Assembly: GCF_006345805.1 (NCBI RefSeq) | Contig: NC_043005.1 | Span: 86,800,001-86,864,000, forward strand | Origin: Octopus sinensis | Taxonomy: Eukaryota | DNA: 64,000 nt | Direction: 5' to 3' | Part shown: one piece after another, positions 1-64,000 of the stretch | Layout: each line of letters opens with the position of its first letter | How positions within the stretch are numbered: the first letter of the stretch is position 1 | Position numbers and translations under genes: made by a program | The notes under the pieces: model-generated | Seen by the model: only the letters and a program-made list of their open reading frames with translations | What the model was told of the DNA's origin: nothing | The model's database searches: none

Positions 1-66
1 AATAATAATAATAATATAATATAATAATAATAATATAATAATAATAATAAAATAATAATAATAATA

Positions 67-121
<55 letters not shown>
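1..121. repeat. (AAT)n microsatellite
   Basis: Nearly pure AAT repeat. Confidence 0.98.
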
Positions 122-124
<3 letters not shown>

Positions 125-131
125 AATAATA

Positions 132-572
132 AAACTGTACTAAAACTGCTACCTTAGATATTCTTACTGATAAATGCCAAGAAAAACCTTTCAATGGCAA
201 ATACCCAAAGAGAGCGAATAATGCAGATGTTGACAAAGTCCTTACCTATCAATGGTTAGTGTCTTCTCACTTAAAATCAGAAACAGAAGGGTTTATCACA
301 GCAGACCAAGATCGATGCGTACCTATAAGGAACTACCTGGCCAGCATATTAGAAAACGTCAGTAGCCCAACATGTCGTGTATGACAAAAACCAAATGAAG
401 CCATTGATCATGTCTCCATGTTTAATCTTTTGCGCCTACTGAGTATCTCAACAAGTATGCTAGAGCTGCACAATATATTCATTGTGTATTTTGCAAATGC
501 CTGAATCAGCCCCATGATAAAAACTGGTGGGAACAAAACGCAGCTCCAGTGCTTGAAAATGATCACATCTCA
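132..572 (+). mobile_element. Dong/R4-clade non-LTR retrotransposon relic (post-RT thumb and CCHC region)
   Basis: Manual translation QEKPFNGKYPKRANNADVDKVLTYQWLVSSHLKSETEGFITADQDRCVPIRNYLASILENVSSPTCRV*QKPNEAIDHV resembles the R4/Dong KPLHG..WL..LK.ETEG.I.AAQDQ..CR.C..ETIDH pattern. It has stops and frameshifts and abuts (TAA)n. Confidence 0.8.
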
Positions 573-575
573 ATG

Positions 576-1145
576 ACAGCTGCATACAAAATTTCCTGCG
601 ACTGTTATTGTTTTAGGCGTTGTCACCAATGAAGGACATGTAATGCCTCCTTACTTCTTTCCACAATGATTTAGAGTTAACTCTGCCGCTTACATTGAGG
701 CTCTGGACATAATTGTTAAGCCCTAGACAGTGTATGCAATGGAAGTCCATATGTGTTTCAGTAAGACTATCACACATATCTCTAGTAACACAGGAACGGA
801 TGGCTGAAAGTGTTCATAATCACATAACCCCTAATATTTGGCCTCCTAATTCCCCAGATCTCAATCCATCGGACTACTACAATGTTGAGAGAGAGGTCGT
901 TGAACACGCCCATAACACCAAAGATCCTTTGAAAGCTGCCATAGTCAGAGTAATATCCAAAATGAATCATGACCACTTGATTCGAGCATGTAGATGATTT
1001 AGATCTCATATAGAAGCAGTTGTTGAAGCTGAAGGTGGCTTTATTGAATAACGTTATAGAAAAAAAGGTTTATTTTTATCCTCATTATTTTTCGATAAAT
1101 AAAGTTATCCTTTATGATATATATGTTTTTTTATAAACACATCTC
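576..1145 (+). mobile_element. Tc1/mariner-superfamily transposase 3' fragment (maT/DD37D-like), pseudogene
   Basis: ORF 713-997 contains WPPNSPDLNPSDYY. Upstream reads LGVVTNEGHVMPPYFFPQ and downstream ACR*FRSHIEAVVEAEGGFIE*. Confidence 0.85.
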
Positions 1146-1324
1146 TTTCCTCGAATATCTTACGGACTCTGTATATACATATATATATATACACACATAC
1201 ATTCATACATATGTACATGCATGCATATAGGAAAACGCACATCTAAGGTGTGTTTATGTGGTATATATGTGTGTGTGTGTGTGTGTGTGAGTGTATTTTT
1301 GTATATAAATAGATAAATAAATAA

Positions 1325-1365
<41 letters not shown>

Positions 1366-1371
1366 CAGATT

Positions 1372-1409
<38 letters not shown>

Positions 1410-1893
1410 TGTATGTACATGTGTGTACACGTATGTATGTGTGGAAGTACGTGCGGGTGAAGTATGGGCATGTGCATGCAAGAATGTACGTAAGTCGGTG
1501 TCATGCAACCACTGTTTATATTATAGGATTTATTGCGTTTGTGAAGAGTTTACTGTCAGAAAATGAAGCAATATTGTCTTGTTTTGTGACTATGTACCGA
1601 GTGAGATGCACTATAATATCGAAATATGTCAATCTTTCTAGTTTACCGGCGCGTAGAGCCTAATACGATCTCTGATGCAGATAGGGAATTATTTGTGGGT
1701 TCATGTGTTGAATAATGCGGTTGGATAGAGGGAAACGTCAAATAAGATCACAAACATCAACTTCACGACTGTTGACACCAATACAATACCGTCAACCTTA
1801 GCAACCTCATTGATATTGTTATCTATCAAAAGTTCGTTGTCAATAGCGACGACGTTGTTTAAAATCCTCAGAAGCACTGTCGTCATCAAGTGC

Positions 1894-1957
<64 letters not shown>

Positions 1958-1960
1958 GTC

Positions 1961-2036
<76 letters not shown>

Positions 2037-2378
2037 TAATAATGATAATGATAAACCACTGAGATTATCTTTGCGATACATATCGTATTGTCGTATTCCC
2101 TGGTGCAGTCCTATACCTCGTGGATATAATTATCATCATCTCTTGCAGTAGCTGTAGCCACAAAAAGAGCAACAACAGTCATCATCATCATCATCATCAT
2201 CATAATCATCATCACCATCCTCATCATCATTATCATCATCATCATCATCATCATCATAATCATCATCATAATCATCATTATCACCATCATCATCATTATC
2301 ATCATCGTCATCACTACCACCTTTATCTTCATCTTCCTCTACTAGCTCCCTCTCATCTACATCATCATCATCATCATT

Positions 2379-2426
<48 letters not shown>

Positions 2427-2520
2427 TTCTTCATCATCATCATCAACATCATCTGCATCATCATCATTACCACCATCATCGTCATTATAATCATCGTCAT
2501 CATCGTCACCATCATCATCA
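1894..2520. repeat. (AAT)n followed by degenerate (CAT)n microsatellites
   Basis: Direct reading. Source of the poly-Asn, poly-His and poly-Met ORFs. Confidence 0.97.
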
Positions 2521-3509
2521 ATAAGTGCGTGCTAATCTATTTTTAACCTGCCACCATCTGTGCCATTGTACCGACAACCAACCAATGATACAAAAATACA
2601 TTTCATGAACATTATCTTCATCAATATAATCTTCTTTTTCTGAACGGTCATATCATCATACTTAGCTTCGTTATCCTCATACTCATCCGCCTCCTCTCCC
2701 GCATCATCATCCTCATCATTTTTAGACTGCGCGTCAGACATGCATTCCGTCATCGAATCGTAACAATCAGTGTCCCTCCCTTTACGTGCACCTCTCTCAC
2801 TAATCACCATTCAACATATCCACCTGTGCAATCGGATAGTCTATTTCTTCAAAGGAGATGTGGTAATATATCCGACTATGCAGACTCGTCTAGACACAGC
2901 CTGTTCTCACCTCTTTTAAGTACCTTTTGTATGTAACAAATGTAATCATGTTCTTGGCATACTGTTGTGTGTTTCCGTCTTCGTAAGCTGCCATAGCAAA
3001 GACATCCTGCATTTGTAAACGAAATGCCGAAGAGAAATCTATGAGGATCGGAGAGAGGAATTCTCTGTGTGTATATATATAAGGTAAATAAGAAAATGGA
3101 GAGGATATTCAATCGATAAGCATCAGGGGTAAATTTCACGATAAATTATTAATTCCCGTAAAGTTTATATAGATATTCGGTTTAATTTTACCTGTTTATA
3201 AAATAGTCGATGAGGGTTTCTTTATGTTTATCGCTTTCTATATATATATCGTTAGAGTATTTTTAGGTGTTTAATTTTATGAAACTTTTAGAATTTTGGG
3301 GGATTTTATAATTTTGTAATTTAAAAGATTTTAAACATTGTAAAAATATATTAGGAAGTTATATTACTCTTTCACTCTTTTACTTGTTTCAGTCATTTGA
3401 CTGCGGCTATGCTGGAGCACCGCCTTTTATTCTTATTTCTAAATTAAGATATCTTAGAATTTGTAGAATAAAGTAGGAATCCCCTTAATAATAATAATAA
3501 GACGAAAAA

Positions 3510-3590
3510 TAGCCTGAGGACGCACTGGTGGATTTATGAATTAGGTATTGCCTGGTGGAACAAACCACCAGGGCAGAAACACGTGTAGCG
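3510..3590 (+). ncRNA. Minimal type I hammerhead ribozyme motif (weak stem I)
   Basis: gc-CTGAGGA-cgcactggtgg...ccaccagggca-GAAAC-acgt-GTA-gc, with palindromic ACACGTGT in place of helix III. Confidence 0.6.
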
Positions 3591-4671
3591 TTGATTAATA
3601 TTATCTTCTTTCCCCACAGACTAATAACAGGTAAGGTACATATATTTTAAACATATGATTAAATAATTTTTAACTAATTCTATTGTACTTTATTTTATTG
3701 TACATTGTAGTAGGCTATAAAATGCTTATATTATTAGATTAGTATTTTGGATATCATCTTTCTATGTGCTCTCCAGAAAATAAGGTTGTCCTCAAATCGA
3801 AGTTGTTGTCCTATTGGTAAAATCCCTAAATTTGTAATTATATTATAATTGATACTGTTTGCTTTGCATTGGTAAAGTGTAAAATAGTACACATCATGAT
3901 AACCTGAAGTTATCGAGTATGGCCACTGCACATAGCTTAATCAACGTTGTTATCATGCAATGCCTGTGCAAGAAGTTTTTTTAAAGTGAAGAAATAAAGT
4001 AGCTTGCTTCCCATGAGGTTTTGAGACTTCCCAAGATTCTTCGCTGTCGGTGTGCGCATGTGCCATTGTGTTGTACACTGAAGAAGTCACGTCTTTCGTG
4101 AAATATTGAACTTTGAGGCTCGACTACAGGTAGGCGTTTGTTGTATTTTTTGAGGGCTTAGTGGAGTTTGTTGCCTCTACCGCCACCCTTCTATGTGACC
4201 TGTTCTTTAGCTATCACAAGTTTGTAGACGATTACGCATATTAGGCTGCAAGGAAATTGGCCGATAGAAACCAAAATAAAAATGAATTGCTGTGCAGTAA
4301 AATAGTTCGAATGAAATTTTGATAAGTAAAATATGAATAAATCCTCTAAAATTTCAAGATAAGAATGATTGGTTCCATAATTCTAAGAACTAGGTAAATG
4401 ATAGCTCATATATACAACAGATTACATTCACTAACAATATTGAAACCAATGGAGAATATTCAAACTACATTTCTCTGACGTGTTGCTCCGAAGCGATTTT
4501 AATACATCATACGTCAAATCTTGACACAGAACTATCTTAAATATAAAATGAAACCCGTCGTATGTTCTTTCGTCTGAGCAAAGCAGTTAAATATTATACG
4601 AAGGTTTAAAAGAACTTATATCAAATTCAATGCATAGAATTAAGCATACATAAAAATATTTCTTTTTTTCT

Positions 4672-5063
4672 TCAACTCTAGGCATAAGGTCCAAAATTCT
4701 TGGCGTGGGGGGCAGTCGATTATATTGACCCCAGTACGCGACTGGTATTTAATTAGTCGACCCCGAAAGGTTGAAAGGAAAAGTTGACCACGGCAGAATT
4801 TGAACTCAGAACATTAAGACAGACGAAATACCTAATTCTTTATTACCCACAAGGGGATAAACATAGAGGGGACAAACAAGGACAGACAAACGGATCAAGT
4901 CGATCACATCGATCCCAGTGCATAAGTGGTACTTAATTTATCGACCCCGAAAGGATGAAAAGCAAAGTCGACCTCGGCGGAATTTGAATTCAGAACGTAA
5001 CGGCAGACGAAATACGGCTACGCATTTCGCCCAGCGTGCTAACGTTTCTGCCAGCTCACCACC
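4672..5063 (-). mobile_element. tRNA-derived SINE with Meta-like central domain, dimeric
   Basis: Minus-strand head GGTGGTGAGCTGGCAGAAACGTTAGCACG, B-box-like TTCAAATTCC and central GTCGACTTTGCTTTTCATCCTTTCGGGGTCGATAAATTAAGTACCA. Homologous to 24470-24878 and 56300-56510. Confidence 0.85.
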
Positions 5064-6014
5064 TTATGCACAAAACTATTGGTGCCACGTAAAGTAACCA
5101 ATCCCCAGTCGTCAGGGCTATAAACCTGTAATTTTATTTTGTGCAATCAACACTGTTGAATACTTGTCCGCACTCCGTTGCGGCTCTCTACATGTAATTA
5201 CGAGGCGAAATAAGTTGACTAAACAGGTAAAGTCACCGCAATATACACGTAATTTACATGAAATTTTATTTGAATTCTTTGTCATACACATACGCATTCA
5301 CACTTACGAGTCTTTGCTGTCTCTGTATTTATACTCTAGACACAAAGATACAAGCACGTACACATATACGTGTGGGTATCTATGCACAGACGTAGTTTTG
5401 TGATTATATATGTCTACGTGTGTCTGGGTGCTTGAGTATTGTCAATTTATATCTTAACCATAAGGCAAATTTAACACATTTAACAGCGAAAATCGAATTT
5501 ATTTAGTGAAAAATTTAACTAAGAATTAACGAACTGAAGCAGCAGAGAATTGTAGATAAGCGTTTAGTTTTAATCTCACGTGTAAACTATTCTCTTTACA
5601 TATAATTCTATATTGTAATTAGATTTTTAACGAAAAAATTTCGCCTGTAAACTCTTATAAAATATCTCTGATAAATATCATAACTTAATAGGTAAGACTT
5701 GTTTTCTCATGTAGTAATTCCTGTGTTTCTTTATATGCAAAAAATTAAGTCTACTTTCAATTATGTTAGAATTTAATCCGCTAAAATGACATCAATGCGG
5801 ATTAGTTTGGCGAAATGACTGTTTGTAGTTGAGAAACGAATGCTTAGACAACGACAATGGTAAATTAATTGATTCTGTAAAGAGTGTTGCGACAATTATA
5901 GGCTCAGTTTAGTATTTATCAAGAGAAATATTTGCCTCACTATAACTAGGGCGAAAACGATTGAATTACAAAATGTGATATATATCCATAGAAAGAGAGA
6001 GGGGGAGAGAGGAA

Positions 6015-6047
<33 letters not shown>

Positions 6048-6199
6048 TAAACAGAGAGGTAGAGAAGGAGAGAGTAGAGGTAGGGAGAAAATAGACAGGG
6101 AATATTTTCGCGCAATTCTTTTATTTTCTAAATTCTCTATGTTTAAATAAATTTGAACAAACGACTTTTAATTGGTTGATGCTAATTTGGTGGTTATTA

Positions 6200-6360
6200 G
6201 ACGTAGCTGTGTAAGAAGCTTGCTTCCGAATCACATGGTTCGACGTTCAGTCCCATGGCATGGCAACTTGAGCAAGTATCTTTTGCTATAACCTCGGGCC
6301 GATCAAAACCTTGTGAGTGGATTTGGTAGACAGAAATTGTAAGAAGCCCCTTGTATACAT
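6200..6360 (+). mobile_element. tRNA-derived CORE-like SINE, 5' part
   Basis: Matches the head of the 13470-13898 family (GCTTGCTTCC..CACATGGTTC..TTCAGTCCCA..TTGAGCAAGT..CCTTGTGAGTGGATTTGGTAGAC). Confidence 0.8.
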
Positions 6361-6373
6361 ACACACACACACG

Positions 6374-6452
<79 letters not shown>

Positions 6453-6829
6453 CTGTATGCATGTATATATACACATATATATAGTTGTGTGTGTGTGTGT
6501 GTTTACTATCGTATCGTCAGTTCAAATATCCGAAAATGTACCCCATTCTAACACATTAGGGTAGTAATGTATTTTTCTAGGAAGTTAAAATTCATGGCTG
6601 TGACCTTTGGCGTCGCAGCTATAAAGCGCTTAGCAGTGTAGGTGACTCGTTCGATTCAAATTATTGAAGACTCAAACTATTTATAACTGGAGAAAGAAAA
6701 TCGTAACGGTCAGATAGTTTTGAAGACAAAAAATATTCCCCGTGCTTCAGGCGGGGCAAGTTTAGTTCCCTGAAATCAGATTAGGCCGTGGTGATATTAA
6801 AATGATCTGCAGCGGGTCTATTCAGCGAA

Positions 6830-8190
6830 TTGAGTATACCAGGTCTGTAGTAGCAAACGATCTAGAGGAGAGCATTGACTGAATACTTCCTTCCTCGCGT
6901 GAGATTGTTAGGATTCTTGCCCTTGCTGCCAGACAAAGGTCACATCGTCTGCTCCCGTTTATATTAGTCCCTAGTTGTTCAAGAATCTTCCATTTAATTA
7001 TGCACGAGGTTCCTTCATCTTTTAAGTTCCATCCGTATCTGTCTAGGGACGTGATGTTGCACCTTTCTGGTATGCTAAAAGAGGAGTTGAGTTTGTTCAG
7101 GAGTCGAACCGACATATTTTCGTGCCTGTGTATCAGCTGTGTTAACATCTCCGATGTTTCTTTCGTTAACGCCAATGTCATTGTTGTGATTGTTAGAGTT
7201 GCCGCCGGTGTTGGTATTCCTTCATGTGATTCTGGCAGTTGTAGTGCTGATGACATAGCAGCTATTTCCAGCTGCAAAGTTGGTGTTGTTGCTGCCGTTG
7301 TAACTGTTGCTATTGTTGTCTCTGCTGCTTGATATGCTGCTGTTGCCACCGACGTCGCAGCTGCCACTGCTGTCGTTGCTGCTGTTGTCGGTGGAAGTAT
7401 CTTTGCTGCTTAGTCTCTTACCCTCGCTACTACTGTTGCCGCTGGTGCTGTTGCAGCTGTTGCTGTTGCAGCTGTTGCTGTTGAGCGTAGCGGTCTTCGT
7501 CCAGTGGGAGAAGCCCGAAACGTGGTCCTTTGCTATTCGTAAGACCCGCAGAAGAGAGAGCAGGTCAACCCCCGACACCGAGAGCATCGACGGATGGATG
7601 AATGCGCATCCAGGCTCAGCAGTTGCGTAGGAAGTCGTGGACAAGAAACAGGAAGAAAGAGTGAGAGAAAGTTAGAGCGAAAGAGTACAACAGGGGTCGC
7701 CACCACCCTCTGCCGGAGCCTCGTGGAGCTTTAGGTGTTTTCGCTCAACAATCACACACAACGCCCGGTCCGGGAATCGAAACCGCGATCCTCTCTCCGC
7801 GAGTCCACTGTCCTAACCTTTGGGCCATTGCGCCTCTACTTGCTGTTGCCGCTGTCGTTGTTGTCGATGTTGTTGCTGTCGCTGGATGTGTCGTTGTTGC
7901 TTAGGCGCTTACTCTGGATGGCAGTGTCAGTTACCACCTCAGCCTCATACACGACCCCCTCGTCTTCTCAATAACTCCACCACCGAGCAGTCATTGCATA
8001 CACTACATGAGCATCCTGTCTCTCTTCGAGGTTTAGGAGTGCTCTCTAAAAGGTCCTTAATGTTGGGTACGCAAGTATAATATACCCTCGAGTTGTGCCT
8101 GTTAAACAAATGTCCGTATCTGAATGACTGTGTGAAGTATTTGTCCACCAATTTAAAGAATAAGCTTCCCACGCAGGTTTAAACTTTGAC
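6830..8190 (-). mobile_element. Penelope-like element relic (RT C-terminus and GIY-YIG C-terminus), interrupted
   Basis: VGSLFFKLVDKYFTQSFRYGHLFNRHNSRVYYTCVPNIK (7945-8172) and SLDRYGWNLKDEG..IKWKILEQ..NGSRRCDLCLAARARIL (6822-7150) resemble PLE motifs. They are split by a CAG/CAA-rich tract and a SINE. Confidence 0.75.
7510..7835 (-). mobile_element. tRNA-derived SINE (head shared with the 21914 and 44450 copies, different tail)
   Basis: Minus strand AGGCGCAATGGCCCAAAGGTTAGG...GGTTTCGATTCCCGGACCGGGCG gives A and B boxes. Confidence 0.85.
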
Positions 8191-8639
8191 AGTTTCATGG
8201 GAAGCCGTGTTCATAAATTGGTAAAAGTAAGAACTGATGAACATGAATACGAAGACAAGGAAAATTCTGACAGTGCACGCAGCATTCCGTTCCAAGACTG
8301 ACACTTATAGGTTGTTCATATCCAGAAGAAAGGGTGCGAGAGGTTTGACCAGTTGCCAGGCTTGTGTAGAAGTAGAGGAAAACAGCTGAGTTATATATAT
8401 ATAAGTTCAGCAAAATTTAGATTCAGATGTATATGGTACTTAAGTTAAAGGCACCAGAAGTTTGCATGGCATTATCCATATAAAGCAAATGGGGTGATTA
8501 TAATCAAAATAAGTAAGAAGGGTATCCAAGATAGTGTAGTACAATCGTTTCATGCTACTTCATTTTATAAAATCAAAATAAGCAACAGGGATATCCAAGG
8601 TAGCGTAGTACAATCGTTTCATGCTCTGATTATATATAT

Positions 8640-8790
8640 ATACGACGAGATTTTTTCAGTTTCCGACTACCAGACCTACTCATCATATTTTGGGTTGGCC
8701 CAAAAAGAGGCACCCCAATGTTGCCATGCAGTGGTGCTGAACTCAGAACCATTCACTTGGAAATCCAGTTTTCCCACACAACCATGTCTC
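8640..8790 (-). mobile_element. Degenerate CORE-like SINE fragment
   Basis: TACGACG..TTTCAGTTTCCG.CTACC...CCACACAACCA matches the 13730-13890 region. Confidence 0.65.
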
Positions 8791-9793
8791 TCTGTGTGTT
8801 TGTGTTTGTGTGTGTGTGTGTGTTTGCGGTTATGTATGTATGTATCTATGTATAAATTCGCAATAGGTTCGTTATTTTTCAAAAGTATAGACGTACAATT
8901 TTGTCTTGAATGATGTGATGTTGAATTCTATACAAATGACGCATACATATTTTGATTCACAATGTTTCAAAGATGGACGCTCGCTTTCGTCTAAGTACAT
9001 GAATTTTTTATTCGTGTTTATATTGATTCATACATTTGTTGTTGTCAAATTAATTAGTTTGTATTTCAATATAATTAGTTTACTCACATACCCATACATA
9101 CACAAACACACACACAAATATATACACATTTACACACACTACACATACAAACGCATTCATAGACACGTATGTATACATATACACGCACACATATTTTGTC
9201 TCCAAATAAATTGGTTTCTGTTTAATGATTTGAAGAATAATAAAAAAAATGAAATTCAAAAATATATGTACTAATTGATATAATCGTCTCTAGGAATGAG
9301 ATAACGTCACTCCAATGGCGAGTGAAACAAACAATATGAAAATACTCTAATATTAATAGTTACATGAACATTGTTATTCTCGGAGAACAGCGTGGAAACT
9401 CACAGAATAGAAAACATTCAGTGCGAGAGAGAAGGAAAGGCTGAGAGAATCAATCAGACATAAAAAGCAGAGATCAAATCAAAATTGGCCATCTATGGTG
9501 ATTGATAGTTTTGCTATTAATCTCTTGTATCCTGAAGGATTCAATTTTAGGAAGCGGGCAAGTAGAATAAAATGTCTTTACACATATTGCTGATGTTTCC
9601 CTCTAGATTGCCTTTTCTTAAATGTCAATCAAAAGTGGCTTCCATCGTTTGAAGCGCGCATAATTTTGATTACCTTGATCGTAAGCATCCTATTCTACGC
9701 GACTGAGGGTGTACCGTGCTCGTCGAGGTGTGATAAAATTCAAATATCTATCATGTGCGTTTTTAGCTACAATTCATATGTAAATGAGAATTT

Positions 9794-9836
<43 letters not shown>

Positions 9837-9840
9837 TTAA

Positions 9841-10080
9841 ATAATGAGGGAGATAAATTGAATATTAATTAATTAATACCAATTTAAAACCAGTAGCCTA
9901 GCATATAATAAATCTGAAAAAATTTCAACACATGTGTATATTTAGGGTGATAAACCACTAGGTGGATAACCATATGCTAAAAGTGGATCACATACGATAT
10001 AACTACAAAGAAAGAATGTTCTCCAGAATGTTCTCATTCTTTGAATTTAGATCGTATTTGATTTTCTTCTAGCATATTTT
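9841..10080. mobile_element. Penelope-type terminal fragment with degenerate fold-back
   Basis: Shares the terminus ATAATGAGGG..AAATTG..ATATTAAT..CAATTTAAAACCAGT with 23825-23880, 59085 and 63165. Imperfect inverted arms ATATGCTA..ATACGAT..AAAGAA / TTCTTTG..ATCGTAT..TAGCATAT. Confidence 0.6.
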
Positions 10081-11239
10081 TTGTTTTTTGGTCTGAGGTT
10101 CCTTGACAAAGGAGATAGATGGAAATATAGGTAGGTAGGTAGGTAGGTAGGTAGATAGATAGATTGACAGATAGATAGATATACAAGACATACAGATGGA
10201 TAGATAGGCAGAGAGATAGATAGATAGTCAGACAGATAGATAGGTAAAGAGAGGGAGACAGAAGGGGGCCCCTTCCCTATTTACCATACATTTACCATTG
10301 TATTGGAATGGGCTTAATGATAGTGACTTCTTCACCCCACCCCCCAAAAAAAAGGTGTGACGTGGTCATCACTGAAAGTTTTTTGCTTTCTTTCTCTCTT
10401 CCCCTCTTTTATCTCTTTTTCTTCTCTCATATATATATATATACATATACACTATATTGGGCAAATTCTTTCTTGTGTAGTAATGAAACCCGTCATCCTT
10501 ACTCCCATTTTCCTCTTACTTAACATCATCTGCAGTAAGTGCATGCAACAAGAACTATGACATTTCCACTTGAATATCCGCGTTACACAATTTTGCCCGG
10601 CTGCATAATTCACTTTTTTCAATTTTTTCCTGTTGTCTTCTTTGTGCAAAGCAGCTTTTACACACACGCACCACCCCAGTAATTTTTCACACATGTCTCT
10701 ACAGTTGCAATTAATGAATATGTATCTAACTTTAAGCTACGGATAATGTTTCACACAGTTTGTATTAGCTGTTAATTAGTCACCTGGAAACCAGGGATAC
10801 ACCGACAGTATTCGCACATTTAATTTTTAGCACCAGAGAGTCAAGAAGGAAAATATAATATTACCAAATAAATACGGCAAACCGAAAAAGAGAAACAGCA
10901 TCCAAGAGAATGTCAGAATTAAACGTACTTCATAATTCTTTTAAGCCTGCTTTTAATCATTTATTAATATTCTTACATGTATATATCCCCAGAAGAGAAT
11001 AACAGCGGTTAGATAAATCTTGGGAAGGCATTCAATTCGAACTTAGTTAGTCTTGGGTCCTGGCATTAAAAAGTGTAAAACCAGCTTCTGTAAATTATGA
11101 CCAAGAATTACTGAAATTTTAGATGTCACAGATTTGAATATAAAAGATATAGACTGTGACAAGGTCACATAAGTTTATCATATTGTGAGATATCGAATCG
11201 CTATAGAGAGTGTTTACACGAGCTTCAGTCACCCTTGTG

Positions 11240-11640
11240 CTTTTGAGCACGTTTGGCAACGTGTTGGCACCGCTGGCTTCTGTTGGTTACAGTTATCCTC
11301 GCATCCAGATGTGTGATATTAGGCTCATTAATCGTGTCGGTTATGAATGTTCTGTGCCATATAGTTTTCGGTTTTCCTCTCTTTTTCCATCCAGCAGAGT
11401 TCATTTGAAAATTGTTTCAGAATTTTTTTTTTTTTAGAATGGCGTTGTCCTGCTAGTCGGATTATATGGCCTGCTAATTTTAATATTCCTTCTGTGATTG
11501 CTTCGTTATGTAGGCTTCTGCTGGCGCTCTTTGGAATGCTTTCATTGGTTATATGATCTCACTAGTACGTTGCTAGTGTCTTTCTGCATCATCTTTGGTG
11601 GAGCACATCTAGCTTTCTATCGATTTCAATGCTAGTCTTC
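11240..11640 (-). mobile_element. RTE-like LINE relic (RT C-terminal region)
   Basis: Minus translation IDRKLDVLHQR*CRKTLATY**DHITNESI...LKLAGHIIRL matches the KLDVFHQRCLRKI..W.DHITNEE..AGH pattern. Confidence 0.7.
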
Positions 11641-13469
11641 TACATCTCAGTAACAGAATTGTTAGAAGAAGTATAGAAACCTTGAACGATCGCAGACATG
11701 GCCTGTGAGGTGAGAGGTTTGCTTCCTAACCACAGTGTTTCAATCTCAGTTCTTTTACATCGTACTACATGCCGACACAAAGCATTTGTGTGCATTCGGG
11801 AGACAAACTAAAAGAAGCACAACGTATATGTCTCTGTGTGTGTATCTGTCTGTGTATGTGCGTGCTTGTGGTTGTGTGTGAATGTGTGTGCATGTGTGTA
11901 TGTTTGTATGAGTGTGTTGTGTGTGTGTATGTGTGCGTATGCGTGCATGTGTGTATGCGCGTGTTTGTGCGTGTGTGTGTGCGTGTCTGTGTTTGTGTTT
12001 GTGTGCGTATGTGTGTGTTGTGTGTGTGCGTCTTTGTGTCCGTTTTTGTCTCCTTAACTGAGCGGCTCTGCAAAAATGAAAACCAGGCTTCTACAAAAAT
12101 CCTACACTTAGTACACTGCAGCATGGCCGCAGTATACTAACTGAGACAAGTGAAAGATAAAAGATAAACCATGAAATCGAAAGTTACGAGAAGGCCATGA
12201 AGCTGCTATCGTAAAAAGGAACGAACTGCTGTAGCAAAATACCGTAAGAATTTGCCAAACTTTCGAATAAACAATAAACAATATGTGTTCTATCAACTGA
12301 CGTTGAGGGTTGTAACAACCTCCAAATCGTGCAATCAAAATATTCGCAGCTCTTCGGTGGACCGGAACAAACTCCTTCTAACTCTTTAGCATCACTGGCT
12401 AAAATTCATTAACCAAAATATTATAAAACGAGCAATGCAATTTGAACCATCTCCAGTCTAATATTCTTAGTAACAGTGTTAATTTCGGGTGGAGTAAGGT
12501 TACTTCAAAATACACTGTATTCAGCCAAACTTCAGAAAAATGGAACGTGAAAGAAATAACAGCCGACATATTCTTTTAGGAGAAAAGTTTAATGATATAT
12601 TGGCGTAACTACAGATTTCTACCCCTCCCCCGATTTTGGATGAACCTGCCTTTCAGCAAAATGGATAGATTTTATTGAAATTTTCTACAAATATGTGTTA
12701 TATAATGTAGATATCGAATATACAAATTTTGGGGGTCAAAGTATTTCCGAAAGGGGTGGGGTGGGTAATTTCGGAAACTTCACCGGAGTCCTCTTCAATT
12801 CGTCTTAACTTTCAAGAAAATGAATATTTTTTTTATGAAATTCTCTACAAATATACCTCGGAATATGTATAATTCTGTCAGAAAACAATTGGCGATTATA
12901 TTTGAGAACTGTTCCCAGTCAGGGTTGTCTCAGAACAAGTCGTCCATATTTGTTACAATTTCTCCGTTTCACTAAAGGATATCCATTTTTTCTGAAATTT
13001 ATGATCATCCAAAGTCGGTGGGGCAGAAATCTGTAGTTATGCCTATATATCTTAAATTGATGAAAGGGCGAAGAAGAGGACAAACATAATAAGAACAATA
13101 TCAAACATCATTGAACGAAAACTCTTATATTTTATCTTCTATCTTTTACTTGCTTCAGTCATTGGACTGCGACCACGCTCGTGCACGGTCTTGAAGGATT
13201 TAGTCAAAGAAATATCAGTACTTCCTTACAGCCGTACACTCAGATACAGACACTCACTCGCACAAAGACACACTCACACACATACACTCTATCTCTAACT
13301 AACACACACAAACATGTATATATACACGACGAGTTTCCACGCAGTTTCCGTCTACATGAATCATTCCGAAGGCATAGCTCAGGATCAAGAGCTCTATTGG
13401 AAATGAACTCCCCAAGATGCCCAACCGTAAAAATTAATATGGAACCACGTAACTGCAAGGGAAATTAGG

Positions 13470-13695
13470 AGTATACTCTCTTTTACTCTTTTACATGTTT
13501 CAGTCATTAGACTGCGGCCATGCAGGAGCACCGCCTTTAGTCGAGCAAATCAACCTCAGAACTTATTCATTGAAAGTTGAGTACTTATTCTATCAAACTG
13601 TTTTGCCGAACCGCTAAGTTACGGGGACGTAAGCACACCAACATCGTTTGTCAAGCGATGATGGTGGACAAACACAGACACAGAAACATATACCC

Positions 13696-13732
<37 letters not shown>

Positions 13733-13898
13733 AGACGGGCTTCTTTCATTTTCCATCTACCCAATCCACTCACAAGGCTTTCGTCGGCCCGAGGCTATAC
13801 CAGAAGACACTTGCCCAAGGTGCCACGCAGTTGGACTGAACTCGGAACCATGTGGTTCGTAAGCAAGCTACTTACACCACACAACCACTCCTACGCCT
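13470..13898 (-). mobile_element. Full-length tRNA-derived CORE-like SINE with internal (TA)n/(TG)n
   Basis: Minus-strand head GGCGTAGGAGTGGTTGTGTGGT..AAGTAGCTTGCTTAC..GTTCAGTCC, CORE-like ACCTTGGGCAAGTGTCTT and tail CATGGCCGCAGTCTAATGACTGAAACATGTAAAAGAGTAAAAGAG. Confidence 0.9.
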
Positions 13899-14188
13899 GT
13901 GCAGAATCATTGCACCAAAACATCATAAAATTGAACTAACGGTCACATTGAATAACAAAAGCATATCTTCCATAGAAGAAATCTATTTTGAACAAATGAA
14001 AGAAACACATTAATGGCGGAGAGCAGGCGGTCTGCCACAGATGACGTACTGACACTGGTTTAAGTACAAGCAAACACGTTGTAATTCTGACAGACGAGTA
14101 TAAACTATCTCGCATCTATATATGATTTATATCTGTGTATAACAAGGTTTACACAGCTATTCACCAACAATTGGGCCACGTATTAGAC

Positions 14189-14546
14189 GCAAAATTTTAA
14201 ATATGTTTAACCATTGACACGATACGATGAGGTAAATTAACAAGAACTGATAATATTAAATTATGAATAGAAAACGAAATAAAAGACTTGCACAGAAACC
14301 ATCCATTCAGTTACTTAGATTCAGATGAAAGCGATAATATACAACACACCGAAATGAAGAAAATTACTGTAGAGTCACACGTATATTAAAATCCGAAATC
14401 AATAAAATAATACGTATAAATAAAAACTGCAGATCTGATATAAACTTTAACATAATGAAGTCGCAGTCGAATGAATTGGAGAGTTCAGGAAGAAAAAACA
14501 CAGGCAACTAGTAACTGTTTCAAAACCCGGTCATAAATTTGATTGT
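14189..14546 (+). repeat. Dispersed direct repeat, copy 1 (copy 2 at 27679-28041)
   Basis: About 355 bp colinear near-identity, e.g. CCATTCAGTTACTTAGATTCAGATGAAAG and GAAGAAAATTACTGTAGAGTCACACGTATATTAAAATCCGAAATCAATAA. Confidence 0.92.
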
Positions 14547-14796
14547 ATACATACATGTATATATACATGTATATATATATGTATATATATATATATATAT
14601 ATATAAATTAGTAATGCAATACAAAGTATCGCCTTCCAGTAAAGTATATCATAGTGTTAATTTAATCACAAAAGAAAATTACCTTTAATAGGTATTTTTA
14701 CACGCTAGAAGAAGCAATCAAACGACCAAAACCACATCTTAAGAACAATTTTCGAAGCGAATGAAAAATAAAAACCTCTGCCTTGGTATCTTTTAC

Positions 14797-14865
14797 GGTC
14801 ATGCCTAGGTTTCAGATTATTTCAGCAAATAAAATAATTTGCTAGGCGAATCTTCATCAGTAACC
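14797..14865 (-). ncRNA. Minimal type I hammerhead motif, cleavage triplet mutated
   Basis: Minus strand ggtta-CTGATGA-agatt...aatct-GAAAC-ctag-GCA-tgacc. Stems I and II pair, but the triplet is GCA instead of GUH. Confidence 0.75.
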
Positions 14866-15247
14866 CTGCCTTAACAATTAACATATAATTTAGAGACAAA
14901 TAACACGCCTCAACATATGTTATAATTTTTCAAAATTCAACGCGCAAGCGCAGTTTCAACCAACTGTGCGTGGAAGTGTTGATTGTATATTGAATATTTT
15001 TTGCATGTTAATATTTGTAATGAAGTAGTAAATCCAATAACTGTAAAAACTGTTGTGAGAGGTTCAATACTTCGTTTTGTTAATTCTGTTAAAAAAAGAA
15101 CAATGTTTTAGAGAAACAGAAAATCGGCTAGCGTTTTTTGCCTTCTCTCATCAATATCATCCTCATTTCATCATTCACCTCATCAATGTATATGTCCAGC
15201 CCGCAATCTACTCTTTGTAATGCCTTCATGGCAAATTTTAATGAAAT

Positions 15248-15660
15248 AAAGTAGCTTGCTTACCCTCCACATAGTTCCGGGTTAATCCCACTGCATGGCC
15301 CCTTGGGCAAGTGTTTTCTACAATAGCCTCGGGCAGACCAAAGCCTTATGTGTGGATTTCGTGGGCGGAAAGTAAAAGAAGCTTACAGTATATGTGTGAG
15401 CGTTTGTGTGTGTGTGTATGTGTGTTTGTGTATGTGTGTTTGTGTTTGTGTATGTGCTTGTCCCTTACCACTGCTTGACAACCTGTGTTCGTTTGTTTAT
15501 ATCCCATAGGTTATCAGTTTGGCCAAGAGACCGAAAGAATAGAACAGAATGGAACCAGGCTTTAAAATATATGTACTGCGTTGCATTCCGTCAACTAAGG
15601 GCTCTTCAAGGTGTTGCTCAAACATAGATCTTCTGTAATGTCTCATACAAGCAAAAGAAA
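15248..15660 (+). mobile_element. tRNA-derived CORE-like SINE (diverged)
   Basis: AAGTAGCTTGCTTACC..CCTTGGGCAAGTG..AGCCTCGGGC.GACCAAAGCCTT with internal (TG)n. Confidence 0.8.
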
Positions 15661-15938
15661 CGAGGTGGGGATTTCAGCGATGCACTTGACATTGAGAGAC
15701 GGACAGAAAATACAAATCGATAGCAGGAATAATGAGGCAAGAATGAATCGATAAAATCGATTCCTTTCGACAACTGTTTATTCTCGTATTAGTACATACA
15801 GGTGCTCAGAAATGTATAGAGCCACATAGAGCGGAGGCTTAAAATGAATTATATATGTAAATGATCAAAATTAATAAAAATTTGAATAATTTCAAGAACG
15901 GTACCGGATAGAAAGTGACAATAATACGTTGTCAGCGG

Positions 15939-16078
15939 ATAAAACTGAACAAGATAACGCTTAAACAGGTTAAACCTGAAGAGAGTAAGGCTTAAGCAGC
16001 TTAAAGCTGTACATAATAAAGCCTAAACGGATTAAACCTGTAAGGGATAAGGCTTAAACAAGTTAAACCTGAACAATG
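15939..16078. repeat. 31-bp minisatellite, about 4.5 copies
   Basis: TTAAA(C/G)CTG recurs at 15970, 16001, 16032 and 16063. Confidence 0.85.
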
Positions 16079-16326
16079 TAAATCTCTTTCGGTTGGTTTC
16101 AAAGCGAAGAACTCTGAAATGTCAGTTTCGACCCCCTCATTTCGGGCATTTAACGACAATATGAGTCTTCGAAGACAGTTGCTCACACAAATACCAACAT
16201 AAAATTATGGAATTATGGAGGTTAGTTAGATCCGAACGAGGGGGAAAATAGTGTACGCTGTTAGAAATATTTTCTTTGAAAAGAGAAACAATAGAAGCGA
16301 GAGAGAGAGAGAAACGAGTCATCCAG

Positions 16327-16327
<1 letters not shown>

Positions 16328-16394
<67 letters not shown>

Positions 16395-16398
16395 GTTG

Positions 16399-16460
<62 letters not shown>
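16328..16460. repeat. (ATT)n microsatellite
   Basis: Direct reading. Confidence 0.98.
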
Positions 16461-17204
16461 TTTACATACAATTGCTAATGTGTATTCTTTGTATAATTTC
16501 CAGTGACTGTAATGGAATATCTCATTCTCGCCGGTATTACAACCCCTCTGTCTTGGACAGGCTGCGTTTAATTCATATGTAAATTTTCTCTCGAGTATGC
16601 AATTTTCGTGCATACCAGCGCATGAGTTTACAAGCCACGAGTCGTGGACTAGCTAGGTGTTTCGCCTTCATCCCCAGGCAGGTGCTTGATGCTCACAAGC
16701 CACAAAGATGACGAAACATCGATGGCCACCACTACCGAATTGGAATGAGGGTGTTTTATCTCATCTGTCTATGATGAAGGTGCTTCAACACCGGCGACAA
16801 TGTGAGTTTATATATTGTTATACGCCATTGCAGCCAAAAGAAACTTCTCAAAGCATATATATAATATATGTATTTAATAATATATATAGATATATAGATA
16901 CAAACACACGCACAGACACACACTATATATATATGTATATTCATGTGTACTCACACACTAATGAATTTATGCCTTTATGTACATATATATGCGTGCATTT
17001 ATACACATTCCCGCATAAGGCCAACGAATAAAGGAGACTAAAATAGTTATACACATAAAATAAAAAGCAGTGTGAGTAAAAGCAGGGAAAGTTAAATTCA
17101 AGGAAAGAACGCGAAACGTAAAGAATAAAGACTCACAAAGTAAACTCGTTGGAAATTTAGCGAAACTTTACTGTATAAAGTGTTCGTATTTAGTTTATTT
17201 GAAG

Positions 17205-17317
17205 ATATATATATATATATAAATATTCATACATACATACATACATACATACATAAATACATACACACAGCCACACACACACACACACACACACACACCA
17301 CACACACACACACACAC

Positions 17318-17390
<73 letters not shown>

Positions 17391-17579
17391 GAGAGAGAGA
17401 TAGAGAGTTAGATAGTTGCATAGGTAGACAGATATTCAGATACTAATCGTCTTAGTAGTAGCGAATGTGTGCGGCACTTTCTGATTGTGGATGTATGCCT
17501 GTATATAAATCTGTGCATGTGTGTCTAAGCTGATCTATGTGTGTGTGAGTGTCTGCATGTGTCTGTGTTTGTATATATA

Positions 17580-17623
<44 letters not shown>

Positions 17624-17693
17624 TATATATATACATATATATATGTGTGTGTGTATATATATATATGTGTGTGTCCATATATACATGTATATA

Positions 17694-17741
<48 letters not shown>

Positions 17742-17860
17742 CATATATATACATATATAAATACATATGTGTACATATATAAACATATACATCCATCCAT
17801 ATATATTTGTGTGTGTCTGAGAGTGTGTGTGTGTGTATACACCCACCAACACACACATGA
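17205..17860. repeat. Compound (TA)n/(CA)n/(TG)n microsatellite field
   Basis: Direct reading. Confidence 0.95.
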
Positions 17861-18061
17861 TGCACGTGTAATTGGATATTTTAATATTGGACTAATATTT
17901 TTCGTTTACTTTTGATCTGAGAGATTTTGAGAAATTTTCAAAGAAAAACTAAAAGATCTGCTTAATGATTGCACGTAAGGAAAGCGACTTCATACCTTTT
18001 GTATACATGTGTGTGAGTGAGTGTGTGTATGCGCGTGAAAATATGTGCGTCAATGCGTGTG

Positions 18062-18097
<36 letters not shown>

Positions 18098-18262
18098 GGG
18101 GGAGAGAGAGCGTGTGTTAATGCACTGGTTTCCTTTTCTTTTTATCGTTTGTTTCTTTTCATGTTTATTAATTTTCTATTTGTTTTCATTCTATTCAGAT
18201 TCATTCAGTTACAATATAAATAAAGATTTAGTTATTGTAATCAGAACATTTTCCTCGTGAAC

Positions 18263-18338
<76 letters not shown>

Positions 18339-18706
18339 ATGTATGCATGTATACATTCATACAGAGAGAGATGTAGAGATGTATGTATATATGCATATGT
18401 ATATATATAAATATATAATACGCAAATGACCTTCGTATGCAAATGAGATACGTATGGCTCATGTGATTCGTGATTATGCCTCCGCGACGCAACTACGTAA
18501 CATATGTGTGCATGAATGTCACCTCAGTTCGTAAATCTACATAGACCTCTGTATGTTAGGTGATGTGCAAGTAAATGCACTCACACACACATATGAATAA
18601 TTGTAATAATAAGAATAATAATAATAATAACAACAATAATAATAGTGGATTAATCTGTTAAAGATTTTATCAGTGGGTAGTATATAATATAGAACATGTA
18701 ATGAGC

Positions 18707-18737
<31 letters not shown>

Positions 18738-19052
18738 GGCGCGTGGCTTAGTGGTTAGGGCATTCGGCTCATGATCGTAAGGTTGTGAGTTCGATTCCCG
18801 GCGACGCGTTGTGTCCTTGAGCAAGACACTTTATTTCACGTTGCTCCAGTCCACAAGCTGGCAAAAATGAGTTGTACTTGTATTTCAAAGGGTCAGCCTT
18901 GTCACTCTCTGTGTCACGCTGATTATCCCCGAGAACTACGTTAAGGGTACACGTGTCTGTGGAATGCTCAGCCATTTGCACGTTAATTTCACGAGCAAGC
19001 TGTTCCGTTGATCGTATCAGCTGGGACCCTCGTCGTCGTAACCGGTGGAGTC
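18738..19052 (+). mobile_element. Full-length tRNA-derived SINE
   Basis: A box TGGCTTAGTGG, B box GTTCGATTCC, central TGTGTCCTTGAGCAAGACACTT and tail CCCTCGTCGTCGTAACCG. Flanked by (TA)n. Confidence 0.92.
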
Positions 19053-20944
19053 TTTTTTTAATATATATATATATATATTTCAACAATTGAGGGTAAAATT
19101 AATTAATTATTAATCAATCATATATCATATATATATATATATATACTATATGTATATACATGTGTGTATGCATATTCGTATACATATCCTTAAATTACAA
19201 GCATATATTTATATATACATACATATACATATGTGTGTAACAATGTGTGTGTGTGTGTGGGTGGGTGTGTGTGTGTTTCACTGTAGTAATTAACTGGAAA
19301 TAAAGAAATCAACAAGTTAAAATTTTATTCTGTAAAGAATCATCTCCTTCAAATTTCTCTATTTCACCAATAACCAAAACATATAATTTATGAGGATGAG
19401 GAGGACGAGGACGAGGACGAGGACGAGGTGGATGCTGACGACGATGACAACGCTGACGACGTAATGATAATGATGGTGACGATGACAACTACAAAATGAT
19501 GATGATGAACATCATCGTCATTATCATGGCGATGATGATGATCGTGATTTTTGCGAAAACGATAGAGACTTCTATTATGGCGAGTAAATCGTCTCTCTCT
19601 CGACGACGACGATATTGGTTGTTCTGGCAATAGTGTTGTATTTTCTTTTATTTATTTTTTTTATGCTGATCGAATTTGTTGACGAAAACAATATCTTTGT
19701 CTAAGATATTAAAGAGAGATGTTGCTGACGATATGGAGGACGTCAAAGTCACGATAACGAAGTACAATGCATGATTAGGAGAAAGTGATGGAGGTGGAGG
19801 AGGAAGGGGAGGAAGACGAGGAAGTGTTGGTGGTGGAGGAGGAAGAGAAGGAAAGCGAGGAAAAAGGGGAAAAAGCGCGTCGACTACGGGAATGATGACG
19901 GCAACACACGGTTCTTGACGATTAAGCATTATGATGTTTTCAATGGCGATGCTGGTGCGATGACGATGCTGATAATTTCGATAGAGAGAAAGATTCTGCC
20001 GAGAAAATAACGGGTCCGATTCACATAAACGATTATAGCATATTTATTATCTGGCAGGAATTAATTCACCATTAATTTTCAAAGACTTTCAGAAAGAAAT
20101 GCTGGAAAAAATAGAGTCTAAAATAAGAAGGAAACATTCTGAAAAAGGAAATGCGACATGTGAACGCAATTGAATAACTTTAATTAAAAATGGTAAATGT
20201 TTACAGAAACATTTTATAATGTCTTTGGGGTTTTGTACAAATATATCCGTTTCTCTCTCTCGTCTCTCTCTCTCGTCTCTCTCTCTCGCTGTATCTCTTT
20301 TTTTCCTTCTCTCTCTATCTTTCTCTATCTTTGCAATAATGTGTGTGTATACCTGTGTGTCATGTCAAGTACGTGGTTTTAATCGTGTGTGTTGTGTGTT
20401 TAGACTTAGCTTATATAGAAAAATAATGTAAGAAGTAGTACGGTGTAATTAAATGGTAGTTAATATAGAATATCTAGTTCTATGTCCAAAGCCTTTTGCT
20501 TTCTATTATCTTTTCAGATATTAGCATAGTTATTTAAGCATCGAACTATATAAATTTCTCTTTCGCTCTCACCCTCTCTGTTCTGTCTCTCACACTTTCT
20601 TCTTTTCATCAAATTTTCTATTCGTCGCCTCAAAACTATTAACTGTGTAATTTTCTCGATGTTTTGTCACCGAAGTTTAACAGTTGCGCACATGTCCATA
20701 CAACTTGCATATACAAGGAATAATGTGAACGATAATGTGTGTGTGCGTGTGTGTGTGTATATAACATCACACAGCCAATAACTCTCTCTTAATGGTTTGG
20801 CGTGCTTCTAATTAATTTTCCACGAAAGGATTATTTAGTCAATGGTAAGCTAAATCATTCTCTAATAAAATTTAAAATCAAAGAAATGTTATTTTCGATT
20901 ATATCTAATACAATATTTTGCGATGTATTGATTTGTTGGAGGTT

Positions 20945-21225
<281 letters not shown>

Positions 21226-21913
21226 TGACTGGCGGGGGTGGCGAGTGTAAGTTTGCGCGTGCTTGAACATATGTGATTATGGAGGATATTTTAGCTCAAA
21301 ATGTACGGTAAATTAAAGAGCACTCAATACTGTGTGTATAAGCTTTAAACATTTTTTTCAAATATAATGCTTCCATGTAATTAAAATAAATGTGACAAGT
21401 TTAACTTCAATATATATATGTGTGTGTGTGTGTATTTATGTGTGTGTTCGTGTTTTTGTATATGCGTGTGTGTGCGCGTGTGTGCGTATGTGTGTAGTGA
21501 TGTAGTCATATATACGTGTAATAGATATGCATATATCCACACGTGCAGATACACATATACATAAATATAGATATATGCATCTATAGATGCGTGTATTCGT
21601 GTGTGCGGGCGTATCTTTGCGCTTGTATGTGTGTGTGAGTGTGATTGTGTGTATGTGTATGTGTTCGTGTATGAGAGAAAAAAAGTGGTTAAGTGCAACA
21701 AATTTTCATTGAGGTGTTTTGACTACTGGCCATTCCGATGAGCAACCATTGGTTACATTATATCCTGGCATGTTCATTTGAAAAGAAAAAAACACGAAGA
21801 AAAATACTTTGGAACAATGCAAACCTTTTTCCGTATCAGATCAGGTGCTGAGTATGAGAGTTTTATGGTGAGACTGAAAAGTTTTTATAGAATGCAAACA
21901 TATAATAAATGAA

Positions 21914-22280
21914 GGCGACATGGCCCAGTGGTTAGGGCAGCGAACCCGTGGTTGTAGGATCTCGGTTTCGATTTCCAGACCGGTCGTTGTGAGACTTTAT
22001 TGGGTAAAATCACCCAAAGCTTCAAGAGACTCTGGCAGGGTTTGGTGGCGAACCCTGCTGCACTCTTTCACCAAAACTTTCTTTCGCTCTTTCTTCCTGT
22101 TTCTCTTGTACCTGTATTTCAAAGGGCCAGCCATGTCACACTGAATCTCCAGGAGAAATATGATAGAGGTACCCGTATCTGTGCAGTGCTCAGCTTCTTG
22201 CACGTTAATTTCACGAGCAGGCTGTTCTGTTGATCGGATCAACTGGAACGCTCGTCGTCGTAACCGACGGAATGCCACGG
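21914..22280 (+). mobile_element. tRNA-derived SINE (head of the 7835 type, tail of the 18738 type)
   Basis: TGGCCCAGTGGTTAGGG..GGTTTCGATTTCC head and TGTATTTCAAAGGGCCAGCC...CTCGTCGTCGTAACCGACGG tail. Confidence 0.88.
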
Positions 22281-23231
22281 CGAGTAAAAGAATATATTTG
22301 CTAGGGAGGTTTACCAATCAGAACATATACGTAATAATCAAAACTGCAAATGTCTAGTGATATTTCAAATATTTTGCAGAGCAAATACGCTCGTATTTTA
22401 TATGCCTGGTGGTAGTTTTACTTCGTTATTTTGAACAAGGTATATAAACGTAAAACATGTATGCAGAGAAATGTTTTCCCTTATTCAATGTATTTTACAT
22501 AGCTTTGAATTATATAGAATGTGAAAAATCTACTCATAAATTGATTAATATACTCAAACTTTCACTGATTTTATAACAAACGTTGTAATATGAAATTCGT
22601 GCTAAGTTCTTGTAACAGCAAGCATTACAGATTTTATGTCGCAACTATTATGCTTGTCGATACTATCGAAGCGCCTAAAACTGATTCTACAACTTGAATA
22701 TGCTTACGTTTGTTATACAAACTCTGATGAATTGTTGATGCAATCCGTTTGTTGTGTATGTTGTGAAATAAGAAAAGAATATTCTTGGTAGCGTGTAAAA
22801 TGTAGTGAATTAACGTAAAAACCGTATATTTGTTTGCGTTCGTAAGTTTCAATGTCTGTGTATATGTATGTATTCATAAGTATGCATGCATATATGGAGA
22901 GATTGATACATTGATTTCTGGACTAATTTGCTTATATCTGCATATTAGATGTAATCAGTGATGCGGTGCTCCGCATGTATAAAATAATCTACATGTCTCC
23001 TAAATTAATTCGAATGCCAACCTTTCAAGACTACTTCACAACGTGTAGAACAATCCAAAAATCTGATGCCATACATTGTTCGAAAGTAGCGTTCCTGTAT
23101 CGAATTAATATGTGTGTGTGTGTACCTCGAGGAGATTTATTTATTAATCAGAGCATGTGTAAACTATATAGTGGATACATAACAAACGCTAATTTAGCTG
23201 TTCCTCCGTAAATTGGATAAAATGATGAACA

Positions 23232-23274
23232 ACCTTAACTGGTTTTCGAATTCTATTTTATTCTCATCAGAGGC
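23232..23274 (-). ncRNA. Minimal type I hammerhead motif
   Basis: Minus strand cct-CTGATGA-gaat-aaaataga-attc-GAAA-accag-TTA-agg. Stems I and II pair. Confidence 0.7.
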
Positions 23275-23583
23275 AGCTACATCAATTTAACCAATCCCAA
23301 AGAAACAAGCTGCCAATTTATTCATATACTCAACAATTCCAGTACCTACAGGAAACTAGAGCTACTCAATCTAACACCAAGGACTTTGTGTTTGATTATA
23401 TTTCAATACTTTATATGCGAGAAGCTAATGCGATCTTATCCTAAGTGTCTGACTAGTTTCGTTCCGATATTTTGAACAGAGTATACAAAAGTAAAATCCG
23501 TGCGAAGATTAATTTTTTCCATTTATTCAATACACCCTATAACATATTTCATTTATAATATTATATGTAATATGAATATATAT

Positions 23584-23870
23584 ATACAAAATTTAGAGGG
23601 TCGACCACTAAAAGTCGACAGCCTGTATACTAGAAATAGACCTCAAAATCGCCATTTTCCACGGAGAATGTGTTCTCAAGAACAAAATTCAACAAAAACC
23701 CAATTCTCCGTAGAAAATGGCGATTTTGAGGACTATTTCTAGTATACAGGCTGTCCACTTTTAGTGGTCAGTCCTCTAAATTTTGTATGTAAAAAGTTTT
23801 TAATCTTCAGATATTTTTAAATATACTAGACCACTGGTTTTAATTGATTAATATCAATTTGTACCCTTAT

Positions 23871-23880
<10 letters not shown>
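23584..23880. mobile_element. Fold-back Penelope-type terminal fragment (about 86-bp inverted arms)
   Basis: 23584-23669 is the near-perfect reverse complement of 23703-23788. The family terminus at 23825-23880 runs into (TA)n. Confidence 0.85.
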
Positions 23881-23901
<21 letters not shown>

Positions 23902-24268
23902 CGTGCGTGTAAGTGTGTATTCGTGAGTCTATGTTCATGTGTCTGTGTGCGTCTGTGTTTCCATATGCCACAAAATCTACAGATGCAGAACAGAGCTATA
24001 ACAAAAACTGTGCAAAGGTATTTTCTCTACCTGTCTACTGATTCTACAGAAGTGTCCTTCATCCTAAGACGGAGATAGTTATATGGTCGAATCAGGTTCT
24101 GATGTCTCTATTTATATTTCTTTCTATCTTTTCTTGAATCCCTCTACCCCTCGTAGTTCCTTTCTTGCATTTCCCTCTCCCACTCTATCTGTCTTCTGTC
24201 TCTCTACCTCTTTGTATGTCTGCCTGTGTTCCCCTGTCTTTGTCTCTCTGTATATCTATCTATCTATC

Positions 24269-24350
<82 letters not shown>

Positions 24351-24404
24351 AATCTATCTATCTGTGTGAGTGTGTGTATGCATGTGTGTGTGTGTGTCTG
24401 TGTA

Positions 24405-24441
<37 letters not shown>

Positions 24442-24469
24442 CTATCTCTTTATCTTATTTCATTTATTT

Positions 24470-24878
24470 CTTTATTGCTCACAGGGGTCTAAAGATAGAG
24501 TGGACAAACAAGGACAGAGAAACGGATATATCAATTATATCGAGACCAGTGCGTAACTGGTACTTATTTAATCGACCCCGAAAGGATGAAAGGCAAAGTC
24601 GACCTCGGCGGAATTTGAACTCAGAACGTAATGGCAGACGAAATACCTATTTGTTTATTACCCACAAGGGGCTAAAGACAGAGGGGACAAACAAGGACAT
24701 ACATAGGTATTAAGTCGATTACATTGACCCCAGTGCGTAACTGGTACTTAATTTATCGACCCCGAAAGAATGAAAGGCAAAGTCGACCTCGGCGGAATTT
24801 GAACTCAGAACGTATTGGCAGACGAAATACCGCTACGCATTTCGTCCGGCGTGCTAACGTGTCTGCCATCTCGCCTCC
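24470..24878 (-). mobile_element. Meta-like tRNA-derived SINE with tandemly duplicated body
   Basis: Two copies of an about 184-bp unit (CGACCCCGAAAG.ATGAAAGGCAAAGTCGACCTCGGCGGAATTTGAACTCAGAACG) and a single head. Confidence 0.9.
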
Positions 24879-26084
24879 TTTATCTATCTCTCTATCTGTC
24901 TGTTTAGCTATCTCTCTGCAGCCTCCTAAAGATTTGAAGTTTAACCAAATCTCCGGTATTCAAATTAGTAAAAAAGCTCGCGATTGTTTTTACAAGATTA
25001 CTCACCTGGCCATATTTTCGACCATCTACGTAATGCGCAAATATATACGAATAGGTAGGTGTGTTTATGTGTATGTTTAAATAACGCCGTGTGACGCCCT
25101 GCACAAGTATCTCCCACAATATATCTCTTGTGGAATTAATTTGGTATTGACATGCAAAGGAATTATGGCACTGTTCTGGGAGCCCTTTGTCGTTCTGACA
25201 AAATATTAAGCTTACTTTGCATTATGCTTCTTTTAAAAGAACTCATGTTCACAAAACACTAAACTATGTTAACAGTGATTTAAGAAATGGTCGATTAGGT
25301 GGAAACACTGTTGTGATCTTGCAGCCTGCTAGAAATAGCAGTCATATTTATTATTGCTTTAATGTAGCAAATCAGGCTTTAGAGAAGGCGACGATGCTTC
25401 GGGCTTGACTGTATGTGAACAACTTACTCCTTTTATTCGAGAAGTTGGAGTGAGCAACAACAACGACAGCAACAGAAGCAGGAGCAGCAAGATCAACAGT
25501 AACACCAACAACGAGAGAAACAACAACACCAGTGAAAGCAGTAGTAACAAGAACAGAAACAGTGATTATACGTATTCTCCGTATCACAGCTGCCGCGAGA
25601 CCCATCGTACATGAGAATACATATGTATAAACCGGAAACTTGCTTTAAGATATTTCATGTTGAAAACTTGCTAAAACTTTAAATCTAAATGTATTTCAGT
25701 GAATTTATTTACTTTCCTCAATTGAAAATGTAGAACCATTATTTATGATGGCGCAGAAAGACTACTATAGATCTCTCACTATAAACCAATAAACGAATAA
25801 AATGGAGTCGACGAGAGTGTATTATACGCTTGGGTTTTTTCTACTTAATTTCAAATTTGGTGTTGAATTTCATGTATGAAATGTAGTATATTGACCGTTG
25901 CTTGTCTCTTCAAGAAATATTTATTTGTGTTTAATCATGATGTTTAATATAACCATCTTACGCTGTATGTCTACAGATAACATACGAAACATGAATGTTT
26001 TCATCGACAAATACACGAAACAACTTCAGAGACCTGTCGATCATTAAATCTTAAGTAACATACATTGAGATATCAGACCTCTAA

Positions 26085-26115
<31 letters not shown>

Positions 26116-26122
26116 TATATAT

Positions 26123-26600
26123 GTCAGGACACTTTCGAGTGCTACTGGTAACATGTAACCCAGTACAACCTGTTGCATGGTCGGGCCGTCGGTGTCTAAA
26201 CCGGCAACCCCACCAAGCTTGCTTGGTGAGGAGGGTGTTTATTGGACACCCTGCGGGATAAAAAACAAAACCCGTCAAAGGGGGGAGGAACTCTTGAGAG
26301 TCAACGGCCATCCAATAAATGGGTATTTTTTTTAAGGCTTAAAGCTGTATCATGCGCGGGGACATAGAAATAATCGGATTGAATACGCGATCGGGCTGTT
26401 AAACCATAGGGAGTGAAAGACTCCTAGCCTTTGTTAGGGCATCCTTCTAGGAGAAGGTAACTCAGGTAACTGGGATAACACCGACATAAAACTTGCGGCT
26501 CAGTGGTTACCGATGATGTTGAGTCGTTTTTCTCTTCGGATTATGGCAGATGTTGCTTAGTGGGATTGACACTGTGCACAGCCTTTCCTCACTTTACAAA
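26123..26600 (+). mobile_element. GC-richer interspersed repeat, possibly a LINE 5' UTR-derived element
   Basis: Abrupt composition shift after a (TATG)n tract, several short hairpins (TAGGGAGTGAAAGACTCCTA; AGGGTGTTTATTGGACACCCT) and no ORF. Confidence 0.4.
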
Positions 26601-27214
26601 AAATCTTCATGCACAGGCATTGCACGATAGCAACATTGTTCATGATTGTTGATAGTGTTGTGGGTCTCAACTGAATAGCTGGCTGTAGCCTTAAAAAGCA
26701 AATAAAAGTCACATTCGATCTCAGCACCAATAACAGTTAAGCTTCGTGACATACTCGATAATGAGGGGGCGGTCATTATTATATATATAAGGAAAAAAAG
26801 TCAAGGTAGAAAATGCTAAAATAATTTTATTATAAAGAAACATTTTGCTGCCAGTCTCAGTCATTGAGACTTTTGCAGCTGTATGGAAAACAATAAAATT
26901 ATGGAAAAATTAAATGAAAAGTGTTTTAAAAGAATATTTGCATGCTATAGGGATTTTGTCCTTGTTTCTGCTGTCTCCGTTTCTTTTGTTTACACATGTG
27001 GGTTCGAGAATATATATATATATAAGAAGAAAGCATAAGACATTGACAGTGTTATAAAATTGCCTTAAAGTTCGGATTGCACGCACGCAGAACAGCGAGT
27101 ATCTAGTATGTAGTCATTCTTAAAGCTTTCTGGCAGATGTTTAGGTGAAGAGCTGATAACTAGCGTTTTGTTGTTCGAAGATCATTTCTTCTCTTTAAGC
27201 GATGTTTTCACGGC

Positions 27215-27540
27215 CTGGCTCTTCGTCGGTTACAACTACGAGCTTTCCATTTGATTTGATCTGATCAATAGAACAGCCGTTCGTGAAATTACCGAGCAGG
27301 TGACCGAGCAGGTGAACGAGCAGGTGACCGAGCAGGTGACCGACCACTCCACAGACACGCGTATCATTTACTATTGTTCTCATGGAAATTTAAAGTGTTA
27401 CAAAGCTGGCCCTTTGAATTACAGACACCCTATCACTTCGCCAGTTGCGTGGACTGTTTGTAACATTCTTGATACTCCGGTGTGGTGTGACTTCGAGACA
27501 TTGCGTTGTTTGTGCCTATCTGCCCAATCAAACCTATCTT
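27215..27540 (-). mobile_element. SINE of the 18738 tail type with an internal 12-bp tandem expansion
   Basis: CGTCGGTTACAAC..TGATCAA..GAACAGC..CGTGAAATTA followed by (CCGAGCAGGTGA)x4. Confidence 0.8.
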
Positions 27541-27678
27541 ACCACTGAACCCATGCTTTTCTGCAGGCCACAGATGAATTATTATCCGTTTTGGCACACT
27601 CCAGCTCGAATTCACAAATAATTTGCTTATTGATTGCTATAAACAAGAGCTGGTGCTCTGGTCAGATTCGTCAGGGTG

Positions 27679-28038
27679 GCAAAATTTTAAGTGTGTTTAA
27701 TAACCATTGACACAATACGATGAGGTAAATTAACAAGAACCGAAAATATTAAATTATGTATAGAAAACGAAATAAAAGACGTTCAGAGAAACCAGCCATT
27801 CAGTTACTTAGATTCAGATGAAAGTGATAATATACAACACACCAAAATGAAGAAAATTACTGTAGAGTCACACGTATATTAAAATCCGAAATCAATAAGA
27901 TAATACGTATAAATAAAAACACCAGATCTGATATAAACTTTAACATAACGAAGTCGAAGTTAAATGAATAAGAGAGCTCAAGAAGAAAACAAACAGGCAT
28001 CTAATAACTGTGTTTCAAAACACGGTCTCAAATCTGAT

Positions 28039-28041
<3 letters not shown>
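27679..28041 (+). repeat. Dispersed direct repeat, copy 2 (copy 1 at 14189-14546)
   Basis: See copy 1. Confidence 0.92.
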
Positions 28042-28069
<28 letters not shown>

Positions 28070-28295
28070 ACAGAGTAAAACTTGCTTCGAAAAGAATGCG
28101 TAGCGTTCAATCATATAATAAAATAAATTATATATATGTATATATATATATATATATATAAAAGTTGAGTTGTGGGGTATCGCACGAGTGGGATTATATA
28201 AGAAAAAAGGTTTGAAAATGCAATTTAAACGATGTTTATTTACTTAACCGGTTTCACTCTTTGGTAAAAGATTGTCAAAAGTTACATTTAAGGAA

Positions 28296-28450
28296 ACATT
28301 GAATAATATGGGTTCAAAAAAAGTTTTTTACATAATTGTCACATTGAATATTATGCATTCAAAAAAGTTTTTACATAATTGTCACATTGGATATTATGAA
28401 TTCAAAAATGTTTTTTTATACATAATTGTCACATTACATGTATAAATATA
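28296..28450. repeat. About 44-bp tandem repeat, 3+ copies
   Basis: ACATTG.ATATTATG..TTCAAAAA.GTTTTT..ACATAATTGTC repeated. Confidence 0.85.
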
Positions 28451-28859
28451 GTGTTTGGTAACAGAGAAGTTCAATAGTGTGATGAGAATATTTGGGAAAA
28501 TTTGGCAGAAAAGGATAAAACAAATATATTATTGGGAATTGGTTGCGTTAATTATTGGTTGTCGCAAATTGTCACATTACATGTATATATATACAATCTT
28601 CGGTATATATATACAGCCTTTTGACAGCAAAAATTAAAATGGATTTTTTATACATCTCAGAATATTTTAAGTACAAGGCGAGAATATGTTTTTACTGAGC
28701 TGTTGGTAATAGCAGAAAGGCTGAACTGAGAGAACAGAGGAAGTAGCCAATGTGGTGTATACTTCCCCTTTATGCATGAATGATTTTGGGGTTATCAGGA
28801 GGTTAGTATGTGGGTGTGAATAGATGTGTCCGTGCCCGCTGGTCAGATAGCGTCTGTTT

Positions 28860-29087
28860 GTCACACACATATATATACACAACACACACACACACACACA
28901 CAACAACACACACACACACACACACATAGTAAACAAACACACACCACATACAAACAACACACACACACACACAGAACACACACACCCACACACAACGCAC
29001 CCACATATATCACATATACATACAGCACACAAATATAATATGTATCTATATATAACATACACAGATATATAACACACATACACACAC

Positions 29088-29124
<37 letters not shown>

Positions 29125-29923
29125 CAAACGCACACATACATACATAATATAAATATCACACAAATACACCTAGCATATATATACACACATACAATACACA
29201 CATACAGCATGTAAGTAATATACATACACAATATATGCATGCAATATACATACGCAGTACATACATATAATATATATATATAGACAATGCATATACATAT
29301 ATACACATATACATATAAATAGTGTTTACATACACATACATAGATGTACCACATATACACACAATACACATACATACAACGCATACACATACACGTACGC
29401 ATACATATAATATATATATACACACACACACACACATAACATACATACACAATGTATACATATATATACACGCAATGCACATACATGTATTCATGCATAT
29501 ATAGCACACCTACAATATACATATATACACTGCACACATACACACACATATATACACTTAATTGTACACATACATATACAATACACATACATACAATATA
29601 CATATACACAATGCGCATGCAAATAATGTACATGTTTATACACACATAAACAAGCAAATAAATATACATACACACACATACACACACACACACATATATA
29701 TACACACATATATATATATATACACACATACATACATACATACATGCACATACATATATTTTTTCACACACATACACATACATATATATATATATAAAAA
29801 ATTCACCCCCCCCCACACACAAATTACAACCTATAGCGCACACACTCAAATATATCTCTACATGCCGCACACACACACAAACAAAGTACTAACATATACA
29901 CACATACCATGCATATACACACA

Positions 29924-29980
<57 letters not shown>

Positions 29981-30147
29981 AAAACAAATACACATGTAAA
30001 TACATACATACGTACATAATGCTCACACACACACACATACACACACACCCGTACACAGTGCACACACACACACATATATACACACGTGCACACACACATA
30101 CACACAACGCGCGCGCACGCACACACATACACACACACGCACACAGT

Positions 30148-30180
<33 letters not shown>

Positions 30181-30300
30181 CACCCGCGCACACACACACA
30201 CAACGTGCACACACACACACACACACACCACACACACACACACACAACACTCACACACATACATCACCTACATATATATAATGCATGCGTGTGCATGCCA
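28860..30300. repeat. About 1.4-kb degenerate (CA)n/(TA)n tract
   Basis: Direct reading. Confidence 0.95.
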
Positions 30301-30432
30301 CGTATGTGTGCGGTCAATGCCCGCTAGTGTGTCCTATGCGTGCCGATGCGCGCATGTGCCCGCCCGCACGATATGCTGTGAGCGTGCGCGCGTCCCTGTG
30401 TGCTTGCTCTGGATGTGTTTCCAGGGGGTATG

Positions 30433-32705
30433 TTAGAGTATGTTTAGTTGTGGTCTGTATTTTTGAATAAGATTACTTTCCTTATTTATTCGTGTTTGGT
30501 CTGTGGTGTTGTCCGAGCATTGGTATAGTGGGAAGACTAAGAATTTGGGGGACTTATTGTGTGCACAAAGGTCTAAGTGTCCACTTAGTGTATCTGTCTT
30601 GTGGAGGGGTCCCTCAGTTGTTGTCGGTGAACTGTCATTCTGTCTCTGAGGGTAAGGCTCGTTTGCCCTATGTAATCTTCGTGGCATCCTTCACACCTTA
30701 TGACGTAGAGTAAATTTTTTGATGCGCACGTGAAATTATTTTTTATGATGAATGTGTGTCCCGAGTGGAACTTGTACGATGATCCCTCAATGAGGTGGAT
30801 GCAGGTCTTGCAGTTGGGGCGACCACATTTTTTGATGGTGGGCGGTGGGTTTGTGTTGTGTAATTTTGCGTTGGTGAGGAGGTTTTTTAGGGATTTAGGT
30901 TGTCTCTTACTTTTTATTATTTTATGAGCTGCCAGTATTTTTTTCAGGCGTGGGTCTTGATTTAGTTGTGGAATGTTGTTGTATATAATAGTGTAAGCTT
31001 CTGCATTCCTTGGGTTGTGTGTTGAGAGATAAGGGAGGCTATTGACTGTACTGTGGATGTGTTTGGGTTTTCGAAGGTCTTGAATGTTGATTGATTTGGC
31101 CCGTTCTATTCCGTTGTCTACTAGTGATGCCGGGTAATGTCTTTCGAGAAGAATTGCCCTTAGTTACCGGAGTCTTCTATTTCGTGTTGTGTCATTTGAG
31201 ACAATAGTGCAGATTCTTCTCGCTAGGTTGAAGGGGATATTTGTCTTTGTGTGTTTTGGGTGATTGGAGGTGAATAGAAGGTATTGTTTAGAGTCAGTGG
31301 GTTTGTAATGGATGTCAGTTTCAATGTTGACGCCTTTTTCAATGATTAGGATGTCAAGAAAAGGGAGTTGGTCCTGACTATATTCCATTGTGAATTGAAT
31401 GTTGTTATTTACACTGTTGATAAGGTTTTTGAAGTCTATAAGTTGGTCGAGTGTGTGGGACCGTAGGATGAGGCAATCATCTAAGTAGCGTTTCCAGTTC
31501 TCCAACAGGTATTTGTGGAAAGACTGGCCGTACTTATATTTGGATTTTTCATAGATATGTGATTCCAGGTAGGCCATCACCAGGTTTGCATAGGTAGGTG
31601 CAACTTTCGTACCCATTGCAGTACCTGAGACCTGTCTGTAAGTGTTGTTGTGGAAATACATGAAGTTGTTTTGCAGAATAAATTTGAGGCCCTCAATTAT
31701 GAATTCTTTTTTAATTCTTTCCGGGATCTCATTGGGATATTTATCCAGCCAGAATTTAATGGCTTCCATCCAAATTCATGTGGGATTGTGGTGTAAAGAT
31801 TAATAACATCAAAAGAAACGATTAAGGTGTCTTTATCGGCATGTTTGGGGAGATGGTTTAATAGGTCCAGGTCATCTCTTACAATACTTGGAATGTGTTT
31901 CAGTATTGGCTTTAAGATGATATCTATAAAGTTGCTAAGTCTGTGTGTTTCACAACTTGGGCCTGCCACTATTGGTCTCAGTTTGAGATCAGTGGGATGT
32001 GGTATAGTGATGCAGGTTGAAGTGGACTTTTTGCAAGCTTCTGTGATAATTTGACTCTTGTGTATTTTTGGAAGCCCATAGAGTGTGCTGGTTTTGCAAT
32101 TAAATTTAGTAATGTAGTCGCATTCCTTTGCTGTCAAGTCATTCCGGTGTTGGTAAATGAGTGCCTTCAGATTGGTCATTGTTTTGGATTGCTGGTAGTC
32201 GACTACTCTTTCGTAGTATGTGGTATCCTCTAAAAGGAGAGATACAGAGTTTTTATATTGCTCAGTATTCATAACAACGACCGTACTACCCTTATCAGCT
32301 TCCTTTATTGTGACGTCATGATTGTCTCGTAGCGTATGGATGATTTCCCATTCTCTTTTACTGGTGTTGGGTTTGAGTTTAGGTTGTGGGAGTTCACCAT
32401 AAGGGAAGTTGGAGATGTAATCGCAAAATTTGTCTAAGGTTTTGTTTTTGCCTTTTATGGGATTATAGTTGCTTTTGTTACAGACCATTGATTCGTCGAT
32501 ATTATTAGTTTTCCTGTCAAAAAATTCCTCTGTGAGGCGTAATTTTCTGCAAAAGTGCGAGATGTCATCCTGTATTTCCCTCAGGTTAGGGTATTGCGGA
32601 GTTGGGGTGAATTTTAGTCCTCTTGAAAGGATTTTTATTTGTGGTGTCGACAGGTTTAGGTTAGAGATTCACTATTTTTGGTTTTTCGGGGTTGGTATCT
32701 ACCAT
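30433..32705 (-). pseudogene. Penelope-type reverse transcriptase plus GIY-YIG endonuclease, frameshifted
   Basis: N-terminal IVNL/NLNLSTPQIKILSRGLKFTPTP, then TIKEADKGSTVVVM, LYGLPKIHK, LRPIVAG, SFDVINLYTTIPH, GTAMGTKVAPTYANL, WKRYLDD, LPFLDILI, IHYKPTD. Linker CGRPNCKTC. Endonuclease FTCASKNLLYVIRCEGCHEDYIGQT..RMTVHRQQ. Broken into at least four frames. Confidence 0.95.
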
Positions 32706-33074
32706 CTGGTGTCGTGGAAACTGATGCCCTGCCTAAAAAAGGAATCCTGGGGGTTCTTCTATTTGCAGTATTTTGCTGTATGTGATTCTGTCCCCCGTTG
32801 ACATGTCTGTTGAAGAGGTTTTGGTTGTTGTGATTCTGTCCCCCGTTGCTATGTTGTCTGTTGAGGAGGTTTTGGTTGTTCCAGGGTCTGGGTTGTTGGT
32901 GTGGCCTCCTGGAAGAGTTTTGGTTATTCCAGGGTTTGGGTTGTTTGTCCTGGGTGTAATGTTGGTTCCTTAGAGTGGGTTGGAAACTATATTCATGGTT
33001 TAGAAGTGAATCCCTATATGTTGGGGGAGAACTCTGAGTTAGGAGCGGTTTGGGTTGGAATCTACAATCATAGT

Positions 33075-33590
33075 TCAGAGATGGGTTTCTAAGTGATGGG
33101 TAGGATCTCCGAATCTGGAACGGTTCTTGTGTGGGTTGGGGTCTACGTTGTCTGGTAAGTTTTGTCGTGTGATGATGGGTGTCTCGGTTCTTTTGATGGG
33201 ATTGTAGTGCTGTCTGTAAGTTCTGTTGTTGTTGTTGTCGATGTTAGGGGTGGTGTGTGTTCGGTGTTTTGTGGTTGGTTTTCTTTGTTTTTGGCGAGGG
33301 GTGTGAGTTGAAGTAGATATTTTAAAATATGGGTTGCTTGAAAGGTGTTCCTTTGTGAACTCTGTTTCATAATTGGTGAACCAGCTGTTTTTTTCCATTC
33401 GCTGGAGGGATGTTATTTCTTCATCCTCGCAGTTTTTTCTCCAGTGTTTGGTGGTTTCATCAAGGAGTGCTCCTTCACAGTGTTTTGAGATTTCAATCTG
33501 CATTTCATTGTCAAGGGTCTTGGATTTTTCTTCACTGGCGTTGGCTCTGAGCCGCAAGAGTTCTACTTCCGTTTTGAATTTTTCATATCT
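33075..33590 (-). CDS. Upstream ORF region of the Penelope-like element (5'-truncated, function unknown)
   Basis: Complex charged, helical-looking sequence [30 protein letters not shown]..., on the same strand and directly upstream of the RT ORF. The first 25 aa of the listed ORF are microsatellite. Confidence 0.55.
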
Positions 33591-33676
33591 ATATATATAT
33601 AGATATGTATATAGATATATATATAGATAGATAGATAGATATATACATACGTATATGTACATATTTACATCTATAA

Positions 33677-33719
<43 letters not shown>

Positions 33720-33723
<4 letters not shown>

Positions 33724-34300
33724 AATTTGGGTACAGGACGTCACAAAACATGTGCAACAGAAATTACGAAGTACGTATACATGGGATTTGAACTATTTTT
33801 CGAACAACGAAAGACACAAATAGAAAGCAAGACAAACAACATAAAAAAACGACCCTTCATCAGTTATTAGCTGTTTTACTACTCTCGTATTTCGAGCATT
33901 TAACAACAATATACGCTTTCGATAAAACAGTTGCTCCCGTAAAGCAAATTAAATCAAATTTGGGATTTTGCGAAGGATCAAAATTGGTAACACAAACAAA
34001 CAGGAAGGGTTGTTAAGCCAAATCGAGGTTGTGATGGTGAACGCGTAAATCAAGCTTAGATAGGAGACAGACAAGAAGACGCCTTCCTTCTTCCAGCTAC
34101 AACGGAGAGAAAGAAAGTAACACAATTTTGGAGAAAAATAAAGACGGCTAATGATCACGTGGGAACCACATGAGGAAGGGAGGAGGAGTGAGGGAGAGAT
34201 AGTGACAGAGTAATAAGATAGAATATATGGAGAAGGGGAGGTAAAATATTAAGAGAGAGAAAGAGAAAAGCAAAAGATTAAAAATATCGTATAGAGTGCA
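33720..34300 (-). mobile_element. Probable Penelope-type terminal fragment
   Basis: Begins at (TA)n. Purine-rich tract as in the 48385 and 53020 elements, and a decayed GAAAGC...GCTCGAAAT motif on the minus strand. Confidence 0.4.
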
Positions 34301-34396
34301 CATCGGAATTATTAAGATAAAATTTACTTTGAGATGTACGTACATATACGTATGTATATATGCATATACACATACATACATACATACATACATACA

Positions 34397-34432
<36 letters not shown>

Positions 34433-34599
34433 TATATTATTTATATTATTATATAAAGTGTGAGTGGAACGTAACAAAGCATTAGAAACTGCTTATAGAA
34501 TTTTCAGTATCACTGAAGTCATGAAACTAACATTTTTTAATCAGTCAACTCTAATAGGGATTTCTTATTATTTATTTTTTTTGTCTTATTTCGCATTTC

Positions 34600-35150
34600 T
34601 TTTTTTGCCGATGGCCGGTCACTTGACTATTCAGGAGTGAGCTAAGATAACAGCACGCTATGAAGTGTGGAATTCCATTGTTTTGTTTCAGAGATGGTGG
34701 CGTGCAACACTAGGTCCGTAGACAATAAAGGTTGTCATGCAAAGCTGATGACCATGGTTTCTGTGAACGATGCAAGAAGTGACCTTCCAACTATATACCG
34801 AGGTGGCAACAGTGCATGAAATGTTTAATCACAGCCCACAAAAATTAACACTTCAAGCAGCTCGTGAAAGTCGACTAACGAGACACATAACACGTGCGGT
34901 GTTGCTTAAAGAATTGAATTTTGGGCCGTGGAAATCCCACTAGGTGGAGGAGCCAACACCTGAGGACTGTGACCGGAGATATCCAGAAGTCCAGCAGTCA
35001 AAGAATCCCAGGTATCATTCCATGTGATTTTAACCTTTGGGGTTACACACACAAAGAGGGTTGCTTTGACTCGAGAGGCACAAGTAGGTCGAAGCAACAA
35101 GGTATCTCAAAGTCCTCTTACACCGGTAAATAAAGCGTGCTAAGAACACA
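34600..35150 (+). mobile_element. Decayed Tc1/mariner-superfamily transposase relic
   Basis: IPCDFNLWGY resembles the (SPDL)TPCDFFLWGY motif. Confidence 0.5.
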
Positions 35151-35297
35151 CAGTCAGGAGGTGTTCTCTTAAAACAAAAGTGCGCTCTGTTATTTACGTT
35201 TGAATTAGCCAAAACGCACTAACTTACATAAGCCATTTTCTACTTGTGTTTAGGTATGTTTCATTGTATGAATATGTCTGCCTGAAAGAAGCCCCAA

Positions 35298-35882
<585 letters not shown>

Positions 35883-36641
35883 CGTTTATACATACGACGT
35901 CCTTCTTTCAGTTTCAGCCTACCAAATCCACGCCTATGTGTGTACATGAATAACATTGGCCGTGGTATGTCATCGAAAATTTTAAAAAGGAAAATGTATT
36001 TTAAAAACATAAAAATGTATTTTCTCCCTTTCGAACTTCGTTCGTACGCAAATTCCCTTTGCATCGGTTGTCATTCTCGCCTTTCAAAATTTAAACGGAA
36101 AGAAAACGAACATTTGACAACCACTGATGCCGTCGCTCATCAATTTCGATATAAAAATATAAGAATAAAGCTTTGTTCTAATATTCTTATGTTGCGCTTG
36201 TTAAGTGTTATGGGATTCATTAAACACCTTACGATGCTTCTATTACTATTGATGTTAATATATAATATTGTTTTTGCTTGAAAGGAATAGCTGTATCGCT
36301 TAATGATTATGATATATAACTCTATCGATGCAATTATTAGGTTCAGAGAGAATACTGTCGACGGCAATGGCGGTGTTTCTTTCCGTCATTTTAATGTCCG
36401 ATCTGTTAGGATTTATGGGCCGGCGAGTGGATGATATTATCTTACTATTGATGTTAATATATAATACGTTTTTTTACTTGAAAGCAAGCATTCTATTGTG
36501 TAAGCTTTATCATTTATAACTAAACCTAATTTAACATCAGTTTCATTGCAGTATACGTTTAATTCCTCTATCCTCATTAAAAGCCTACCATCTCTTTTAG
36601 TTAATTAACCGATTACTAATACGTTTGTCTTGTACGTCAGC

Positions 36642-36682
<41 letters not shown>

Positions 36683-37719
36683 TGATATACGACTGGTGAT
36701 ATACTTTCTGTAACAATACAGGAATACAGGTTGGGGTGCTATGCGAAGCTAGATGTGATTACTGTTTATACAATATCAATATTTTTCTATCACTCTGATA
36801 TATGTGAACGCATATTTTATGATATAAATCTTGGTGGAGTAAGTATAATGCGAATGTTTCTCGCTGTCGTCGTGTATTCCGAGGTGAACATGAATCAAAC
36901 ATATTTATGATCACAAGCACTCAACGTATTAGTCACCTGCATTTGAAAGAAAAAAAATTAGTGTCCGAAGAAATATTGCATCGAAAGCTTTTGCTTTCGT
37001 CCTACTCAACGTTTGCTGATTTTGTTTTCCTTTGCAGAATGTATGCAACTATGGGAGTAACCATTATTTAAGTTCCTAGAATTAAAACGGTAATACTATT
37101 TCCTCTTAAGAACCTTGTATGCACACACTTTTGCCATTGCTCGTTGTACAACATATGTACGGGGACACAAACTTATAAGCAGCATCAAATGTTGGGTGAA
37201 ATTGTCATCTAGCTCTAAGGCGTCTACTTGATTTATAGATTTTCTTTCGAGGATATAAACTAAACAACACTGATTGTGTAAATGGAGTGAACAAACACAA
37301 GCACAAAACACGCACACTCATACATAGACTCTCACACACACACAGACACACACACACACACACGATTTCTTTGTGTATGAACAAGGCAGCCAATGATTTT
37401 GTGGGGGAAAAAAACTCTTCACAACATTTACGCAATCTACTTCAGAATGTTGCTAATCGTCTCCATTTTTGATTACTAGCATTCTCAAATGGATCGCTAT
37501 AAAATTGTGGAAATTTTGCATATATGAAACTATTGGTTGCCCTGAAAATCCATAAACAAAAATATTTAATATTTTTTCCACTAATGGCGGTTTTGACTTA
37601 CTGGAATTGTTCATGTTTCTAATGGTCAGTGTAAATAAATAAGAAAAAAATACTCGCATTTTCCAACGATTCATCTTCTCTGTCCACGGTTCTTGGAAGA
37701 GTCGTGGATCTAGAATCCT

Positions 37720-38100
37720 TAGGAACCTCCATAGTCGTCCTATCAAAAGCAGTTGATTGTTCAGTTTCTGACTGGATTTCTAAGCATGACCAACTGAGAA
37801 TTTGACTATTGTCCAATCGTCGTGTCTCCGTCTACTCCCAGGTCAGTTGACAGTTGGCTCGGCCTAAAGAATTCCATTTGCGTTTCCTTGCAACATACTA
37901 AACACATGACCGTAATACTGAAGCTGTGACCGTTGAATATGAAGAATTACTGACACAAATTCGAGAGAATCCTTTATCTCCAAACTACGCTTTTCGGCGA
38001 GTAAATTTACTCCAGAGAACCTCCCTTCGAACACCATTTTAGCCTCTTGTATTCGCACAACATTCCTCAGAATATATCATACCCGTATGACACACATACT
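37720..38100 (-). mobile_element. RTE-clade LINE 3' relic
   Basis: RIQEAKMVF..SGVNLLAEKRSLEIKDSL..ILHIQRSQLQYYGHVFSM matches the RTE RIERSQLRWFGHV.RM region. Confidence 0.8.
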
Positions 38101-38104
38101 GTAG

Positions 38105-38425
38105 AGGTGTACGGTTTTGTAGTGAGCTGCTTTAGGCTCATGATCGTAACGTTGTGCGTTCGATTCCAAGTGGCGTGTGTTATCCTTGAGTAGGACAATT
38201 TATTTCACGCTGCTCTAGTCGACACAGCTGGCAAAAATGTGTGTTATCTTTAGTACAAAGGGCCAGCTTGTCGCATTCTGTGTCACACAGAATCTCCTTG
38301 TAGACTACGTTAAAGGCACGCGTGTCTGTGGAATGCTCAGCCGCTTCCACGTTATGTTCATGTGCAGAATCATCCGTTGATCGGACCAGCTGGTACAATC
38401 GTCAGCGTTCGACAAAGTGCCATAA
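38105..38425 (+). mobile_element. Diverged SINE of the 18738 family
   Basis: GGCTCATGATCGTAA.GTTGTG.GTTCGATTCC..TCCTTGAG..CAGCTGGCAAAAATG..CGTGTCTGTGGAATGCTCAGCC. Confidence 0.82.
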
Positions 38426-38986
38426 AGAAACTATTAATTGGTAAATCGAATATTGTTTAATTTGACCATGAAATGCGAATGTGGATAAAATTACCATGGT
38501 ATAATTATTCGGAGGTAATGTTAAATTAGACATCTATATGATATCATAAACATGAAATTCTAAGTTAAATCACTGTTATCGGAGGTATGTTATAGAGATT
38601 CCTTAATCGCTTGTTTAAAATAGACAAAAGTGTGGGGTACGCAAAATTATTAATTCAATCTCTAATGATTCGTTATAATATATTTACAAAAAATATCCAT
38701 GTAATTAATAAGATTATTCTAATGTTATATTATTGCCTGCAGTGATGATTTATCGGTTTTATTAACAGCTGTAGTAATAATGGCATTAATAATTGGATGA
38801 AAAGTAGTTATCGTCTTGTTGAGTATTGCAATAAATTGTATTTAAGTTAATTTTAATAAAATTGTAAACGTCAAAAAAGGAGAAAAATATGGTATGAAAA
38901 GGATGAAAGATAACGTATGTTGCGTGTTGCGTGAGGCGTGAGGTAACAAATTTCTATATTTTCTAACGATAAAAAACGGCCAGTAA

Positions 38987-39030
<44 letters not shown>

Positions 39031-39242
39031 TCATATATTTATTTATTTATCCACCAGTCTGTCTGTCTGTCTGTCCGTCTATCTATCTATCTAGCCATCT
39101 GTCTATCTATCCACCTGTCTCTATATCTATTTCTCTATCTATAAACACATACACATACACACGTATACAAATACATATTCATAGATAGGTTGATAGCTAG
39201 ATAGATAGACAGTCAGGCAGGCAGACAGACAGACAGATAGAC

Positions 39243-39299
<57 letters not shown>

Positions 39300-39359
39300 T
39301 ACATAAGTAAGAATATATATATATATATCCATACATATATGCGTGCATGTATTTAATTA

Positions 39360-39402
<43 letters not shown>

Positions 39403-40064
39403 GTATATATGCATGTATGTATATATGCATGTATGCAGTGTGCATGTGAGAGTGTGTGTGTGTGTGCATACTCGAGGGAGAGCGGTAGAGGGAAAAATGA
39501 AAGATGCATAACAGAAGCATTACTGAGATATCTACATACATCGATACCTCTTAAAAAACGTGATGAGAAAGAAGAAAACAAACAAGAGAACGGCAGAGTA
39601 CCGTTTGCTTTTGGTAGATTTGTACGTGTGTTGTGCAGACATTTCTAAGTGAAACGTGCCGATTTCCAATGGAGCAGATCAATAAGTTACATCATTGATA
39701 GAGAGCCGAATTATTCACTTTGTTCCGAAAGTGTTTTTCCCTGAGATCAATCAATGTTTGCATCGACTGTGTACAGCTTTATTATCTAAAACTATACATT
39801 GATGGCTGCATGTGGCTGCTAAATGTATTTCATAAGATGCACGCCGAAGGTCGATATGCCTCTTTCAATAAGCAATGCTTTTCGCATTTAGAATTTTTTT
39901 TCTGTTACATATCATCTCTCTTACAATGTCATTCGTCTCTCTTTCTATTTATTTGTCTGTCTGTCTCTATCTCTCTCACATACTATCTCTATTTCTCTCT
40001 CAGTACACACATACATGCATATTCATACCCACCCACACATACATATGCACACACACACACACAT

Positions 40065-40128
<64 letters not shown>

Positions 40129-40345
40129 ATATATATATATATATCTACATGTAAGTATACATATATATTTATGCATCTGCGTAAGATAATTAGATACATA
40201 TATGTGCGTTTGTATATACATACGTATGTGTATATGTGTATATATATATATGTGTGTATGTATGCGTGTGTGTGTGTGTATATATATAGATACATGCACA
40301 CATAAATATATACGTATGTATACACACAATTAAACGCATACATGC

Positions 40346-40384
<39 letters not shown>

Positions 40385-41279
40385 CGTACATACATACTTC
40401 TATGTATGTGTGTGAATACAAACACACAAAAACACAGACACACACACATGCACATACAGACGCAAATATATGTATATAAAATCATGCCTGCAGTCATTCC
40501 TCGCACAGTGATACACAGATACACACATTTATTTTATAACCACTGACATATATATATATATATTCACTAAAATATTTCGCATCACTTTCATTTACATATA
40601 TATATATACGCTCTATAAACTACACAGACACACATATACACACACGTACGCGCATACAATCAGAAACCCGCTCCTTTATCTCATCGTACGTCTATAACCA
40701 TTCATCTTCGTTATTACCCTCTTTTATTCTTCTCTAAATACGCAAACTCACAAATGCTAAATAAACACTGACTTACTGCCAGCCTTCTGTTACGTTGATG
40801 CCCGTCTTGATTTATGGCTTTTAGGGGAACATTCTTAATGTACAGCTTCAGTTAAACACGAGAATATGAAATTATAAGGTCGAAGGTACTCGATTTAGCT
40901 CAACGTGTATTTATATATTCTAACTTCCCTTCGTAGTCCGTTGTTAATTCTGCATATCTTCAAATAATGAAAACGTCAACGTGTGAGCAGACAGTGAGGT
41001 ATTCCATTTGGAAAGGTTTTACGTAACTTTTCCTTGAAATGGTTTTCGTCTACTCAGAGGAATGTGGCCAACGCCTGGCTAGTTTTCCAGTTAGGTTTTA
41101 ATTCTTTTGCTTCCATATTTTTCTTGAAATAACCGGCACTCCGTCTGTTACGACGACATGTGTTCCAGTTTTTCTTATCAACGGAACGGCCTGCTTTTGA
41201 AATTAACGAGAAACAGGTTGAACATTCCACAGACGCACGTACCCTTCACAGAGTTTTCAGGGAGATTTAGCAAGTGCAC

Positions 41280-41510
41280 CATCGGATGGATTCTTATCCA
41301 TAGATAATTTCCTGCACTCAGAATGTTCGAAGGAATTCTTCACCTCCGAAGACAAGAACTGGTATCAGAATAGAACCAAAGAATTAGTAGAGAGGTGGCC
41401 TCAGACAGTACAGCACAATGGTCTCTACTGTCAATACTACGAATTTAGTGGAAGAATAAAGTCAATAAGTTAACAAATTATTGCAAAACCTTTGACTCAA
41501 CACACTATTA
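41280..41510 (+). mobile_element. mariner transposase C-terminal relic with possible right TIR remnant
   Basis: EFFTSEDKNWYQNRTKELVERWPQTVQHNGLY matches the mariner C-terminus. Confidence 0.75.
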
Positions 41511-41824
41511 TAATTTTTAAATAATTCTGGGTCTCTTGATCCGAGGAGGTTTTCTCTGTGTGTGTAATACCACCAGGTAACGGAAACAGTTTTATAGAAA
41601 ACCCGGATTTCGCAGTCCTCCACAGATTATTTTGTCTCTCAGCAGCAGTGAATGCAAAAACTAATATACGTGCTACATCTCACCATATTCACTTCCCTAT
41701 CGGCTAAGTATGATGAGCGTAAAGTTGTTTAATCGGATTGTTACCTAACATTCCATTGAATTCTTTACGCAATACTGATTGGTAAGATTAGCCGTGATGG
41801 ATATTTAATACTATACATTTCGGA

Positions 41825-41883
<59 letters not shown>

Positions 41884-42029
41884 TATGTGTGTGTATATAT
41901 GGATGTATGTGTGTGCACGTGTCTGCATGTATATGGATGTATATATAGTTATGTCATAAACAGAAGTAGAAAGCATTTTCCTTTTTCTTTCCTGTCTCAG
42001 TTTGCAAAACATCTAAGACCTTAAAGTAG

Positions 42030-43490
42030 TTAACCACTGATAGACCGGGGGATGGTTAGGCATCTTGGAAAGACAAGATGACTGTTCGAAAAGACGAGCG
42101 GACAATAGGAAAGACTATCGACACCAGGAAAAAGTGGCGGAGGCTGTGTACTTATAATCCTCGCCTCTGTAACATGTTTTAACATACACCAATGAGAATG
42201 ACAGATTAACCGAGAGAAGGAGAGTCGAGAACCAATCAACCCAGTTAACACGGAAATGACCTTGGGCATGAAAACAGATCTTCCTTCGAAAAGCGAACGA
42301 AGTGCAAACAACTTTGGGTGCAAGCTGTGCTGTAGGACCTTTTTAACTGAAAGAGGCTTGAAGATACATCAGGAAAAGTGTTGTAAGAATAGGACAGAGC
42401 AGTGTGGATCAACTGATCGTAAAACACGTGGTAAATCATCCCTGGGCTCAAATCACAGCGGATCGATAGATGCTACAGCAAAAACCTCTTCCCGACAAGA
42501 AATTGCAGGTTATGAAACGGGTGAATCACATAGTACTCGGAGGAAACCGAGGGTTCTGTTGCCTGCTGCTAATGAGAAAGGAAGATATAAAGAGTTTGAG
42601 AAAAAGATGTGTCAAGCTTTTTATAAGATGAGAGGATCTACAGTGGAGAAACTGGGGAAGTATACGATAATAGAAAGGAATTATTTGGAGTGAAAGAGAG
42701 TATCCGATTTGCGAAAGAAAAGTGTGGACCAAATGGGAGGATCAGGAAAATGAAACAGTTGAGGAGGGAAAAGAACAGCCTAAGAAAACGATGAAAATAT
42801 GTTGCGGAAGACGGAAAACCTGGTCTCGCGCCGCTGTACGACGATTTAAAAGGAAATGTCGTTATGTGCAACGACATATCCGCCGATGTGAACGGCGAAA
42901 GGAAAGGAAAAGGACTCGGGGACAGTTTCTGAAGAAGTAGTTCACTGAACCGAAAAGAGGCCCTTTGTCATGCACAAAAGAAGAATTGGATGCTCATATC
43001 AAAAAAACCTACAGCGATCCACACAGTAACCAGCCACTGCAACCTATAAATGGGCAAAAGCATCTCTTCGAATCTGATATCGAATTTCAAATTGGGAACA
43101 TCAGGGAGAAAGAGGTGAATGATTTCGTAAGAGAGGCTAGAGCAAAGAGTGTCCCAGGAGGTGATGGTGTCTCGTATAAAGTATACAAATATTGCAATCG
43201 TCTCCGAAAGAAGCTATTTGCCCTACTCCAAAGCTGTCACACGAAGAAATTCTAGGAGTGGTGTAAGGCAGAAGGCATATACTTTGTTTTTGTAACTGGG
43301 ATGAGAAAGAATAGTAATCTAGCAAGCCGGGCCTCATGTTAGTGATGGTACCGGTGCTCATTGATGCCGTCGAGTAGTAGCCCCCGAAACGGCGTGCATT
43401 CACTCCTGACGACTCCATACGCTTGCTGGCTTCCGGTACGTGGAGCTTGCAACTGGTAGCACTTGCATGTGCAGCTTGTTTGCAAAATGC
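42030..43490 (+). mobile_element. Hero-like (restriction-like endonuclease class) non-LTR retrotransposon, internally deleted
   Basis: N-terminal zinc finger CKLCCRTFLTERGLKIHQEKC, then KPRVLLPAANEK, CTKEELDAHIKKTYSD, VREARAKSVPGGDGVSYKVYKYC and WCKAEGIY. Coding breaks off at the RT start (about 43285) and is followed by a GC-rich putative 3' UTR ending at (TA)n. Confidence 0.8.
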
Positions 43491-43497
43491 ATATATA

Positions 43498-43533
<36 letters not shown>

Positions 43534-43538
<5 letters not shown>

Positions 43539-43904
43539 AAAAAAGCAACAAGAATGGATTAAAATCTCGGTACGATCGTTTCGTACGAGGACATCTTTAA
43601 TAAGCTACAAAAAATGCAGTGAATACAGATGGCTCGTACTCGTCAGCCGAAAAAACATCAGATAATTTTTTTCGGCTGACGAGTACGAGCCATCTGTATT
43701 CACTGCATTTTTTGTAGCTTATTAAAGATGTCCTCGTACGAAACGATCGTACCGAGATTTTAATCCATTCTTGTTGCTTTTTTCCTATTTGTAATCACCC
43801 CACTTGTCGTATGGTTAACACCATATAGATTTCCGGTGCATCCTAGTTAAGGACCATATTCATGTGAATTCTTTAGAATTCACTAGAATCTCAATTACTT
43901 AACC

Positions 43905-43905
<1 letters not shown>
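43534..43905. mobile_element. Young fold-back Penelope-type terminal-repeat insertion in (TA)n
   Basis: 43534-43655 is the exact reverse complement of 43667-43788. The direct arm extends about 117 bp further, and (TA)n lies on both sides. Confidence 0.9.
43671..43756 (+). ncRNA. Intact minimal type I hammerhead ribozyme (mirror copy on the minus strand at about 43566-43651)
   Basis: ttcgg-CTGACGA-GTACGAG...CTCGTAC-GAAAC-gatc-GTA-ccgag: 5-bp stem I, 7-bp stem II, palindromic ACGATCGT. Confidence 0.88.
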
Positions 43906-43974
<69 letters not shown>

Positions 43975-44449
43975 GTTGTAATTATTAAATTATAAATAGA
44001 GTATCTAAGAGATAACATCATGCTTGAAAGAGCAGTCAAAAACCTGGCTTTAAAAATCCCATCAAATATTTAATACAGCACAAGGCAAAGAGACAAATAG
44101 ATAAATAAACTAGTAAAAATTGGATAATTCCAGATCCAGCATTTCTGCACAAACCTTGCAGTTACCGTGGAGAAAAAAATATGTATAAAGCTATAAGCTG
44201 TATTTAGTTCGTTCAGGGTTGCCTCGCTTGGGTACACTTCATCGACAAGAATAAATAAACTCGAAACATCGAGATTTTCGAAAGTGAGCGACACAGAACG
44301 AACTGGGTGTGTTTCTACACCTTTTTACCATAAGAGAGATTTTTTTCTGCACGGTAACTGCAGTTTGCAGTTTATTTGCCTGTAGCAGTTGAAATATGTG
44401 ACAAACATATTTCAACAAACCTAAATATATATACATATATACGAACAAG

Positions 44450-44800
44450 TGGAGGTGCGGTCGTAGGATTATGGTTTCGATTCCCAGACCAGGTGTTGTG
44501 AGTGTTTATTGAGCGAAAACAGCTAAAGCCCCGCGAAGCACCGGCAGGGGGTGCAGGCGAACCCTGCTATATTCTTTGACCACAACTTTCTCTCACTCTT
44601 TCTACCCGTTGCTGTTGTATCTGTATTTCAAAGGACCAACCTTGTCACACTCTGTGGCACGCTGAATCTCCCCGATAACTACGTTAAGGGTACAGATGTC
44701 TGTGGAGTGCTCATTCACTTGCACGTGAATTTCACGAGCAGGCTGTTCTGTTGATCAGAGCAACTGGAACCCTCGTCGTTGTAACCGACGGAGCGCCACG
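44450..44800 (+). mobile_element. tRNA-derived SINE (21914 type)
   Basis: GGTTTCGATTCCCAGACC B box. Same body and tail as 21914-22280. Confidence 0.85.
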
Positions 44801-44814
44801 AATACAGCGCACTA

Positions 44815-44894
<80 letters not shown>

Positions 44895-45646
44895 ATACAT
44901 ACACTCACTCACACATACATATACTCACAATACACCAATCCACCCCTTTACATATATGCAGAGAAAACAGATGATATGGACGAAAAAGAAATAGAATAAA
45001 CATAAAAAAAACAACAGCAAAAACTGGACAACATTATACCTATATCTGATTCTAGATTCTCCACAAATTGCATTCTTGACATTTAGGCTATCTTACATTC
45101 TGTGTGTATGATGAATAGACGAATGCATGTTTGAATATATATATGGATATTTGTGCGCATTCATTATGTATATCTTATATGCATATATGTGTTTGAGTAG
45201 CGTTTAAATACATTTACATACAAGTACACATACGTTTAACGAATCAGACGCTCATTCACATATGTACATCTGCATACAAAGAGAAAAACAGAACTTGAAT
45301 GAATGAAAAAGAAAGTACGCTTAGAAGAGTGAATGAAAGCATGGTGTGGAAGGTCAAATAAAACAAGGTCAGCAAATGCTACGCGGTGATACAGACAACA
45401 GATAATAACCTAAATCTGACGCATCAGTTTAAAGACTTTAGGTTTTACCGTTGAATCTAAAGTTTCTATCACAGATAGCATGTCATTCTCATGCCGTCAC
45501 CCAATAACTTGAATAACTTGGATCTTACTTCGCTCCAGATGAAAAGTTTTAAATAATATTTTTGTTCTTGTTGTTGTTTTATTTAATGCCTGTGCTTATT
45601 AAAATGTTATAACATAGGTTTCTGCTTCCTGACATTCATTCACGAT

Positions 45647-45692
<46 letters not shown>

Positions 45693-45695
45693 TAT

Positions 45696-45741
<46 letters not shown>

Positions 45742-45964
45742 CAACCCCGTTCACTCACGCCCTTTCTGCCTCTTCTCCGTTTCTTTCTGTCGCTATTTTC
45801 GTTTTGTGCACGGCTGCACATGCATAAAATGACAATGACATATAAATATGCAGAACTCCTCTGTATAAATGTGTGTATGTGGTGTGTTTGTGTGTGTGGT
45901 GTGTGTGGGAAAAGGATATAGGTATTTGTATTGGGACCCCTTTGCATCGAAAACCGGTGATTGT

Positions 45965-46009
45965 CGCACGCTGAGGACGGGTAAATACTCAGAAACCCGA
46001 GTCCGTGCG
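45965..46009 (+). ncRNA. Minimal type I hammerhead ribozyme motif
   Basis: cgcacg-CTGAGGA-cgggt-aaat-actca-GAAAC-ccga-GTC-cgtgcg, with a perfect 6-bp stem I. Confidence 0.82.
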
Positions 46010-46260
46010 TATCACGTCAGGTTGAAGGTGGGAAGGATGGCTTCCCTTTGCAAATACCGATGGGGCACAGAAAGTGTGTCTATAGCCAGCTGGAGAAGAT
46101 GTTCTCCTGCGGCTACAAGCTACTGTAGCATCCACCCTTAGTGATTAGCCACATTTAGATGGCAAATATACTTCACATTGTCGTATGGTTACTGTTTATA
46201 CCTCATTCAGAGATTTATTATTACTATACATTTATATACATATATATATATACATATAAA

Positions 46261-46590
46261 GACCCCCTTCGGTCATGAATGACCATGGGATTGCACCTAG
46301 AAAGTTACCCTCCGAGGCACAAGTCCGGGCAAGGTTATTTATGGAAGACCAGCAGTCGCCCATGCATACCAGCCTCCCCTCTCCACGTCACCAGTGTTAT
46401 CCAAGGGAAAGGCAAAGGTCGATACAGCTTGGCACCAGTGACGTCGCAACTCATTTCTACAGATGAGTGAACTGGAGCAACGTGAAATAAAGTGCCTTGC
46501 TCGAGAACACAACACGCAGCCCGGTCCGGGATTCGAGCTCACAACCTCACGATCGTAAGCTCGACGCTCTAACCACTGAGCCATGCGCCT
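46261..46590 (-). mobile_element. tRNA-derived SINE (head and centre of the 18738 type, different tail)
   Basis: Minus strand GGCGCATGGCTCAGTGGTTAGAGCG..TCGAATCCCGG..GAGCAAGGCACTTTATTTCACGTTGCTCCAG, then an unrelated tail ending CATGACCGAAGGGGGTC. Confidence 0.88.
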
Positions 46591-46613
46591 TACATATACA
46601 CATACATATATGC

Positions 46614-46666
<53 letters not shown>

Positions 46667-46699
46667 ATATATATACTTACATATACACACATACATATA

Positions 46700-46731
<32 letters not shown>

Positions 46732-47206
46732 CTTACATATACACACACGTACACAAAACACACACACACAAACACACACACACACAGGTAAAGATGGAAA
46801 TTTCCATTTCTAATCTCCTACTATCAACACCTACGATGTGAGATTTCTTCCTTGAAGACAGAGGCACCTCTCATCCGACGATGGCATGAAATAACAATCG
46901 TTATTTGGAGTCACCAAGCCCCCAGAAACAGCTGTTGTAACACTTTTTTCAACCCCTTTAATAATTGATATAATTTCTATTCTGTGTAATACGGACCTTT
47001 TTGTATCTAAATATATAAACATTTTTTTCATTTCTTGTATTAAATATATTTTAAATGTTTTGTATATCGGCTCGCCTAACTTGTTTATCCTTACATTTAC
47101 TCCTCTACCTGCTCAAGTTTAAACCTCCTGAGCACTACTATGTGTATTCTATACGGGGAGTATTTAATTCCCATCTATGAACTATATACATATATTTATA
47201 TATATA

Positions 47207-47293
47207 GAGAGAGAGAGAGACAGAAAGAGAGAGAGAGAGACAGAAAGAGAGAGAGAGAGACAGAAAGAGAGAGAGAGAGACAGAAAGAGAGAG

Positions 47294-47325
<32 letters not shown>
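47207..47325. repeat. (GA)n tract with a 20-bp higher-order unit
   Basis: CAGAAAGAGAGAGAGAGAGA repeated 5 times. Confidence 0.92.
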
Positions 47326-47516
47326 GAATAAATTTACATAGAACATAAGACCACAGCATACTATAGAGAGGATACATAGTTTTTCTCCAATTCGACGGCT
47401 GTTTCTGGAAGGTTAGAATTACATAATAATAGAAATGTTCATAATTAGTAGATGGTTTGTGGAAAAGGCATGGATATGAAACCAGAAATTAGTCACGTTG
47501 AGATATATTTACACAC

Positions 47517-47564
<48 letters not shown>

Positions 47565-47599
47565 AGACACACTCAAGAAGACTGAAATGGCAAATCATA

Positions 47600-47850
47600 T
47601 TATCGAGCATCAATCCATATAGCTAACATATTCTGGACATGCACTGTGCCACGAACCATTGCCTAAGACCATCCTGAGAGGAAAGAGGGTTGAACATAGG
47701 CAAATGGTGACATCAAAGATGTTTGTGGACAGAGGACATCAAAGAGTCCATTGGAAACAAGGGTTTGGCTGATTGTATGAAGCAGCAGAGCGCAGAGCAG
47801 CTGGAGAGTTGTGTCACGCCGACCCCTGGACACATAAAGGGCACGAAACG
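47600..47850 (+). mobile_element. RTE-clade LINE 3' relic
   Basis: LTYSGHALCHEPLPKTILRGKR..WTEDIKESIG matches the L.YFGH..R...L.K.IL.G..W.D.IK pattern. Confidence 0.65.
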
Positions 47851-48384
47851 GATTTCTGATTATATATTAGTGGTACCAAAAGAAACAGAACGACCTCTTA
47901 ATTTAGTGATACACCTCAGAAATTAAGGAGTATCCCCACTTTTTCTGATATGGCATATTGTCATATGGACATACTAATAGCTATATTGACATGATTCTAC
48001 CTAAAATGTCCCAACGTTGCAACTAGAAAATGGTTAAGTCATAAAACCTGGAAGGTAAAGAGTACGTATACCGAATATCAATAAATGGATTCATCAATTT
48101 ATTGTTTACCTGTATTTTTTTTTTTACCTGTTTCAGTTATTAAAGTGTGGACAGGAAAGGGAGACACCGCTTTTGAGAAATTGTAGACGAATCCATCGAC
48201 GTCAATACTTATTTCTTTTTAAGCCTGTTACTTATTCTATCGGCTCTTTTCTCTGAACTGCTTACTTGCGGGGACGTAACAACACCAACACCTGTTTTCA
48301 AGCAATGGTAGTGGACAAAAACAGACATACGAACACACACAGGTGTATGTATGTATGTATGTATGCATATGCATATATATGATC

Positions 48385-48660
48385 ATTAGCCACTACACAC
48401 ATTTATCTCTCCTTGTTTTTTCTCTCCTTTTTCCTCTCTCCTTTTTTCTCTCCTTTTTTCTCTCTCTTTCTTTCTCTCTCCTTTTTTCCTCTCCTTTTTT
48501 CTCTCCTTGTTTCTCTCCTTCTTTTTTTCTGTGTCCCTTTCTGTAGAACAGCGTAGGCTCGAAACGTAAAAGAATTTTTCTATTCCTGAGTGTTATACAT
48601 CTGTTTGTTTTGTACACCAACTGTCTTCGTCTTTTGTTTTTTTTTCGTAAACTCTCCCTA
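48385..48660 (+). mobile_element. Penelope-type 3' terminal fragment with variant hammerhead
   Basis: Homologous to 53020-53277. cttt-CTGTAGA-acagcgtaggctc-GAAAC-GTA-aaag, ending in (TA)n. Confidence 0.7.
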
Positions 48661-49416
48661 TATATATGTATATATATGTAAGTATGTATTATGGGTGTCC
48701 GTATGTATGTATGCATGTATATATACTATAATGGAGAAAGCTGCTTAGTAATTAGGTATCTAACAATTACTAACAGTACTAACAGCAAACAATTAAGAAA
48801 GGGTTGACCGTCTGGAAATATTCTTATAAATTCATGTTCAAAGAAATTTCCGATAATTTCCATTTCTCATATGTATTGAAATTTTAACTTTAAATTCTCA
48901 CAAATTTAAATATTCATTGCATTCACTGCATCAAATTCTTAACAAATTTAAGTATTCCTTGTATTCACTGCAGAGTATTCCATTTTTATTTGCAAATTTT
49001 CACACTTACTCTTTTAATGCTTCCATTTCAAGTTTCAATTTGTTCTTTGGAAAATCGACAGATTATTCTTTTAATGTATACGTAATGTAAAAAAATTTAT
49101 TGAATGGAAATTTCCTAAAAATACCCGTATAATGTCAAAATAATTTTGTTTTTTATGGCTGTTTGGAACATTTTAAGCCTCACAATAATAACTATCCGGA
49201 CCGATTTGGGGTATTTTTAACTTAAAAACCAAACCCTAGAGGAGCCTTTTCCGTAAAAATACAGAAAAACAAACCAAAAAACAAATAAGTTGTAAATATT
49301 TTCAGAGGAAAAGGAGAACAATTCAAAGGAGGTTTCGCTGTTATTTCTAGCACAACCGAAACCACCCTCGGTGTGCTAACGTTTCTGCCAGCTCGCCGCC
49401 TAAGATGTCTGTAAAC

Positions 49417-49624
49417 CATTCAAGAACACACAAAAATAGTTTCATTTCAAATATATTCGTCGCTTTGAAACCGCGACCTGTTCACTGACAAAAATTCGTG
49501 CTGCATCACTTTTGCGAAGTTTCATTAGTGAACAGGTCGCTGTTTCAAAGCGAAGAAAATATTTCGACGCAAATGAAAATTTAGATGTTGAAATTAAACC
49601 AACTGTTTTTGTGTGTTCTTGAAT
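49417..49624. mobile_element. Fold-back (MITE-like) element
   Basis: ATTCAAGAACACACAAAAA / TTTTTGTGTGTTCTTGAAT and TCGCTTTGAAAC.GCGACCTGTTCACT / AGTGAACAGGTCGC.GTTTCAAAGCGA. Confidence 0.8.
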
Positions 49625-49737
49625 ACACTGACTTCTTTCCTACAATATAAATTGTTTCTACATAAAAAAAAAAAATTGTATGTTTATAAACAGGTGCAAT
49701 TCACTATTAATTTAAACTAACCATTAAGAGATAAATA

Positions 49738-50287
49738 CAGGTTTATTCAAAAAGAACGAACAGAATTCAAATTTAATTATTAAAACAAACGGTAAGAGAC
49801 ACAAACACACTCTACATCTTTCTTGATTACGGAAGGTTTAAAGTTTATAGCTGAACATGATCAATTGAATTAAGCCTTACTTAAAATAATATTCTAATTG
49901 TGTTTTAATGTTTCATTTTGTTCATTCTATTTAAAGTTGTATAATTTTCGTTTGTGCAATCCCTTAGGAAATGACGCCGTCGCAAGAAAAGTCTTTTTGT
50001 GTGCAGCAGTTTGAGAAATGCGAATCGATTGTGCAAGTGCAACGTGAATTCAATAAAAATCCACCTCGTCACAAGAAAATTTACGAATGGCATAATAATT
50101 TTACAGAAAACGGTTGCATTTGTAGAAGGAAAAGCACCAGTTCTCATGGTGCTCACGTTGATTGCACACTACCTTAAATGAACCTAAATTCTGCCCCTAT
50201 CAATAAATGTGTAGAATGTGTTTGTGTGTCTTACCGTTTGTTTTAAAAATAAATTTAAAAGCTCCTCTTTCGTTTTAAATAACCCAG
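49738..50287 (+). mobile_element. Internally deleted Tc1/mariner element with long TIRs and TA target duplication
   Basis: TA|CAGGTTTATTCAAAA ... TTTTAAATAACCCAG|TA, with about 85-bp imperfect TIRs. The internal ORF MTPSQEKSFCVQQFEKCESIVQVQREF..PPRHKKIYEWHNNFTENGCICRRKS resembles a DUF4817-type transposase HTH. Confidence 0.88.
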
Positions 50288-50302
50288 TATATTTGTGAAG
50301 AA

Positions 50303-50722
50303 GGGATCTTTTCGGTTTGAACGGCAGTTTTTTCTAGCGGTATCATATGAAATTGTCACAAATAAATATGACCCTAGTATCGATCAATTGCATTTCAATC
50401 TGTTTTAGGGTTAGGGTTAGGGGTGGGGGAAGGATATCTTTTTTTCTTCAGAAATGTAAATAAACCCAATCTGTTTCTTAAACAAGGGACTTATTAATGT
50501 GACATAGAATGTTTTCCCCTCCAATAGACGCCATTGATTGGTTGAAATTGCAGAAATTGAAGAAAAAAACAACAAATATCTTACAAATTATAGAATTTTC
50601 TCAATAAAGTCAAGAGAAAAAAGATATTTTATAAACACATTCTACCAGTATACGAAGTTTAAAAGTGTTTAGTTACGTGGAAATTATTTTTAAAAAACTG
50701 CCGTTCAAACCGAAAATATCCT
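50303..50722. mobile_element. MITE with about 30-bp TIRs and internal (TTAGGG)3
   Basis: GGATCTTTTCGGTTTGAACGGCAGTTTTTT / AAAAAACTGCCGTTCAAACCGAAAATATCC. Confidence 0.88.
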
Positions 50723-53019
50723 GAGGAATAGTTACAGAGAAAATAGCAGGATTGGAAACCCTGACGTTTCGATGTCTAGATCAACGTGCATGAGAACTAA
50801 CCATCACGACTACCCACTTCACTTATGCAGAGTCTTCACAATTTCTTAAATAAACATCGCTGTTTTGTAGAGGAAGATGTCAAATCACTTGTCGGACCAT
50901 AACAAGGAAACACAATTGAATCACAATTCCGGAATAATCGCTCTTATTTATGCTCGCCATTAATAAAAGTATTCTGGGAATTTCAGGTTTCTTTCTGTTT
51001 GGCGCTATTTCTCACCACACATTTCTTTCCCCTCGTCTATATTCTCTCCCACTCTCCCCTCTCACTCTCTGCCTCTTTATTTCTCTTTATCTTTCTTTTT
51101 GTCTCTTCCATTTTCTCCTACTTTATATCGCTCTTATTTCGTACACATTCAATTTTCTCTCTGCACATTTTAATCATTTCATTTTCGCCCCATCCCCTAC
51201 TTTCCCACCTCAGCTCTATGTTTCAGCTACAAGACAGCTAAGCTTCGTTCAAGAAGGAAATGTGGGAATTAACAGATTTATGTTCTTGTCAGTTCGGTCT
51301 CTGGTGAAGAGAAAGAATTATACTTGAAAAAGCAGGTGTTGGCTGTGGAGGAGAGAAGAGGAATTTCTTTGAAATTTATCATTTAAAAATAGCTATCTCA
51401 CTAGGTTCTTTCGCGTTTTTCGCTGAACCGAAGAACTCTCAGAGATATTTGGGAAACATTTATAATTCTCTGAAAGTCTGTGAAAGGAAATTAGTATGTG
51501 GAACTCTCCTGAAAGGGAAATGGTAAAAAGACCCCAAGAGAAAATTATGTTATACAATTCAAAGAGAAAATTGAATTTTTCAGATCATATAGATTATGGA
51601 AAGAAGTACTGTGTGCAAGGGGAGTTCTTGAATTATGAGTGAGAAGTCGTCGAAACGTAGACATTCCTTTACAGGCACCCCACACACCCACATATGAATG
51701 CCCACGTGTATGCGTACGTGTCTTATGTGTGTCTATGGAAGTGTGGCTATGTTAATGTCTTTAGGTACCATGGATGGCGATGTTAATGTCTTTAGGTACG
51801 AAGGATGGCTATATTCTTGCGTATGCATACATTTTTTTCTTTACCCGATTTGCGACATTCAACTCGCTCTATATGTCTCTCCACTTATATTTGCGGCTGT
51901 TAATTGAACTACACAAATGAACACACACACACAAATACACAAACATATAAATGTATGTATATATATGTATTATGTATGTATGTGTATATATGTGTATATA
52001 TGTTTGTATGTATTATATATGCCTATATATATATATATATATGTATATGTGTGTGTGTATATATATATATGTATATATGTATATGTATATATATATATGT
52101 ATATATATATGTATATGTATGTATATATATATATATGTCTGTGTATGTATATATATATGTGTGTGTGTGTATGTATATATATGCATAGGGATATGTATCT
52201 CTGAATACATGTAAAATTTGCTTAGATGAGTTGCATTCTTATGTGCATCACTGTTGACTGGGTAATAAATAAAGTTATGGCTTCATAAATGCATATTTTT
52301 GTCTGTGTATTTACTGTATGTGAATCTGTGTGTAAGGCGTCTATCGTGCGTGCTCGGCAAAAGTGTAAAGCCTGTGTGTAGATGTGGAGAGGCGCCATGG
52401 AAGATGGAAGATATTTCACAAAATCAGGTTAGCAAAAGAACAATGAAAAGCAAGAACACCAATAATAACACTTACAACAACACCAATTCTGGAATAAAGA
52501 GTGAGACATTAAAATTATTATCATTCCCAATGCTGATGTTGCTGTTGCTGGTGTTTTTCATTTTCTCTGTGAAAGGTTGGACTTTTGAAAGGAATTTCGA
52601 AAGTTAGGTTTCATAGTCTTCAATGAATTAAGACGATCGATAAAGAATTGGGTGAGTTTTCGCTCACAAGAAGTAAATTTGATTGGTATGTTTAGGTAGG
52701 ACATTGATAGTGGTATAACAATTGCATGAATGCCGCTCCACTACCAATGGTATTGGTAGTATCGCTCTTGTTGCTGGGTTTGGTAATGCGGCTACAGATG
52801 CTGTCGAATTTATTGGCGATGGTAAAAGACGAGGTGTTGGTAGAAACAATGTCACGTTGGTATGTCTCTTAGCTTGTAAACTATAAACACAAACCGCCCC
52901 AGCAACACACTCTTTCCTCAGCATATGTCTATACATTTATGCATATACATATATGTACACGGGCATCTCTGCCTCTGTCTCTCGCTCTCTCATTCTGACT
53001 TTATATATATATATATATT

Positions 53020-53277
53020 CGCTCTCGCGTCTCATGTTTGATCTTTGACCTCTGGCCGAAATCAGATCGCCATGTTGATTCGTTAGCTACTGCACGCATT
53101 TTTTTCTCTCCTTCTTTCTGTGTTTTTCTCTCTCTGTGTATCTTTCTGTTGAAGAGCGTAGGCTCGAAACGTTAAAGACTTGTTTTATTTATATTTCCTG
53201 AGCGCCATACTAATACAATTGTTCGTTTGTTTTCCACCTGCCTTCGTCTTTTGTTTATTTTCATAAAGCTTCCCGTT
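53020..53277 (+). mobile_element. Penelope-type 3' terminal fragment in (TA)n with variant hammerhead
   Basis: tcttt-CTGTTGA-agagc-gtag-gctc-GAAAC-GTT-aaaga at 53141-53178, with (TA)n on both sides. Confidence 0.75.
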
Positions 53278-54099
53278 ATATATATATATATATATATATC
53301 AGCCGAAATTGCGAGTATGATCCGGTTCTTGATTGAAGTTAAATCGAAAAATCTGCATATTTAATTATTTTAATTTTAAAAGATTTTAATTTCTTGTTTC
53401 TCATCTTCCATAACATAAAATAGAATTTTCTTCTGTTTTTGGTGTTGTTAGCCGTGGATAACACTAATTATTCTTTCTTTCGAATAGCCGGCTTCGGAAG
53501 TGTTTCAGGAGCCATCTTAGGTATTCAAACTCTCTCTCCTTCCCTCGCCCCCTTCTCTCTCTATCTCTGTCTTTTCCTTCTGGAGAAAATAGCTGTAATC
53601 AGGTACGGAAGGTAATGGGCACCCACCAGCTTACAATGCCTAAAAAAGTCAATTGCATCCTGACTGCTCACATCCGCTAAAACTTCATTTACTGTTGAGA
53701 AGATGTGGATTTGTATGTGCAAACCTGCGTGGCATGTTCGTGGGCATGTGTAAATAGGCATGTCTGTACTTGCTCTTATTAGTTTGGTCCCTAGACTACG
53801 GATATGCTTGACATATCTCTGTAAGCATTTAATTGATCCGAGCATATTATCCGGCATTTAATTTTCGACTTGGAAGGAATTTATTGGCAAAATCCACATT
53901 ACTAATGTTTTTAAACATGTGTGAATAGCGTAACATTCTCATTATTTTTTCGAACGAATTTACTTTGTGCAACTGCATATTAGCAAATGTATTGGAAGGG
54001 TTTCACACAGTGTTTCAGTATCGCACAAGTTTACAATGATTCGTGAGAATATTTTCTTCTAATCTTTCGCGTCAGCCCATCAAGATTGAGTGAGGGAGA

Positions 54100-54270
54100 T
54101 AAATCAATTACGTTCGATTACATCGACCCAAGTACTAAACTGATCTTTATTTTATGGATACCGAAGGGATGAAAAGCAAAGTCAACCTCAAAGTTTGAAC
54201 ACACAATGTGAAGTCGGTAGAAATGCTGTCAAGCATTTTGTTCGGCAATTCAAGGATTCTGCCAGATCTC
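54100..54270 (-). mobile_element. Diverged Meta-like SINE
   Basis: CGATTACATCGACCC.AGTAC..GGATGAAAAGCAAAGTCAACCTC..TTTGAAC. Confidence 0.7.
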
Positions 54271-54368
54271 CAGCGTGCTAAGAATTGTGGTGGCTAGGCT
54301 CACTGATCTACGACAACAATACAATTCAGTTATCCAAAATCCAAAGAGTAGGACTCACTAGAAACCAT

Positions 54369-54610
54369 AGGTGTATGAATAATTCGCCGTAAACATTTTT
54401 ACCGTGGGGAAAATTTGCAATAGTAAATTTCACCGTAAAGAAAACACAAAACCAGAGTGTAAACTAAATAACTCATTTCCAAGAAATCACCCTTCACTAA
54501 TTGGTAGGATAGCTGACGCTGCCATTTTAAGATAACAGTTGCATTTATGATTTTTTTTTACGGTGAATTTTCCAACGGCAAAAATGTTTATGGCGAAATT
54601 TCCTGTAACT
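54369..54610. mobile_element. MITE-like inverted-repeat element
   Basis: TTCGCCGTAAACATTTTTACCGT.GG.AAA..TTCACCGTAAA / TTTACGGTGAATTTTCCAACGGCAAAAATGTTTATGGCGAA. The flanks AAACCATA / GAACCGTA may be a decayed 8-bp TSD. Confidence 0.75.
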
Positions 54611-56183
54611 GAACCGTATGATCGCAAATGAATCTCTTGACAACATGCTCCTTACAAAGCACTAATATTTGGTAAATGTACAAGAAAGAAATATAGGTGA
54701 AGCGAATTTAAAAGTTTTATGGATAAGGGCAGATAAATCTTGGATTTACGTATGTTCCGAAGAGAGAAATATAAGCTAGTTTTTCCTATCAAAATGTGGG
54801 ATATGTACATGGACATGGACATTATCCAGATGTACAGAGGATAATTAATGTATACTTGCAGGATTAACGAATCCGATGCAATTGTACATATAATTTCGAA
54901 ATGTGTAAGATACACACTCGCATAGGGAGAATAATAAATTCAAAGAAAAATAGATTTAAAGAATCGCGTTCTTTTTAAAACTATTATTCGTAAATGAATA
55001 CACTACCATACAAATACAGGAATGCAGGCATACAAATATGCACACATAATCACTCGCCATATGAATATATATATGTGCACATACATATTGTAGATGCACA
55101 ATGAAGGTATGTTAAATCGTAAAGACCTTTTTCTGCTAATCTTAAAGAGAACGCCATTTACTGGAGTGCTTTCTTAACATGTAAAATTATATTTAGCGAA
55201 TATGAAACTGCCATCTGAGACAAATTAGAGAAGTAAATGAAAGAAACGGATGTGCATTCATTGTTTATTGGAGATAATATGTTAAATGCACTAACACGAC
55301 AGAGAAAATGGATAATAAGCAGGATAATCTTGTCGTTTTAATATTGTGAGGAAATGTAATTTCGTGATTACGATGTATTTAATGTTGTTTAATAGTGTAA
55401 TTTAAGCAGCGTAGTTATTTGCATGTAAGAAAGGTTTGTGTACAAGTATGTATGTATGTGTGTCTATGAATGAATGTATGAAAATCAATGCATACAAATT
55501 CATGTGGACACACACACTCGACACACAGGAGGTGCAAAATTACACATGAATAAGATATATATAAATTATTCACGTTTGTAAACACGTGGACGAACATATA
55601 TCGTCCGTACGTTTATTTTACTTCAAATATATCTGCCACGATGAAGTATTTGAACAAACATATATGCGTATATGTCTGTGGATGCTTTCCTATGCACCAA
55701 CGTCTCACCCTCCTCATTACATACTACCCTTTTCTAAGTAAATGAGCATCTAAGGGTACCTTGGATTGTGCCTGTATACTTAGCTGTAGTTCTGCTTTGC
55801 TACGTCCGTGTGTGCATATCTGTTTGTATACATGTGAGATTAGGTGTCCCGGTACTGAAAATTGTCCTCCGTTAATCCGTAAACTACTCAGTTTTAGAAA
55901 GTGCCTTTTTCTATCTAAATTTACATTATGCTTTGATTTTGTTGATATTAAAATACAGTAAATTCCATGAGAGTGATTAACCTACTGTCTTGAGGGATCC
56001 CCGTCAATTAGAGCTGGAGATGGGACATCAGTGGAACAAAAAGTGGTGTAACCGCACAAACAAAGGAAGGGCAGAAATGTGGCTTCTGATGGTGTAACGC
56101 AATCGCTTCTATACTTTGAATGCTTGGCTGCTGTTCTAGTAACTTGACGGAGAAAGCAAATAAGTTAACTGCAAATCTTTTGT

Positions 56184-56225
<42 letters not shown>

Positions 56226-56299
56226 TATATATATATAACAATTTTAAATACCGTTGGGTTTTTCTCATAAGGTATTGGAATCTTAGATATATATATATA

Positions 56300-56510
56300 T
56301 ATTTCTTTACTACCCACAATGGGCTAAACACAGAGGGGACAAACAAGGACAGACAAACAGATTAAGCCGATTATATCGACCCCAGTGCGTAACTGGTACT
56401 TAATTTATCGACCCCGACAGAATGAAAGGCAAAGTCGACCTCGGCGGAATTTGAACTCAGAACGCAAAGCATTTCGCCCGGCGTGCTAACGATTATGCCA
56501 GCTCGCCGCC
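56300..56510 (-). mobile_element. Meta-like SINE monomer inserted into a Penelope-type terminal fragment
   Basis: Head GGCGGCGAGCTGGC on the minus strand, flanked by AATCTTA(G/C)ATATATA on both sides (likely TSD). Confidence 0.88.
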
Positions 56511-56961
56511 TTAATCTTACATATATACCATTCTGCCTAATATAAATTCCATAGACCTACATATCTCACATCCATTTTCTTTCCTCCACCTCACTCTTTA
56601 TTTTGTACCCTATCTAAATTGATTATTTCTGAACCATTCTCTCACAACGTCTCCTATGAAGGAATATAATTAATAAATATCCTGGAAGCAGCTGTAAGGT
56701 ATTCTATCTATAAACGTTCTAATATCTACACAGCCTCGGGTTTCTATCTCATTACGCCAAAGAAGATACTTATATATATATATATATATATATAATAATA
56801 AATATTAGGTCGATATATGGGGTCGATATAATCGGCTTAATCTGTTTGTCTGTCCTTGTTTGTCCCCTCTGTGTTTAGCCCATTGTGGGTAGTAAAGAAA
56901 TATATATATATATATATAAGATTCAAATACCTTATGAGAAAAACCCAAATTGTCTCGAATA

Positions 56962-57012
<51 letters not shown>

Positions 57013-57172
57013 TACTGCAGAGACTCCCAGGTGAACCTACCTCGCAGCAAGGAGGCACAAGAGATGGCAGTGATATCAAACTCACATATTCACCAAATCC
57101 CACATACCAGAGGAGGTTCTCGATAATAACTGGTCACAGTTTTGAGCTGAAAATGATAAAAAAAGGACATAT

Positions 57173-57248
<76 letters not shown>

Positions 57249-57879
57249 TTATTGTTGTATTTCAGGATAGTCTTTTTTTTCGCAAAATAAACACATGCAC
57301 TATTTATTTGTTCTTCACTCGACAAACATTTGTGACCTCCTCAGCGACACTTTCCATCATCGCGCGTGCCTTTGCTCTGCTTATTTCATTCTGTTCTTCT
57401 AATGTGTGTATCCTTATATGCGCAAGGGTCGGTGTTTGTATGTGTGTGTACATGTATATGTGTGTGTTTGTTATTAGTAACCCTATGTCCCTCCTCTCAA
57501 TACCGTCCCCTACCAAGCAGCCGCTGCTGCTGCCCTACGAACCGACAATTTGTACCGTTCTTGTAATTCACTGTGTTTGTGTGTTTGCCCACGCTGCTGC
57601 CATCATGATAGTTACTGTTGTTGTTCTTGTTGTTGATATTTTTGCGGTCGTTGCTGAAGTTACCGTATGTGTTTGTGTGTGTATATGGGTTCACTTCCTA
57701 TGTTGCTTGTATACGTGCCATTTATACAGTTTGCTTTGTTTTCTTTTGTTCTTTTTGTCTATATTTTTTATATTCATCATAGGTATGTGCATATATGTCT
57801 ATTGCATGTGTGTTACCTTGCTTGCATCTGTTGTTTCTTTTCTCACTTCAATCTTTAGTGTGGTGTGGTGTAGTGGTGG

Positions 57880-58460
57880 GTGTCATTGTTCCGTTGCGTT
57901 TTCTGTTGAGTCTCACTCTGTCTATTGCTACGTGTGTAGCCTCTGTGAGCTCCCTAACTATGTATTGATAATACATTGACCTCTATGCTATTGACTGAGC
58001 CTCTATGTTCTGCTTGAGCATGTCGATAGAACACTGACAAGCCTTTCTCATCTTTGAGCTCTCGCCAGTTGTCACCTATGCGCTCTCCTATGCTATGTGA
58101 TGTCTCGTCAGGGTTTGTAGTTATCATGATTCTGCACCGTTCCTCAGTACATCGTAAGCTATGTACTGTATTCCTAATCTTACAATTAACATGTGCGTCC
58201 ATCCTACATGCACCTCAATTGTTCTCCGTACATGGGGACCAATCGAAGGGATAAGTTCTACAGACCAGGAATTTTATAGGAGACCCGGCCATTCTACTAC
58301 TTTAATTTGTAAATTGAACTTATCTAATCTTTTTTCTAAACACGTATGCTAGCTCACCGCCAGTGGTAGCATCAACCAACATGAAACACTGGTATGTTTT
58401 TTTGTCATACCATGAGTTGGGCTTCTCTGTCTTTTTCTGGTCCTTCCTGTGCTGTTCCAT
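57880..58460 (-). mobile_element. Penelope-like GIY-YIG endonuclease relic
   Basis: NCKIRNTVHSLRCTEERC....DETSHSIGERIGDNW..SVFYRHAQAEH resembles C...N.VY...C..C..YIGET.R....R..EH..H...H. Confidence 0.65.
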
Positions 58461-58807
58461 GATTTATATATATGTATTTTTTTAAACCAATGAAAGTAAC
58501 AAATCAAAGATGCAGGCCGAAGATTTTGACAATTAACTGGTATTTCAGTATTTCAGAGTTAGGGCTACTTCTTTAGGAAAACACCATTTCTCCTTAGATA
58601 TCCTTTAAATAAGGAAGCACCAGGTACTAAATATTGACATGCATTTTAAGATTTTAAATAAATCCTTGTTTTAGCTTTAAATATATGTGATACGTTTCTA
58701 TGAGATAATTCTCCCTGAAATATTTACACGCAGTCACACTGACACACAGACACACTCACACGTACACATACATACACATATACATGAATATATACATACA
58801 TACATAT

Positions 58808-58884
<77 letters not shown>

Positions 58885-59052
58885 CCACCCAGCGAACATC
58901 CACCATGGGTCATCACAATTACTTAAGGTAAAAATGAATTCCTCGCTCTTTCGGAAACATCAATCTTCTGTATTGACCGCTTTCCACTGAAGGCGCTGCT
59001 ACAGGATAGTCGCAGTCACGTGACTGAAACAAGTAAAGGAGCAAAAGAGAAT

Positions 59053-59084
<32 letters not shown>

Positions 59085-59085
<1 letters not shown>

Positions 59086-59893
59086 ATCAACTAATAAGGG
59101 TGAGAAAATTTAATAGTACATCCATTTAACACCAAGTCCAGAATACAATTTACTCAACCGCACGCTAGATTTTACCATAACGATAAACACACGTGTGGTT
59201 CAGTCGATTGCATTCGCTGTTATAATTCAAGTGCCCCTGCCACAGCCCGCCAAAATTAACGGAAACAGATACTACATTTATTTGCCCTGTTCGTTTGCGC
59301 TAGTAGTCGTGCTAACTTTCATCGGAAAGAGTTCGGAAACCTAGCGGATCTATTTTTAGTGCTAGAGTCGACCACATAGTGGTTACTCTCTTATATTTAT
59401 GTATAAAATTCATTGTAATCCAAGTTTTTATGCACTAAGCCACTTGGTGTTAAATGGATGTACTATTAAATTAGTATTCAATTTTCTCAACCTTATTAGT
59501 TGATTGTAATTATACTACATATAATTTTGGATGTAGTATCTGTTTCTGTGAATTTTGGCGGACTGTGGTAGGGGGGCTTGAATTATGCAATCGACTGAAC
59601 CACACGTGTGTTTATCGTTATGGTAAAATCTAACGTGCGGTTGAATAAATTGTATTCTGGACGGATTCGGCTGAAGAGCTACAGATATGTTATGTGAGTA
59701 AAATTATATATTTATTAATAGCGAAACAATTGTCCTGAACTAATCTGCATTTTTGTTATTTTTATTTGCCCTCTTCGTTTGCGCTAGTAGTCGTGCTAAA
59801 TTTCATCGGAAACAATTCTTTGTGGCTGAAACCTAGCGGATCTATTTTTAGCGGTAGAGTCGACCACATAGTGGTTACACTCTTATATTTATG

Positions 59894-59895
<2 letters not shown>
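59085..59895. mobile_element. Rearranged Penelope-type terminal-repeat cluster with direct and inverted segments
   Basis: Segments A 59085-59137, B 59136-59277, C 59278-59405, inverted A 59442-59505, inverted B 59531-59662, hammerhead, then C again at 59762-59895. (TA)n on both sides. Confidence 0.85.
59666..59739 (+). ncRNA. Intact minimal type I hammerhead ribozyme
   Basis: ttcgg-CTGAAGA-gcta...tagc-GAAAC-aatt-GTC-ctgaa, with palindromic ACAATTGT. Predicted cut after 59734. Confidence 0.88.
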
Positions 59896-59949
<54 letters not shown>

Positions 59950-60333
59950 ATGTATGTATGTATTTATGTATATGTGTATGTATGTGATATATATATATAT
60001 ATCATAGATAATAATTATAAAATTATACTTTTAAGGTTTCGTCGTATATTGGCTACCGAAAATAATGTAATACTGCGACATATGCTTCAATATTAGATTA
60101 TATGTATATATCTGCACACACACACACACAAACACACACACATCTGCTTTATATCTCTGTGTGTTCGTGTGAATCTATGTAAATGTACCTACCGACAAAG
60201 AGAGAGAGAGAGAGGGAGACAAAGAGGGAGATATATGCACACACGCATATATGCATATGTATATATACGTACACACAAACACATACCCATATGCATATAT
60301 TCACGTCACGTATATATTTGTATGTATACATAC

Positions 60334-60364
<31 letters not shown>

Positions 60365-60405
60365 AGTATATATATGTACGTATACATATATTTATATCTA
60401 TCCAG

Positions 60406-60452
<47 letters not shown>

Positions 60453-60464
60453 CACACATATATG

Positions 60465-60520
<56 letters not shown>

Positions 60521-61888
60521 ACATATATGTATGTATATATATATATATATATATATAAAATACACATACATACATACTCACACCTCTTTAGAGTATATCG
60601 GCAATGTTAATTAAAACACCCATTACTCTGTAATTAGATCATATACGCTGCAATTATTACTTGGATGAAAACACGCTGTTGGCTGTTATAATTAAAACTA
60701 CTATTAACTAGATTACATCTAAATAGTTACGATAAAGTTAATAATATTTAAATGCGCTTTGGCTAATTGCTTAACGTCCAACATCAACCATCTTACAAAC
60801 CGATCGTTAAGGCCAAATTCAGCATCTTATTTTCGCCCATTTTGTCCTAACCAATGTTGTAAATTTCCCTGCATTTTAGTCATTTTCGTCGCCTATTCGT
60901 CAGTATTTATCGCCTTACAAATATATACATATGCAATAGGATGTCGTATATACAAACCTCACTAAAATCTTGCAGAAGCAAAGCTTTGATGAAGTACTTT
61001 TAACCCGTTAATCTATTAACTTGGCATTCTTACATTGTCTCTTACTCTGAGATTACATTTTTTAGTGATTTTTATTCGTATTACAATACAGAATTTGATA
61101 CAATATTGATATTACAATTATTGGAGGGTGATTTATCTTCTGTTTTAAGGGGTCCCTGTCAACTAGGGCTACAGATGTGGTATCAGTGGACTGGTTGTTT
61201 AATTCTAAGTGCGATCAGCCCCGTCCTTGAATGTAGATCGGTTTTAAAATATATAATGTTTGATAATATCTTAAGTATATTAAAACAAAAACGTGCTAAA
61301 TTGAGAGACCACAACCCCGATACTACAGCTATATGTCAAGAATAGTCTAAGAAATGGTCACTAGGCCAGTCTCACGGGCAACACCCACCGACAGGTGATG
61401 CAGGGTAGACTACGAACAAGATGATTGCATAAACTCGGAAGGTTTCGCTTGGTGATCCAGCGCAGTGTGTCTCCCAGGGTTTAATGGGCCAGAAGATGAG
61501 ATATTCAAAAAGCAGGGACGACTGATCGATCGTCGAAGTAAATACATTGTAGAATTCATATACATTTCAGATAACTCAAACCAGCATACGATTATGTTTA
61601 AAACACTGAAGAGATCTCTAATAAACTTCAATCGTTCATTCACTACAAAAGAAGCGTCGGTCATTCGATCGTGGCTGAAACAAGTAACATAAGGAGAATG
61701 AAAGATGGCGGATAGACTGAATTGTTAATGGAATCGTTAATTTTTTCTCCGTTCAAATCCACTCGATGTCCACTTGACATTTTTTATCGCTTCCAAGTCG
61801 GAAACTAGACATGTACTGGTGTCGCTTACTAACACTTATGTCAGCCCAGACCTCACTATGGAGCACACATGCATACATACATATATAC

Positions 61889-61954
<66 letters not shown>

Positions 61955-62024
61955 TTGTGTATGTGTACGTGTGTGTGTCTGTGTGTATGTCATATGTGTG
62001 CGTGTTTCTCTGGAGAGAGAGAGA

Positions 62025-62179
62025 GATAGACAGACAGATACACAGACAGACAGATAGACAGACAATCAGACAAACAGACAGACAGATAGGTAGATAGTTA
62101 GATAGATACACAGACAGACAGACAGAGAGACAGACAGACAGACAGACAGATAGATGGATAGAAAGACAGACAGACAGAC

Positions 62180-62260
<81 letters not shown>
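62025..62260. repeat. (GACA)n/(GATA)n tetranucleotide tract
   Basis: Direct reading. Confidence 0.97.
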
Positions 62261-62261
<1 letters not shown>

Positions 62262-62479
62262 GGTGAGTAAGGCATACTAAACATTCTGTACAGGTAATGT
62301 CGATCTGATAGAAGGAGTGAGCTTATGTCTACACAAATATTTGATCACTATAAGCAAATCATCAGCGTGGTTATTCGCTAAGAAATGTCCTTCTCTATCC
62401 GCCATAAAGTCTAAGATATAAAATGGACAATACAAGAGAAACAATAAGCGAGGTCGGGTAAAAATGTATAATATATAAT

Positions 62480-62635
62480 GAATGGGTGAGAATATATGTT
62501 TTATTAATAAAACTGCAAAGGCATCCGAGTTTCACGTTCCCGTTCTTCGGTCAGTTCGACGAACGGGAACGTGTAACCCTGAGTAACCGTCTTTGTGATG
62601 TCTTTGCAGCTTTATTAATAAAGCATATTACTCTC
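62480..62635. mobile_element. Fold-back terminal fragment with decayed hammerhead
   Basis: TTTATTAATAAA.CTGCAAAG.CATC / GATG.CTTTGCAG.TTTATTAATAAA and CACGTTCCCGTTC / GAACGGGAACGTG. Decayed core TCGACGA-acg-ggaa-cgt-GTAAC-cctga-GTA. Confidence 0.65.
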
Positions 62636-63122
62636 CCTATTGCGTAAGTCGACTTGGTCGTAAGTCGGCATATAGGCACATAGCTTTTTTTGTACATTTT
62701 TACATTCCTAATGTACATTCTCAGGTAAAAGCCACGCACATGATTCTGTATTATACTATTATACTGGTGTTAGTCAAATATCTCTGAGTCTCAAGCAGAC
62801 GTCTTATAAACTAATACGAAGTTGCCTCGGTGTCTCCGCGACAATATATTTATCCCACATTTGGCATAACCACAGTGGAGATCGATAACCAGACCTAGGG
62901 GATGCATTTGTTAGCTGACATCACAAGCAAATGCGTTCCCGTTATATTTCAACAAGACAGTTTATTATTGCTCCCGGGAGCTGGCGCGCAATCATCGTTA
63001 AGTCGATTGATCGAAAGTCGGATAGGCCGTATATATATGTGTGTGTGTGTGTGTGCGTGCATGTGTGTGCGTGCATGTGTGTGCGTGTGTGTGTTTGCGT
63101 GTTTACGTGCGTGTTTGTACAA

Positions 63123-63149
<27 letters not shown>

Positions 63150-63153
<4 letters not shown>

Positions 63154-63685
63154 AAATTAAAGTCAAAATGAGGGTGGAAAATTGGATATTAATTTAATAA
63201 CATCAATTTAACACCAATGGTTTAGCGCATAAAAAATTGAGATTCAGTAAATATTATTAGTACATAAATACGAGAGGGAATCCACTATGTGGAAGCCCTT
63301 ACGCTAAAGAGAGATCCGCATGAGTCTCAACCACTCAGAATTGCTCTCAAGAAAAATTTAGCACACCATGAACGTAAGCGCGCAGGACAAATGAAAAATA
63401 ACAAAAATATAAATTAACCCGTTACAATTGTTTCACTGTGAATAAATTATGCAATTTTACTTACACAATTCATCTGCAGTTGGTCAGTGAGGTCATCATA
63501 TAAAGATATAATTTGTCGAACTCCACGCCAGATATCAACACGAGGTTGAAAATACATGTAGTTCCAACTATTACATCTACGGTTATGTTCAAACGTCCTG
63601 GAGAACAATCATAGTGGTTGAGGCTTATGCGGATCTCTTATTAGCGTAAGGGATTCCACAATGTGGAATCCCTTTATGTATATAA
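63150..63685 (-). mobile_element. Fold-back Penelope-type terminal fragment with decayed hammerhead
   Basis: Inverted arms at about 63275-63350 and 63598-63675, family terminus at 63165, and minus-strand CAGATGA-attgtg...cacagt-GAAAC-aatt-GTA at about 63420-63476. Confidence 0.8.
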
Positions 63686-63692
63686 ATATATA

Positions 63693-63725
<33 letters not shown>

Positions 63726-63872
63726 ATTAGCAATGGTCAAGCCAATACATGTATAAAAACATGTAATATACAAATAAATATCTGTAAATATAAAACCATC
63801 CGAATTTCTGAGTACTTCATTTCTTCTAATATAAAATACCTGTACATCAGCTCCAAACCTACTAATATATAC

Positions 63873-63905
<33 letters not shown>

Positions 63906-64000
63906 GGTATCCACCGTGGTGGCTATTCCCCTTATATATAAATATATATATGTATGTATGCATGCATAGATAGATAGATAGCTAGATAGATAGATAGATA

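Follow-up and report, generated by a model that had tools for sequence, protein, structure and literature searches.

A candidate type SGC-like hammerhead of split topology behind the ORF of Hero-like retrotransposons

Introduction

Hammerhead ribozymes of types I, II and III share one circular order of their conserved parts (CUGANGA, GAAA, cleavage site). The order cleavage site-GAAA-CUGANGA was described as type SGC by Eckert et al. 2023 (PMC10085705). The cited passages of that paper report in vitro cleavage of five type SGC RNAs, with all four stems validated by mutation in one of them, and 407 + 176 sequences from soil-type metatranscriptome RNA, none of which was found in the genome of a known organism. 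They also assume that CUGANGA is inseparable from its stem II strand, which leads to six possible orders. In a search of open-access papers and preprints, the term 'type-SGC' was found in the 2023 paper only, and no publication was found that joins hammerhead, Hero, retrotransposon and ribozyme.

Among retroelements, Penelope-like elements have been reported to carry hammerheads in their pseudo-LTRs (Cervera and de la Pena 2014, PMC4209133), and for these the cited part of that paper proposes cleavage, circularisation and more-than-unit reverse transcription. These ribozymes are of type I, often minimal and dimer-dependent. Naiad Penelope-like elements were reported without hammerheads in a screen that, according to the section cited, used type I-style descriptors (bioRxiv 2021.04.23.441226). 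R2, an RLE non-LTR retrotransposon, carries a self-cleaving ribozyme of the HDV-like class at its 5' end (PMC6765202, in the part cited). It frees the element from an rRNA co-transcript.

Here we analyse a motif from Octopus sinensis, in a stretch of 64,000 nucleotides (the window, whose numbering is used throughout). A sequence-only reading had proposed it as a hammerhead of which no description was known. Its strand order had in fact been published as type SGC (PMC10085705, in the part cited). The split topology and the retrotransposon setting appear to make it a new variant of the non-circular class.

Results

The host element

The motif belongs to an element at 42000-43487, surrounded by microsatellite-rich, eukaryotic DNA. 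Its parts ahead of the motif are as follows.

42000..42016, + strand: stump of the element's own 3' tail ahead of its 5' end (terminal redundancy), with GTTTGCAAAA at 42000 and again at 43478
42061..42120, + strand: in the 5' UTR, a tandem of three hairpins whose loops are of GAAAGA type, with GAC behind each
42205..43342, + strand: broken ORF of an RLE non-LTR retrotransposon, comprising an N-terminal C2H2 zinc finger region, the start of the RT, a big internal deletion and a short remnant

Nineteen proteins matched the window ORF at 45-66% identity, 12 of them with RVT_1; the sole named close proteins are from Aplysia californica. By tblastn, the full-length relative P0005 aligns to 42205-42615 (42% identity) and 42932-43285 (57%). 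The remnant at 43295-43342 would be the C-terminus of the ORF, judged by resemblance only. Full-length relatives carry RVT_1, weak zf-RVT matches and a PD...E...K motif in one ORF, in keeping with the RLE make-up of an N-terminal zinc finger, RT, CCHC finger and restriction-like endonuclease in a single frame, and the window copy keeps only the front part of this ORF. We take the PD...E...K motif to be a restriction-like endonuclease signature, and the window element presumably falls in the clade Hero. A five-clade scheme is given in the cited part of PMC4640811.

The element ends in GTTTGCAAAACATCT, and the same 15-17 tail letters precede its 5' end at 42000. A target-site duplication was considered for GTTTGCAAAA and was ruled out by the letters of the loose ends behind 43487, so that the repeat is a terminal redundancy. 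These loose ends start CATC in 4/4 sequencing runs and CATCTAA in 3/4 (38-49 contigs each), and CATC are also the letters that follow at 42010.

Several further features were seen in and beside such elements. CATCT recurs by the tail end or the tail-head junction (3' end of the window family; L009 at ~73-77, L004 at ~1364, L013 at ~2650, L014 at ~1445) and could mark the start of reverse transcription. In the 5' UTR of the window element (42061-42120), L004 (1435-1495), L005 (88-130), L009 (84-160) and L014 (1500-1545) there are arrays of 2-4 short hairpins, which have loops of GAAAGA type and in most cases GAC behind them and may be protein-binding or translation signals. Right behind the element lies a large nested inverted repeat of foldback/MITE-like look (window 43498-43788, arms ~43538-43660 and 43663-43788).

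The core in the window copy

The motif lies ~30 nt past the apparent stop of the broken ORF. Its parts, all on the + strand, are listed here under the architecture that is set out below.

43319..43331, +: strand Y, which lies upstream and pairs with what follows CUGANGA (helix IV); CTAGCAAGC pairs GCTTGCTGG at 43421-29 over 9 bp, and a G run pairs 43413-15
43332..43346, +: hairpin V, flanked by strand Y and the 5' strand of helix II; CCTCA...TGA in the window copy
43347..43352, +: strand Z, helix II 5' strand with G10.1, decayed; 2/5 pairs left in the window copy
43354..43359, +: P0 5' strand (P0 is the helix that links stem I with stem II); pairs 43394-99
43366..43376, +: block S, made up of a helix III strand, the GUC triplet and a helix I strand; predicted cut after 43371
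43377..43393, +: block G, made up of a 3-nt linker, the helix II 3' strand ending in C11.1, GAAA and a helix III strand
43394..43412, +: P0 3' strand, helix I strand and CUGANGA core
43413..43429, +: strand X, after A9, pairs strand Y (helix IV)
43430..43487, +: remaining 3' tail of the element, then an (AT)n microsatellite

A string check placed ATGCCGTCGAGT at 43364, CGAAACGGCGT at 43385 and ACTCCTGACGA at 43402, all as the sequence-only reading had given them, along with GGTGCT at 43353, AGCCCC at 43379, CTCCAT at 43413 and GTGGAG at 43440. The core strands at 43364-43412 thus run cleavage site, GAAA, CUGANGA from 5' to 3'. The earlier statements that this order fits none of types I, II and III, and that type I-III descriptors would miss the motif, held up: the circular order of those types is not found here, and none of the 128 Rfam matches up to E 10 in window 38000-48000 is a hammerhead. 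The core (CUGANGA, GAAA, U-H triplet) is whole. Both helix III, of 6 bp, and helix I, of 4 bp, stand in register with GUC, GAAA and CUGACGA, again as first read.

A two-helix descriptor matched twice in the 64 kb window, at the 43364 region and on the minus strand at 33910, and had no match in any of 20/20 dinucleotide shuffles of the window. When the descriptor was set to the helix lengths of the window copy, 50/50 dinucleotide shuffles were without a match. A canonical helix II was looked for in the window copy and is absent. Fold prediction gave no stable nested fold (z = +0.94), by a method that cannot represent a multiply pseudoknotted RNA.

A second motif beside a Penelope-like ORF

The minus-strand match has the same architecture with an AUA triplet.

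33851..33979, - strand: second motif, ~170 nt upstream of a Penelope-like ORF; predicted cut after 33910

The ORF has an RT (31164-32668) and a GIY-YIG region (30585-31163), in matches that fall below the Pfam cut-offs. This motif can also fold as a canonical SGC. The motif may be part of the Penelope-like element, and its presence suggests a ribozyme common to retroelement classes. Relatives of the Penelope-like RT were sought in viral contigs, and none of 13 candidates was confirmed. Elsewhere on the minus strand of the window, at ~16130-16185, lies a partial relative of the motif that lacks CUGANGA and shows two compensatory changes in helix III, and positions 23270 and 14860 may hold common type I minimal hammerhead cores (CUGAUGA, GAAA and a helix II of 4-5 bp).

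Spread among related elements

Metagenome contigs were scanned with an alignment of ten related proteins, yielding a sample of at least 51 loci. A strict descriptor, run on both strands, found the motif in 9/51 listed loci, all 9 in sense orientation, compared with 2 matches in 10 shuffles of the pooled 156 kb. A relaxed descriptor, run on the sense strand, found it in 12/51 listed loci, representing 10 families, in each case behind the ORF and 64-1635 nt downstream of its end. The core order, which the sequence-only reading had proposed to check in relatives, is conserved in these loci, with compensatory changes in helices I and III. The motif-bearing elements encode proteins ~30-57% identical to P0005. 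CUGANGA, GAAA and U-H are whole in 12 of the 13 sequences compared (the exception, L031, has GAAT), and the H of the cleavage triplet is never G in the 13.

Some relatives gave no match. Eight of the 20 listed loci with an ORF end and at least 250 nt beyond it had no motif match; three of the eight (L032, L035, L038) form the most distant branch of a quick RT tree, which omits loci with fewer than 200 RT residues (e.g. L042) and includes no named reference. Four more of the eight (L009, L020, L022, L024) may end too early for the motif, judged by the distances in related loci, and L030 had no match in 1311 nt behind its ORF. L021 carries the front half of the motif up to the contig end. Searches for relatives of the RT confirmed none of 20 candidates in viral contigs and none of 45 in prokaryote genomes. 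When viral contigs were scanned for the core pattern, 0/76 matches had helices I and III.

Two side observations concern the ORFs. In L042 (1917-2531) the frame does not stop behind the endonuclease and adds a domain of the ubiquitin C-terminal hydrolase type (PF00443, E 5e-12), and after 2394 L030 has an extra frame resembling this extension.

A probable split helix II

The sequence-only reading held that a normal helix II is absent. That is correct for the window copy, where the pairing has decayed. Across the related families helix II appears to be present, with its G10.1 strand upstream of the cleavage site in 10/10. The strand ahead of GAAA pairs an upstream strand that starts with G and is followed immediately by the P0 strand, which pairs just ahead of stem I. 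What follows CUGANGA pairs with a strand that lies farther upstream, the gap being filled by a hairpin whose linkers measure 0-1 nt. Pairing between the post-CUGANGA and pre-GAAA strands is possible in only 2/13 sequences, with a single pair in 1/13 and none in 10/13; the two exceptions, in which a canonical SGC helix II could form as well (4 bp, given one inserted base), are L013 and the Penelope-side motif.

In a joint test of the upstream arrangement, a sequence's own upstream region scored above all 11-12 foreign upstream regions and above 100/100 shuffles in 12/13 cases, using a descriptor written after these sequences had been seen. The sole failure was the window copy. With positions chosen by that descriptor and rows anchored on the core, 188/198 cells pair in helices I, II, III and IV across 11 independent sequences (10 families and the Penelope-side motif, after omission of L008, L027 and the window copy as family duplicates). 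The first helix II pair, G10.1-C11.1, is G-C in 10/11 of them, and all four Watson-Crick pair types occur at several helix positions.

A structure-blind MAFFT alignment of 10 rows, several of them out of register, gave 72% paired cells in helices I-III and a covariation of 0.54; 0/500 shuffles reached as high and all slid controls were lower. Helix II alone reached 60% pairing in this alignment. Tested singly, with GAAA misassigned in two rows (L027, L033), helix II gave a shuffle p under 0.05 in only 2/13 sequences; such single-helix tests are weak because matches of 5-6 bp are common.

P0 is 6-11 bp long and lies 0-2 nt from the helix II strand in 12/13, and the distance from H17 to G12 is 14-17 nt in 11/13. 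L013 and L042 have a short or interrupted helix IV. In L027 and L033 the hairpin is reduced to a 5-nt linker; their I-to-II linker (L027 4361-4400, L033 2174-2212) has ~27 nt instead of 2-5. This family is a natural variant for structure tests.

These data make us confident that the motif is a selected hammerhead fold, and, with somewhat less assurance, that its chain is opened between A9 and G10.1. The geometry would be that of type SGC opened at A9/G10.1 and closed as a four-way junction by helix X:Y and the hairpin. This topology appears to lie beyond the six permutations held to be possible. The hammerhead 9/10.1 step is reported to tolerate an extra nucleotide in the cited parts of PMC10085705 and PMC4209133. 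The earlier suggestion of a pseudoknotted or else a trans or dimeric hammerhead stands in its first part; all helices can form in one strand, so that no dimer is needed.

Majority letters in the window family

Contigs of 4 sequencing runs from three organisms were aligned to 43255-43495 at 80% likeness and majority letters were taken by depth, after the upstream-helix idea had been set down. No core position has an alternative letter listed at 8% or more in the 4 runs. At 43375 the majority is A (99%), with T at 43402 (97-98%), where the window copy carries a compensatory T and A. Further majority letters are 43376 G, 43381 G (the latter over 99%), 43410 T, 43414 C (the latter 90-98%) and 43358 G (89-99%), all at or above 89%, and 43395 C at 34-65% of depth. 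They give helix I GAGAG/CTCTC with a 3-nt linker, GGCCCC ahead of GAAA, CCCC after CUGAUGA, and P0 as GTGCGC/GCGCAT.

The upstream part of the motif is thinly covered in the 4 runs; 43349 T>G has 93-100% of depth, from just 1-5 contigs per run. L031 and a loose-end consensus from run X3 (6 contigs, agreement 0.78) agree in reading CCTCA-6 nt-TGAGG for hairpin V and GGGGCC for strand Z. Both show a G run, the CCTCA hairpin and another G run, which are partners for the C-rich strands, and the helix II 5' strand of the window family rests on L031 and this one consensus. For this strand the one after the hairpin was chosen, because it fits the other families; a register at 43328-34 is a less likely alternative.

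Since the majority letters restore other pairings, helix II has decayed in the window copy, and the proposed substitutes are not what is conserved. The sequence-only reading had offered two substitutes. GGTGCT/AGCCCC gives way to family majorities of GGTGCG and AGGCCC, and 43354-59 pairs 43394-99 instead. CTCCAT/GTGGAG is weakened by a majority of C at both 43414 and 43441. Both substitutes were rejected.

Tandem and terminally redundant copies

Contigs of other copies span the predicted cut site on both sides, and therefore the reverse-transcribed template was whole there. The cut had been thought to define the 3' end of the RNA. It probably does not, as the element runs ~120 nt on and the contigs span the site. 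Two single-contig deletions that join ~43336-45 to 43413-15 fit skipping at the junction and are too few to count.

A tail-to-head junction or terminal redundancy was seen in the window, L004, L007/L008, L014, L027 and L033; circular contigs can arise in assembly through short redundancy, and these are no proof of full tandems. L009 starts with a tail stump that bears CTGAAGA. This stump and the tail-head copies fit cleavage plus re-joining into circles. Alignments of tails against heads from different loci were mostly non-significant (15 pairs, best 1/300 shuffles, uncorrected).

Discussion

The motif shares with type SGC (HRIMA-1 and variants) the S, G, C order, the full core, G10.1-C11.1, the short stem I-to-II linker (typically 3 nt) and a P0-equivalent helix ahead of stem I; the I-II joining helix and 3-nt linker are reported for the tested SGC ribozymes in the cited part of PMC10085705. 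In the window family P0 abuts stem III without a spacer, as in a few of the published SGC sequences shown there. Unlike type SGC, the present motif has a stem II strand upstream of the cleavage site and two extra helices that close the gap. CUGANGA followed within 0-1 nt by its stem II strand, which marks type SGC, is possible in 2/13. The strict descriptor given in the cited part of PMC10085705 has no match in the 51 listed loci or the window, and the relaxed one matches the Penelope-side motif only. The published SGC sequences are metatranscriptome RNA, whereas the present motifs lie in DNA, in retrotransposons.

Like the Penelope hammerheads, the motif is housed by a retroelement of tandem or partial-tandem structure, in its terminal repeat region; unlike them it is non-circularly permuted, complete as a monomer and found in RLE non-LTR elements. 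With R2 it would have in common a self-cleaving ribozyme in an RLE non-LTR retrotransposon, of another class and at the other end. The pistol-like pseudoknot hammerhead (Zhan et al. 2024, PMC11300833) resembles it in that a distant-strand pseudoknot, stacked with a helix linked to stem I, replaces most of helix II, and differs in that, in the passages cited, A9 and G10.1 follow each other in one strand and blocks C and G are contiguous. The present arrangement is not described in the cited parts of PMC13725137, PMC7650587, PMC4640811, PMC13580325, bioRxiv 2021.04.23.441226, bioRxiv 2026.07.22.740005, PMC6765202 or PMC11300833.

We regard it as probable, rather than assured, that Hero-like RLE retrotransposons carry behind the ORF an SGC-like hammerhead of split topology, which may serve cleavage and the making of circles. 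The RNA would run, 5' to 3', through Y, the hairpin, the helix II strand that bears G10.1, P0, helix III strand-NUH-helix I strand, the linker, helix II strand-C11.1-GAAA-helix III strand, P0', helix I strand-CUGANGA and X. Going by hammerhead chemistry and the tested SGC ribozymes, there is a strong likelihood that intact copies self-cleave after NUH, and the intact core would place the cut after 43371; the decayed window copy itself is likely to cleave poorly or not at all. RNA transcribed across tandem or terminally redundant copies would be cut once per unit, the ends of the unit-length RNA would pair via helices II, III, IV and P0 and be re-joined to a circle, and reverse transcription starting at the tail end would pass unit length and leave tail stumps and head-to-tail tandems. 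Whether cut units, circles and more-than-unit reverse transcription operate here, as proposed for Penelope elements, seems to us an even call. Cleavage products of this motif would stay paired via four helices of ~20-30 bp in all, compared with one helix in types I and III. That the products would stay paired, the template was whole and tail stumps occur leads us to favour the circle model.

The main rival of the circle model is 5'-end processing without circles, which we think unlikely. The ribozyme would be active and would only make the 5' end of the next tandem unit, leaving the 3'-most copy uncut in the reverse-transcription complex, in the manner of the 5' HDV-like ribozyme of R2, and might perhaps also aid cap-independent translation. 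Tandem contigs do have ~300-1500 nt between the motif and the ORF that comes after it, the Penelope-side motif likewise precedes an ORF, and the cited parts of PMC6765202 and PMC13725137 supply precedents in R2 and in ribozyme-aided translation. However, new copies would then start at or after the cut, without the 5' half of the upstream ribozyme, so that the arrangement would not renew itself, and a half motif starting at the cut site was seen in no locus (few 5' ends are among the loci).

It is less probable still that the motif is a non-cleaving 3' UTR fold, bound by the element's protein to pick its template, with the core as relic or scaffold. The contigs that span the site agree with this reading, and R2 is reported to bind a pseudoknotted UTR RNA (PMC12222951, in the part cited). 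Yet the core is whole in 12/13 across RT proteins as distant as ~30% identity, and, with H never G, its pattern is that expected for catalysis.

An ordinary type SGC, with helix II between the post-CUGANGA and pre-GAAA strands and the upstream pairings incidental, is very improbable; the two sequences that can form it and the relaxed-descriptor match of the Penelope-side motif are outweighed by the lack of that pairing in 10/13 (and a single pair in one more), by the failure of the strict descriptor, and by the success of the upstream arrangement in the joint test. A chance match in a decayed repeat, which would account for the missing stable nested fold and intact helix II of the window copy, is refuted by conservation in 10 families, and the descriptor, pairing, covariation and majority-letter results also speak against it.

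Non-circularly permuted hammerheads were previously seen only in environmental sequence of unknown hosts and were held to six orders; the present motifs would be genome-encoded examples in eukaryotic mobile elements, with a topology outside that scheme. They would add a hammerhead to R2-like retrotransposons, whose described ribozymes are 5' HDV-like (PMC6765202, cited part). At their position behind the ORF, cutting should on the face of it ruin the template, which offers a direct test of circular RNA use, and the motif may explain tandem, terminally redundant insertions. With the new descriptor, elements reported without hammerheads, such as Naiad, can be searched again, and a ribozyme whose products stay paired could be of use in making circular RNA. 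At its widest, the proposal is speculative: that an RLE clade and some Penelope-like elements move via ribozyme-made circular RNA, by a seventh hammerhead topology with re-joining ends, in descent shared with viroid-like SGC ribozymes. If true, shared descent with SGC hammerheads would link LINE-type elements and viroid-like agents.

Follow-up and report, generated by a model that had tools for sequence, protein, structure and literature searches.

A perfect fold-back at positions 43534-43905 of the window (the whole 64,000-nucleotide stretch of Octopus sinensis DNA analysed here) is, very probably, a real and ordinary inverted stub of a Penelope-like element (PLE), left by a recent, dead-on-arrival insertion of an element's 3′ end into a (TA)n microsatellite. 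The kind is already known, since its layout has been described for PLE insertions, and the locus by itself is one further PLE stub, of little consequence. Its family is abundant and young; whether PLE hammerheads cut the transposition template could be tested on its many inversion junctions and on transcripts that may be edited.

Anatomy of the unit and its hammerheads

From left to right, the unit consists of a (TA)n run, an inverted truncated copy, a filler, a truncated copy in direct orientation that is extended by 117 nt, and a second (TA)n run (Table 1). The two arms, 43534-43655 and 43667-43788, mirror each other exactly as reverse complements of 122 nt on either side of an 11-nt spacer. 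Because the left arm shares its outermost 3 nt with the left TA run, 119 nt are unambiguous. The fold-back has a z score of -33 against 100 shuffles. The perfect fold-back announced in the earlier note was thus borne out, together with the complete hammerhead that it placed within each arm, a type I core being present on both strands. It had also pointed out that an antisense copy precedes the ribozyme on both strands, which is true because the geometry is head to head, though any head-to-head inversion gives the same order. The spacer has the length that had been given for it, but it is not a neutral loop: seven of its 11 bases (43656-43662) are element sequence, which we assign to the inverted copy because family contigs align through 43662, and the other four are filler (43663-43666).

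Table 1. Parts of the inverted unit and its flanks, in window coordinates
Feature	Positions	Strand	Remarks
(TA)n run, left	43491-43536	none	Likely insertion target; adjoins a decayed non-LTR retrotransposon
Inverted 5′-truncated copy of the element end	43534-43662	-	122-nt arm plus 7 more element bases; without tail
Type I hammerhead, inverted copy	43565-43652	-	Core at 43646; predicted cut 3′ of 43571; mirrors the plus copy
Junction filler, 4 nt	43663-43666	none	Likely untemplated, from its letters compared with the loose ends of family contigs
Direct 5′-truncated copy of the element end, pLTR-like, with tail	43667-43905	+	
Type I hammerhead, direct copy	43670-43757	+	Predicted cut after 43751
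Stem III palindrome, 8 nt	43743-43750	+	Intermolecular helix in the predicted dimer (cofold)
One-sided 3′ extension (tail), 117 nt	43789-43905	+	Small internal inverted repeat at 43858-43889
(TA)n run, right	43906-43970	none	

In the direct copy, a 6-bp stem I (43670-75/43752-57) encloses the core (43676-43682) and a 7-bp stem II (43683-89/43733-39) that carries a 43-nt insert, with GAAA at 43740-43743 and the GUA triplet at 43749-43751. A hammerhead descriptor with these stem lengths matched twice in the window, once in each arm, and in none of 200 shuffled windows. An Rfam search returned no hammerhead match at the gathering score or at E <= 10, probably because the stem II insert is long. 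The best Rfam match, MIR169_6, reached 48.6 bits (gathering score 54) equally on both strands, as a generic hairpin would, and a microRNA precursor was rejected. The stem III helix is supported by a linked pair of changes, G>A at 43574 and C>T at 43577, which swaps one of its base pairs and keeps the palindrome; the pair occurs at near-equal depth in all four sequencing runs described below and marks an abundant family variant.

Family copies and a proposed route of insertion

Contigs from four of 24 listed public runs (X2, X3 and X4, which are DNA, and X16, which we guess to be RNA) were aligned to 43534-43905. The element is an abundant repeat, with 227 matching contigs in X2, 465 in X3, 116 in X4 and 31 in X16, and the family is dispersed in many copies. 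Among the matches listed, two zero-difference contigs in X4 have depths of 307 and 585, and the others about 5-14. Family contigs run past 43662 into upstream element sequence; at least one more X2 copy is 5′-truncated at about 43662-43667, just upstream of stem I. Both 3′ ends of the unit are used by other copies, since a 716-nt X2 contig departs from the element sequence at 43788 and one from X16 enters (TA)n near 43905. Summed contig depth, which is not a copy number, drops beyond 43788 in all three DNA runs (arm/tail ratios of 1.25, 3.21 and 2.51) and climbs 3′ of the cut site in two of the three. A tail copy, 73% identical, lies at 8421-8503 (-) and is followed by a 58-nt direct repeat. 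Pattern scans for relatives gave no matches in genome contigs or in viral contigs, and the sole match in a metagenome, which lies in GC-rich DNA and lacks stems I and III, was rejected as chance.

Five other left-right fold-back joints are found among the matches listed (43554/43771, 43561/43761, 43561/43767, 43586/43736 and 43662/43757). Two of them are exactly symmetric, and 43561/43761 is seen in two runs from two studies. Three of the five lack a ribozyme in either arm, one is cut inside stem II and one appears to leave a whole ribozyme exposed; two complete ribozymes are retained at none. An opposite-strand joint in X16 (43582/43659) is of a different kind and was excluded from this count. 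The five are no census: capture favours short arms, a joint upstream of 43660 would escape detection and some joints may belong to copies with a deleted centre.

The Penelope-type origin proposed in the earlier note is supported by the head-to-head truncated copies, the one-sided tail, the (TA)n target and the hammerhead with a palindromic stem III. We read membership of the PLEs from this anatomy because no autonomous partner of the family was found: the stub is without an ORF and has no significant match to the long PLE of the window at 30.4-34.3 kb. Published PLE insertions show an adjacent inverted 5′-truncated copy near the 5′ end, a tail of 30-40 bp at one end only and a bias for (TA)n (PMC8557442), and head to head is their commonest inverted arrangement, for which self-priming was proposed (PMC3846280). 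Also described are hammerhead pairs on opposite strands, 100-700 bp apart, and several animal PLEs in which helix III is palindromic (PMC4209133). In a literature search that covered few subscription papers, only PMC8557442 joined octopus, hammerhead ribozyme and Penelope. The unit has (TA)n runs on both sides, and another family copy also ends in (TA)n. No target-site duplication is definable inside TA runs; the TT break shared by the two runs was rejected as one, given that 13 of the 28 TA runs of at least 30 nt in the window are interrupted. These breaks are TT or AA, several of them about 14 nt from the start of the run, and may be a biological or an assembly trait.

A route to such a unit can be proposed with enzymology taken from a lizard PLE, the protein of which cuts and extends both strands of AT-rich DNA and uses two reverse-transcription start sites that define the tail (PMC11167929). 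The GIY-YIG nuclease of the element would cut the TA run, and reverse transcription would copy the RNA end back to just beyond the hammerhead. The inverted second copy would belong to this one insertion event: either the other target end primes its synthesis, starting at a second site, or the cDNA folds back on itself. Four filler bases would join the two copies, one ending at the equivalent of 43788 and the other 117 nt further. Two-ended priming is slightly favoured over cDNA fold-back at the locus, given the 7-nt offset between the truncation points of the arms. The hammerhead would be a passenger of the element end.

We may wonder whether the joints say more than this. If the hammerhead cuts the RNA, cleavage would make the template's 5′ end, so copies starting just 3′ of the cut site would be expected; the direct copy begins 6-20 nt 3′ of the predicted site at four of the five other joints listed. 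We nevertheless consider it rather improbable that the fold-back junctions, together with the apparent A-to-I edits described below, record hammerhead cleavage in vivo with ADAR as a host brake; stalling at stem I, or simply a 3′ bias, accounts equally for this pattern. Were it true, the cleavage of PLE hammerheads would have left a footprint in fold-back junctions across the genome, and the role of the ribozyme would be testable from one genome. The function of PLE hammerheads is called unclear in the available text of PMC8557442.

The absence of any difference between the arms sets an age limit of about 1.5-6 My across the three rates tried, a limit that polishing could affect by masking arm differences. 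With a rate of 0.0036 per site per My, derived from PMC13282606 and valid only for an octopus host, the 95% upper age is about 3.5 My; in Octopus vulgaris, that paper lists 30 Penelope families that were recently active. The earlier note had read zero divergence as a very recent insertion or as conversion between arms; the young age holds and gene conversion is unneeded. Identical arms are also what a fold-back chimera of the library or assembly would give, or arms equalised by polishing, and among the contigs listed from X2, X3, X4 and X16 none bridges the centre (43655-43667); the listing leaves out 817 pieces, and a gap in it proves nothing. Such an artefact is unlikely, and we give it little weight, because the mirror symmetry breaks off at an element end also used by another copy, the two flanks are unlike each other and the window contains further fold-backs of this layout whose arms have diverged. 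Moreover, the spacer is made of seven element bases and four of filler, and similar joints occur in the runs of other studies, one of them in two studies (among the matches listed).

Other elements populate the window. At 59085-59893 (+) and 63153-63685 (-), another hammerhead family shows the layout of the 43534-43905 unit; its arms are 80-87% alike and its tails measure about 101-106 nt. It is older and TA-flanked, inverted and partly tandem, with an intact core at 59671 and a decayed one near 63480. A decayed element with a reverse transcriptase and a GIY-YIG domain at 30436-32668 is not the partner of the 43534-43905 family; the decayed PLE as a whole (30436-34300, -) has a reverse transcriptase, a C-terminal GIY-YIG domain and a CX4CX2C linker (Neptune/Nematis-type), with a frameshift and stops, and a minimal-hammerhead-like motif lies in its region at 33863, upstream of a TA run. 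The stop-to-stop ORF 6825-7409 (-), without a Pfam match, is a fragment that we take to resemble the end of a PLE protein of the GIY-YIG type. The left TA run is immediately preceded by an internally deleted non-LTR retrotransposon at 42127-43490 (+) (zinc finger and N-terminal part of the reverse transcriptase); its relatives, Aplysia proteins among them, have a PD-(D/E) nuclease-like motif. The named protein relatives belong to molluscs or to assemblies of their symbionts. A compact type I hammerhead-like motif at 23270 (-) lies 300 bp from an older fold-back (23551-23822) with arms about 80% alike. Further inverted-repeat pairs (49418-49624, 49735-50290, 50304-50721 and 56195-57007) are probably remnants of DNA transposons or MITEs and inverted SINE copies.

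Folding, possible editing and proposed muting

In equilibrium predictions a lone arm is misfolded, with a stem III probability of about 0.001, and two single arms cofold into a dimeric hammerhead as their minimum-energy structure. The lone hammerhead is predicted to be a dimer-type motif, nearly inactive by itself. A single minimal PLE hammerhead motif showed no detectable cleavage in vitro according to the available part of PMC4209133, and that of a lizard PLE cleaves only in the presence of the protein (PMC11167929). The two ribozymes of the unit lie on opposite strands and therefore do not dimerise in cis, so that, with the lone arm misfolded, there is probably little activity to mute. For a full transcript of either strand, the equilibrium prediction gives stems I-III a probability of 0.000, and the penalty for imposing the ribozyme fold is 128 kcal/mol; at every nascent length modelled the prediction favours the duplex, and has it form once the sense arm emerges. 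The hairpin is thereby predicted to block the ribozyme on both strands.

The earlier note had called for a search for A-to-G changes, and six were found in family contigs of the probable RNA run X16. In the left arm they are T>C at 43579, 43584, 43597, 43598, 43601 and 43606, that is, A-to-G on the sense strand at 43743, 43738, 43725, 43724, 43721 and 43716, respectively; each is carried by 2-6 contigs and accounts for 20-65% of the summed depth. The same sites have a depth of 0 for the change in X2 and X4, and in X3 at five of the six. Six of 14 adenines with a 5′ U or A are changed, compared with none of 12 with a 5′ G or C (p = 0.013, the sites not being independent), in agreement with an ADAR-type neighbour preference (PMC9989829). 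In the modelled fold of a single copy four of the six sites are mostly unpaired, which hints at a long duplex. Three further differences in X16 are of other types, each from single contigs, and matching changes were not found in the antisense arm in X16, where mirrored positions below 3% were outside the listing. X16 is another sample, its RNA status is guessed, it comes without matched DNA and its contigs are not tied to the 43534-43905 locus; the changes are thus suggestive of A-to-I editing of family transcripts in ADAR-type contexts, at the level of the family. Family transcripts are likely to be ADAR substrates, as other young repeats are. The ADAR substrate foreseen in the earlier note therefore finds possible support in the family, and its tie to this locus does not. 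No paper uniting Penelope, hammerhead, RNA editing and ADAR came up in the literature search, which covered few subscription papers.

These results bear on the central proposal of the earlier note, a self-muting ribozyme in a host pre-mRNA. In its selected form, ribozyme-covering fold-backs are kept in transcribed regions, where they spare the host RNA until editing or decay restores cleavage. The predicted loss of all three hammerhead stems on both strands, once the sense arm emerges, would suit it, and selection against genic hammerheads is plausible because related retrozymes are excluded from introns in Xenopus, according to the available part of a preprint (10.64898/2026.07.22.740005). 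We still judge it very unlikely. A ribozyme harmful enough to need muting is at odds with the misfolded lone arm; none of the five other joints listed holds two complete ribozymes, and one seems to expose a ribozyme. Blocking by the duplex thus stands as a prediction, and muting as a design is not supported, head to head being the commonest PLE geometry. Editing would not re-expose the ribozyme either: with I-U taken as G-U, the six edits change the modelled duplex from -217.8 to -217.2 kcal/mol and turning every A into G still leaves -153.0 kcal/mol, and the change at 43743 strikes A15.1 of the hammerhead core. A host exon was not detected, none of 291 window ORFs matching Pfam at E <= 0.001 (drawn from 414 non-repetitive ORFs of at least 38 aa after removal of low-GC ORFs and the long PLE), a weak test of the pre-mRNA setting because it missed LINE pieces too. 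Muting is likely to be a by-product of PLE insertion geometry, because the dimer-type motif is predicted to be nearly inactive alone. If selected muting were true, hosts would have a new means of tolerating inserted ribozymes; the evidence does not favour it.

Least credible is an independent non-autonomous unit, akin to a retrozyme or a MITE, that moves as a hairpin: it would fit the high abundance, the hammerhead, the lack of a long ORF and the proposal that retrozymes derive from PLE ends (10.64898/2026.07.22.740005), but no head-to-tail tandem exists at the locus, the right inverted repeat is not terminal and the inversion points differ among copies, so that the hairpin is not a fixed unit. 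A MITE or foldback DNA transposon was rejected on the 117 nt beyond the right arm and these variable inversion points, and a non-LTR retrozyme on the missing tandem unit.

Comparison with known systems

The PLE stub that we favour resembles inverted EN+ PLE insertions, including (TA)n types such as Neptune, in its adjacent inverted 5′-truncated copy placed head to head, its extension at one end, its microsatellite target and the hammerhead in the repeat end, as far as the available text of PMC8557442 and PMC3846280 describes them. It differs in that no ORF remains and in its extension of 117 nt, compared with 30-40 bp; with tails of about 100-117 nt, the two families of the window extend the described range. 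With the PLE hammerheads of PMC4209133, from the part available, the motif shares the type I core, the G10.1-C11.1 pair, a 7-bp helix II, a palindromic helix III, predicted dimer dependence and opposite-strand pairs within 100-700 bp, whereas its 43-nt loop II insert, its 8-nt palindrome and the lack of an extra base between 9 and 10.1 set it apart. The apparent editing is like that of young animal repeats in the accessible text of PMC9989829, with clustered A-to-G changes at a 5′ U or A in a young repeat, and unlike it in that the cluster lies in a ribozyme and comes from one probable RNA run without matched DNA. Finally, non-LTR retrozymes, as presented in the available parts of PMC7229834 and 10.64898/2026.07.22.740005, also combine a type I hammerhead with a short non-coding repeat of high copy number; here, in contrast, the ribozymes lie on opposite strands in no head-to-tail tandem, with no monomer release or pairing in cis.
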